The notes beneath the pieces are model-generated. The model was not told where the DNA came from, did no database searches, and was given only the letters and a program-made list of their open reading frames with translations. The translations under genes and the position numbers were made by a program. A stretch of DNA of 63,946 bases, counting the filler, from Basidioascus undulatus (taxonomy: Eukaryota): NCBI GenBank assembly GCA_000826855.1. It is 3 parts of 3 records of this genome, joined end to end, with 100 filler letters (N's around TTAATTAATTAA, not from the genome) between each part and the next. Parts side by side here need not be neighbours in the genome. Positions count along the whole stretch, not along the records: positions 43,287 to 63,946 come from JTLS01000362.1; 2 more parts are not named here. One strand, written 5' to 3'. This document shows, piece after piece, positions 1-63,946 of the stretch. How positions within the stretch are numbered: the first letter of the stretch is position 1; every line of letters begins with the position of its first letter.

Positions 1-1142
1 AGGACTTTGGATCGCCTGGGGAGGTCTGGGGCTGCTGCTTGGGAGGGAGGGGGATGAAATAGCCTGGTCTGTGGGGCGATGAGAAGAGGGGGAGAAGGGA
101 GAGAGGGGAGGGACAGACGCGAGCATCACTGGAGGAGGGGGTGAGTTAAAATAGTGGGACGGAGAGGGTGGGATAGGGACTCGCCTTGACGGAGCCAGTG
201 CGGGATGTAGGACTGTGCCTGTCCATACTAGCGTCATCAGCTGCGACATCCGAACTCCAAAAGCCAGCGCAACGCACATATCGGTCCAGCCCGTCCTTCT
301 TCACCTCTCCCCCTCCTCCCGTCGCCTGCGCCTGTGCCGCGAACCTCCCCTCCTCCGCTTTCCCCCCCGTCGAGCTGAGCCCGGGTGGGCGGCTGAACCC
401 CCTCGGCGTCTGCCAGGCGGGGGACTGGTCGGGGACGATCCACCCCTGGCCACCGTTGACGCTGGGTGGCGGGGGCGGGCGGTTGGGGAGGCGGACGCGG
501 GGGCATGTAGGACGTGGTGGGCGCAGAGGAGGAGAAGAGTGGTGTGGAAGTGGACGGCGTAGCGTGCCAGTCGAGTGTGACCTCCTGGGGACTGACGGTC
601 GTCCTTCGCTCGTCGAACGCCCCATCCTTCGCCAAGTCGTGGACCCGTCCGCCCGCAGGCGCCGCCGTCCTGCCCGGGCTCCGTACGCCGACCCCACTCC
701 GCCCACCTCCACCGTTATGCCCGGCTATTGCGACGCCCCTCCCCGCGCCGGGCGCGGCGGAGCCGTCCTTGAGCATGGAGGGGAAGAGGTTGTAGAGGCT
801 CTGCATCTCGCCGGGCTCGCTGCCCCAGCTTTCGCGCGCGCCGACGCCGCCCGCGGGCGAGTCGTGCACGAGCTCGGGCGGGTCCGCCGGCGGCGGCTCA
901 TCCTCGTCGTCGAGGACGGGTGACGTGGGGCTCGAGGGGCGGAGGGCCCATGAGGACTGGCGGGCGGGCTGGGAGGGGAGAGTCGGGGGTGGGGATCCGG
1001 ATGGGAAGAGGAGGAAGTCGTCTGAGAATGTGGGTTCCGTGGAGGATGACAATGCCTGGGCGTATGCCCCGTTGCCTGCCGACGACGACGGCGGGGGCGG
1101 CGCGAAAGAGTCAAAAGAGTCGAGGATGGTGGACGAATCCAT
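1..1142 (-). CDS. Hypothetical low-complexity (Pro/Ser-rich) protein, 3' end outside window
   Basis: ATG at 1142 (MDSSTILDSFDSF...). Open to a GTGCGT...TAG intron (~277-228), then open to the window edge. No recognisable domain. Confidence 0.5.
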
Positions 1143-2029
1143 TGTGAACGCTGGTGCAGGGGGCCTAGAGGAGAGAAGCGATGTCTGCGGAACGCAGACG
1201 ACCAGTGAGCCCCCCCGCGCTATCGCTCCACCGACCACCGAGCAATCTACTCACTCAAATTGCGGCGTCAGCGAATATGCGCGTGTGTGATTATCGAATG
1301 CGACTGCCCAGCGGCCGCGCGAAGTGAACAGAGCCAGTTGAGGGCAGCAGTGGGCGCGAACCGTGGAGAGGGCGTGGTGGGATGGTGAGGGTTTGGTGAT
1401 GGGCGTGGAGGGGAAAGAGAGCTCGGCCTTGATGAAATGACGTTCACGCCTCGCAACCGGCCTATCGCTGGAGTCAGTCCATATTCCACGTGTTTTTTAC
1501 AACACCGTCCACGTCCAGCATACATTCTTTGCTTTCTGTTATTGTCAAGCAGCTTACTCGCTTTTCTATATATTGTAGGTCAGATTGCCCTCGAAAAGCT
1601 AGCAAATTCTTGTCCCGCGCCTCACTGTAGCCTCGAGTCATCGGTACAAGGTGTATCCTGACTCTTTTCAGACACTGCCTCTTCCGTTCCGCCTTGTCAA
1701 CCAACTACTACTCTTTTGTCCCCTTTGTGTACACCTCGTGACTCCAACCAATTCAATATGAGGACGGGACCGCACCGTGCTTGCTCACTGTCGCGCAGCG
1801 TTCCTATACTATGGCCGAGCAGCCTGGCATCAATATTAATGCGTGTTCGCACACACCTGGTAAACTCAGCTGCAATTGATGTTGTTACTGCCCTCATTTG
1901 TCCATTTGAAAGGTGCAGCCAAGCTTAGCATGCGTAGCGTCTGCTCGCGCTGCTCGCGCTAGGGTTCCACATGCCGACATGCACCGTGCAGTTCCTTTAC
2001 TAATTTATTTTGGCCCCGAAATCACATTG

Positions 2030-2101
2030 TCCTCCTTAGCTCAGTGGTAGAGCGCGTCACTAGTAATGACGAGGTCAGTCGTTCAAGTCGGCTAGGAGGA
2101 A
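2030..2101 (+). tRNA. tRNA-Thr(AGT), intronless
   Basis: Full cloverleaf: TCCTCCT/AGGAGGA acceptor, GCTC/GAGC D stem, CGTCA-CTAGTAA-TGACG anticodon arm, AGTCG-TTCAAGT-CGGCT T arm. T-run shortly downstream. Confidence 0.95.
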
Positions 2102-2201
2102 TCTCTTTTAATTAATAATAATCTTTTGCGTGAGCCCACCCCGCACAACCTTTCTTTCGCACACACTTTCTCAATTCAGACCCTGTCAGGCCGTTTGTTG
2201 A

Positions 2202-5383
<3,182 letters not shown>

Positions 5384-5696
5384 GTTTTGACTAGGGCAAC
5401 ATGCATTCTTGGGTAATTGTGCGAATGATTCGAAAGCACTGCGACAATGCGAATGAGTGGTCACAAGCTGGCGCGGCGCGCGGGCGGCTGTTGCTTATTC
5501 GATGCCGGCCTTCATTGGCTGGGAAAGCTGGAGCTGGAATGGAACGTCGCGCTTGCACTCCTCGTCTTCTACCTTCAGGCTTGCAACAAGCACTTCAGCT
5601 CCGCACGCTTGAGAAAAAACGAGAGTGGTGAATGCGTATGGATGCAATGCAGTGTGCCAAGTGCGGTTATGCGGCCTACGTGACAACGGGGGAGGA

Positions 5697-7519
5697 TCAG
5701 GCCAGCGCATCGGTTGAGTCTATCGTCCCGCTGCCAAGGCACCAAGGCCCATCCCAGATCGCCACGATCTGGCCGGGCGCGACGGCCTTCTCAGGCTTGG
5801 GGAACGAGACGGTGTAGGTTTTGTCGGGGCTGCACAGAGAACAACGTCAACCTTCCTTTAGTGATTCGGACAAAGCAGCGACTTACTTTCGCCGAACAAT
5901 GCAGTCCGTTTCTGCCTGCCGATGACGAACTTGGCACCGCACTGCGAGCCCGCCCGGCGAGTCGACCGCCGCGGGAGGGTGGTCGTCCCAGATCCACGTC
6001 CAGTCGCGCGCGATGAGGGAGCTGCAGTACAGGGCGGGGTTGTCGCTGATCCAAGATCCAGCGTTAGCCGAAGCTTGAAGACAATGGTGTGAAAGCGTGG
6101 ATGAGGGAGGAGGACGTACGTGCTGGGGACGATGACGACCTCGTTCGTCTCGTACCGCTTTGCCGCGACGAACCACCGTTCCTTCTGGCTCTGGATCTTG
6201 GCGCCCTGGCCGACAGTGTACTTGTGCAGCCCGGTGTGTTTCCCCATTACGCGGCCGTCGGGCGCAACGAGGTTGCCTTGTCGCGGAGGGACGTAGTCGG
6301 CTGCCAATGCGAAACATATAAGGAAATGGCACGAAAGGGTATGATGAGAGATAAAAGGGGGAGACGTACACAGCCAGTCTCCGAACTTGCCCTTCTCACC
6401 GATGAAGCATACGCCCATCGATTCGGCGCGCGAGGCGGTCGGGAGCTTGAGCGTGTGCGCGAGCGAGCGCACGGACCTCTTGTGCAGATCGCCGAGGGGG
6501 AAGACGGTCTGCAAGTGTATCGAATACATGAGCGAAAGGATGCCGTGAAAATTCCGAAAGGACGTACCCGACGAAATCTCGATTCGGCGACGGATGAAAG
6601 ATAGTATGACTGATCCTTGCTGCTGTCTGCCGCGCGATGAAGCTGTGGGCGGGCGGGAGAGTGGGGCGCAGAGGATGTCCATTGTATTCGAGCGTAATGA
6701 CCTGTAGAGTCCAACTAAAGAGTAAGATTGGCGACTGAGAACAGAATTAGTCGATCGGACGGACCGGTGGCGATCCACGCGGAGGGAGAAGGCAGCGCGC
6801 GATCCATGAGCGCGCCGAACTTGATTTCTCTATAACAGACGAATTGAATGAGCAACTGCATGAAATTCAAGGGAGTGAATCGACGTACTTGTTGCAGTGC
6901 ACGTCTGGGTTTGGGGTCCCGCCCTCATTCCAGGTGGCAAGCGCAGGCTCCCAGACTTGATGCCAGTATTCCCTCGACAGGTCGACCTGTAAAACACCGC
7001 TTTGCCTCAGCTACCAAATTAAGGCCCTTGGTATCACGGTTCCGTACCATGGTGGTGGGTATGTCCAGCTGTCGGCATACGAGTCTGACGTCCTCCCAGT
7101 CTTTCTCCCACTCGCATCCCCCTCGATCGGAATCACCGAGCTCGTCTCGCGTGTCCCAATTGCGCATGAAGACGGCGGAGAGATCGAAGTCCTGTTCCGA
7201 ATGGAGATCAGTTACTGCGGTACTATTGTACAGCTTGGAGAGACAGACTTGTTGAGCGAGAAGAGCAGCTGCGACCGAAGAGTCTACGCCGCCGGACATG
7301 GCGATAACGACTGCATCAAACGATTGGGGTAAGCTCCGAAGAGTTGAGGTCAACGACAGGTAAAATACCCTTGTCGCCCTTTCGAGGGATCCCTGGAGGA
7401 TCGGAGGATCCGAAAAGAGGTGAGCGCTGCTGCGACGCGTATGAGCGCAGCGAAGAACGGCGCGCGACGGCTGCCGCCCGCGATGCTATGATCGAGGCAT
7501 GATGAAGAGCACTAGACAT
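5697..7519 (-). CDS. SLM3: Mitochondrial tRNA-specific 2-thiouridylase (MnmA/MTU1/TRMU), multi-exon
   Basis: Presequence-like N-terminus, then [50 protein letters not shown] and C-terminal [11 protein letters not shown]...CLGSG. Confidence 0.92.
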
Positions 7520-7805
7520 CTCTGAGTGTGAGATGCTAGGCGAGCGTGTCAGTAACGAAACGGATAAGCTGATGTTCAGAGTCCAAGAAAAAACGGCTGA
7601 GCGGGACGAAGGAAGAAGACACTCAGTGCGGACTGACCGCGGACGAGCCGGGTTTGACGTCCGTCGCGTGCCTTGACAGATCGCGCTCCTCCGCACAACA
7701 ACAAGCTTCCTTCCCGGCCATCACTGTCTCTCTTGAATATTTGTCGTCTCGCAGCTGACTCTGCTTCTTCTTGCTTAATTTTTACGCTCTTCTGTATCCA
7801 CGGCG

Positions 7806-10242
7806 ATGGCGACGACCCCCGGCCGACGGCGGGAGAACAAGTTCCACGAGCCAGGCGTAGCGGGAAGGTCAGTCGCAGAAGACAAGACGCGTACCTAGCG
7901 CGTCCTCCTGTGCAGCGCAGGGCTGATGTGGTGCCGGACCGCGTCGCAGGAAGACGGGTATTCGCATCGGCGAGGTGGAGAAGGACGCCGAGGGCTTCGA
8001 GGACCTCGACGCATTCTTCAGAAGCCCCGGCGGCACGGCGGCGCCAAAGTCGTCGCCGCGTCGCGGGCCCGCGGGCAGGCTGGGTCAGGGCAGGTCAGAC
8101 GAGAGCTTGGAGGAGGAGATTGAGCGGACGGTGAACGACACCGGTGTCTCGATGGACTTGGAGACGAGTGAGTGATCTTCCCAGTCGGGCGTGATGGAGC
8201 ATACTCGCGCTTACAGGAGTGGCTTGCAGGCGACCCCATCTCACCCTTCGTCGCCCAATCACGGAGTTCGTTACACCACAACTCTCTCCAGCTACCACTC
8301 TGACAGGTCCCCTGCAAATCAGATCCACCCTCTTCCCATCGCCGACTCTCCAATGACGACCCCGACGTCGACTACGACGAGCCCCCTCCACCGCAGCCCG
8401 CTCGCTCCCCTGCCCCCGCTCGCAAGCGACTGAGCGCCGCGGCTATCCGCGCTCTGGAAGACGATCCTGCAGACCAGCACGGCGAAGAGGAGGACGAGGA
8501 ACCGAGCACGCTGCCGCAAAGCAGTCTCACGCAGCGGCGGCAGCAACAGCAGCTGCCCGCGCGCGCTGCGGCCCTCACCGCCTCTGCCAAGAAGCGCAAG
8601 TCGCTCGGCGCGAACGCATTCCCCATATCCTCGCCCTCGCGCGTCGAGCAGGCGGTCGGCGGACTGCAGCCCGAGGTGGACGCGGAGGTGGAGGAGAAAG
8701 AGGAGGTGGAGGAGCGCGCGGCGGTGAGCAAACCGCGCGCCAAGCCGACGGGTGGGAAGGGAAAAGGCAAAAAGGCCGCCTCGCCATCGCCCGCCGCCAG
8801 TCCGAAGCGTAGCGGACGGGCGCGGCCGAAGGGCGAGGGCAAGGCAAAGGCGAAGGCGCCGTCACCGTCACCGTCACCGTCACCTTCCCCGACGCCCGAG
8901 GAGGAGGACGAGTCCGACGTGGAGGCCGAGGAGCGCGCCGTCGCCGGGCTGTCGGATGTCGAGGAGGAGGAGGAAGGGGAGGAGGAGGACCTTGCGCCTA
9001 AGCGGAAACGGGCGAAGAAGGCGCAGCCCGCCGCGAAGCCCAAGTCCAAGCCCAAAGCGAACACGCGCTCCAAGAAGGTCGAGCCCGCCGCGCCCGCAAC
9101 GAAGCGCAGTCGACCTCCGCCCTCCTCCAGTTCCCGTCGCGAGCCCGCGCTCCCTTCCGGTTCCCAGCCTCAGAAAGTTGGGCGTTTGCGTGAGTCTCCG
9201 TCGTCTCCGTGCTATGCGCCGTTCTGATTTGCGTTGTTTCTCATTTCCAGAATCCGAGACGCCCGATCCCGAAGTCTCCCAAGGCCTGAGACGCTCCGGC
9301 CGCGCGCGCATGGCCCCGCTCGCTGGCTGGAAGCTCGAACGCGTCGACTTCGAGGGCAACGTCTATCGCACTCCGGAGCCGGACATGGAGCACAAACCGG
9401 CACGTGCCAAGCGGCGCGCACCGGCGCGTGACCGCGGCGCGAGTGTCAGCGCGCCGATGGAGCCGCCAGACATCGCACCCGAGGAGGGATGGGATGCGAA
9501 GACGGACCCGATGGGGATCGTTATCGACTACGAGACGGGCCAGGAGCATCAGCGGCGTGAGTGCTGCGCGCTTCGTGTCCATTCCCGTCGTTGATGCTGA
9601 GGCGGAGGGCTTGGGGGATAGGGATCGCCTTCACGTCGGCTATGGTCCAGCCGCGCGAGACGTTCAACAGCGAGTTCCGGTTCCAGAAGATCTTCGGCGA
9701 CGGCGAGTTCTGCGCCGCGGGCATGCTCGTCATACCCAAGGGCAGCACCAAGCCGCCCAAGCCTGCGCGCGACAATACTTACGTCCGTCTTCGCTTAGTT
9801 TATCTCATCTTGCATTGACCGTCGACTGATTCATGATCGCGTTTACAACAGGTCTTCTTCATGATCGAAGGCGCCGCCCGCATCACCGTCCACCGCACAA
9901 GCTTCGTCATCGCGCCCGGCGGCATGTGGATCGTTCCTCGCGGTACGCGCTTCTCCCACATTTCTCCCAAAGTCCTCATTCGGCTCTCGCTGATACTCAT
10001 TCTGCCGCGCACCGCCAGGAAACCACTACCAGATCGAGAACATGTGCGAGCGCGACGTCAAGATCTTCTTCTCGCAGGCGCGCATGGTACAGGTTCAAGC
10101 GTTCGACGGCGAGGAGGAAGAGGGAGAGTGGGAGGAAGAGTCGGGAGGGGAAGCGGGCGAGGAGCAGGAAGAGGAGCAGGAAGAAGAGGAAGAGGAGGAA
10201 CCGCCGAAGAAGAAGAAAGCTGGCGGGCGGGCAGGACGATAG
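7806..10242 (+). CDS. MIF2: Inner kinetochore protein CENP-C (Mif2/Cnp3), multi-exon
   Basis: Mif2_N-like GRKTG...DAEGFEDLDAFF. CENP-C motif LRRSGRARMAPLAGWKLER. C-terminal cupin FQKIFGDGEFCAAGMLVIP...KPPKPARDNTYVFFMIEG...VPRGNHYQIEN...KIFFSQAR. Confidence 0.88.
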
Positions 10243-10574
10243 CTTCAGTTCTTTCGGGAGTACTTGTATGGGTGTCCGACTTGCTATGTTGTATCATCGT
10301 ATCTTTCACTGTCAAACTTCATGTTTGCGTTGTGTCTGCGACCGACTCGCATGGGCTGATGCTGCTGGGCGCGTTGGAATGTAAAAGCTTGACTGCACAG
10401 CGCGTCGCGCGCGAGTCTTCTCGAGATCAGCCCATCTTCCCGCTTGGCTTCTTTGGTGTCCCGTCCGTCTTGGTTGTTTCGCCCGCCCGCCTTCTTCGTC
10501 TCTCGTTGAGTCGTTTTCTCTACCGTATACCCTCTCCGTCTTATACCCCGGCAATCCGGGTTTCGATCGACACC

Positions 10575-11622
10575 ATGGCATCCAAGAACAAGAGCCGCGC
10601 TGGCCGGACGACGTCTTCTCTCCCCGCTCCCCGCCGCTCCTCGAAGTGGATCGTCCTCTCGACAATTCTCGCCGTCATCGCTGTCGCGTACAATGTGCTC
10701 GACCGCATGCTCGTGGGTCTTTTCGCCGGCATTCCCACGGAAAGGCCTGACCCGGGGCCGACGAAACGCAACAGGACCAGTTCTACATCTTCACTCCTCA
10801 AGAGCTGCACTCGCTCGCTCAGAGCGCGATTACGAAGCACCCTAACAACACGCGCGCCGTCATCGACGAGATCGTTTCGACGCTCAGCGAGAGCCACGGG
10901 CGTACGGTGAACACGAACGAGGAGTGGATCTTCAACAACGCTGGCGGTGCGATGGGCTCCATGTACATCATCCGTGAGTCTCTTCCTCTCGCCTGGGTCA
11001 TTTTGAGGAAGGTCTGATGGAATTGGGAGGGGACAGACGCCAGCGTCACTGAGTAGTGAGTCCGCATGCGGTCGGCTGCGGCAGCCTTAGGTCGGAGAGC
11101 TGACGGAGGGCGGGGGCGAGCGTAGTCTGATCATCTTCGGCACTGCGGTTGGCACCGAGGGCCACACTGGCCGTCACACCGCCGACGACTACTTCCACAT
11201 CCTTGAGGGCGAGCAGTGGGCGTACAAGGCCGACGCGCTTACCAAGGAGGTGCGTCTTCTATTCACCTCCCAGGGCGGTCTCCCAGCTCAGAATTAACCG
11301 CGTCTGCCTTCCCTTGCAGGTCTACCCTGCCGGGTCAGTGCACCACCTCGTCCGCGGCGAGGTCAAGCAGTACTCCATGCCGGACACCTGCTGGGCGATG
11401 GAGTACGCTCGTGGTGTGTGGTCTTCCAGCAGTCCACCCTTTCAATCGCACGCTGCATCTCGCTCACGTTTTCCTTTCCTGGATTGAGGCTGGATCCCTC
11501 CTATGCTGCCGTTCGGGTTTGCCGACACTTTCTTCTCGACGCTCGACTTCCCCACCCTCTACCACACCGTCCGCATCACCGGCCGCGAGATCATCCGGAA
11601 CCTGCTTGCGGGCAAGTTCTGA
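10575..11622 (+). CDS. ERG2: C-8 sterol isomerase, multi-exon
   Basis: N-terminal TM, then [72 protein letters not shown]. Confidence 0.95.
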
Positions 11623-12594
11623 GCTCGCGGACGATGTTGAGGCTGCGAGAGAAGAGCAGTTCCTTCGTGGGCCCAGAGCGCCCATGGAGGGGGCGCCGGT
11701 GCGAGGAGTAGAAAGGGTCGGGGAGGCACTAGGGCGACTGGGGCGGCAGTCGCCCGAATGTGGAACGGAACGAGTCGGATTTCCTTGCTTATAATGCACG
11801 ATACCCATACCTTTCGACAGGGTCTTGCGAGTATTATGGCTTGTGTCAACTTTTTTCATCGTTCGCGACCAGCTTGGTTGCACTGTGGAAAACCAGGCGC
11901 CATGGAAGAGTGTCTTGCAGGGCTCGACCCATGTCGGTCAATTAAGCTGGCATGGGAAGCTACCATCAAGAGATATATCAAAGAGCGCCACGTTCCTATA
12001 ATCTCTTGAATTGATGAGAGTATTCGCATTTGCTGAGGCTTTTTGGGAGTGCTGAGGCCAATGAGACAGTCCACCTCGGCGTCCGCGTTTCAGATACTTC
12101 AAAGAGGCCCGTGTTTCACCCATAACTCACTGCATGCGTGGCAACTGTGTTTGTGCTTCGATCCTGAGGTTAACATCAGCGCTCGAGCCCTGTACGAAGC
12201 CTGCGCCAAGGAAAGCGAGGGTCGCCGCAAGTCGTCGTTGGTATACCATTCATGACCCACTTACTCGCTGTGCTATCCTTCCGCTCTGAACATCGCGACG
12301 TCCATACCTTCGTGATTGCGGACGTAGACGGCCGCCTTCTCTCCATTATAATATACGCAAATGAAACCCGACCCCCATGTCTGATTCTATGCGAGGCACG
12401 GGAAACTGAAATGCCTTTTCTCCAAACGGTATTCCGTGCGCCCTTGCAGCGGGAGCTGACGTGAGCTACTCTCCCAGCTCTGTCAACACGTGCAGCCTTG
12501 GAAGCTGATGATGATCGAACAGTATTCGTGCTCTTGCGCTCCTCGTCCTTGCTCTCACCATCAACCTTCCGAGAGCGTTAGCATACCCGTCACG

Positions 12595-13857
12595 ATGAGC
12601 CAGTCCCTCGATGTCAACGATTTGTTTGGTGTCAAGGACAAGGTAGTCTTGGTGACCGGTAAGACTTTGAACTGCTCTTCAAGCCCGCAGATTAACGAAT
12701 TTCCTCGTCTTCCTCTCCTCCAGGTGGCGCAACAGGTATCGGGCGGATGGTCAGCTGTCTGCCATTGACCGGCGACTTTCCGAGAAGGCGACACTCATAT
12801 GTCTAACCCCGACTCCAGATCGCCGACGGGTTCGTTCGCAACGGTGCTAAGGTTTATATTGCCTCTCGTACTCTCAAGAGTCTCGAGGCTACCGCCGCCG
12901 AGCTCAACGCCGTCGGACCTGGAACATGCATCCCGCTCGCTCTTGACTTGCTCGCGCCTGTTGAGCACATTGAGAAGTTCGTTAAGGAGCTGGCGCAGAA
13001 GGAGCAAGGTCCGTCCCTTTTCTTTACACATTTCCACTGTACGTCGAGACTGACGAGAACCGCTATACAGCGCTGAACGTGCTCGTCAACAACGCGGGCG
13101 CAATCCTTCCTGAAACCAACTTTGAGGGGTACCCGGACGTAAGATTATGTGTCTGCTTTACCTCACTTTGTTTAATCTACTAACGCTTTTTTGGGGGGTG
13201 TCCCATAGAGGGCCTGGGCGGAGATCCTCACGGTCGACCTCCAGCGAGTCTTCACCCTCACCCAGAAGCTGCTCCCACTCCTCACTGCCGGTGCCGCTCA
13301 AGGCACCGGACGGATCATTAACGTTCGCCTCTTTCGCTCTTCAACGATCCGCTACAGCTGACTCACAGAGACGTTATTCCGTTAGATTGGCTCTACTACG
13401 GGCGAGAACATATCACCTTTCGGTTTCTGGGCGTACGGGGTGGCCAAGGCGGGGTTGCACCAACTCTCCCGCGTGCTCGCAGGTCACCTTGCCGAGCGGA
13501 GAATCACATCCAATACCCTCGCTTGCGGACCTTTCCTTTCCCAGAGTGCGTGCGCTTCCTGCCCTTGCTCGAGCTGTAGGCTGAGGATGCACCCGCGGTA
13601 CAGTGACTGGACCGCTTTTCGAGGGGCAGCTGGACCACATCGGAGCAGCAATTCCTCTGGGGCGTGTGGGTGCCCCGCACGATGTTGCCGCCGCCTCCCT
13701 TTGGCTTGCTGGAAAGGGCGGAGAATGGATCACAGGGTACTTAGGAACTCCCACAATCTTCGTCAGGGAAACAGAATTGCTGACATTTTCGGCGATAACC
13801 CACAGGGCGACTATTCCCCTCGCTGGTGGTATCCTGGTCGCTAAGGCCAACATGTAG
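12595..13857 (+). CDS. Short-chain dehydrogenase/reductase (classical SDR), multi-exon
   Basis: VVLVTGGATGIG (TGxxxGxG), VLVNNAG, catalytic YGVAK (YxxxK), IPLGRVG...WITG. Confidence 0.9.
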
Positions 13858-14657
13858 TTCACTTTGGATTGATAAGTCGATGACTGCATCTCCAATTGGC
13901 GGTCTAACGACGACCTGGTTGCGGTGTTTGCCGAGCGTCACAAATCACAACACCTGTGGGCTTTCTGCCTGCAAACTGACATTCAGGTGGGAGAAGCTGT
14001 CGTCTCGTACGACAACTTTACAGTTGGATACTGGCCCCCTTCAAGTGGAGTCTTTTATTGATATTGAGGAGAACTGGAGCTTCCACAAAAGGTCTGTCGC
14101 GAGATAGTGTTCCGACCCCAATCAAACACATTTCTCATGAAGTACCTTTGGGCAACAGACATTGGCACCTACATTTTGCCACTCGGAAGTCGTCTCTAAT
14201 AGGCTGTGTGCTTTGTTCGAACCGAGACAATCACTGATGAGTCCAGTACCGGTACCCTTCTTTTACCTCAAAATGCGTGAGAAGCTACAAAGACTTGTCA
14301 AAGCTCAGTTTGACAGCTACACGGACGGCTGGTGCGCTTCAATTCGACGTGTTATGAATCAGAATTGTAGCATTCAGGACAGACCGTCACCGACGATTGT
14401 GCCTAAAAAAAAAAAAGGAGTTCGGTCTGTTCAAATGATAGTCAACACATGACTGGCCATGCGAAGCATTCCACAGACTGTGCCGGCACCCCCGCGAGCT
14501 TAGAAGAGCAGCAGGCTAAGTGTGTCGGAGTCACCGGCCGGGGAGTCGGGAGTCACCCTTTTCCCGCTCTTCCCTGCCGCGCCTCGTGCCGCTGGTCCGC
14601 CCATTACCACGTCCAGCCCTCACTCTTCCATCGCGTCGCTTCAGGATATCGATCTAA

Positions 14658-14975
14658 ATGCCTTTCCTCCTTGAGTTCCCGAACGAGATTCTTTTCGAAA
14701 CCCTCTCTCTCGCCTACAGGGTCGACTTCAAGCTCGTAGACCACATGCCACAGCAGAAGGCTTCATCGTCACTCTCAAGGGGCCCGGGGCGTATCGCTGG
14801 TCTTACGATTTGGAAGCGGTTCAACTCGATCGTGCAGCCCGCACATCTTCTATGGAACCATCAGAGTGATGACCGCAGCACAGCGCAATGCGCTTTGCCT
14901 TTACGGCATCGAGGGAGGCGCCGCGTCCTGTCGTTCCTTCATCATCCGAGCGCATCTCAGCCCATCGACAGTTTG
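14658..14975 (+). pseudogene. F-box-like gene 5' fragment, frameshifted and truncated
   Basis: MPFLLEFPNEILFETL resembles an F-box start. A frameshift near 14838 restores QPHIFYGTI. The sequence then runs into a recombinase fragment. Confidence 0.45.
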
Positions 14976-15000
14976 AATGATGTTGGGCATCTGTTCCAAC

Positions 15001-15375
15001 TTGATGTGCCTCCCATGGACAAAGACGACAAAGGAGCGTGGCCGCGAGGTCACGCTCGGCCGCCGCGCAGACTCGCTCAATGCCATGGCTGCCATCGATG
15101 AGCACCTGGCCGCCAACGCCCTTCTCCCAGGCGAAGACGCTCGCCGGACGCCATTCTTCGCTTACCGCACCGCGCGCGGCCTCGGGGACCTCTCGAACAA
15201 GGTGTTCCTCATGCGTTGCGCCAAGGTCTGACGTGCCGCCGAGCTCGAGGACCTCCCCAGCCACTCCTTCCGCATCGGGGGACGACCGAGCACCTCCTCG
15301 AACGGGGTGCCGGAGGAGAAGGTCCGCATACTCAGCCGCTGGACGTCAGCAGCGTGGGAGCTCCTCGGCCCTTTT
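15001..15375 (+). mobile_element. Degenerate tyrosine-recombinase fragment of a DIRS/Ngaro-like retroelement
   Basis: LPWTKTT...GREVTL...HL..N...PFFAY...FLMRC, then HSFRIGGTT and (after a frameshift) GVPEEKVRILSRW. In-frame TGA at 15229-15231. No catalytic Tyr seen. Confidence 0.8.
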
Positions 15376-17387
15376 GTCGGCTCCCGCTGAGGCTGCCCAA
15401 AGAAGCCTGACAAGTTGTGGATACCCGCGCGGAAGAACTGTTCCAAGACTGACGGTGAGCCGCAGCCTTCCTTGCCCTCCTCTCCCACCCAGGGGTTCGG
15501 CACCCGCCGCATCCGCCCATCACTCGCCAATGACTTTGTCTCCCCTTCGTGGGTTCTCTCACTGATGGTCTGTCTCAGCGTTGCCTTCCGCCCCGTTCGC
15601 AGTTTGCGGCTTGCGCCCAGAGGTCCGAACATCTTCGGTCCCGGCCTCTCTCTCTCCTTGGTGGTGAGGCGGTGGTGGCTCCTTTGCTCGCCGTTTGCAG
15701 ATTCATCTTTTGTTTGCCAAGCGTAGCTGATCTGCTGCGTGTCTCAGGCAGATGCGAAGGAAGCAGCGGAGAATGAGGCAACGCTTCCAACAGCAAACCT
15801 AAGCACGGACCGATAGACATACACCGCAATGAATACTGCATAAAAAGCATAGCACAAATTTGCAGAACCTAATCATACCCCCCAAAACCCTCCCTTTGGT
15901 CAAGGGAGGGAATTCCTGGATTGTATGAGTGTCGACTGTGCGAAAGGTTGTCAGTTGTTCTCTTCCCGCCCTCCCGCTGCTCCCGAAAAACCAGAATTGA
16001 ATATGTCAAAGAGAATGTGGTCATTCTCTGACTTCCAGAATCCCTCATGTTCCTGAAAGAGCTCTTGCGTGCGCGATCCGGGCTGCGGGCATGCTAGCAG
16101 CTGCTGTCGCGGCCTTGCCGTGGCTGCAGAGCCGCAATCACTCCTAAATTCTTGAACAAACGGCAAAACTGCACCTTTACAAAATTCAAGCATGGACGAT
16201 CATGTTCAAAAGAAGGTGCCACGGCCCGACAGAAGCCAGGCCACGCCAGCGCGCGAGCACAGCAGCCAACACGGACGCAAGGTGCACCTGCCGCACGCTC
16301 TCCCTCTTTCATTAACCTCACTCACACAAAATGCTAGTATTAATTGTCCCTTTGGTTTTATGGGTCGCAGTTCTGACAGGCGCACAAGGCGCACCGGAGT
16401 GCACGAGCTCGGAGACGTGGTGGAACAACGCTCAGGGCGGAACGCCATGGTGAGCAGTCGGTTCTCCCGAATTTCGGAAGGAAGGGGAGTAGCGTAGTGG
16501 AGCTCAGACTGTATTACCCCATTGGGATGTGTACTGGGCTTTGGGGAGGCGGCGGTGGCTATACGAGGGCAAGACGGCCTTGGCTATGAAATCGATCGGC
16601 TGACCCGCCGCCTACTGCAGCGAAGTCCAAGTAGCACTTGACCTTACCTACAGTGAGCCCTAAAGAGGACTTTTCTCAAGCGCATGCCGCTCATACTTGA
16701 CTCTCCGCTCTTCGAGGGTTTAGCTTCTGGTGCGGCACCCGTTCTTTGGGCCATCGCACCCCTTGGTCAATTCTCACCAAACCTTTCTGTTGAACAGACG
16801 GTTGGCCCGCCATCAACTCCTCCTTTTACTATGTCGTAAGCACCGTTAGCCTAGAACTATCAAACGTGCTCCCAGTTGACCTAGAGATCATCGGCAGGCC
16901 CGAGAGAACGGCTGCGACTGCACCCGGTCATGGCGAACCTCGCAGCGGCATGTCGTGCGTCCCTCGGCCTCCTTAGGCATCTTTCGACTGCTAATAATCA
17001 TATGGGAAGTAGGCGACTGTTAGAACAACCTGACCGATACGGTCTAAACTATCAGGACTGGGGGCAGCGGTGTACCTCTCGCAGCTGGAACAACGATGTG
17101 ATGCAGGTCGACATCTTTGCCTGTAACGCCTGGTGGATGTTGACGGTCCATCTGTCCAGACGTGCGTGGCTTGCCGAGTGCTCAAGTCCATGAAGGGAAT
17201 ATGCTCGCCGCTTGCATACCCAACAAAGCTACCCGCCCGACCTCCTCAACGCGTCCCTGTCCGCACGCATCCCGAAATGGGCCCTCACCGACACGTCCGA
17301 AGTAGCCTGGTATGTCTACTAGTGTCCAGCGATGCGCTACAATAGTCCCCGGAATTTTTCAGTTTGCTCATACGCACGTTAAACAGG

Positions 17388-18078
17388 ATGTACAGCGTCG
17401 CACCCTCCAACGCAAGTGAAGAAGCCGCGCAAAGCAGCTCTCTCGCGGCGCTCGCCTCCCTCACCTCTTCCAGCACCACAAGCACCACTTCCTCCTCCTC
17501 CTCCACCCGCTCCCGCACATCCGCCTCGTCCTCCCCGTGGCTTCATCGTCCCCTCATCTCGGTCCCCGAGCCGCGCCCAAAACATAGCCCTAATTATAGG
17601 GTGCACCGTCGGGGGCCTCGCGCTCCTCGCGCTCGCCCTGGGCGCAGCGTACCTCTTCCGGCGGCGGCTCGGCTTCTCAGCGCACCGGCGCAGATGGGCG
17701 CGCGTCACTGATATCGAGCCTCTCGAAGACCCCTCCTCCTCCTCCTTCTCCGAGCAAGCCGCGTTCGTGCCGTCCGCCCGAAGAGGAGGCGCAGCAGCGC
17801 CCATCTCGCGCTCGTTCTCCCTCGCGACGTCCACACGCGCTGTCGGGCCCGACCGCCCCACGGCGTCCCTGCCGCTTGTGCTCGTGGGGACGGACGCGAA
17901 GCGCAGGGGCGTGTACGCCCCGGCGCGGTCGGCGTCGCCGGACTACGCTGCATACCCGCTTGACAGGAAGAGTTCGGCGGGTGCGGCGTCGACGGCGCAC
18001 TCGGCGGAGGTGGGAACGTCTGCGCCGCGGGAGGAGGAGGAGGAACTGACGCCGCTGGAGTATCGGACACGCATTTAA
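17388..18078 (+). CDS. Hypothetical single-pass membrane protein, 3' exons only (5' exons uncertain, possibly from ~16.7 kb)
   Basis: Ser/Thr-rich stalk-like segment, then a strong TM NIALIIGCTVGGLALLALALGAAYLF-RRR and a cytoplasmic tail. Stop at 18078. Confidence 0.5.
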
Positions 18079-18470
18079 GGGCGGAGGGGAGGGGACAGTG
18101 TCTGGACCTTTCTGCATTTCTTAGGGGTTTATCAGTGTGTGTGCAAGCATATCCATCGTTAGTTGTTCAAAAGATGAAGTCGACGAAGTGGAGGGCCAAG
18201 ACGAAGTGACGATCCGCGAGAGAGTGAGGGGACGAAAGCGGTTGTGCGTCAACGACCTCCTGCGAAAGCGAAGTACATCGAGCGAAGACTCCTGAGGGAG
18301 TGAAGGAGGCCGCAGGGCAGCGAGCATCCGAAATCGCGTGAGGAGAACGACAAGCCATGCCGTGCCCCGCCCACCCGGCGTCCCCACAGCCCCAACCCAA
18401 CAAAAGCGAGTAATAGTCCAGCAGTGCAGTCCATGCAATGTTCTATCATCTCATCCTCTCATCTCAGCAT

Positions 18471-20818
18471 CTAGTCAGTCGCCACCGCTTCCGCGCCGCT
18501 CGCCTGCAAGGCGCGGTAGTACTCTGCGTGCGCGCCCAACACCGCAGGTGAGCGTTCGGGGGTTGGAGAGAGGGGATGGGGAAAGGGGGAAGGAAGACGC
18601 ACCCTCGGCCTGCTCAATGCACTTGACGTTCGACGCGAGCTTGTTGATCGTCTCGACATACTCGTCCTCCTCCACCGAGTCAAAGACAATTCCTCCTCCT
18701 GCGTCCCCATCGCACCCCACATCAGCACCCCGTCCTTCTCCCACCCCCCATCCCCATCCCCCTCTTTGCAGAACGCACCAGCCTGCAAATAAGCGACGCC
18801 GTCCTTGAACGTCATCGTGCGGATGGCGATGCAAGTGTCCATCTCGTCGTGCGCAAAGTCGAAGCGCCCCACGGCGCCCGCATACACCCCGCGCTTCTCG
18901 CCCTCCAGCTCGCCGATGAGCTCCATCGCGCGCACTTTGGGCGCGCCGGAGACGGTGCCGGCAGGGAAGATGGAGCGGAAGGCGTCGAAGCTGCGGGGAG
19001 TACCACCAATTTTAGCCTTCTTGTTTCGGGAATGGAGGAAGAGGAGGAGGGGCAGAGGAGAGAGGGATGGGGAAAGAGGGGGAAGGGAAGGGGACGGGAT
19101 GGGGAAAGATGGATGGGAAGACACGCACCGGCTCTTCTCCGGCCTCAGCTGCCCCGAGATCTGGCTGGTGAGGTGGATGACGTGCGAGAACTTCTCGACG
19201 GCCATGAGGCTGTCGACGTGCACGGTCGCGGGGTCGCACACCCGGTTGACGTCGTTCCGCGCGAGGTCGACGAGCATGATGTGCTCCGCCCGGTCCTTTT
19301 CCGACGCGGCGAGCTCCGCGCCGAGGCGGGCGTCCTCTGCGAGGATGAGAGGGGAGGTAATGGAGGGTCAGGAGGGCGGGGAGGACAGGAGATAGGGAAG
19401 GAGGGGAGAGTACGGTAGGGGTAGCGGGAGGAGAGACGGAGGAAGGTAGTGGGAGAAAAGAAAGGAACACTCACCCTCCTTCGTCTTCCCCCTCCGCACA
19501 GTCCCCGCAATCGCATGGTTAAACACTTTCCCGCCCTCGACCTTGCACAGCGTCTCCGGGCTAGCGCCGACCAGCCTAAAGCCACCAGGCGCGTCTCCGT
19601 CGAGGTTCAAGTAGAACATGTGCGGGCTCGGGTTGATCGTGCGGAGGTGGCGGTAGACGTTGAACGGGTGGAGCGCGGTCGGGCGCGCGAGCCGCTGCGA
19701 GGGAACAGCCTGGATGATGTCGCCCTTGACGATGTGGTCCTTGAGCGCAGTCACGAAGCCCTCGTACCCCTTCTTCCCGACGTTCGAGGTGGCCTCTGCG
19801 CCGGTCGGGCCGATCGGCCCCTGCGCGGGCAGGGCAGGCACGTGCGGCGAGAGGAGCACGGCGATGAGGGAGTGGATCTTGCGCGAGGCGGAGGCGTAGA
19901 GGTCCTGGAGGGAGGGGGAGGTGGAGGAGGAGGTGGTGGGGAGAAGGATGTGCGAGACGACCTTTATCGTTTGGAAGACGTGGTCGAAGACCAGGACGGT
20001 GTCGAAGAGCATGAAGATCGAGTCAGGGATGCCGAGCGGGTCGCGCAGGGGACGACGCGTCTTCGGCTCAAAGTGGTGCACGCAGTCGTACCCGACGTAG
20101 CCGACCGCGCCGCCTGAAGCCCCCCCTCGAAGTCAGGAACCAAATCTTGTCTTGAGGGAAAATGGGCGGGAGGGGAGGGGAAGTGGCAGAGGAAAGGAAG
20201 ACGCACCGGTGAAGGTCTCGAGCCCGTCGACCTTGACATACTTGTACTGCTCCATTTCGGACTGGAGCGCGACCAGCGGGTCGCCCGTTATAGACTCGTT
20301 TGGGCCGGACTTGAGAAGCTTGAAGGGGTCTGTGTTGGGCCGTAGGGGGGGAGCAGTCAGCGTCTTCTCTTTTGGCTGGCTTCCTCCTCACGCCCCTGGC
20401 TATGGAGCGCAAGAGGGAAAGGAGAAGTGCATGGGGGGAAGGAAGAGGGAAGTGGGAGGAAAGAAGAAGAGGCACCCGCGCCAACGAAGCTGAATCTCCC
20501 CTGCTCGTTCGCGACGACGCTCTCGAGCAAGAACGAGTACTTGCTGTCCCCGCTGATCTTGAGGTACGCGAGCACAGGCGTCAACAGATCCGCCGGCAGG
20601 GTAGCAAAGACAGGTATGCAGTTTCCATTCTCCTGGTCCACGAGCGCCTGCACCTCTGCGAGCGAGGGCCGGAGCGGGTGCGTCGCGGGGGAGGGCACCC
20701 GGGCGGACGTGGGCGGCATGGGGAACTTGGAGGTGGTGGTGAAGAGCGAGTGCGCGGGGGAGGACGGCACGGGCGGGAGGGACGCTGTGGGAGGGGGAGG
20801 AGGAGGAGGAAGGGACAT
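18471..20818 (-). CDS. TRP2: Anthranilate synthase component I, multi-exon (alternative start at 20719)
   Basis: [104 protein letters not shown]. Confidence 0.95.
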
Positions 20819-21602
20819 TCTGAAAGAGGATGGACGCCTGCGGTCGGATTAATGAGCGAGGGATGCGAGTCAGGCCTGTCAGACTGCGAGGAGGCGTCGA
20901 AGAGAGAAGGCCCGAGCCGGCTAAAATCCGAGGACAGTCCGCGGTGGGAAGGCTACAGCCGGGATCGTTTTGTGTTGTTTCAATTGTTTCACAGAATGCA
21001 GTGCTCGGGTTTGCCGGATACGCTAGCCCACAAATGTGCGGGTAAATATTAAAAGTTCCCAGATTGACTGGACTGATCACTGGGCGGTTGGAGTGTCAAC
21101 GTGGAGGACAGTGCGCCGTCTAACCCGTCCACCGTTTCATCGAACATTCGGTGAGCGGAAGACACAGGTCTGTACAGCCTTGAAGTTCACGGCTGATAAA
21201 GGATTTAACTATCCAGGAATGGTCATGGGTTGGGGCAGTGCGGCGCAGCATCTCACTGAGGACGGAAGTCGAGAGTCGCGTCCTGCCAGTCGGTTGTGTT
21301 GCACGCTGCACTTGCGTTGTCTCGGCGGTGCTTCGACGCCGGCCGTGCCTTAGGCGTATGAGGACGCCGACGCATCTTTCTTGTTGACCACCACCATCCG
21401 CTCCTTTGCCCAAGTTCTCAAGCCGTGAGTTACTCTGCGACGCCGCGGTCGTGCTCAGGTTTCGCTGATGTGCCGGCTGTGCTGCTAGCGAACCAGACTG
21501 CGTTTCTTAAAAGCCCTCGATACCTTGCCCTCCCCTGGCCGGGGAACACCATCCGAGCACCAATGGTCCGCCTCTCCTCACCCTCTCTTCCCAACCCCCC
21601 TA

Positions 21603-21702
21603 NNNNNNNNNNNNNNNNNNNNNNNNNNNNNNNNNNNNNNNNNNNNTTAATTAATTAANNNNNNNNNNNNNNNNNNNNNNNNNNNNNNNNNNNNNNNNNN
21701 NN
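21603..21702. other. Assembly gap spacer (44 N + TTAATTAATTAA + 44 N)
   Basis: Exactly 100 bp with a six-frame-stop linker. Identical structure at 43187-43286. Confidence 0.97.
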
Positions 21703-21785
21703 CAAGGACAAGGACAAGGACAAGGACAAGGACAAGGACAAGGACAAGGACAAGGACAAGGACAAGGACAAGGACAAGGACAAGG
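21703..21785 (+). repeat. (CAAGGA)n hexanucleotide microsatellite, at least 13 units, encoding (KD)n
   Basis: Perfect tandem repeat abutting the gap and in frame with the downstream ORF. Confidence 0.95.
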
Positions 21786-22594
21786 CGGAGGAGAAGCCAG
21801 GGGTGCGCGGTGCGGCTGAATCGGCAGAGGAGGACGCGGCGGCACCGACGCAGGCGCAGGCGCAGGCGCAGGGAAAGCCCGAGGATGGCGTGGTGGACCA
21901 GGCAGCGCTGGAAGAAGCGATGCTCGATGCCTCCCCCCTGCGCCCTCGACAGCCTCACGAGATCCCGCTCCCGCCCTCGCCCACACCCTCGTCCCGAACA
22001 ATCGCCGCCTCGGACCCCACCGAGATGCTCTCCACGCCGCCGCGCACACCGACTATCTCCTCTCGCTCGACACCATCCACCCCGCAGCGCACGCCCCTCC
22101 CCCCGTCCTTGCCCACTTCGCCTTCGAGCTCTGCAGCGCCTGAACTGGTCTCGCTCCGCGAGTTGACGGTGCATGTCGAGCCGCCCGGGGGTGGGGAGCT
22201 CGTGCGCCGGAGAGTAGTTTGGGCCACCGTACGCTTTGCGTTCTCCCTACTCCACAGCGCTGATTCCCGCCCGCTCACATCGCATGTCTGTCAGGACGAT
22301 CCCTACCTCCTCGCGCTCCTCCTAAACGTCCCCTACCCACTCCCACTCTCGCTCAGCCCTGCCCCCCCTCCCTCGCGCTCCCCAAGCAAGCGCACCTCGT
22401 CCAGCTCCGTCCTTCCAACATCCACAGTCCGGTGCGGACGCCCGCGGTACGTAGTCTCCGGCGGGGAGACGCTCGTTAGCCCCTGCGCGCCGTACTCGAT
22501 CTCGCGGTTGAAGACGGCGATGGAGGAATGCCTGGGGGTCGCCCGCTTCCTCATCAGCTTCCGGGTTCGAAAGTCCATGCACCTGGGAAAATAG
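21703..22594 (+). CDS. Hypothetical protein, 3' portion (5' part across the gap)
   Basis: Open frame from the KD repeat through a Pro/Ser/Thr-rich region, with a probable intron GTACGC...CAG (~22229-22294). Stop at 22594. Confidence 0.5.
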
Positions 22595-23168
22595 AGAGAA
22601 CCATATCCCGTCTAGCGGAATTCCCGTCTGGAGCTGCGTCCGCGGTGCGAGACCCTGCCCAAGCCAAGCAGCGTTGGTTCGTCAACTCCAGTAGCAGCGC
22701 GGCGTGCCATCGCGGAGACAGGGAGGTACTTGGCTCAGATCGTAGACCAGTATAGTAACAGCAGAAGGCATGGGAAGGCGGTTGTTAGAATGGCAGGGCA
22801 AGGCAAAACGTGAAAGTTGATGGTGGAGCAGGACCAAGGGAACCCGCGAGCGGAGGGCCGGAGACACAGCCCGCTTGCACGCGCTCTTGACGCGACTGAC
22901 TTGTGGGCGCGCATTCAGTGTCCTCGAGCAAGAAAACTTCAAAATGGCACTTTGCGGTAGTGGAACTTTAGCAAAAATGTGTAAGATATATCCAAAATGA
23001 AATTCAGCAACGGCACCTCGCACAGAGGAGAGCTGCGAAGCAACTGAGCGGGTCGAGGTCGTGCCTGCAACGCCTGCAGCTGGGGGAAGCGTCGAAGTGG
23101 ACACACTCATAGCTCGCGTTAAACCGATTGGAAAGGATCACACCTCTCGCGCATGCACATCAAGCGCC

Positions 23169-24264
23169 TCACAATGAGTCATCCATCTCGACATCCTCCC
23201 CCGCGACAGCCTTCGCCCCTTCGCCCGTCCCGACCGCGCCCGCCCCGCCCGCCGCTCGGACGCGTCCCATATCCTGGACCAGCCCCCTCGTCCGGCCCTT
23301 CACGACCGCCTCCATCTCTCCTCTAATCACCCTGCCCGCGCGGAGCGCGCCGCGGAAGATCTCCTCGAAGCGGTCGACGTGCAGGCGCGTCTCCATGCTC
23401 ACGAGCGTCACTTTGAAAGACGCGGGGAGGACCGCGACCGTGCAGGACGGGAGGTCGGACTCTTCGAGATTGTTCAGGTCCAGGAGGGTCGTCGTGTTGT
23501 GGCACCCTGAGGAACAGGCGCAGACGTAGTCGAGAAGGGGAACGCCAGCGGAGATGAGCGCGAGGGTCGTGGCGTTTATGGAGGCTTGCAAGAGGCCTGG
23601 AAAGCGCGATCGAGCGTAAGGGGGGACGGGGCGGATGGGAAGAGGGGGATGAGGGCAGGAACCTACCCCCATCTTGTTCGAGTACTTGGATGTAGATGTC
23701 AACCTGCGAGCGCGGGTACAGATGGGTCATGATGACCGGCTCGAAAGTGGACTTGATCGACGCGGCAAGCTCCGCTATCCTCCTATCACCCACCCGACCA
23801 CCATTCCACCAGCCCATCAGCACTCCTCCCCTCCCTCTCTCCTTCCCTTGCGCAGCACTCACCGGTCGCCCCTCCCCCTCCTCCTTCCGCCCGCCTCGCT
23901 CCACGCCGCGACACCGACCTCAACATTGATGACCGCCCGGTCGTGGTGCACCGTCCCGCGGTTCTTGGGCTCCCGCGGGCCGTACACCGCTGCGCTCACG
24001 CTCGTCAGCCCGTGCGACACGGACGCGGACCCGTCTGCCTCGGGGATCGTGTCGAGCTGGAGGGTGAGGGAGCGCAGCTCGAGAGGGCGCCGGCCGTCGG
24101 CGCGGAGACCTGTGAATAGTGAGAGCTCAGCGAAGAGAGCGCTGGAGGGAGAGGGAGAGTGGGAGACGAGGACGCACCGCCGTCGTTGAGGATTTCTACT
24201 CGGGACTGACGGAGGGAGCGTGTTCAGCGAGAGCGTAGAGCAGGAGTGATTAGGGACATACCAT
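23169..24264 (-). CDS. SKI6: Exosome complex RNase PH-like subunit Rrp41, multi-exon
   Basis: M|SRVEILNDGGLRADGRRPLELR, ADGSA, VYGPRE, YPRSQVDIYIQVLEQDGG, INATTLALISAGVP, LLDLNNLEE. Confidence 0.93.
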
Positions 24265-24491
24265 GCTTCTTTATACCCCTCCTGTGATACAAATGTGAAT
24301 AGCCGAGACGCAAGCGCGCTAGGCGTGAGAACGAGTTGATGAGGGCGAGAGAAGACGCGTCCAGCACTCGAATTTTGGCGCTCCTCCCGCGAGCCGGCGG
24401 AAAGTCGCCGCCTGCCTGCCTTGCCTTGTCTTCCTTGCCTTTCACCCTACCCCCTCTTTCTCCCTCTCCATATTCCGCTGTAGCCAAACCC

Positions 24492-25119
24492 ATGTCCACA
24501 TACCCCTCTCTCATTGACGAGGGCACCAAGATCAGGTACCGTGCGCATTTGTGTTTCTCGCGCTGGCGCTTGTGGAAGAGCATGCGCTGAAGCGGAGCGG
24601 ACCGGGCTGGCTGGGCAGAGTGAGCTCGACGCTCGAGCGCGGGACGGGGCGGAAGGGCTTGACGGATAGGAATGAGGAGACGTGCTGGACGTCAGCGCAG
24701 GTGCGTCTGTCTCCTCTTCATCCCCTCCCGCCAAGCTACTGACCCTTCCTTCCCCTCCTCCCCAGGGCTCGCCCCAGCACATAACCATCGTCTTCCCTAC
24801 CCACATCCTCCTCCACACGCTTCACATGACCTTCCAAGGCGGGTTCTCCGGCAAGCGGTGCCGCCTCCTCTCCTCCCCCACCGCCTCGCCCTCCGCCGAC
24901 GAGCTCGCACCCCTCGCGTCCTTCCACCCGCAGGATGTGAACCGCTCGCAGGAGTTCAGGTTCGATGGGGATGGAGAGGGAGTTGGGAATGGGAAGGTGC
25001 TCGGACCGTTCAAGACGCTCAGGATCGTGTTCGATGAGAGCTCGGACTTCTTTGGGAGGATCACGGTGTATGATTTGGATGTGCGGGGGGTGAGGTTGGA
25101 GGGCGAGGGGGAGGCATAG
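24492..25119 (+). CDS. NR2C2AP/TRA16-like (galactose-binding-fold) protein, three exons
   Basis: RVSS...ETCWTSAQGSPQ...FQGGFSG...FHPQDVNRSQEF...LRIVFDESSDFFGRITVYDL. Confidence 0.85.
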
Positions 25120-27186
25120 ATTCACTGGCGGAATGACGCTGATAAGCTTAAGACAGGTAAAAATGTTTGAAGAGACTTACTCGGTCTGGGGCGCACACAA
25201 GCATTTGGAGCCCTCGCGACTTCCCCGTCCAGAGGCTGATTGAACACCAATCGTACGGGAGTTCCGTTTTATCACAGACTGGAATCGCAACTTTTCCGTA
25301 ACTCTAAATCGACATACTACGTACCTTACTGAATTCTATATCCCCTCGACTTCAAGGTGAAGGGATGGAGTCTGGGATTCCCATCCGTCCCTTCACCCAG
25401 GCCGTCCGTAGTGTCCCCTCGTCCTCTCACCATGTCTCAACAACTAATACCTTTCATGCTGCACCAATTGTCTGTCGGGTTCATCTCAAATATGGCACTG
25501 TGTACGTGTTGGGCCGCTCCTTTCCGTGATACGGTTCGCACCCTGAGATCTGAAAAGTGGCCTGCCCAATGTGTGCAATGGATGCTCAGTTTTCTTTACC
25601 ACCCTTTACATTGTAGTGCCGTCAGAGAGAATCGGGCGTCCCAGATCGCGAGGGGCCTCCGGCAAGCCAGTCGCAGATGCACGCGTCTCGCTGCTCCCGC
25701 GCCCTGGCCCCCCCTCTCAGCCTCTGCTTTCCAATCATCTCTGAAGGGACCAAACGTCGAGAACCAGCGCGTCAAGTTGCCACCTGCGGCGGGTGACTCA
25801 GGTGAACACCGAACAAAAACTCTTCGGGCCGCTCGCTTGCAAGACTAAGAGCTCTACAAGGACGTCACGTTTGGAAATGAGCCAAGCAGAACCTTTGTAG
25901 TATGTGCGCATGGTGTACGGAACCCCAGAAAGAGAAAGACCTGGTGGCACAAGGGGAATGCAACGTCCGATGCCCATTCGCCAGCTATCCAGACCGCGCT
26001 CGGTACAGCTCAGAACACCCAATACAGTGATAACCAGACTTATCGAAGGCGACGTGCAATATGAACATTGTCATAATATAGCGGAGGTCATGCGTGTGGT
26101 TTACGAGAGTACTGCACTGGCGCTGACACTGACTTGCGACGTGTTGGTAACACCTGTGCATCCCAGACGGACCCCTGACACTACAAGGTCCTTTCCTTCA
26201 CCCTACCTAGACTCAATCTTATACCTCCGAGGAAATCCACCTTTTCAAGTGGTTTAAAGAGCGCAAATGGGCATCAATATTCCTCTTTCCTTATCCTGTT
26301 ATGGGGCACCCGCCCGCACACAAATGCTCCCCCTCTGTCTGTCTCCCTCTCCACTTTACCATCACGACTTCACACCGCAGCGATAATGTATAGCGTTTCG
26401 TTTTTGCCGAGGTATCACTTCACACTCCATTTTCCTTGTGTGCTTCGGATCAATTGAGGCATTTTTATGTGCCATTTCCTACTTCCAACTTTCCTTGCTC
26501 CCGTCCGCGCCAGCGTGCATGCTTCACAGTGCACTGCAGTTTCTCATTCCCGGAGCACATAGGTGATATTGCATCACGGGATGTGTACGCCGTACTCACA
26601 CCAGTTTAGTTCTCAAGCAGTCATGGCATCAATGACAGTTCACGAAAGACCAATGCCATGAAAATAATTAATAGCTTATACTTAGCGCGCAATTTCAGAA
26701 AGCCCGCGCCGTGAAGCTGCTTCAGGGGAGACCGAGGTGCTCTTGAAAGTGCGTGAAAGTGCTTCCCGGTTGTGTACCGAACCGCAGTGCGACAAAGTCT
26801 TGCTGACACACCCAGTACTCAAGATTTGGCCTAAAGCTACAGTAAGTATCGTTGGCTTTTCTCTAGGCCCTCCTTCAGAAGCACTCACCGCGCATTCGAC
26901 AAGAACCACTGCCGTTGCCGTGCTGTGTTGGGCACAACAGATATACCACAGAAACGGAAGTGCCGAGATAAAACCCCAAATAGAGCCTGGAACAGACTGG
27001 AAGGCCTGCTGTCACTCCGAAACTCGATTACGGGTGACCAGGAACGCTGTCCCGCGGACGACCATCGAGCCCGGTCTGTCGGTCTGGGCGGCAGTGCCTC
27101 CCGCCACTATCCCCCCATCCACAATCGGCCACCTGGTTTTACCCGCCCGCCCGCTCTTCAGCACCCTAAACGCTCAAGAACACAAT

Positions 27187-28409
27187 ATGGAGGCCAGCCC
27201 TTTCGGGATCCTCCCTGCCGAAATAATCTCACACATCTTCCTTCTCGCCGTCGCGGGAGGCGACGCGCAAGCCGCCTCGAGCGCGCGGGCTCTTCCGCTG
27301 GTCTGCAAAGGCCTCTACGTGCGTCGATTCTCCTTACTCTTCAAACAACAGGGGGTGAGAGGGTTGCTGATGTGGGTTGAGGTTGCTTGATGCTGTTCCA
27401 GCCGTACGCTGAGCGCTGCCTCGTGCACGAGATCACCCTTCGCTCTGTCCACTCGATCGAGAGCCTCTTTGTAGCTCTTCTGGAATCCGAGACCCGTGGA
27501 CGCCCCCTCTCTCCGCACGCTCGTCATCTTCTACTTCTCGTCGAAGGCGATGAGGCGCCGCCGCGGTCGGACATGCTCGAGTCTCCAGCGCTTATGTCAA
27601 TCATCCACCGCCTGATTAACTTGACCTCGTTCACCGTGCGCAAGTACTAGGTCTTGAAACTTCCCTTGGTGGGTCTCCGCTCCCGCTCATAGACGCATTA
27701 GCTCAAAGCTGCGCGAGAAGCCTTGTCGAAGTCGTTGTCCCCATCGATCTGGGAATCAACGCGCCCCTCATTTTCTCTTCGTTAGGCCGCTTCCAGAGAC
27801 TCAACCTTCTTTCCTAGGTCTTTTGGAGGTTTCAGGAAGGTGTGGAGGCTCCGCTCACTGTGCTTCCCGGGCTGAAGATTCTGCTTGTAGGAAGGCCGGA
27901 AATGCGGGCATCGGCCTCTTCTTGGCTATCCCTTCTTCCGTTCCCCAGGATCAACACATTCTCCGTCATTGTGGGCGATACAATGAGCCTCGGATTTGTT
28001 GATTCTTTGGTCTGCCACGGCAACCAACTCGAGGTTTTGAAGTTAGGACTGGCGACTAATGGCGATCTCTCACTGCTGCGTTTCACTCCAAACTCCACAC
28101 CCTCACGCTTTTATTCGGCGCCGCTTTGTCTCAAAATCTTCACGTCGGTACCCTTCCGGCTTCTCTTCTTCAAATCAGAATCGACTTTGTACGGAACGGT
28201 CGGCTTCCCTTCAAACCTTGCTTCATCGCTTTCTTCTCGATGTGGTAGCGGCCTGCTCCCCAAAGCTCCAAAATATTCGCTTGGACTATAGTTCTAAAAC
28301 CTTCACAAGGACGGGCTCGCAGTACGAGGCGTATATCACGTGGGCCGAAGAGACTGGCACCGTCCTTGAGAAGAAGGGCATCGCGTTGCTATTGCGCCAT
28401 TCTGAGTAA
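27187..28409 (+). pseudogene. F-box/LRR-like protein pseudogene
   Basis: F-box start LPAEIISHIF...LVCKGLY. LRR-like segments (LPGLKIL, LEVLKL, PKLHTLTL, PKLQNIRL) are spread over different frames, implying at least two frameshifts, plus a possible in-frame TAG at 27815-27817. Confidence 0.6.
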
Positions 28410-29548
28410 CGGTCGCGCATGAGCTTGTTGACGGGAGAAGATAATAGGCTACGAAATGCATCATCCCTGAAATCCATAGTATCGAATCTGTGTTCTGTGA
28501 TGTCCTCTTTCCGTTCTGCAGTGCAAGTGTGACTTCCACATGCAAGCCTGTCAAGCTCAAGCCCAGCATTGCCTATGGGCCCACTGTGCTCAATGCCAGA
28601 GGATCCAGCTTTCAGTGCATGTTACCCCAGTCGGAAATCATCCTTATGAGTGTGGGCACCCATACATCCGATACTATAAGAGCGGCTGCAAAGTTGCCGA
28701 CAATCAAAATGACATTGCCATCGGCGCAGCACCTTGTCGCCCTTGGTTGCTTAGAGCCTGTGTCCACAATTAGAATTTTTGGGCACAACCTAACAGGGTT
28801 TCCCTCGATTGTCTGGAGATGCAGGGAGACTTGGAGTGGGACCGCACTCCTAGCATGCGTTCTTGTCAACTTGCGAAGGCCGGCAGCGCGACCGACTAAG
28901 ACTCAGTCCTGCTGTACCAGGAATTTCTTGGTTGCAGAAACAGTAGCATTAATCCATCAAAGTTAAATCGTAAGGACAGACTGGTTAGTGTCAGATGCAA
29001 CGCCTAAGGACAGCTCTTCCGAATTGGCCTCGCGAGCTCAGTTCGCGAGACCGAAGGCTCGAGGGGAAACAGCGGGCTCTGCTAGCCGGTCTAGTGCATT
29101 GTTTTACATGCGGTGGAGTATTCGATCACAGTTTTAGCAAAAAGGAAGGCCTCTAGGTTACTGCGCTCTACGGAAGTACTGAACTGGCACCCCGCCGGCG
29201 AGTTTGGCAACGCCGTGCAGCCCAGGGCTACTCCTGACAGTCAAGCTGTTTCAGTGCATGTGCCCTATCTTGAATCCCTCTGTTTCAACAAATAGGGCCA
29301 AGACAGGTCAAATTACTATCATGTAAGCTTCGGGTAGCTGATGCTCTGGAGATCCATCCACTGCCGATGTGCGTCTGGAAGCAAATTGATGTCTTTGAAG
29401 GGGTTTCAGTGGTTGCCCCTTTACCATCCTATAATCACATAAACTTCCGTGGCCCTTCAATCTATGGCAAGCTACTTTTCATACTGACCGTGTTGGAAAA
29501 TGAGCGCTGTTAGGCTTTTAAATAAAGAAATAGTAGAAAATAGCAATA

Positions 29549-29620
29549 TCCTTCTTAGCTCAGTGGTAGAGCGCGTCACTAGTAATGACGAGGTCAGTCG
29601 TTCAAGTCGGCTAGGAGGAA
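29549..29620 (+). tRNA. tRNA-Thr(AGT), intronless, second copy
   Basis: Identical to 2030-2101 except position 5 (C>T, giving a G-U pair). T-run downstream. Confidence 0.95.
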
Positions 29621-29724
29621 TGTCATTTTACTACGCTAGTTAATCATTTTTGTAACCCAACCCTCCACAAGCCCGGTGAAAGCCCTTCAAACTGCGAAGG
29701 GTGGGCAGACCTGTCACTTTCGAC

Positions 29725-31130
29725 AGGTCTAGTTGAGGACTGCCGACCCCCGGCACCCCAAGTACTCAGCACCCTCCCACGCAGACGAAAGTATAAACGA
29801 AGCGTACCATGGTCCGACTCGTCCTTGTTAGCTCTACAATCCGCTGCATGAAGGCGCGCTTGACGAAGATCCCCTCCCAGCCGGTAACAGGATTGACGCG
29901 GGCTCGGGTAAGACGTGGTACCCACACCGACATCTGTAGTGCTTCAAATGCGTATGAGAACTGCGCTCAAATGGCCGCAAACATTCTCAGGTGCGCCGCG
30001 GAAGTCGCCCTCCTTCGTCCCGCGAAGCTGGGACCCGTGCAGCTTCGCCGCTTCCTTGAAGAACTTGGTGTGGTGCACGGCGGTGAGGCCATCGACGAAG
30101 ACAGCCTAGGCCGGGGTGAGGCGACCATAGGCCCTGTGTTCAGAAGAAATTAAGTGACCGGGAATGAGACGGGGAATGAGACCAGAAATGAGACTGGGAA
30201 AAGGAAGCACACTCACTCATAGGCAGAGGCCCAGAGCGTGTCGCCCCCGGATGGCGAGAGAGTGTGGACGTGGACTGCATTGGGAGATGTTCATCAGACC
30301 TTGCCTCGCCCTATGACGTTACATCGTTTGACCCACGGATGGCGTAGTCAGAAGGGACAGGCTCAAACGTGATGTCGGCTGAGGCCAGAGCAGGTATTGC
30401 GTAGCGAGTAAGGTACACACAGTGCCAGCCGCGGTTCGACAGGCGAGAGGTCCTTTTGCTGCTTAATGTACGACTCGCGGCTGTGATGACACCCTGATTA
30501 TTTCGATGGCGTACAGTCTAGGCGCAGTGCGGAGGACTCACTTGAACTCGCAGTCAATGACGCTGATCTTGTCGCCAACTGCAGGAACAAGAGCGAGCAA
30601 GGCTCATTGAGCTATGCAGTCGGATGACACATACGCTCAGAGAATTCCTTTCACTCCAAGCAGTCCATCAGCATCTAATCAATCGACTGATTGTCACTGA
30701 AAACACTCACCTTGGTAAGCGCGTGCACATGCAGTCCGCTCGTCTCAGGCTTGCCAACGAGATTTCCCAGCTTCTCCCTCAGCTCGCGCTGCTCATCAAT
30801 GCTCAACTCCTGGTTCCTGAAGAACGCGACGTTAAGCTGGCTGATGAGGACTGCGAGGTCCCGGATCTGCGTGTCGGACTTGAGGATGTCGCGCAGCTGC
30901 ACGCTGGGGGCGAACTCCGTTCCGAGGACCGGGGTGACTGGAGGGTAAGTAGAGATGAGAGGTGTGGACAGGGGTCTAAGTTGAGAGGGAAGGTACCTTG
31001 ATGGGAGGGCAGGAGTCGAGCGACCCGGAGGAGTCAGGGCGCCACGGATCGACAAGACGGTGCTGGGCTTGTCGGGGGCTGTCTCGGCGGGAGCGACTAC
31101 GGTATCGGTAGCAACGGGAGGGGCCGTGAT
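29725..31130 (-). pseudogene. TauD/TfdA-family alpha-ketoglutarate-dependent dioxygenase pseudogene
   Basis: VTPVLGTEF, RDLAVLISQLNVAFFRNQ, GWHSDITFEPVPSDYA, GGDTLWASAYE, RVNPVTGWEGIFV. No ATG at the expected start (ATC), in-frame TAG at 30106-30108, a frameshift near 29825, and the C-terminal WDNR/His region is absent. Confidence 0.85.
30159..30200 (+). repeat. Short imperfect 12-bp tandem repeat (core AATGAGAC x3) in a TauD intron
   Basis: CGGGAATGAGAC GGGGAATGAGAC CAGAAATGAGAC. Confidence 0.7.
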
Positions 31131-32936
31131 TAAAGCTGTTGGAGAGAAGCGTATTGTTGACCAACACGCTGCCTTTTATCGACTGTACCACGCTGCCAGT
31201 GCGAGCACACCATCGTTGTTCGCATCGGCGGCCTGCGTTCTCAACAGTTCGCGGCGAGCGATGAGCGGCCGGAAACACCGGATATTGAGGAGAACCGGGA
31301 CCGAGGAGTGTTGTTGTATGCTTTCAAATCCGTGATGCTCCATGAAGAAGAGCGATGGTGCAATTGCCATCGATGGGTGCATGCTGCTCCGCCTGCTGTT
31401 TTGCGAATGACAGTCGGATATTGGGCTGGCGTTTCATGTCTTCTCCTTCTGCAATATTTCTTGGAAACCAATTGAAGCGAAGCGTATATCGGGGGTTCTG
31501 TACTCGCGGGCGTGACCAAGCTGTTGCCACAGTGGCCAGGGGGAAACCCTGTGTCCATGGTCGGCGTTGACGATGGCAGGTACAAGGATTGGAAGGCTTG
31601 TTCGCTTTTGAGGAGGCTCAGCCAAAGTTGATACTTTATTCAGGGAACTCTGGTAATCAAAGAGAGTTATTATAGCGGACAATCGAATGTCATTGCCCTG
31701 AGCAGGCCTTCATCTTCCACTCGCGACCATCCACCCCTTGTACAGCCATTGTTGAGGTCTGCCCGTTGCAGGTCAGTGCCAATGAGTAGAACAAAACATC
31801 CAAGACTCAGCTGCTGCTGTTTATACCTCGTGTGTTACTGATGATGAATGCAAGAGCAGCTGTTAAGGGTGACACGCCGGGAGTGTACTGGAAGCAGCCT
31901 CAGCAACTTACCCACACATCCAAGTTGCGGAACCATACGACCACTTGAGCAAAAGAGCTAGGAACATTGAACACCTGATAAGTGACGGTCTCCGCTGAGC
32001 TAAGAGACGTCTTTGCACAAGTGGGACAAGAGAAATGCGCCCAGCCGCGGTGTGTGATTAGCATTAGAGATAAAGCGTCAACTACGCAAGTGAGAAATAC
32101 TTTTAGTCGAAAATCTGCTACGGAATTGCATGGACGAGGCGGATGGGCTGGCCGCTAGTACGGCGACACTACGCTCGCCAGCTGTGCCGCTGAGGTGGCA
32201 ACTGGGAGAGAGTGATAGTGCAAGATCAATTGTTCCTCAAGACTGCTTCCCTCTATTCCAAAGTTTGAGAATGAAGTTGAACAAGACTCAGACAATGCAC
32301 TCAGCCAACAGCGTCAATTGCTGGCCTCATGAGACCCCACGGCTTGGAGGGAAGACGGACAGTCTTGTTATGAATGTCTCAACGTCTTTAAAATGCTTTT
32401 AAATTTTTCTTTTTGGGTGATCTACCTGCGTTTCGAGAGAAACAAGACTGTGCCTCGGAAAGACGCAGTTTGACACTCCGTGCGATGGTTGGTCGCACAC
32501 GACCACGCAACAATCACCCACTCACCCGCAATTCGATTAATGTTATCAATTCGGTCCATGAGACCATATTGAATTATTGGTATAGATTTCGGTATAGGTT
32601 GAAGAAGAAGAAACACAGTCGAGAGACTTCAAGGCAGAAAGCTGCGAAACGGCAGTTGTAACCGTAACTCCGACTGCCTTGCGGGCCGACTGGAGCGCAC
32701 CGCAGCTTTTTCGATTACCTTGCCGCTGCCGCCACCGTTCTCCTCGTCACTATCCTTCAAGGTGAGCACGCACGTCTCGATAACGAGGCCTATGCAGAGC
32801 GCATGCAGAGCGCCTGTATGCTGGAGCTGCGTGGGCTGGGAGGGCACCGTAATTTGGGAGGGAGTGGAGGAATCTGCGGGAGGTTCGCATGCGTGCTCTG
32901 AGGAGAAGGCTGACCGTCTTCTCGCCCCGTATCCAG

Positions 32937-33815
<879 letters not shown>

Positions 33816-34468
33816 TGGTATGCGCTCCTCGGCGGCGGCCGCTCTGGGGCGTCTTCTGTGCTCGTCCGTGGCGCGGGGGAAGCTTTGGAGTCATGGTGGT
33901 TGGGTGATCTTGCATGTACTATGGGCATACTCGCTATGCATCTTACGCTCACGCTCGATCGCCCTTCTGCTCTCCATTCCGTATGAGATTGGTGATTTGA
34001 ATGTCCCCTCCGCCGTTGCCATCTTCCCGACTCATTTCGCTCACCATGCAATTGTGTCTCCATCATTCGAAGCTGACCTCGAATGCCGTGATGTCTTCCG
34101 AGGATCGCGAGGCGCGGTACACGTCCATATCTAGCTCGGAACGCAGGGGCCGTCCACGTCGAGTGCAAGAGTTAGCCTCACATTTAAAAGACCGGCAACC
34201 TAGCTCGTTTGCTTCACGACCGCTCGCAACCGTTTCTGTCTGCAACAGTTTGCGGTCAGTATTGCTTCGTACTTGTGACCAATCACTATCATGGTTGCCG
34301 CCTTCATCGGCCCGCCTGCACGCGTTGTCTTCCACTGCCATCTTCCCTGTGCCCTTCCCGCTTAGAACGCTCTCTCGCACTCATATCGAAGCTAACTTCC
34401 TCACAAAAACTCGCTTTAAACCTTCGATCGATCGTCCATGCCCCCCAAACTTCATTGCCACGCGTCAA

Positions 34469-35692
34469 ATGGCTACGTACCGTAATCTGCTTGCAGCTGC
34501 CGCACTCGGCGAGGGTCGTGGATATCCGTGGAGCAGTGTAAAGCTTCGGCACCGTGTACGCCCGCAAGTTCTTAGCGCCCTGTTCCTGCTTAATCTGAAC
34601 CCCTTCCAGATGCTCTGTCAATCTGCAATCTACGAATGCGAAGAAGCACCGCATGCTCGTCACGTACGCGAGCGTCCTCGAAGCGCACCATGCGCAGAAC
34701 CGCCCTTCTCTCGCGTCCGCCTATCCCGAAGTGGACGTGCGCTTCGCCACGCCGGGAATGATGCTCGACGTCGAGTTTAAGACGAGGGAGCAGAAGAGCG
34801 TGTTCGACCGCGCGCTGCATTGGGATCGACCATCCCGATCTCGTCTTCCCGCTCGCGGTTCTACAGAAAGCCAGCCAACCTGCAAAGGGTAAGCAACAAT
34901 CTCAACGGATTCTGGACCACGTCTTGAAGTGCTTTTTCTCAGATTCGAAGCGCTCGCAGCCCGCCTATCCCGCTCCTTCCGCACCTGCACCGCCCAAGCG
35001 GAGCCGTCTCGTCGGTCCGCTGCCTCCAGCGCGACTGATCGACCTCGAGGACGCCCCGGAATATCACACCCTGCACCGACCGTTCTAGGGCCTTTCGCTA
35101 TTCATCATCCTTCCTAACGACGCCTGGACGGCTCAAATCCTTTTCGAGCGGCTCTCCGATGTGCGTCCGGCTGCCGCTTTGCCGTGTGCGATTGTCTGGC
35201 TCGGGCTCGATTTCGCTGAAACGCTCTCGACCCCTTTCTTAACCTCGCAGAATGCACGTACTTTACTCCGAAGTACGACCCCGCTGACCGCCCGAACAAG
35301 ACCGAGTCGCTCGCCAAGATCAAGGTCGGCCTGGTCACCTTCGCGAGCCCGGACGACGCACAGACGTGCGGGAACGCTTCGTGACCGATCGGCTTGGCCC
35401 GTCTCGTCCCACACCGCTGGACACCGTTCAGACCGCCACGCCGGGTATCGTTGGCGGGTTCTACGCCAAGAAGCCGGAGACGCGGGCATTCGATCGCGGC
35501 GAGGCTAAGCCGGGCGTTACCCTGGACGACGTGCTCGCAATTTCGCCCGCAACTTGTACTTGCCTGGAGGCTTCTAACCCGAACTCTGAGCCTCTCAACT
35601 CGTCCTCGTCCGCCGTGCTCGCAGCCGCCAGATCTTCAGCATCTTCCGATCGAGCCGAGCCGGCCTTCTTCCATTCCCCCCCTCGCTACTGA
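34469..35692 (+). pseudogene. Degenerate hypothetical gene with RRM-like segments
   Basis: Coding-like segments in shifting frames, including MLVTYASVLEAHHA and KVGLVTFASPDDAQ (RNP1-like). No continuous spliced frame found. Confidence 0.3.
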
Positions 35693-36689
35693 TCCTGAAC
35701 CGGTACCATTGTCAGGTGCGTATTCTTTCTCTTAGACTTCACAATGGAGAGCTCCTGACGTACGCTGACCGCCAGTGAAGGCACAGTTGAGTCGAAACTG
35801 GAAGGGTTGAAGGAGGAGGCGGATGATGAGCGAGTAAAGGATGAGCTCTTCGTGAGCATGAGGGCGACGAATTCTCGGCTGCAGGGGTTGTTGAATCTGC
35901 TATCATGATGCTTGCGCTTTATCACCTGCGGTTTTGTGTTTGTTAGGTTCCTGTGGTATTCCGGCGCTGACTGCCATGCGCATGTGGGGGCAGGCCTGCT
36001 CCGAAGTTGAGTGCAACTGAAGTCGTATCGTAAGTGAGCACCCGGTGATAAAGGTTTCTAAATGGATAATCTTGCCTTGTACAGCTGCAAGAGTCCAGCA
36101 GGTTTCATGGGTAGCAGTTTCACATACGATGCACAGGACGACAGGCAGCGGGGCAAGGCAAAGGTTTCGTCGATTGTTCGTCTAGAACCATTGGATTTAA
36201 AAGGCTCACATTTTTTTCAAGACTCAAGCTCCACGCTGAGTTAGGTAAAAGCTCGAGCCTGCAGAAGAACCGAAGACAGTTTCTCGACGCCCGGCCGTTG
36301 GCGGATCATTCTGAACCCGTGCATCATCAACGCATCTACCCCATGATTTTCCTTGATAAACTTGTCCATATTCTGGTACAATTAAAAACCTATCACTTCG
36401 TAATCGTCCCACCAGTCCTGTCTTTTTATGTGTGAATAGAAGCTTCTCTTCCTGTCGCCACCATTCAAGCTTCGAGCAGGCCTTCGCAGAACGTGCTGCT
36501 GCCAGCGGCTGTGCTGGGTAGGACGGAGACCCGACATTGAATTTTTTCCCGACACGCCCACGCCGCTGAAGTCCCCTTCACATAGTCTCCCACCAGCCAA
36601 ACAGAAGCTCTGCAACACTGAACGGAAGGGCCTGCACAGGCAACGAAAACGCATTAGCATCGACATCCCGGCCATAAAGCTATCGACAC

Positions 36690-37851
36690 AGCTCAAGTAT
36701 CTTACTTAGCTTCCGGCTCGCAGCACCGCCTTGACCCCACTCTTCCATCGCCCAACCACCCGTCCACGCGAGCCAAGCTGCGACCCAAACCCGCCTGAAC
36801 CTGGGCGGAATGAAAGCGCGTTAGAGCATGATATCCACGGGTTGAGCGGCGAAAAATGAAAATGTTCCCCTACCGACACCGAGGATAGCGTAGGTGCCTG
36901 CACCGTGGAGGAGCGCCGAAAGGAGAAACACGACGTGACGCGGACGAACGACCTGAGAAGGGCGGGCTTGCGCGGGAAGATGGACGAGATGAAGTCGGCG
37001 TGGGAGAGGAGGATCTGAAAGTAGCGAAGAATTATTAAACACCTGGACAGAAAGAAGAAAGTTGAGTGACTTGTACTGACCCTCCGCAGCGACTGCCAAA
37101 ACCTGGACCAGAAAGAGCCCACATCGCGAATCTCGACCAAGCCCCCAAAGAATTCCGGCCAGTCCTTGGGCTCTGTGAACCCATTGGCCACCGAAAGAAG
37201 ACTGAAAGCGGTGTATGAGCCCGGAAGGATCGAGTAAACGAGCGAACCCCATAGGGCGCAGTGGAAAAGTCGCGGCATGAGGGGTTGAGTTGCCAATAGG
37301 TGGATCTGGTGGTACGATACTCGAGAGTCGCAGAGGTAGAAGGAGACTGAGTCGAAGATGATGTAAAAGAGGACGAGCCGAAAGATCCGGGAGAGGAGGA
37401 AATGCCGGCGGGAGATGACCCGTGAAAGATGGAAGCGACCGAACTTCCACCCAACGCCTCGGGGTGTAGAAAGGAGGTCGGCCACCCATCGCGCCTTTTG
37501 CTGCACCGTTGGCGGGACTTGATCCTCTCCGAGGCGATGGTATTGAGTCTCAGGAATTGACAACAGCAACAAGTCCGAGGCCTGCAGTGCAGCGTAAATG
37601 CCTATGCTGACGATCGTTTCGTCGAGCGCCGGATAGCCGGTGGTGTACAGGAAAAAGGGTAGAAGCGCCGAGGTCATGGCGAGGGGTAAACAAAGCCATC
37701 GACGGATGAAAAGCGGGAAAGGGGTGGGAGATAGAATGAGGGCGATAAAGATTATGATGTGCGGCAGTGGCACTAGGATGTACGGGAGCGGCTGGCGGTG
37801 AGGCGCCGGGGACCAATGGGCGTGCTCGGGCGATGCGCCTTCGAAAGACAT
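36690..37851 (-). pseudogene. Membrane-bound O-acyltransferase (MBOAT_2/wax-synthase-like) pseudogene
   Basis: Hydrophobic N-terminus, STPRGVGWKF, DWPEFFG...SFWSRFW-QSLRR (FWHQ motif lacks His), frameshift near 36935 to VFLLSALLH, premature TAA at 36821-36823. Confidence 0.8.
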
Positions 37852-38472
37852 GATCGAAACTGGTGAGCAGAATCTGAGTGAAAGAGAAAGAGCTGAGTAT
37901 ACGAGACGAGTGGCTGTGTACAAGCTGAGCAGAGAAAGAACAGGATTGTGCGGTTGATGTGCAGCCGATTTAAGGCCGAACTCTGAGGCCGTGGCATTCG
38001 ATGCCGACAGCGGAGGTACACTCTTCGACATTCTCTGGTGATGAGTGGGCTCTCGTTGCCATAAGTCTCAGTGCACAACAAACTTGGAGTTGGGAGGAGC
38101 AAAGCCATTCGGTTGAGGATGGTTTGTCCTCGCTGTCGCGCCCAGGCCTATGTTTGCGTGGATGGATCTCGTGTGCCTTCCTCCTCCAGGGCCGCTCATT
38201 ATTATTTATCATCCGGCTTCCGAGTCATATGGGTTTCAAAGAACCCACTTCTTGCCACTGCATCATGGCCTCCACGCGTTTGTTTCGCCCAAGGACGAGT
38301 GAGAAGATGCGATAGCACCTCCAAAATATGACGCAACTTCCCGTTGGATCTGCCAGTGGTCTTCTCTTCGCACTTCTCTTCGTTTCTTCTTCTGACATTA
38401 TCACCATCAAACAGCTTCGCTGCCACCACGAACAACTTCTCTAATACTTTCCAACCAGTGTAAACAATTACC

Positions 38473-40955
38473 ATGCAAGCCGTTGCGAACGCCGTCCAAG
38501 GATACCTAGGTCTGTCTTGCCGCTCTCTGGACTGTTCCCGTTCCTCAAATGCTGACGGAAATTTTTGGATCAATGAAGGCCCCGAGCCCACGTCGGTGGA
38601 CCCTGGGTACAAGGCTCGGGAGGACGGGTCGACCATGAAGGCGCTGGCCTGGTTTGGCACCACGAACGTGAAGGTCATCGATGCTCCGAGTGCGTCTCTC
38701 CCATTCCTTATCTCAGTCGCCGGCTGTCTGACCCCGTCCTATAGTCCCTGATGTCACCGAGCCGGGCGATGTTATTGTCCGCACGACGGGCACGACCATC
38801 TGCGGATCGGACCTTCAGTGAAGCTTGCAATCACAGCGCGTGCGACGGCGTGCCGTTACTGATCACGCCCCGCCTGTAGCTTGTACCACGCCGAGATTCT
38901 TGCGCTGCAGAAGGGGGATATCCTTGGCCACGGTAATCTGATCGTGCTCCTGTGCCTCAGTTGTGCCTGGCGAGGCTGACTGGTAGTGGATGACGTCACA
39001 GAGTTCATGGGCAAGGTCGAGCGCGTCGGGCCCGTACGCCTGTTGCCTTTCACTCTCACACAGGAGGAAACCAATGAATGTAATTGTGGTGGCCTACAGA
39101 ATGTCACGAAGTTCAAGCCCGGCCAGCGCGTCGTCTGCTCATTCCAAATCGCTTGTGGCGAGTGCCAGGTACGGTGCTTTCGTGTTTCTACCATGTGTCA
39201 GTCAGACAATCTGACCCGATGATTGCGCGAACACCCACAGTTCTGCAAGCAGAAGCTCTCCTCCATGTGTGATCGCACCAACAACTCGAGCTTGATGCAG
39301 AACATGTACCGCCAGCGCACAGCGGGCTTCCTCGGGTACTCTGTGCGTCACCCTTTCCAAGCACCTCTCAATGCTTGATTCCCTACTTACTATGGTCCTC
39401 TGATGGTGTAGCACTTCACCGGTGGCTTCCCCGGCGGTCAAGCAGAGTACGTCAAGGTGCCGTACGGCGAGGTCAACCTGCTTCCCATCCCCGACGACGT
39501 GAGCGACGAGCAGGCCATCTACTTGTCAGACGGTACGTTAGCCGTTTACATCCTACTCTGGTAGAAACCCGAATGTCTTCTAATCCTGAAATCTACTAGT
39601 CCTTCCTACGAGCTACAACGCCGTGGTCGACACGGGCGTGAAGGAGGGAGATGTGGTTGCGATCTTCGTACGTTCCAGCCTTCCTTTTGACGCCATGACG
39701 CGGTGCCCAACCCAGTTATATTAATTTTCTCCCATTACGCATCAGGGTCTTGGCCCCATCGGTCTGTGCGCTGTGAAGTGGGCGCAGGCGAAGGGCGCAA
39801 AGACTGTTGTCGGTTTGGACAAGGTCCCATACCGGTTGGAGACTGCTCGGGAGAAGTGCGGGATCCAGACGATCGACATCACCGAGAACAAGAACGTTGC
39901 CAAGAAGCTGCTCGAGTGAGGACACGGCGAATTTGGGCTGGATGTGCCAGTAGGCTGATCAGGCTCTTCGATCTACAAGGCTCTTTCCCTCCGGAGTGGA
40001 TGTCAGCATTGACTGCTCGACCTTCCATGAGCCCAAGACTCTGCTGCACAAGGCTCAGAAGGTTCGTCCGGCTGCGGCTCGGCCTCCATGTGTTTTTGAC
40101 TGGTTCTGACTTCGTGAGATTTGTACAGACCCTCATGCTTGAGACCGATTCGCCTGAACAGGTTGGTTGTTCTACCCTCATTTGATCAGTATATCGTATG
40201 TTTACGCACTTCCACAGGTGAACGAGATGATTGCCGCCGCGAAGAAGTTTACGGGCCGCATCGGCCTAACCGCGGTGTACGCTGCGTTCACCAACAGTGC
40301 GTTGCTCGTCTCTGCTTTGCGCCTCTTGACAGTTGCTGCAGAGTGCTAACCGGTTTGGGTTTATCCCTGGCTCAACATAGACTTCAACATCGGCGCTCTG
40401 ATGGAGAAGGGCGTTACGCTCAAGGGCAACGGCCAGGCGCCCGTTCACAAGTACTGGGAGGAGATCCTGCAGGTGCGTCCTCTTTCTTGACATTTGCGTG
40501 CTTGATTGGAGGGCGGCTGATCATGGTTGGGGAATGCAGTACATTCGTGGTGGCAAGTTCGACCCTACCTTGGTAAGTCCTGTTGACTTGACTCGGACGG
40601 AGAGTTGTCTGGTGCTCATCCACTATTCATTTGATACTACAGATGATCTCTCACCGGTTCGTCCTCATCGGCTCCTGCCTTTGCTGGTGTTGTCGACTGA
40701 CATTCGCATTCTCCCATGCAGTGTGCCTATCGAGGACATGGAGAAGCTCTATGATGCGTTCGACAGGCGCAACGTGCCCGGTCTTGAGAAGGCACGCTCG
40801 CCCACCCGATCTGAGCAAGGATTTGTCTGGTCTGTCGCTGACGCTGCGTGTATTCTCAGGTCTTCGTCGAGACTGCAGCAAGTGCGCCGCCTGCTCCCGG
40901 CTGCCCGACCACCACTCGCGTGGACGACTGGCCCCGCATCTATTTCGACGCATGA
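38473..40955 (+). CDS. Zinc-dependent MDR-family alcohol dehydrogenase (formaldehyde-dehydrogenase-like), highly intron-rich
   Basis: TTICGSDLH, ILGHEFMG, structural-Zn CGECQFC...C, GGQAEYVKVP, YLSDVLPTSY, GLGPIG, GNGQAPV. TGA at 40953-40955. Confidence 0.92.
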
Positions 40956-41129
40956 TGAAATGAGAAGTATCTGTCCACGCCAATCGTGACAATAATTTAC
41001 TTTATTAATGATTTCGGTCTGTGTGTATACCTGCATGCGATGTCACCGCGGCCACGAGTGTCTGAACAATGCACTAAAGCGTGCTCGAAGGTCCGAAGTA
41101 CGCAAGTTTCTCACAGGATGTTCATTGCT

Positions 41130-42080
41130 CAACTATCCAATTTCATGCTTGACGCACCACTCTACGCTCTCCAACTGCGGCAGTGTATCCTTCAGTCCCA
41201 GCTGGATTGCCATCGCCATCCTGTGCTCTTTAGGCTCGGCTCGACGCCCGGAAAGCTCCAAGTGCCTGAGGGATCGGTAAGGAGTCAGGAGAAGTCGAAA
41301 AAATCGCTGTACCAACGTAGCCATCGTAAGTATGTTTCGCGAGAGGGGTAGAGAGGAATATGAAACGGACTATCTCAGCCTGTACAGTTCGCGCCTCCCA
41401 CTCACAGGCCGAGATCCTCAACCTCCTTCGGCATCAGAGGCTCATCCTCCACCGCACCGTTTCAATCCTCATCGGCTCTCAGCCCAACATCCAACTCCAC
41501 CTCCATCACCTGGCAGCACGCCGCCGCCTCCAGTAGCATGGACGCGAACCTCCGCCGGTTTCTGCAGCGCGTTGCGTCTTCAAAATGCGCAGAACACGCA
41601 AACCCGGCGTGTACGTAAACGCATCGCCGAGGAGGAGGACGTCAGGGTCTTCTTCGGCTATAACGTCGACTGGCGCAGTGAGCTGGGGCACGCCGAGAGT
41701 CGTGAGGGATTCGAGGGACGGGAGGCGATAGAGGAGGGGGAGGAGGAGCTCGTTCAGCTGGGGGTAGGTGAACCCTGAAACTCGAATGTCGAGGGCCCTA
41801 ATAAGCCAAGCCATCTGCATAAGCTACACAGGCCGTTGACTTCGAAGGCGAAGAGGAAAACGCACCGTATCCCCTGAGCCAATTGAGGCTGTTCATCCAT
41901 CCCCACAAGCAAGTGTACAAGCTCCCCAAAGCCTTTGTGTAGCCGGACGTGCCGACATAGGATAGGTTGAGCGAACGCCCTCGACGTGCGGGAGACGAGC
42001 GAAGCTGCGTGCAGTGCGGAGGGTGCGCGGAGATGCGCGTAGATGTGCGGGAGGAGCTCGAGGGGAAGATGGGGTGACAT
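41130..42080 (-). pseudogene. F-box/LRR-like protein, probably a pseudogene
   Basis: LPLELLPHI...AASLVSR...AQPILCRHV (F-box-like) and LPSLESL/TPGLRVL (LRR-like). The downstream continuation needs a frameshift and contains stops. Confidence 0.55.
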
Positions 42081-43109
42081 ATCACGTAGAATGGAGTGCG
42101 TTTGATGCGAAGGCGGGAATCACAGACGAAGGTTCTGGGAGAAGAGACGAGGATGTCCTTTTGTATCTTTTACAGCATCCACAGCGATGAATGCCCCTCT
42201 TCAGCAATCGCGCCGAGGATTCCATATCTTTCCCGGGTGACAGGAACGCCGAAGACAGTCATTCCACTGCAGTTGCAGCACAGCGTCCCTCCACCGTTTG
42301 TGCGATGACTGCTTCCGCTCTTCAGCACAGAGTGACAGGAACACCGAAGCCGCGGCCCTGAGAGGAGAACCCGCAAATTGCCGACTTTACAGGACGAGTT
42401 AGGGGAGAGAGATTGTATACGGCGGTGCTTTATTCCTTAAAATCCACATCAATAGAAAAGCGGAGGGAGCATCTGCAGCTGCGATGAGCACTTGAATGGC
42501 GAGCAGACGCCCTGCAGGACTGCAGGCAGTGTCGTCCGGTCGAGTGAGTAAGCCTTACACTATTATGGCGGGGTGTGGCAACAAGCGCCAGGTTGCACGC
42601 GCTGTCCGCTCCAGGTACACCGTGAGTCTCTTCTTCTTCTGACCTGCTGCAGAGTAGACCGGGGCAGGGGCAGGATGATCTACGCGCAGCGAGCTCTCTT
42701 CTCCGTGGGAAATCGGGAAAGCAGATCGCTTGCGCTCCAGGAACGCTACCCAACTGCACCACAAAAGTTCAATGCCATTATCAGACCGTCCAAAAGTTGC
42801 TTGACCCGTGAATCGAACACGGGGCGGGTCGACTTACAAATGGCAACGACCCAGGTTACCACTACCCCAGCCAAGCGCTGCTGATGCTTCAAGTGTTAAA
42901 ATCCGAGTTCACAAACGCAATTCCCCACAACCACCTGTGGTGAGTTTGTCCAGAATGTTCGGATTGGTGACGATAAATCACAAGTCGGCCGAAGAAGTCA
43001 AAAGTACGTACAGCGCAGCGTTGACCAAGCTAGCCAGGCCTGGCTGTTCACACCTCTTCTTCCCTTCATCATGATCAGTCACACATCCGTCAACAGGTGC
43101 AAAAGGCTG

Positions 43110-43186
43110 TGACGAGAGTGGGATTCGAACCCACGCCCTTTCGGACCAGATCCTTAGTCTGGCGCCTTAGACCGCTCGGCCATCTC
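43110..43186 (-). tRNA. tRNA-Leu(AAG), first ~3 nt lost in the gap
   Basis: Reverse strand reads GAGATGGCCGAGCGGTCTAAGGCG CCAGA-CTAAGGA-TCTGG, long variable arm, GTGGG-TTCGAAT-CCCAC, TCTCGTC-A, then TTTT. Confidence 0.93.
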
Positions 43187-43286
43187 NNNNNNNNNNNNNN
43201 NNNNNNNNNNNNNNNNNNNNNNNNNNNNNNTTAATTAATTAANNNNNNNNNNNNNNNNNNNNNNNNNNNNNNNNNNNNNNNNNNNN
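43187..43286. other. Assembly gap spacer (44 N + TTAATTAATTAA + 44 N)
   Basis: Identical 100-bp artificial structure to 21603-21702. Confidence 0.97.
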
Positions 43287-43987
43287 GAGGGAAAGCGCGG
43301 GGGCCGGGGGCTTCGAGAGCGGGTCTTTGGGGAGTTTGAGGCCCTTTTCAGATGGGCCGGGGGTTGCAGTGGATGTGGATGTGGACATGGTGGGCTTGGT
43401 GGGCACTGCGTGGGAGGCGAGGAGCAGCCGGGAGGACGAGATGATGGGCGAAAGCAGCGTGCGAGCTATTCGGCAGCGTACCTGCCTGCCTTCTTACATG
43501 CCATGCTGCTGGCTGCCTTGTACTGCCCCATCGCCATCAGCTCTAGACCATCTCCCCATAGCTCTGTGATTTCCATGATCAGGATCGAACCTCTCGCCTG
43601 GAAGCCGCAAACGCCCGAGGCGGTAGCTTCGGACCTGCAGTTTCTCGGTGTCGTCCGTATGGCGCAGCTCGATGCCTTCCTTCAGGAGTCGGACTCTGCA
43701 ACTGTCGTGGAATACACGTTCTGAGCGTCCTGTGGCTTCACAGTCCGGGTGAAGCGGAGGGCGATTCTAAACCTCCGCCCCACACGCCCCCAACACACTT
43801 ACACCGCTGAAAGCACAACAGTCACGTCTGTATCCGTCCATCCTTCCCTCACATCTCCATTCAACCCCCCCTTTCCCTCCGCCTCCCACACGCCCCCACG
43901 CCCCGTCTCCTCCTCCTCACCCCGCCGCCCCACCAGTCAACGAACCACCCGGCAGCACTCCCCCCAGTCCCACCCGAAATGCCTCGT

Positions 43988-45886
43988 CTACTGGAACGTC
44001 CGCGTCAACCCGCGCGCAAAAGCCTTGACGTTCCCGCCCGCCTCGGTGTACTTGCTGAGGAAGAACTCGTCCGACATTGCTGTCATCCCCACGTCCACAT
44101 CCCGTCAGCCGCCGCTCAACTCCTTCCCTTAGTCCTTCTCCCCCCCCAGGAAAACGGACGAGGAAACGCACGCGTATGCAGCCCCCCGCTCCTCCCCAGC
44201 CCCTCAAACAGCCCCCTTGCCTCTTGCACGCCGAGCGCGCCGACGTCGAGCCCGCGCAGCCCCGCGGCGTTCGCGACGTGCCGTGCATCCCAGCGCGCGA
44301 AGGCGCTCACGGGGCGCGCGGGGTTCGTATCGAGCGCGGCGGAGAGGAGGGCGGGGACGGGGAAGTGCGTGGGCGTGGACGAGAGCGCGGAGAGGATGAG
44401 GCCGCGGTTCTGCAGGCGGATTTGGAGTTGTCTGTTCGGTTAGCAGGGAAGGAGAGGGGAGAGGGAATGGGGTGGAGATGGGGCGGGATGGAGAGCGCAG
44501 GAGAGGAAGGGAAGGGGGGAGGGGGAGGGAGAGAAAGACGCACGAAGGAGGAGCGGCCGGAGAGGTAGGAGAGGAGGAGGGCGGGAACGCCGAGCTGGTA
44601 CGGCTGGAGCTTGTTGAAGTGCGGGTCGCGGTAGAGGGACGGCTGGTAGAGCGCTTGGAGGGTGTCGATGGCGAGGAGCACGGGATACCTGTTCGCATTC
44701 CCCATCAGCTTAACCTCTGAATGGCAGTACGAGGAAAGAGATAGGAGGAAAGAAAAGGGGGGAGGGGGAACACGACGTACTTGTCCTGGGTCCCCAGCTC
44801 TTGCAGCACGCCCTCCAGCACGCCCTGCGCGACGCCCTCCACGCGCGCGCCCAAATCGACGAGGGCCTTGAGCGGCTCGCCCTTCTTGACGCGCCCACCG
44901 GCCCACTCCTGCGTCGTCTGCACGTTCGCGAGCGCGTCCGCGTTGGTCGCGCCGAGGCGAGCGAGGAGGAGCGCGGCGAGCGTGGGCTGCGCCCAGGTGG
45001 AGGAGGGCGACGACGGCGAGGGCGGCGCGTAGGAGTACAGGGAGGAGACGAGGTCTTGCGAGGACGGGACGTAGAGGGTGATGTAGGAGGAGGAGAGCGC
45101 GTAGGAGACGGCTTGGAAGAGCGTCACGGAGCGGCCGGAGCCGGGAGGGCCGTCTGAAGATTAAGCAGGTCAGTGTGCCCGTTCTTCGACCTATCACATC
45201 CCAGGGCAGCAGACGAGGAGGTGGAAAAGAAAAGGATGGTGAAGACAGACGCACGCAGCACGACCCTGTTCTGCCTGCTGGGCGTCTTGCCCGCCTTGTC
45301 CACCAGATCAAGCACGTCGAGCGTCGCCTGGCGGACAACGGCGTGCGGCTCGGGGAGGACGTCGAACTCCCTCTGGAGCGTGCGCGGGACGCCGACGTGG
45401 TTGAGCACGTCGAGCGCGGGGCCGACGAAGCGGTGGGGCATGCCGAGCGCGGAGGGCGTGAGGTGGTCGGGGAGGAAGGCGGGCATGAAGGACAGGTCCG
45501 CGGACGGCAGCTTCAGCGCGTCGTACCGGTTTGTGGGGACCGTTGCCTGTGGAGGGGAAGGGGCTTGAGAAGGTTGCAGAGGGGAAGGGAGGAGGGGAGG
45601 TGAGGTGGAGGATGGAAGACGCACATCGACACGCTGCTTCACATTCTTGTTCTGACCTTTCTTAGCGAATGAAGAAGACTTTTTCTTTGGTGCCGCAGCT
45701 GCCGCCAGCGCACACCGAGATCCCGCATCAGCTTCATGCAGAATCGGAGGAAGACCGAAAGGGAAGGGGCGGACCTTGGCCCTTCTTGGGGGGCAGCTGG
45801 GCGGGGAGGGAAGTGGAGGGTGCGCGGGTCGTCTGGAGGCGCGTGGGCGGGGCGGGGAGCGCCCTGAGCAGGCGGGAGGAGGACAT
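43988..45886 (-). CDS. RSM23: Mitochondrial small-subunit ribosomal protein mS29 (DAP3/Rsm23), multi-exon
   Basis: Presequence-like N-terminus, VVRQAT, P-loop-like GPPGSGRS-VTLFQAVSYA, LYVP, YPVLLAIDTLQALY...YRDP. Confidence 0.85.
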
Positions 45887-46153
45887 GGCGGCTGCTGAGA
45901 GGAGGACGAGGGTAGCAACGGAGAAGAGCAGGAACGGGCGGACGAGGCGAGAAGACCGCCTTCGTCCGTCCGCGGTTGGGGTACGGATGCAAGACGGAAC
46001 GGCCCCTGGCATTGCCGGACGACCGACAGCGCAGCGCAGTGCCCTCAACACCGCACCACCACTGTCAGCGGAGAGTCGACTGCTAGTCCTCTGCGCATTT
46101 CATCGACAACCACAACACACACAACCACACACACAACCTACACAGCCGACGCC

Positions 46154-47557
46154 ATGTCCGCGCCCGAGGTGTTCTCGTTCGGCACCGCGCCCCTCACCGC
46201 GCACGCCTTCAACGCTGACCGCTCCCGTGCGTTGGCCCTGGTCTCACCGCGATCTGGGCGACTAATCTGAACACACTTGGGATTGTCACACAGAGGTCGC
46301 CGTCTGCCCCAACACGAACGAGCTCCACATTTACGCCCGCAGCGGCAACAGCTGGACCCTCACCGCGACCCTTACCGAGGTGCGTCCCATGCCAACCCGC
46401 GCCCCACACACGCTCATCCTCACCCCCACCCACGCAGCACGACAAAGTGATCACCTCGATCGACTGGGCGCCGCAGACGAACCGGATCGTGACGTGCTCG
46501 CAGGATCGGAACGCGTACGTGTGGACGCTCACGTTGGACGCGCAGACGGGCCAGTCCATCTGGAAGCCGACGCTCGTCCTCCTGCGCATCAACCGCGCCG
46601 CGACGTGCGTACGCTGGAGCCCGCTCGAGAACAAGTTCGCTGTGGCGAGCGGTGCGCGCGCGATCGCGGTCTGCTCGTTCGACGCCGAGTCCGACTGGTG
46701 GGTGTCCAAGCACATCAAGAAGCCGCTTAGGAGCACCGTCCTCTCACTCGACTGGCACCCCAACAACGTGCTGCTTGCCGCGGGGAGTGCGGACGCGCGC
46801 GCACGCGTGTTTAGCGCGTACATCAAGGACGTCGACGAGAAGCCCGCGCCGTCGGTTTGGGGCGAGCGCCTCCCGTTCAACACCGTCTGCGGAGAGTTCG
46901 CCCCCGCCGCGGGAGGGTGGGTCCATGCCGTCGGGTTCTCCCCCCGCGGAGACGTACTGGCTTTCGCGAGTGCGTCTTCTTCCAACCTTGCTCTGCCCTC
47001 GTCTCCTCCTTCTCTTGTGTCTTTGAGCCCACTGACCCTCCCCACCCACAGGCCACGACTCGACCGTGACGATCGTGTACCCCTCCGGACCCAGCCAACC
47101 CCCCGCGGCGGTCATCTCCCTCCGCGTGCCCTCCCTTCCATTCACGACCCTCGCCTGGACGCGGGAAGATACGCTCGTCGCCGCAGGGCACGACTGCCAG
47201 CCGATCCTTCTCTCTTCCACCTCCGGCTCCTGGGCGATCACCAAATCGCTGGACGACTCGAAGTCCGGCCCGTCCTCGGCGCCCCGCGGGACCGTCGGCC
47301 GCCTGAACAACCTCGGCGCGTTCCAGACGTTCAAGGGCGCGGACTCGCGCGGCGTGTCGGGCGGGAGCGGGTCGGGGGACACCGTGCTTAACACCGTGCA
47401 CCAGAACACGATCACCCTTGTCAGGGCGTATGAGGGACAGCCCGGGGATGTCAGGAAGGTTAGTACCAGTGGGGTCGATGGGAAGCTGTGTGTCTGGGAT
47501 GTGGAGGGCGGGAGCGTCGAGGGTCTGGTGGCGAGGACGGGGGCGATGTCGGTTTGA
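46154..47557 (+). CDS. ARC40: Arp2/3 complex WD40 subunit ARPC1, multi-exon
   Basis: [80 protein letters not shown]. Confidence 0.95.
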
Positions 47558-48914
47558 GGGGGCAATCGAGTGAGGATTGGGCTCTGTGGGAAGGAGAAGA
47601 ATGATTAGGAATAGGATAGGGGAAGGAAGGTTTCGGTGATCGATGCCATGGTGTGGAGCTTCGTAAATTGTGCGTCCGATTCGTTTGTGAGAAGGGCCAT
47701 TACGTCTCATGCTTCGGCGCACCAGCGCCTCCCCAAGTCCTGTGACGCTCTCTTCATGAAAGACCACACCTTTAAAGCACGGCACGTAAACCCGAGCTAA
47801 AATCAGTGGAGAGTCTCAGTTCATTGTCCCCAGTGTTCGGTATGTAGTCTGCAAACCAGTTTGGGGTGGTCGGACCTGGGAAGGAAGAAAAGAAAGAAGG
47901 ACGCATCCATCTGTACAGGCCGGTTACTTGTTTCGCAAACAGAGCTGAAGCCTGGACTGCTGCGAGTCGCGCCCGCCCTGGCCGATCGCCGCGGCGGCTC
48001 CGCTGATAGTGGTCACACGGAGCCTGCCATAGAAATCATGGTAATCATAGTTGACTTTTTCGGGCGAGCTCGTTCTTTTTCAGTCGATTCAGTGCTACAT
48101 TGCTCACTCTGATTAGTCAGTCAATGGGTGCGCGCCATAGCAATCGTTGGACGCGTTTGTGACAATGGGCCAAATGCTCTCCAAGCTCAAATGAAGGTAA
48201 AGGTTTACCAATAATCGGGCGGATTAAACCAGCCTCAATTGGTTGAAGTGGAGAAGTAGAAAGAGTTGCATGGTTAGGTCGCCATATGCTATCAGACAGC
48301 GACACTGGAGGTGTTTCCGTGAGGCTCACGGACTTGTATAAACCCATTGATCTCTAATACCCCCTCGGTAACCCCTTCTAGATGTGAAGGCGGTAAGGGG
48401 TGAGACTGGTTAAGACACTTTCTGCTCGACCACGGCAGCCTGGCATTCGTTGCAATTCTGCCTCAGATGAAATATCGTTGCCACAGCATCACTATTGAAA
48501 TGCGCGGGTTTATCAGTGTTCCCTATCCTCCCAACGTTTATTAATATCCAGGAAAGATAGACGATGGATTAATGTAGGCAAGTAGAGGGAAAACGGCAGG
48601 CACTTCCGCTGACTGCGCTTCAAGGAGTCCTTTGTCCGACGGCCCGCATCTTCCTTTGTCGCGAACACACCGTTGGGCTCTTGTTCGCAGCTCCTTTCTC
48701 AGAAGGAGAATGGGCCCATCCTCGGCCACCTTTATAAAGGCTTTAGCCCCGCAGGCTCCTCTCCCACACTTGACCTCCTCACCGCTGCACTTTCTCACCT
48801 TCGAGTTTCCATTGCTCTCCTTTATCCGCGCAGGCTCGCGGTTTGTCTCTCATTCTCCTCAGCCTGCCGCTCTTTCATCAATTTCTCAACTCGAAACAAC
48901 TCGTAATCTCCACT

Positions 48915-49871
48915 ATGATTGGCGGGCTTGCTGTTAAAATCCCGACCAACGTCGTCCGGGTGCTGTCCTTCGGCAGCCTGATTGCGGTCTTCGTTACGCA
49001 ACTGCTTGTGCTCGTCCAGTGCGTCCATTTCCTTCTGAAGGCTTGGAATTGTTCTTTTAAACAACTAAATTGGAACTTCCAGTAATGCCAAGACGTTCTC
49101 CCTGTTCAAGGGCACAATCAAGACCTCCGATTTCGACAATTCCACCTCCTCCGATGCATACTTGCTTGACACAGACGTATGTATTTTTATTCATCCCTCC
49201 TGCGCTTTCCCAAACGCCGACTCTCTAATTTTTTCCAGGTCCCCAACGACTTCGGCGGTCCGCTCTTTTCCCTCCTCAGCCGGCTCATCACCCTCTTGTG
49301 CTGTTTGCTCCTGGCATTCGCGGAAACCGGGTTCGGCGAGCAATTCTTCGGACACTGGTTGCCTGTTCTGGGTCCGGAATGGGGGGTGGGATTCCTCGGA
49401 GGTTGGGAGGTCTAGTGAGTACCGTCGCACTGTCCCGAGAAACTACATAGACTGAAGGCTCTCCTCTTGCGCAGCCTCGGGTCTACCGTCCTTTCCCACC
49501 ACAAGTCAGCCCATCCCACACACCTCTCCGGCTCCATGGACGCGTGCTGAATTCCTGCACAGTCCCGAAATGGCACCTTTCGTCACCGGCTGGATGCTCG
49601 CCTGTATCGGCGTGATCAACCTGTTTATTCTCGTAAGTCCATCCCCTGCAACATACGCCCCACGATGACAAGATCACTCCTCGCATTGACAAAAGTACAA
49701 ATGTGTTGTCAGGGTCCCTTTGGTAAGCGCATCAAGCAGTGGCGCGCTGTACTCAGCGACGATGCGGCCGCCGACTGTCTTCCGCCTGGCGCGGGGAAGG
49801 CTGCCAAGTTTGGTTGGGGGATCTTCAGGCGGAGGAGGGCTGCGGCGGCGGAGAAGAGAAGCTATGCCTGA
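48915..49871 (+). CDS. Hypothetical polytopic membrane protein, multi-exon
   Basis: Spliceable frame with several hydrophobic segments (VRVLSFGSLIAVFV; FFGHWLPVLGPEWGVGFLG; VTGWMLACIGVINLF) and canonical introns. Confidence 0.65.
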
Positions 49872-50001
49872 TAGCAGCAATGTCCATTTGAGCAGCTTAA
49901 TTCTTTATAAATTCACTCGCACAACCACCAGCGACTGCACAAACGAAAGTCGCTCAGACGCAGTGTCTATATAATGGCGCTGAAGTATCGACCACCATCT
50001 T

Positions 50002-51357
50002 CTAAGCAGTCTCCGCACTCTTCGCCGCATCCTCCACCCGCTTCTTCTCCTCCTCGTCCTTCCGCTTGGCATCCTCGGTCTCAGCCTGCGTGCGCAAACG
50101 CCCGTGCTCCCTGCGCTCCTCGCGCTCGCTATATCGGTCGTCGAGCAGCGCCTTGTGCGGGAGGAGGAGGATCGTCGTCTTCACCAGCTCCTCGCACACA
50201 TCGACGAGTCGGTCGCGATTCGAGGACGGCATGAGGCGGTCCGAGGCAGTATATTGCGTCCAGGCTTTGGGAATCTGCGGAAAACACAGCGTGAGCAACG
50301 GAAGAAAAGGGGGCTAAATCGTGTAGACGATACGGACGGATGATTGATTAGGGATTGTCCCTAATTGCAAGAGAGGGGTAATGTGAGAATGGGTTTAAGA
50401 GGAAAGTCATGCGACGCACACATCCGCATCCAGCGGCCCAGGATGCGCAGCGAGTTGACAGTGTTGAACGACTGGCTGCCTCCGTTCTGGAAAGGCGGGT
50501 TGTCATAAGACTGCGTTCCACTACGACTCTTTTCTAAAAATTTACTACTTGGGCAATACCCAGAGTACGACCCTGGGTCGGGCGCACCGAGCCCGTCGAC
50601 AACGGAATCCAGTCGACTGCAACGGAACGTGAGGGTAGTCAGGGACGACCGCTCTTAAGCCAGAGCAGGATCGAGCTTACTCTGGTTCTTGAAAACCGCC
50701 GTCAAGTTACCATGTTGTCTATGTGGAACGCCAGGGCATCACAGTCAGCCCAGCGGATCAATCTTGAAAAGGGCTGAAATACGCACTCGGGCGAGCACCA
50801 AAAGTGACCATCGCTCCATTCGCTGAGCGCGCGCAGCTCCTGCACCTTCTCATGCTTCTCCGACACGCCGTCCTTAACCGGCAGTCCGGTCGGATCGAAC
50901 AACCGAACATCGGCGCCCAGCCGGGTGAGAATGCGCGATGCCTCGTAGGCGGTGAGGCGCGAGAAGGACCTGCACGAAAATTGTAAAGCGCGTCAGCGGG
51001 GTCTGGGAGCCACGGGATGAAGAGAGATCGCAAAGCTCACCGCTCTCTCAACGACCCATAAAGCACGAGCAGCCTAATCCTCCTCGGCAGCAACGCCTCC
51101 GCCATACCCCTGACCGTGTCGAGCTCGAGCTCATCCACCCAGTCGCGCTCCTCCTGCGCCTCGGCAGGAGTATGCAAGTGGAAGGGGCGGTACCTCGCCT
51201 CGACTGCCTCCTCCGGGAGCGCGGTGACTTCCGTGGCAGTGCGTGGTGCGGCGGGGAGTGAAGAGACCATGCGGAACGTTGCTGTTGCGGTTATCGTGGC
51301 GGCCGAGCAGGTGAAGGTACGATTTAGGATGGAAGAAGCGGCGCGGGTGGAAAGCAT
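50002..51357 (-). CDS. arsH: Arsenical resistance protein ArsH (NADPH-dependent FMN reductase family), multi-exon
   Basis: [36 protein letters not shown]...[80 protein letters not shown]. Confidence 0.95.
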
Positions 51358-51789
51358 TGACGAAGGCCTCTGCTTCGCTTTCGCTTTCTGAGGTGTAAGA
51401 GTTCAAGGGGGGATGGGTCTGTGCATGCAAGTTTCTTTCTCCTGATCCCTGTACGTCAGCGACGATGACGAGGAGGACCAGAACCGGCCAAGCCGCCCTT
51501 ATCAATTGGTTATCAAGCTGCTGCATATAGACATTTCAAATTACATTGCTTGCGACAAAGAGCGACAAATCTAGCTCTGAGCATTTGCAATTCAGCGCCA
51601 GATCTTCACTCATCACGCACACCGGAGCAGCGTAGAGTCGAACGCGGAGAAGCACACTGCCAGAGTGTTGATGCAAAATTGTTCTCCATTGCGACTCCTT
51701 GCGACTCCAGCACTACATGCTCAGACTGCAATCTTAACATCCAGGCAGTTCGACGACATGCAAGAGGGTTGATATAGCGCTCAACGAAA

Positions 51790-52438
51790 CTACAGTTTGG
51801 ACGTGAGCTGCTCGTCGCCCCCGAACGCGGCAACCCAACCCTTGATCCCACCCTCCAAGATCACGCCCGACGTCTGCCCATCCAGCCCAGCCTTTTCCAC
51901 GGCCTCCTGGTACCATCCGGCAGAACGAACGCCCCGACCGCCTGCAGAGCTACAGCGGGACAAGGCACATTTATCGTCAGCATGGGATCAAACAAGAGAC
52001 GGGGTGCCAGGAGCGAAACGAACCAGCTGTTGCAATGGAAGACGACCAGGGGGTATCTCGACAGCAGAGGAACAACACCCGACAGAGTCGGGTATAGGCT
52101 GTGCGCGGGAAGGTTGATGGCGCCGCGGACGAAGTGGTTCTGGGGGACAAGTCAGCGGTCAGTACGGTAAGCGTGCTGCCGTGCGTATCGTGAAAGAAGC
52201 TGGAGCTGCTTACCTCAAAATCTGTCCTACGAACGTCCACTACGAGAACGTCCTTCCCACCCGCACCATTTTGCAATTTCTGCGCGAGCTCCTGCGGGGT
52301 GATTGACCCCACAGGGGCCTTTAGCGCCGGCGCAGGGAAGGCGGCGTGCCAGGGGGTTGTGGACTGCTGCTCGGCCACTGTTGAGTAGAGCGCGCCAGTC
52401 AGCAGGCGCCTCGCTGTTGCCGGGTAGATCGTGAGCAT
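51790..52438 (-). CDS. Cdc25/rhodanese-fold arsenate reductase-like protein (Acr2/Ych1/Ibp1 family), three exons
   Basis: PWHAAFPAP, VLVVDVRRTDFE, FVRGAINLPAHSLYPTL, VVFHCNSCSAGGRGVRSAGWYQ, ILEGGIKGW. Located between arsH and ACR3. Confidence 0.85.
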
Positions 52439-52749
52439 GATGGAACGTGATCAACTTGTTAAAAACAAATTCTCGTGGATGAAGAGTGTTGGAGGAGGAC
52501 AAGATGCGCTGAGCACATCATCCTCCTCAACGCTGCCGGCATGGGCCAAGTCCGGTGCCGATCTGCGGGATCTTCGCAATTTCAAATTGACCACTCAGCC
52601 TCGCCGCTCATTTCAAGTTCGCGTGGTGCTCCTGGCTGGAATCTCCGGTCGACGAGGATGGCGGTCTTTCCAACGCTTAATCAGAGCAGCTTTTGTTACT
52701 CGAACCACCACCATCGCATCCCGTCGTCCCCTGTTCTGAACCCCAGACG
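52439..52749. promoter_or_regulatory. Bidirectional promoter region between the ACR2-like gene and ACR3
   Basis: 311 bp between divergent ATGs. Contains the near-palindrome CAATTTCAAATTG (52577-52589) and ATTTCAAGTT (52610-52619). Confidence 0.6.
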
Positions 52750-54845
52750 ATGCCCTGCGCGTGCGACACCAAGGCCGACGCGCCTTCCTCCCTCAGCGCC
52801 TCCGCCGGCACTTCCGCCACCAGCGAGAAGCAGCAACTCCATGACGAGACCCCCGCATACCTCTTTCATCCGGGGTGCAAGATGAGCCAGGATTGCGACT
52901 TCTGCGAGGGGCTCGGGGAGATGACCAACGAGGAGAAGGTGGATGACGTGCTCAAGGCTTCCTGTGCGTCTGGCTTCTCTTTTCTCGGTGTCTCAGAAGG
53001 AGCTGAGGATGGCGTGAAAACAGCACTCTTCAAGAACTTGAGCTTCCTGGACCGCTACCTTGCCATCTTCGTGCTGCTGGCGATGATCATTGGGGTGGTG
53101 ATAGGCGTTTACGCGGTACGTCCAAGGCTCCCACCTTCGCCGCCTTCCGCGCTGGATGTTCACATTCATTGGGATGGTAGGAGGATGGTGTGCGTCGTGC
53201 GTTCCAGGGAACTGCAACGTGGGAGGGCGTCTCCATTCGTGAGTTGGTGTTTGGAATACTGTGAACGGGGATCTGACTGACCTCTATCTGGCTGCAGCAA
53301 TCCTCATCGGGCTGCTTGTTATGATGTGGCCCGCTCTGGCCAAGGTGCGTAATCAAGAACCACTTACGACCTATATTGTCCCACAAAGTCTCACACACAT
53401 TCTCCCCCAGGTCCAATGGGAGCGCCTTCCGGAGCTCTTCAAGTCCCGCGCGCTCTGGTTCCACCTCGGCATCTCCTTCGTGCTCAATTGGATCGTAGCG
53501 CCGTTCATCATGCTCGGTTTGGCCTGGGCCACGCTGCCCGAGGCAAGCATGGAGCGCGAGCGCAAGGGCGTCCTGCTTGTTGGTGTCGGTGCGTCCCTGT
53601 GCACGCGTGCGTTCTCGACGATCTTGCTGACAGTTGCGCGACTTGGTCAGCCCGATGCATTGGTAGGGAGGCGCTCATAGACACGAAATGTATAAGAAAC
53701 TGATCGTCTCCTCCCTGCAGCCATGGTCCTGATCTGGAATGCCATTAGCCGCGGAGATGGTAATTACTGCGCCATCCTTGTCGTCTTCAACTCGCTCCTC
53801 CAGGTACGACAATTTCACCCATCTCTTTCTCCTTTTCGACTTGCACACGAGACTCATCTTCCCATCCTATTCAGGTCGTTCTCTTCTCGCCCTATGCGGT
53901 TCTATTCCTCAACTACCTGGGCGGCAACCCTGGCTCTGGCTCGCCTGAGCTCCAGCTCGACTACCGCAGCGCGGCCAAAGCAGTCGGAATTGTACGCTCC
54001 ATTCTCATCGCCTCAGCACACGCGCTCACGGCACCGCGTCTCCCCGCAGTACCTCGGCATACCGCTCGCCGCAGGTGCGCTGACGCGCGTAATCGCCAAG
54101 GCGACGCTCTCGCCCAAGGGCTTCAAGCGCTTCTTCGACTACTTTGGGCCTCTCGCGCTCGTCGGCCTTCTGTATACCATCATCGTCTTGTTCGCGAACC
54201 AGGTCCGTTCCTTGTCTCTTGTTCCTTACACATATGTACTAAAGCAAACTGACACGCAAATCATTCGCAGGGCAAGCGCATTGTCGACAACATCGGCTCG
54301 GTTTTCCGGATTTGCGTCCCGTACGTCTGCCAAGCTCGCGCGGCGTTGTCGCATTCTCACGCTATGCCTCCCCTCAGCCTTATCCTGTACTTCACCATCG
54401 TCTGGACCGTCACATTCTTCGCCTTCTGGCAGTTGTCACGCTCCCGGTGGGGCACCGCCGCGGGCGGGTACGAGAAAGCCGTCACGCAGGCGTTCACTGC
54501 TGGGTCTAACAACGTGCGTCCTACTTTCGCGTCGTCTTCTTATTTCTGAACGCCTATGAACATGTCTCCTCTCGGGCAGTTCGAGCTCGCCATCGCCGTC
54601 GCCATCGCAAGCTTCGGTGCCGAGTCGCCCGAGGTCCTAGCAGCAACGTGAGTTAACCGTTGACCGTTTTCTGAGTTAGCTAGTGATTTGACGATTATCT
54701 ATGATCTGATCACCTTCCACCTTGCAGGCTCGGCCCGCTCATCGAGGTACCCGTCTTGCTCGCGCTCAGCTACGTAGCGCTCTACCTCCGCTCCAAGATG
54801 CGGTGGACACAGGCGGCCAAGACGGACGCCATAATTTCTGTTTAG
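52750..54845 (+). CDS. ACR3: Arsenite efflux transporter Acr3, multi-exon
   Basis: LSFLDRYLAIFVLLAM, IGLLVMMWP, SFVLNWIVAP, ARCIAMVLIWN, NSLLQ, YLGIPL, LLYTIIVLF, FTAGSNNFELAIAVAIASFG, GPLIEVPVL. Confidence 0.96.
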
Positions 54846-55599
54846 GCTTCGGCCTGATTGCTAGGCCTTTATAGACTTCACGCATGGATGGCTTCTATTG
54901 GAAGCGTTATGTTTTACTGCGGGGCTTCCAACCTACTCTGGACCTCCAACTGCTTCAGGGCAGCAATTGTGAAGTCGTTTATGGCGTGCGTAAGCAGTTT
55001 GTTATTCGGCTTCTGCCGTCCACACAATTTTTCACTGCCATGAAGATGCACTCTCATACGGTTGACTCGCGAGCAAGTTGTGAGCGGAAGCCACCCTCAG
55101 GCCTGGTCCAGTACAGGGCACCACCGAGAAGTCCAATGCCTTGACGCAGACACAGTTTATCAACCGAGAGGTTGCCCTTGTTTACTTCTGGTTCCGCTGC
55201 CGGTGTCCTCCGGCGTAGGCTCTTCCTGCGCAGCATGATTTCGCGAGTGTGAGTGGGTGTGTCATCCCAGCTGTTCCCCCGACGCTAGCCTTTCATCTTA
55301 CTTCGATAATTCATTGAACAGAATGGAGCACTGCTACAGATGGGTTCTGTCGCCAGGTGCCTGTCAAGTGGAACAGAGGCTGCTGCTCCCGCCCCCCCCG
55401 CCTTCCAGGTCAAGGTAGTGTCAGGCAACGTGTTGAACCCCTGGTACAGGAGCCAAACGAGATGCCTCAGTAAAGTCTATTGATCAAAAGGAAGTGAGGA
55501 AAATGGGTTATGTCTGTTTGTGAGTGAGCTGCGTCACTCCTCAGTGCATTGAAGGTTTTCGTGCACGCAGCACGATACATCCCCCGAACTACCCGGAGA

Positions 55600-57600
55600 A
55601 TTGGTACTCAAACTGATGAATGTGCTTTCTTTCCTCCCTCCATTGCAGGCGTGGGACCCAAGCCGGCAGCGCAATGTTCCTGAGCAGCTGCTTTGGCATA
55701 CCGTGGGAACAACCTGCGGCTGCTGCAGTGGTCTGGTACGTCTTTGCTTTTGCGCTTTGCCTGCTCGCTACTTGCCGCCTGCCAGCTAACTGGGTTCTCA
55801 TTTTCCCTAGACCTCTACACTACCCCCTTACCCCACCACGACAACAATCCCCAACCCGTCCTCGCGGTCCTCTCCGAACGGCAAGCGAACCAGTACGGCC
55901 GGATCAACTGAGACGGCAACTTTCCGCCATCGCGACGTCTAGCTCTGCGCGGTTGGCGCGATCGCCTACCTTGCGTTCCTTGAGGACGTGGTCATGGAGA
56001 CGCCCCGGCCCGAGTTTGCTCCTGATTTCTCAGCCGCGGCGGTAGCCGAGAGCTACGGGAAGGGAGGGAAGCGCCCTTGGATGGACGGCGTTATCTTCCG
56101 CAGGAAAGAGAGCTGGACGAGCTGATGAGTTATGCCAGAAAGTTCGCTTTTCCTTTTCATTAATCTTCTGAAAAGGAAATCTGATCAAGTACTTCCTTTT
56201 TGCAGACCACAGCAAGCGCGCCAAGCTTGTCTGCAAGCCGAACGGTATCGATCTTTCACACACGACGCACCTCGGCCGCGCGTTCGCAGCTGTACAGGCC
56301 ACGCGCAACGGCGCCTCGAGTCGGAGTGGAAGGCGCAGGGACTCTGGTCCGATGGGAGCTCTTTTTGGCCCTGCTACGCGCACACCTTCCCGCTCGAGGC
56401 GCTCATCGCGCTGCACGGCGGAAACCCGAAGCGCCCCGAGACCGTCTTCTCTTCTGTGCACGCGCTGAGCAAGGCAAGTCTGCGCTTTTCCCTTCTCTTC
56501 TCTATTCATGCAATTCGAACTAACTTATGATGGTCTTTGATCTTCAGAGCCTCCAGAGTCCGTCTGCAAGTTGGTCTGGCCGTGGCTTGAGGACGAGCGC
56601 GAGGCGCTGAAGCGACGCGCCGAGGTCGACCCTCGCTGCATGGACGTCGCTCTGCGGAAATACTTTGAAGTTCTGGAGTGAGTTCCTCCTTATCCTATCA
56701 ACCTCATTTGGTTCGAAGCTCATTTTCATTCTGGTTGCAGGTGGTTCCGCAAGGTCCTGCTGCAAGACATAGCCGTCCTCTTCGACACCGAGCCGACGGC
56801 GCCCGTCTTCTCCTTCGCGCCGTTCGACTCGTTTCCGGCTCTAGGCTAAGCGCTGCAACAGCTCAGTCGCGAAGCTCGAGCAAGAACGCGCTCAGGCGTT
56901 CCTTGGCCTGCCGGAGTCGCTCGCGAATGGTGCGCATGTCGCACATGGCAGTCATCGCCGCCGTCCAGAAGATGCAGGAGCCGCACGACGAGCGGCTGGA
57001 CAAGGTCGAGCTCCTCATGACCGACCTCTCTGGCGTCCTAGGCGAGATCCGCGACGCTCCCAATCACCTAGCGCTCGCGGCGGAGCCGCCTCGCGCGCGC
57101 AAGAAGTCCGCGAAGTCGACGAAAGCAGCCGCAGTGCCCGCAGCGGAGGCCACATCCTCTTCGTCCACTTCCATCCCTCGCTCAATTACACCTCCGCCAC
57201 CCCTTCCTCCTCGCCCTCATCCCTCCCTACTCTCCCCGCCCGCTTCTTCCCGTCAGCCTCCGCCGACTGTCTCTTCGCAGGTGCCCGCACCCGACCTCAT
57301 CCCAAACCTTGACCAACCCCTTTTCCCCTCCTCCCTCATCTCCCTCATCTCCAATGTTCAGCAAAACGCCGCTCTTCTCGCCACCCGCCCTGTCCCGCCA
57401 ACCTGCTCCCGCTCGAGGCAACCCGCCAGAAGTAGGTGCGAAGGTGGACACGACCGTGTTCCACTGGACCCCCGCTCGGAACATGTGGGTGCCGGAGTAT
57501 AAGATGGATGCGGACGTGGTCAAGACGCCGTGGATGGTGTGGAAGGAATATAAGGAGGGGATCGGTGGGAAGCTTGCGATATCTCCACATGTTAAGGAGT
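55600..57600 (+). mobile_element. Degenerate CryptonF-like tyrosine-recombinase DNA transposon (intron-containing, C-terminal GCR1_C-like domain)
   Basis: Across frameshifts and stops: AYRGNNLRLLQWSD (Arg at 55702), NQYGR...FRHRDV.LCAVGAIAY, HTTHLGR (HxxR at 56268-56279), GLW...CY (Tyr at 56375), and VWKEYKEGIGG (57537-57569). Spliceosomal introns, e.g. 55736-55810. Element termini not identified. Confidence 0.8.
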
Positions 57601-58140
57601 GAAGAGACAATTGAGCTCCATATCCTGCAGCTATCCATGCCCAATCTGCACTCTCTGGCATGGGTCACATGCAACAATGACTCTTGGATCACTTCTCATG
57701 AAGTCTTGTGTTGCGCAAGCCTCCCAGTCTTAGAGGAGCTGATGCTCACACCTGCTGGCAGCCTAGACCCCAGATGTCTCCCAGATATCTTGCACTGTTT
57801 CAGCTCCAGCCTGTTGCACATGTCCATCATAGGTGAACATGAGGTTCTGTGCATCGAAGATCCTTGCTGCATGCCCTCACCTTGAGTTGCTTTAGCTTTT
57901 CAAATTGACCCTGCATCACTGGAGCCCACTCTTCGAGCTGGAGCACCCATCCCTTTCATCCATCTGGGTTTACATCAACTTCGCTGATCATGAGTTTGAG
58001 GAGCTGGAAGATTTCTGGACCAGTTTCTCACCCAAGGCGACCCCCCAATTTCGCTCCATTGAGCTGATTGTGTTGGGGATGGACAAAGAAATGGCTGATG
58101 AGGTGAAGGGTGGGAAAAGGGTTTTGAGTGGCAAGTGAGT
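57601..58140 (+). pseudogene. LRR-like gene fragment, strongly CpG-depleted
   Basis: MPNLHSL, LPVLEELML, HPSLSSI, PQFRSIEL segments with stops and frameshifts. Confidence 0.4.
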
Positions 58141-59304
58141 AGCTCTGTCACTGGCACCCTTCAGCAGATGAGAAATTGGCTGTCAAAATGTATGCAGACA
58201 CTTTGTCTCTCGGTCATTGGGGCTGCTTTGGATGCAGTACAATGCATCTGTCAGTACCATGACTGTCTCTGCATGATTAGGCATACGCACACAGGAAAGT
58301 CAACTCACTCCAATGCATCTCATCCACTCAGATTTGTACGATAATGCAGTTACCAGCCTGAACCTGGCTCTCAACAAAGATGTGCTTCCTCTATATAATG
58401 ATATAGTGGACCAAGAAGTCACAACCAAGTTTCAAGTATCGGTACACACCTGAAAACAGCGGAAAGATCCAAGGCCTGCAGGGAGGACAATTATGTGCAG
58501 TCACGCATGCTTGATATTCAAGGATTGTTCCCAGTCACACACTGCACCTCTCGCACAACCCTTTCTTACAAGCTGTCGCTAACCCTTGTTTAGCATAATT
58601 AAGCCTGAAACACTATTTCAAAATATAACATATCGTACCCCAGAAAAGGCACTAAGCTGACATCTGCCATGGCATTCAGTGTGTGCCAGTTTGCAAACAA
58701 ACAGGTCATCCTACAAAGTGATTGTTCCTCCAGCACATGCAAGAATAGTCCCGTATTCTTTACGCTGGCCTTCTAGAGAAAGATACTGGTGATGATACTC
58801 ACTCTCAGAGTAGTAGCCGCATCCTTCGTGTTTGGACGTCGATCCAGAGACGGTATTGGACTGCAGCGGTTTTGTCGGCGCCAGGCTTCAGTACAATTTC
58901 AAGGCCAAGGTACTTGGCCGAAACACACGTAGTGGTCGAAGCTGGAAAACGGCGCAACCTTTATAGTTCGTTACCAGGAGTCAATCTGTTGCCTGAATAG
59001 CTGAAAATGAGAGTGTGAAGTTGGGGTCCCACGTTCGATTCAGAGGAAATTGGCATCGTTATTAGAACCCTCAATATCAATTTATGAATAATATCAGTGA
59101 TTTGATTGATTTATGCTTGTGGCAATCAAACAGCGACGCGGCGTTAAGCGCATATCAATCGACAAGGCAGCGAAAATGGGCTGTTTTTTTTTGGCAATAC
59201 CAGCCAGTATCACGTCTTCCACGTGACCTGAACTCGATAATTTCCCCCTTCAGGACCAGGAGCTTCCTTGAACCTCACCTTCACCTCCAAACTCACTGAC
59301 CGCG

Positions 59305-61949
59305 ATGGCGAGCTCGTCATCATTGCTGTCAACGTCCGAGACTTTCTCGTCGTTTTCGCACCTGCTCGACACCCGCCTGCTCAAGGCTCTCGCCGACCTC
59401 AAGTTCGCCCACCCCACCCTCGTCCAGGCAAAGGCGATCCCTCTCGCCCTTGAGGGCAAGGACGTCTTGGCCCGCGCGCGCACAGGCAGCGGCAAGACTC
59501 TCGCGTACTGTCTTCCGACCGTGCAGAAGATCCTCAAGGCGAAGGAGGTGCGCTTGTCGAGGCCGGCTTAAGGCACAGCCAGGCGCGCGGGGCTGACTAG
59601 GGAGGACGTGAACAGGCGCCTGATGCGCAGTCGGAAACTCGCGCACTAATCCTCGTGCCGACGAGGGAGCTGGCGGAGCAGGTCACTGCGCACATGCGCA
59701 GTTTGATAAAGTACTGCGAGAAAGATGTGGGGCTGGTCAACCTGGCGGGTGCAGGCGGCGACGCGAAGTACCAACGGTGGGTCTGGCAATCTCCAAACCG
59801 CGTCCTCAGAAGCGCTGTGCAGGAGACGGTGGCCTTGGAACCTGGAAGCCGGAGAATCCTATACTTCCTATTATAAAGGGCTTCCGAAGCTGTTCGAGGC
59901 TGTGTTACTGACGCACATCCCCTCGCGACTAGGCTCCTCCTCTCCGACAAGCCCGACATTATCGTTTCCACCCCTTCGCGCCTCCTTACGCACCTTCAGT
60001 CGAAGGTCAGCATTTCTGAGCTTTCTCCGATTTCGCGCAGTCGCCTTACAGGAGCGCAATATGAATCACAGGCACTCTCCCTCTCCTCCCTCACCACCCT
60101 CACCATCGACGAAGCGGACCTGATCCTCTCCTACGGACACGCCGACGACGTCAAGGCGCTCCTCGGCGGCGGCTACCTGCCGAAGGTCTACCAGAGCTTC
60201 CTAATGAGCGCGACCATGACCAAGGACGTCGAGAAGCTGAGGGGCATGGTTCTGCGCAATCCCGTACGTTCCGAACTGCTTCCAGCGAAGGGCGCGGAAC
60301 TGACAGGATCGCGGAAACAGGCTATTCTGCGGCTGGAGGAGCAGGAGGACCAGTCAGCGAACCTGACGCAGTACTACGTTCGGTGCGTTTTCTGATCTCG
60401 AAGGCTCACAGCTGGAACACTGCCTTATCCTGTCTGCCAATCTCATATCAGCTCCTCTGAAACCGACAAGTTCCTGCTCACCTACGTGCTCCTCAAGCTC
60501 AAGCTAATCAAGGGCAAAGTCATCATCTTCGTGAACGACGTCGAGCGCTGCTACCGCCTCAAGCTCTTCCTCGAGATCTTCGGCATCCGCTCCGTTGTCC
60601 TCAACCGCGAGCTGCCTATCAACTCTCGGTACGTCATCTTGCCCCATCCGAGTAGTCCCACAAATCCGTGCGCCGCCTCTCAGACTGTGGCTTTCGCTCC
60701 GCAGGTTCCACATCGTCCAGGAGTTTAACAAGGGCGTCTACGACTACATGATCGCAACGGACGAGGCGGGCGCGTCGATCGAGGAGGAAGAGGATGAGGA
60801 GGCGGACGAGGAGGAAGATGCGGACAGCGGCGAGGAAGGCGAGAGTGGAAGCGAGGACGAGTCTGCCGATGAGGATGTTTTCGACGAGATCGATCGCCGT
60901 ACGAGTACCTTCTTAATTCTTAACCTCATCCTTGATGCTGATGCTATGGTCCCCATGCTCTTACAGAACTGCCGGCGGAGGCAGATGGCGCATCCGGGGC
61001 CTCTCCCGCACCCGAACCTTCCACCGCATACCCCACTCCCGACGCAGCTGTCGCCAACGCCTCGAAGAAGCGCAAGCGCGCGAGCCCCCCTCCGTCCTCT
61101 TCCAAAAAGCTCGCGCCGTCCAAAGCCAAGAAAGCGCGGGGCGACCGCGAGTTCGGCGTCTCGCGCGGCATCGACTTTGTCGACGTCTCGTGTGTGATCA
61201 ACTTCGACCTCCCCGCGACGCCGTCGTCGTACACGCACCGCGTCGGCAGGACCGCGCGCGCAGGCCGCACGGGCATGTCGCTCAGCTTCGTCGTCCCGCG
61301 CGACGAGCACGGCAAGGACAAGGTCATCACACTCCCGTCTGCGCGGCATGACGACCGCGTCTGGCGCCGGATCGAGCGGAGACAGCGCGAGCGTGGCGGC
61401 GCGAAGGAGTGGACGTTCGATCGCAAGCAGGTTGAGGGCTTCCGGTATCGCGTTGGGGACGCGATGCGCGCCGTTACCAAGAACGCGATCAAGGAGGCGC
61501 GCGTCAAGGAGCTCAAGAACGAGGTCCTAAACTCCGACAAGCTGAAGGTGAAGTCTTTATCATCGTCTTTCGATTATTCGTATTCTGATATACAAATTTA
61601 CTGATCGTCACCTCCTCTTCTCGCCGGATCGCAGGCGCACTTCGAGGACAACCCGAACGACCTCGCCTTCCTCCGGCACGACAAGCCTCTGCACCCTATT
61701 CGCCAGCAGACGCACATGAAGCACGTCCCCGGCTATCTGATGCCGCGCATCGCGGCCGTCCCCGCCGCAGCAGACGCATCGTCGTCCTCGGTCGGCTTCA
61801 TCCCCTTCAAGAAGTCCTCTGGGCGCGGACGCGGTCGGGGCGGCGGGCGTGGTGGGCGTGGCGGCGGACGGGGAGGCGGGCGGGGCGGAGCTTCCGGCAG
61901 CGGTGGGCGCAAGAAGGGCGACCCGTTGAAGAAGTTCAGTGCGAAGTGA
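59305..61949 (+). CDS. DBP9: DEAD-box ATP-dependent RNA helicase Dbp9 (DDX56), multi-exon
   Basis: [91 protein letters not shown]. Confidence 0.95.
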
Positions 61950-63108
61950 TGGGGCAGATGGATGATGCGTCGCATTCTTTTGGACACGCTCGTCTCTAAC
62001 TCGTCTGCTTCTCTCTCGCTGTATCAGTGCTTCCCAATACGAGAACATCGCTTGACTGACAATGTATGCATTCGAGCCCTTCTATGGACTGCCGCCTCGT
62101 TCAGTGTCCACTTCGAGGGTGGTGACCAGGTTGCAACCCCCGCCTTTTGTTAAAGTTGTGCGGCGCACAAGATCGCGCGGCCGTCTAGGATACGTTTGCC
62201 TCTCCGGCAGCGCTGCATGATCGTTGGCACGGTCCCTTCGATCCACCAGCTCGGGTGCAGCGGCTAAGGGTGGGCGAACCTTGACTAGTTTATTACGCCA
62301 AGACCCCATGATGCGATGTGCGTGGAAGCTTGGCCTTGACAGTGCGCAGTTCAAGAAAGAGTACCCGAAGTTCAATATGCTCGGGGTGGGGTGGGACGCG
62401 AACAGCGATCGGACCTGCAGGCAGGATATGCAGCGACGCGTCCTGACGCGTCAAAGAGCCGTGCAAGTCTGTCAGTGTGTGTGCGATGCGGAAAGGTGGG
62501 GTCCTTGATGGAGACAGGCACGACAGACACGCACACGACGCATACAGATCACGTTGGAGAAGTTTTCAACTATGTTTTGGGAGTGTCATCGAGTCGCGGT
62601 AATACAGTGGGGTTGGTCGCTGTAAAAAAGCAAGGGAAACATGATGCGGTACGGGGAGGAAGGATAACGAACGGCTGCCAGAAGGGAGGGAACGGTGTGG
62701 AATGAAAGAACGGAGAATGATCAAATAAACGAGCGGGGGGCAGAAATGCAAGGTCCGGTCTGGCATTCAATAGGGTGCTGATGCGGGGAATCATGAAAAA
62801 AAGTCGACGGGGTAATCGGTCGGAAGGGAAGGCAGGAAAGGAGAAATGTACAATGCCGAATGAACGGAAGGAGAACGGAAATTGGAAAATGAAAGTGAAA
62901 GTCCGAACGCTGGAAAGGGGGAGCGTCGTGTGGGGAAGGAAAGAGTAATGGCGGATGCGGCCGTGAGAAGGGTGAAAGTCATGCAAGACGAATGAGTGCC
63001 TGAACGAGAGATACTAAGACGGTCGGACGAGCGTCGCATAGATAGGAAAGGGAGGTTAAGACGAGAGCGCGAGAGAAAGGAAGCGGCAGACGCGAACACG
63101 AGCGCGCG

Positions 63109-63946
63109 TTACTGCCCGCCGCCGAAGCCGTCCCAGCCCATCTGTGCCTGGCCGGGCGCGGGCGGGTACCCGACGGTGGTGGGCATAGGGAGGTTGAGGG
63201 TCGGGAGGCTGTTGCGGCCTGCTGCGAACGCAGTCTGTGCGGGGTAGTACGTCGCGCGCGACGGCGGCATGGGCGGGAGCGCGAGCGCAGCGGCCGCGGC
63301 GGAGGCTGCGCCGGGCGCGAACGTTGCCTGCGTTGGCGGGGCCGAGTTGGGCGGCGATCGGGACGAGCTCGAGCTGCCCGCTGCGGCTTCCTGCGCATGC
63401 TTGCTCTGCGCCGCCATCGCCTCCTCCCGCTTCTTTGCCCGCCACGCCTTCCGCATCTCCTTGAACTCTGCAGCAGGAATGCGAAAGTGATTGTCAGTCG
63501 AAAGAATCGGTGCGTTACAAGCGCGAACACGACGCACCCCCAGGCAACCGCTTTGGACCATGCTTTTGCATCGTGACATGTGCGTTCAGATGATCTGCGG
63601 AGGAGCGAGCAACCACCAAGGTAAGCGAGCTGCGTATGGAAGCGAGCCGAAAAGAAACGCAAATACGGACTCAACGTGCCGTAGCTCTTCGTGCACCCCT
63701 CATACCCGCACGTGTACAGCCGCTCGATCTCGTCATACCGACGCCGCGGGCGCTTCTTGACTGCCTGCCCGGGCAGGCTGACGAACGCGTACACTCGTGC
63801 GGGGTCGGTATGCGGGTGGGTGTGGAACGCGTGGGGGAGGCCGTCGGAGGTCGCTGGCCGGGTGGCGGGAGGCGGGTAGAGCGGGGTGGGGGTGGGCCCG
63901 GAGAGGGAGAAGCGAAGCTGGTGCTTACCCAAGTAGAACTCCGCCG
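63109..63946 (-). CDS. C2H2 zinc-finger transcription factor, 5' end outside window
   Basis: YAFVSLPG..VKKRPRRRYDEIERLYTCGYEGCTKSYGTL|NHLNAHVTMQKHGPKRLP|EFKEMRKAWR. Stop at 63109. Confidence 0.85.

Follow-up and report, generated by a model that had tools for sequence, protein, structure and literature searches.

Three adjacent genes in Basidioascus undulatus raise the question whether a basidiomycete-type fungus carries a resident unit for arsenic detoxification, and whether each gene product plays the part that its family suggests. The original prediction placed arsH, an ACR2-like reductase gene and ACR3 contiguously at 50002..54845 of a 63,946-bp stretch of DNA (the window). Gene models derived from GT..AG junctions fill exactly this interval with arsH (minus strand), ACR2-like (minus strand) and ACR3 (plus strand); position 50002 is the final base of the arsH stop codon and position 54845 the final base of the ACR3 stop codon. 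Host-style introns had been claimed for all three genes, and all 19 introns found are indeed short (57-80 nt) and of GT..AG type: six in arsH, two in ACR2-like and 11 in ACR3. The start codons of ACR2-like (52438) and ACR3 (52750) lie head to head, and the measured distance of 311 bp (52439..52749, presumably a bidirectional promoter) is the one given originally. A 432-bp spacer (51358..51789, presumed arsH promoter) separates the ACR2-like stop codon from the first arsH ATG.

The arsH gene (50002..51357, minus strand) encodes the NADPH-dependent FMN reductase ArsH. It has seven exons (51357-51041, 50969-50787, 50718-50681, 50616-50546, 50486-50420, 50360-50338 and 50274-50002) with GT..AG junctions and a TAG stop codon. 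The product is 323 aa long from the first ATG (51357) or 294 aa from the second one (51270), the start position of most homologues. Four exons match NCBIfam TIGR02690 (ArsH) collinearly (profile positions 40-99, 114-136, 138-158 and 167-219), and Pfam FMN_red matches pieces of the ORF. Among the 25 best blastp matches the spliced protein is 66-76% identical to fungal ArsH, nearly end to end; in the tree alignment it is 77% identical to homologue P0145. The window model shares 76% identity with another homologue, P0182, whose alignments to the solved ArsH structures 2q62, 2fzv and 7ple score 7e-74 to 7e-78 (6.8e-78 for 2q62); the alignment spans the LYGSLR..S.S loop, found in the window protein at residue 99. 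Judged by sequence, assignment of this gene product to the ArsH family is secure.

Equally secure, on similar grounds, is the assignment of the 461-aa product of the plus-strand gene (52750..54845) to the ACR3 family of arsenite efflux permeases. Its 12 exons (52750-53115, 53181-53238, 53298-53344, 53411-53588, 53651-53662, 53721-53803, 53875-53991, 54050-54202, 54271-54320, 54378-54513, 54580-54647 and 54728-54845) are separated by 11 introns. Six of them match TIGR00832 (acr3) collinearly (1-25, 60-113, 119-145, 182-233, 251-287 and 288-309), Pfam SBF matches pieces of the ORF, and in blastp the spliced protein is 63-73% identical to fungal homologues, nearly end to end. Thus, both families had been named correctly, with collinear NCBIfam exon matches and 63-77% identity to fungal homologues. 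The first ATG must be the start codon, because a conserved cytosolic N-terminal Cys motif (coding region 52861..52914, LFHPGCKMSQDCDFCEGL) precedes the second Met. In the alignment this motif, LFxPxC...(D/N/E)C(D/E)FCxGL, is also present in P0034 and in ACR3 of Rhizoctonia, Ceratobasidium, Dacryopinax, Serendipita and Tulasnella.

The R-C-I that opens the conserved R-C-I-A-M-V motif, Cys219 included, is encoded by a 12-nt micro-exon (53651..53662). By the motif definition in PMC12860867 this Cys is the metalloid-binding residue of TM4 in ACR3. The same text lists this Cys, a Glu in TM9/10 and ten TMDs as ACR3 diagnostics; the window protein has the Cys, the Glu (in PLIEVPV) and about 10 hydrophobic segments. 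It resembles in these features (ten TMDs, R/P-C-T/I-AMV Cys, TM9/10 Glu) the products of two Hebeloma (basidiomycete) genes, HbACR3 and HsACR3, functionally characterised in 2026 (PMC12860867). The window protein falls into a second basidiomycete ACR3 clade, one with the Cys-rich N-terminal motif, in a tree built without Hebeloma proteins. The Hebeloma paper nowhere mentions arsH, a cluster, neighbourhood or synteny.

The ACR2-like gene (51790..52438, minus strand; exons 52438-52214, 52139-52024 and 51949-51790, two introns) encodes a 166-aa single-domain rhodanese of Cdc25/Ych1 type. Its start codon is pinned by an in-frame stop four codons upstream. The active-site loop, H110-C111-N-S-C114-S-A-G-G-R119-G120 (coding region 51931..52037), is broken by intron 2 (52023-51950), which splits the C114 codon as TG|C; homologue P0002 carries an identical loop. 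When the three exons were searched singly, none matched Pfam or NCBIfam. In blastp the spliced protein is 45-61% identical to fungal homologues, nearly end to end; each of the 20 matches is a rhodanese-like protein, and the 19 named ones are without exception from basidiomycetes. A family profile searched against PDB matched Ych1 (3.8e-11), Cdc25A/B (∼1e-7) and LmACR2 (1.4e-7), and 16 of its 17 matches were Cdc25-type rhodaneses. An AF2 model of P0002 (pLDDT 90.6) compared with PDB by Foldseek gave Ygr203w/Ych1 as the best match (3.5e-9) and placed 2j6p, the As/Sb reductase of Leishmania, third (3.8e-7). Ygr203w/Ych1 (3fs5, 3f4a) and LmACR2 (2j6p) are thus the nearest solved structures by both profile and fold (ranks 1-3), and they share the position of the HC...RG loop with the family. 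Unlike them, the window protein has a two-residue loop insertion with a second Cys, shared with 14 of the 20 closest homologues, and a WHAAFP motif, N-terminal and invariant in the window protein and close homologues, outside the profile region aligned to Ych1. Profile and fold therefore bear out the Cdc25/rhodanese fold proposed originally; the arsenate reductase activity proposed with it we infer only, because the loop reads HC-X2-C-X4-R (HC-X7-R) and so departs from HC(X)5R, the defining signature of Acr2/Cdc25.

This loop opens the way to a different reading, to which we assign a minor but real probability: ArsH and ACR3 are as described, and the rhodanese is a Ych1/Ibp1-type phosphatase or a sulfurtransferase with no role in arsenate reduction, its adjacency to ACR3 being incidental or a matter of promoter sharing only. 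Counted from the second Cys, the departure from CX5R leaves C-S-A-G-G-R, a six-residue C-X4-R spacing that is typical of sulfurtransferase rhodaneses. Ygr203w, the nearest solved relative, was deposited under the title of a protein tyrosine phosphatase of the rhodanese family. The family itself is pan-fungal, from chytrids to Agaricomycetes, and annotated merely as rhodanese-like; 'arsenate reductase' was the source name of none of the members looked up. On the other hand, CX5R is retained in 93 of the 150 best family representatives, and the Leishmania reductase stands high in both the profile and the fold comparison.

Gene neighbourhoods bear on both sides. A rhodanese gene near ACR3 was found in just one of five other species compared, which favours an incidental adjacency: in Mycena vulgaris the two genes are ∼160-170 accessions apart, and in M. 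rosella, M. latifolia and M. crocata they lie on separate contigs. The exception speaks for an arsenic role, as does the divergent pairing in the window: a single 197,183-bp contig of Ceratobasidium sp. AG-I carries the rhodanese orthologue (KAF8598527) and two ACR3 copies (KAF8598525 and KAF8598523, two and four accession numbers away). Fusions point the same way. In six of the eight longer relatives tested an N-terminal methyltransferase is fused to the rhodanese; in NCBIfam this methyltransferase part matches NF008823, the arsenite methyltransferase model, best (E 6e-20 to 6e-69), with all scores below the cut-off of 263 bits (best 232.6). Five of the six fusions come from named Agaricomycete species (Pisolithus, Panaeolus, Pluteus, Astraeus and Mycena). 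Given Ych1, Cdc25 and LmACR2 as nearest solved relatives, the ACR3 linkage in the window and in Ceratobasidium, and the ArsM-like fusions, the ACR2-like protein is probably an arsenate reductase.

The original prediction also held that the cluster is long-resident rather than a recent bacterial transfer. The ArsH tree agrees: one clade (SH-aLRT 99) unites all 46 named fungal rows, 18 other rows and the window ArsH, branching in the order Mucoromycota, Ascomycota, Basidiomycota, with the window protein inside a Pucciniomycotina group (support 95). Since ArsH nests within a single fungal clade whose branching tracks phyla, recent bacterial transfer of this gene is unlikely and the cluster appears long-resident. 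Recent acquisition as mobile cargo, either of a Starship-like element or by direct bacterial transfer with later intronisation, could still be argued from three observations: ArsH is bacterial-like, with 53-68% identity to those bacterial ArsH loci that align with most of its length; the trio is unclustered in the eight Pucciniomycotina species compared; and Starships carry the same core trio in Eurotiales (PMC12256816; bioRxiv 10.1101/2020.03.06.981548). We consider such an origin highly improbable. Besides the ArsH phylogeny, ACR3 falls into a basidiomycete-only clade (SH-aLRT 100), the 19 short introns are of host type, and composition is like that of the window (GC 0.61 in cluster exons vs 0.58 overall). 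The flanks encode housekeeping proteins (DAP3, WD40, DEAD-box helicase, anthranilate synthase, ERG2, RNase PH and others by Pfam), and no transposase or recombinase matched Pfam among the window ORFs scanned (minimum length 80-85 aa over the whole window, lowered to 45 aa on either side of the cluster at 47.5-50 kb and 54.85-59.25 kb).

Linkage of the trio is not widely conserved among the species compared: by locus tags and contigs, arsH adjoins ACR3 (five species) or the rhodanese gene (three species) in none of the eight Pucciniomycotina. The sequence ATTTCAARTT occurs three times in the 63,946 bp (0.12 expected for this motif, derived post hoc), always in the two cluster promoter regions (51533-51542 in the 432-bp spacer; 52579-52588 and 52610-52619 in the 311-bp region). 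It is a possible shared cis-element; against this, 30 of 200 shuffles also produced a 10-mer common to both regions. That the genes were juxtaposed by luck in one lineage, with neither co-regulation nor selection as a unit, would fit the absence of arsH linkage in the eight species and the statistically weak motif, but scarcely merits belief: three consecutive arsenic-family genes in 4.8 kb of a ∼25-gene window are, by reasoning rather than a computed statistic, very unlikely to arise by chance, and the trio clustered independently in Eurotiales and green algae, which argues for selection for linkage.

The core trio of arsH, reductase and ACR3 has already been published as Eurotiales Starship cargo (PMC12256816) and for green algae (PMC7826186). 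In Eurotiales Starships (Hephaestus and others) the arsenic core is the same trio by function, arsH, arsC and arsB/ARR3 (PMC12256816), the reductase being specified by its name arsC; in Paecilomyces variotii deletion of the arsenic region led to arsenate sensitivity (bioRxiv 10.1101/2020.03.06.981548). Those clusters, as described there, ride giant mobile elements, often with arsM, a Pho80-like cyclin and bZIP; the window trio, in a basidiomycete-type genome, stands among housekeeping genes without these accessories. Green algae have a comparable eukaryotic three-gene neighbourhood, ArsB/ACR3-ArsH-ArsC, in which a pump gene lies with genes for ArsH and a reductase, and for which the Synechocystis arsBHC operon served as the model. 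According to PMC7826186, which also notes ArsH homologues in fungi, the algal reductases are nearer to various bacterial ArsC, whereas the candidate here is a eukaryotic Cdc25/Ych1-type rhodanese.

The likeness to the S. cerevisiae ACR2-ACR3 layout noted originally holds as well: the yeast pair is transcribed divergently, and in the arsenic cluster ARR1(YAP8)-ARR2(ACR2)-ARR3(ACR3), likewise of three genes, a Cdc25-fold reductase gene and ACR3 share a promoter (PMC6545440). Here the third gene is arsH instead of a bZIP regulator, the loop of the reductase candidate has HC-X2-C-X4-R in place of HC(X)5R, and all three genes are intron-rich. As noted originally, no Yap8/ARR1 regulator or arsM shows up in the window: the Pfam search of stop-to-stop ORFs (length limits as above) revealed no bZIP/Yap8-type protein, SAM methyltransferase/arsM or Pho80-type cyclin, and no Y8RE-like site (TGATTAATAATCA, up to three mismatches) was present in the cluster.

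We therefore regard a chromosomal, long-resident three-gene arsenic-detoxification cluster as the likely explanation, with the following proposed mechanism. The ACR2-like rhodanese would reduce arsenate inside the cell to arsenite, with Cys111 as putative nucleophile and Arg119 as loop arginine. The ACR3 antiporter, by its family membership and its conserved Cys and Glu, would expel the arsenite. ArsH, by analogy with bacterial ArsH, may act as an NADPH:FMN oxidoreductase that converts methylated or aromatic arsenicals by oxidation from the trivalent to the less toxic pentavalent state. The shared 311-bp promoter would drive ACR2-like and ACR3 divergently, and arsH, downstream of ACR2-like on the same strand, would use its own 432-bp upstream region. 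Co-regulation of the three genes by arsenic is expected, and is predicted to act through something other than a Yap8/Y8RE-type element.

All six frames of the region 49950-54900 were read, and joining of exons at GT..AG junctions gave three complete reading frames. The arsH gene lies on the minus strand and runs from 51357 (or from a second ATG at 51270) to a stop at 50002; it has seven exons and six introns of 59–71 nt. The ACR2-like gene (minus strand, 52438-51790), its three exons separated by two introns of 74 nt each, codes for a protein of 166 aa; ACR3 (plus strand, 52750-54845) has 12 exons and encodes 461 aa. The cluster ends given in the original prediction, 50002 and 54845, coincide exactly with the two outer stop codons, and the 311 bp placed between the ACR2-like gene and ACR3 proved to be the ATG-to-ATG distance between opposite strands. 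The many host-style introns that had been expected are present as well: all 19 introns of the three spliced models are of GT..AG type, with lengths of 57–80 nt. GC content is 0.614 in exons, 0.524 in introns and 0.579 in the whole window, which is eukaryotic and intron-rich in character (GC of 0.51–0.66 in 2-kb windows).

Two details of the ACR3 model deserve mention. A first intron of 92 nt was rejected, as it drops 27 nt of exon 2 coding for EDGVRRAFQ, which is present in homologues; in an alignment with 18 homologues the acceptor at 53180/53181, defining a 65-nt intron 1, regains these nine residues. Exon 5 is a 12-nt micro-exon (53651-53662, plus strand) between introns of 62 and 58 nt; it codes for R-C-I of the R-C-I-A-M-V motif, including the catalytic Cys, and could easily be overlooked by automatic gene callers. 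The Dentipellis ACR3 fetched from the databases (P0024) has 16 additional residues precisely at the micro-exon position, and this excess looks like a mis-called exon.

N-terminal extensions were observed in the other two genes. From the upstream in-frame ATG, the arsH product reaches 29 aa past the usual start of its homologues (51270-51357), and the ACR2-like product reaches ∼27 aa past it (52358-52438). Both extensions are rich in S, T, A and R with few acidic residues, a composition reminiscent of organelle-targeting presequences.

Assignment of arsH to its family is straightforward. A scan of ORF pieces detected Pfam FMN_red on exon 2, and four exons matched the NCBIfam ArsH model TIGR02690 at positions 40–99, 114–136, 138–158 and 167–219 (E-values from 2e-23 to 7e-8, scored exon by exon, the 292-bit cut-off of this model referring to the whole protein). 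These matches, like those of the ACR3 exons to TIGR00832, occupy successive, non-overlapping profile positions. In local comparisons of the spliced models with 217 fetched proteins, ArsH had 66–76% identity to its 25 best fungal matches over nearly the full length. The phosphate-binding loop of FMN_red, GSLR..S.S, is found at residue 99, and an ArsH homologue (P0182) matched the solved ArsH structures 2q62, 2fzv and 7ple at 7e-78 to 7e-74 with the LYGSLR..S.S loop aligned. The predicted identity is thus supported both by the equivalog-model match along the length and by the flavodoxin-like FMN_red domain with its phosphate loop. ArsH proteins carry out NADPH/FMN oxidation of trivalent organoarsenicals such as MAs(III) (PMC7826186, PMC11370035).

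Six ACR3 exons matched the NCBIfam acr3 model TIGR00832 (positions 1–25, 60–113, 119–145, 182–233, 251–287 and 288–309), and Pfam SBF was detected on ACR3 ORF pieces. Along almost its entire length, the spliced protein shares 63–73% identity with ACR3 of basidiomycetes. According to a 2026 study of Hebeloma ACR3, the diagnostic features are the P/R-C-T/I-AMV Cys, a Glu in TM9/10 and ten TM helices (PMC12860867). The window ACR3 shares all three: R-C-I-A-M-V, the TM4 Cys motif, at residues 218–223; the conserved Glu as the E of PLIEVPV (approximately residue 429); and, in a crude Kyte-Doolittle scan, ten separate hydrophobic stretches within residues 104–437. With the model match, these features confirm the identity of ACR3 as predicted. 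No solved structure was found by sequence search with the ACR3 homologue P0021 at E ≤ 0.001.

In the cytosolic N-terminus of ACR3, ahead of TM1, residues 38–55 (52861-52914) form a Cys motif of the type LFxPxC...(D/N/E)C(D/E)FCxGL. In the alignment the motif is kept in ACR3 of Rhizoctonia, Ceratobasidium, Dacryopinax, Serendipita and Tulasnella and in the fetched ACR3 homologue P0034. It is not mentioned in the searched passages of the Hebeloma paper (PMC12860867). The motif may serve in metalloid sensing or regulation.

The ACR2-like gene is the less orthodox member of the cluster. Its three exons, scanned alone, had no Pfam or NCBIfam match. A search with exon 1 gave 20 longer proteins; every one is rhodanese-like, and 19 are assigned to basidiomycetes by name (Pterulicium, Mycena, Roridomyces, Ceratobasidium, Rhodotorula, Rhodosporidiobolus, Sporobolomyces and others). 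The spliced product is 45–61% identical to these 20 homologues, three of which (P0001, P0002 and P0010) match Pfam Rhodanese. An AF2 model of P0002, built with the 20-sequence alignment, had a pLDDT of 90.6; in a fold ranking against the PDB its best matches were Ygr203w/Ych1 (3.5e-9 and 2.3e-8), followed by the Leishmania As/Sb reductase 2j6p (3.8e-7) and then by generic rhodaneses and Cdc25A. A profile of the 20 homologues, compared with the PDB, gave 17 matches, 16 of Cdc25 type and one attributable to noise, with E-values of 3.8e-11 for Ych1, ∼1e-7 for Cdc25A/B, 1.4e-7 for LmACR2 and 1.4e-3 for Arabidopsis 1t3k.

The active-site loop reads H110-C-N-S-C-S-A-G-G-R119-G, i.e. C-X7-R, or C-X4-R counted from the second Cys. 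In the HMMER alignment this is a two-residue insertion relative to Ych1 and Cdc25. Alternative splice sites of intron 2 that would restore CX5R were rejected since they either break the frame or lack GT/AG; the splice choice follows the homologues, the loop of P0002 being identical. The original prediction of a Cdc25/rhodanese-fold arsenate reductase therefore stands in part: the fold is supported by way of the homologues, while in place of the HC(X)5R loop the protein has C-X7-R. In short, as the fold search, the PDB profile matches and the loop show, fold and subfamily are as expected, but the loop that defines Acr2/Cdc25-type enzymes has changed. Of the 20 closest homologues, 14 share the longer loop containing a second Cys and the other six have CX5R; Mycena and Rhodosporidiobolus each include both forms. 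When the family profile was searched against 1.84 billion cluster representatives (E ≤ 1e-3), 1994 relatives were found; among the best 150 of them, 93 have CX5R, 11 have CX2CX4R and 46 have other forms or are fragments.

Genomic context ties this rhodanese family to arsenic in three ways. First, the ACR2-like gene of the window is paired head to head with ACR3. Second, Ceratobasidium sp. AG-I carries the rhodanese gene (KAF8598527) on the same contig, of 197,183 bp, as two ACR3 paralogues, KAF8598525 and KAF8598523, which are two and four accessions away. GenBank accession numbers usually follow gene order, and we infer the gene order here from the accession order. Third, six of eight longer rhodanese relatives from the profile search (P0250, P0255, P0261, P0281, P0295 and P0319) have a fused N-terminal SAM methyltransferase, whose top NCBIfam match is the arsenite methyltransferase model NF008823 (E-values from 6e-20 to 6e-69; all scores are under the 263-bit cut-off, the highest being 232.6). 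Five of the six sources are Agaricomycetes by name: Pisolithus microcarpus, Panaeolus cyanescens, Pluteus cervinus, Astraeus odoratus and Mycena olivaceomarginata. Even where such fusions are gene-model artefacts, they would still indicate adjacency to an ArsM-like gene. The fused rhodanese domain might reduce pentavalent methylated intermediates instead of arsenate. None of the family members among the records examined was named arsenate reductase by its source. The range of the family extends to chytrids, Taphrina-type yeasts and Orbilia; hence its role may be broader.

The original prediction also regarded the cluster as long resident in its host rather than as a recent bacterial transfer. 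On the upstream side, Pfam families GH9, tRNA methyltransferase, CENP-C, ERG2, SDR, anthranilate synthase and PPPDE were found and, further, RNase PH, ubiquitin-L40, F-box, DAP3, WD40 and DUF7598; a DEAD-box helicase is located on the downstream side. The neighbours of the cluster are ordinary housekeeping genes. Immediately downstream of ACR3, at ∼56.7–58.1 kb on the plus strand, long Pro/Ser-rich frames of 277, 176 and 149 aa were seen, which have no Pfam match and nothing recognisably arsenic-related. Elsewhere in the window, and unrelated to the cluster, there are four masked or gap stretches of 44 N (21603-21646, 21659-21702, 43187-43230 and 43243-43286), arranged as two pairs with 12 bases between the members of each.

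For the ArsH tree, 80 bacterial loci were collected with a profile of 19 fungal ArsH and chosen with fungal-derived peptide patterns. The 144 rows comprised the window protein, 67 of 77 database matches (10 outside 200–360 aa were left out) and 76 of 80 bacterial ORFs (four partial ones were left out); a quick IQ-TREE run with LG+G4 was used. All 46 named fungal rows, 18 further rows and the window protein form one clade (SH-aLRT 99), in which Mucoromycota branch first, then Ascomycota, then Flammula, and then a Pucciniomycotina group that includes the window protein (95). The bacterial neighbours of this clade are mostly Myxococcota, with an unsupported join (SH-aLRT 35); among the nearest bacterial rows, 45 of 51 are Myxococcota (Polyangiaceae, Kofleriaceae, Haliangiales). 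This nearness may reflect sampling bias, given the low value of the join and the use of fungal-derived patterns in picking the loci.

The ACR3 tree included the window protein, 55 of 120 listed matches (picked for having names), five further rows and three bacterial outgroups. Here the window ACR3 falls into a basidiomycete-only clade (SH-aLRT 100), outside its Pucciniomycotina subclade; its placement thus differs from that of the window ArsH, which is within the Pucciniomycotina group. An anthranilate-synthase ORF of the window, compared with a protein atlas, matched just generic clusters of non-fungal origin and was of no help for taxonomic placement. Basidiomycete ACR3 proteins as a whole were seen to form two well-separated clades. 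One is exclusively of Agaricomycetes (Coprinopsis, Mycena, Pholiota and others); the second (SH-aLRT 100, stem 0.7) unites Cantharellales, Sebacinales, Dacrymycetes, Armillaria, Pucciniomycotina and the window protein. Such a separation suggests an old duplication. With ArsH inside a single fungal clade, ACR3 inside a basidiomycete-only clade and housekeeping genes on the flanks, long residence is favoured over recent transfer from bacteria, and the cluster genes look vertically inherited.

Linkage of the three genes in other fungi was judged from locus tags, contigs and accession order, for the proteins present in the hit lists. No arsH gene was next to ACR3 in five species (Rhodotorula paludigena, R. 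araucariae, Rhodosporidiobolus ruineniae, R. azoricus and R. microsporus); in Rhodotorula paludigena the two are on one contig, 125 tags apart. Likewise, arsH was not adjacent to the rhodanese gene in any of three species (R. nylandii, Sporobolomyces salmoneus and R. toruloides). The rhodanese gene was near ACR3 in one species of five, Ceratobasidium; in Mycena vulgaris they are 161–170 accessions apart, and three further Mycena species have them on separate contigs. The Mycena ACR3 genes belong to the other ACR3 clade than the window gene.

Regulatory sequences were sought in the divergent region between the ACR2-like and ACR3 start codons (52439-52749, 311 bp) and in the 432-bp region upstream of arsH (51358-51789). 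Both contain the 10-mer ATTTCAAATT, and a third copy with one base changed is located in the divergent region. The joint pattern ATTTCAARTT has three sites in the 63,946 bp (51533-51542, 52579-52588 and 52610-52619, all on the plus strand) versus 0.12 expected, and each of the three falls within one of the cluster's two promoter regions. As proof of co-regulation the shared 10-mer was rejected: the pattern was set post hoc, from its own sites, and some 10-mer was shared by both regions in 30 of 200 shuffles. ATTTCAARTT is therefore a lead, not evidence. Screening of both regions for Yap-type sites and for palindromes gave just two 8-bp palindromes of no evident meaning. The yeast Yap8 target site, Y8RE, had 12 matches in the window with up to three mismatches and none within 50002-54845. 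In agreement with the prediction that the window has no Yap8/ARR1 regulator and no arsM, the Pfam-scanned ORFs included no bZIP and no SAM methyltransferase, though short bZIP exons could escape such a scan. Cyclin, ArsR, transposase and recombinase families had no Pfam match in stop-to-stop ORFs of the whole window.

One could go further and propose that the ACR2-like protein belongs to an overlooked pan-fungal arsenate reductase family, marked by WHAAFP...F[HY]C...GRG, annotated just as ‘rhodanese-like’ and fused to ArsM-like domains in several Agaricomycetes. In this proposal, which we regard as improbable, HC-X2-C-X4-R would define a distinct subclass whose second Cys acts within the loop as resolving thiol via an intramolecular disulfide, with a thioredoxin-type system in place of GSH/glutaredoxin as electron donor. 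The cluster itself would be under a non-Yap8 arsenic regulon acting via ATTTCAARTT in both promoters.

Several known systems can be compared with this cluster. In the yeast ARR1-ARR2-ARR3 cluster, ACR2 and ACR3 are divergent and share a Y8RE (PMC6545440). The likeness to the S. cerevisiae layout, noted originally, was borne out, as the ACR2-like gene and ACR3 also diverge from one intergenic region (PMC6545440); however, no adjacent Yap8 bZIP was detected in the window and the shared promoter has no Y8RE. In Eurotiales, the giant mobile element Hephaestus of Paecilomyces carries arsH, arsC, arsB, a Pho80-like cyclin and arsM, and deletion of the region leads to arsenate sensitivity (bioRxiv 10.1101/2020.03.06.981548). 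A 2025 survey of such elements, the Starships, gives arsH, arsC and arsB/ARR3 as the core of their arsenic cluster (PMC12256816). The window has the same core trio, all within 4.8 kb; unlike the Starship cargo, it is flanked by housekeeping genes, with no recombinase or transposase Pfam family in the scanned ORFs. Bacterial ars operons are co-directional and polycistronic and contain ArsR, whereas the cluster genes are divided between the two strands, with separate upstream regions and 19 spliceosomal-type introns, and no ArsR-like match was found in the scanned ORFs. A three-gene ArsB/ACR3-ArsH-ArsC neighbourhood is also known from green algae (PMC7826186). Among fungal species in a 2024 survey, 47.6% had arsH homologues and 85.3% had acr3 (PMC11370035). 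In the literature searched, which stopped short of the supplements of bioRxiv 10.1101/2020.03.06.981548 and figure S32 of PMC12256816, we came upon no account of these three genes as a cluster in Basidiomycota; the Hebeloma ACR3 paper (PMC12860867) does not mention arsH, clustering, neighbours or synteny.

The sole unusual element of the cluster is the variant loop of the candidate reductase, combined with the context that ties the rhodanese family to arsenic. The second-Cys variant is easy to test biochemically, and the pairing with ACR3 and the ArsM-like fusions provide genomic-context evidence for an arsenic role of a large fungal ‘rhodanese-like’ family. The trio of pump, reductase and ArsH, described earlier on ascomycete Starships and in green algae, is now seen in a basidiomycete-type genome, where it is part of a chromosome, has many introns and seems to have been inherited vertically. 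This third, seemingly independent clustering of the same three functions is useful to arguments that selection drives linkage of detoxification genes in eukaryotes, and arsenic handling in basidiomycetes is relevant to mushroom food safety and mycoremediation.
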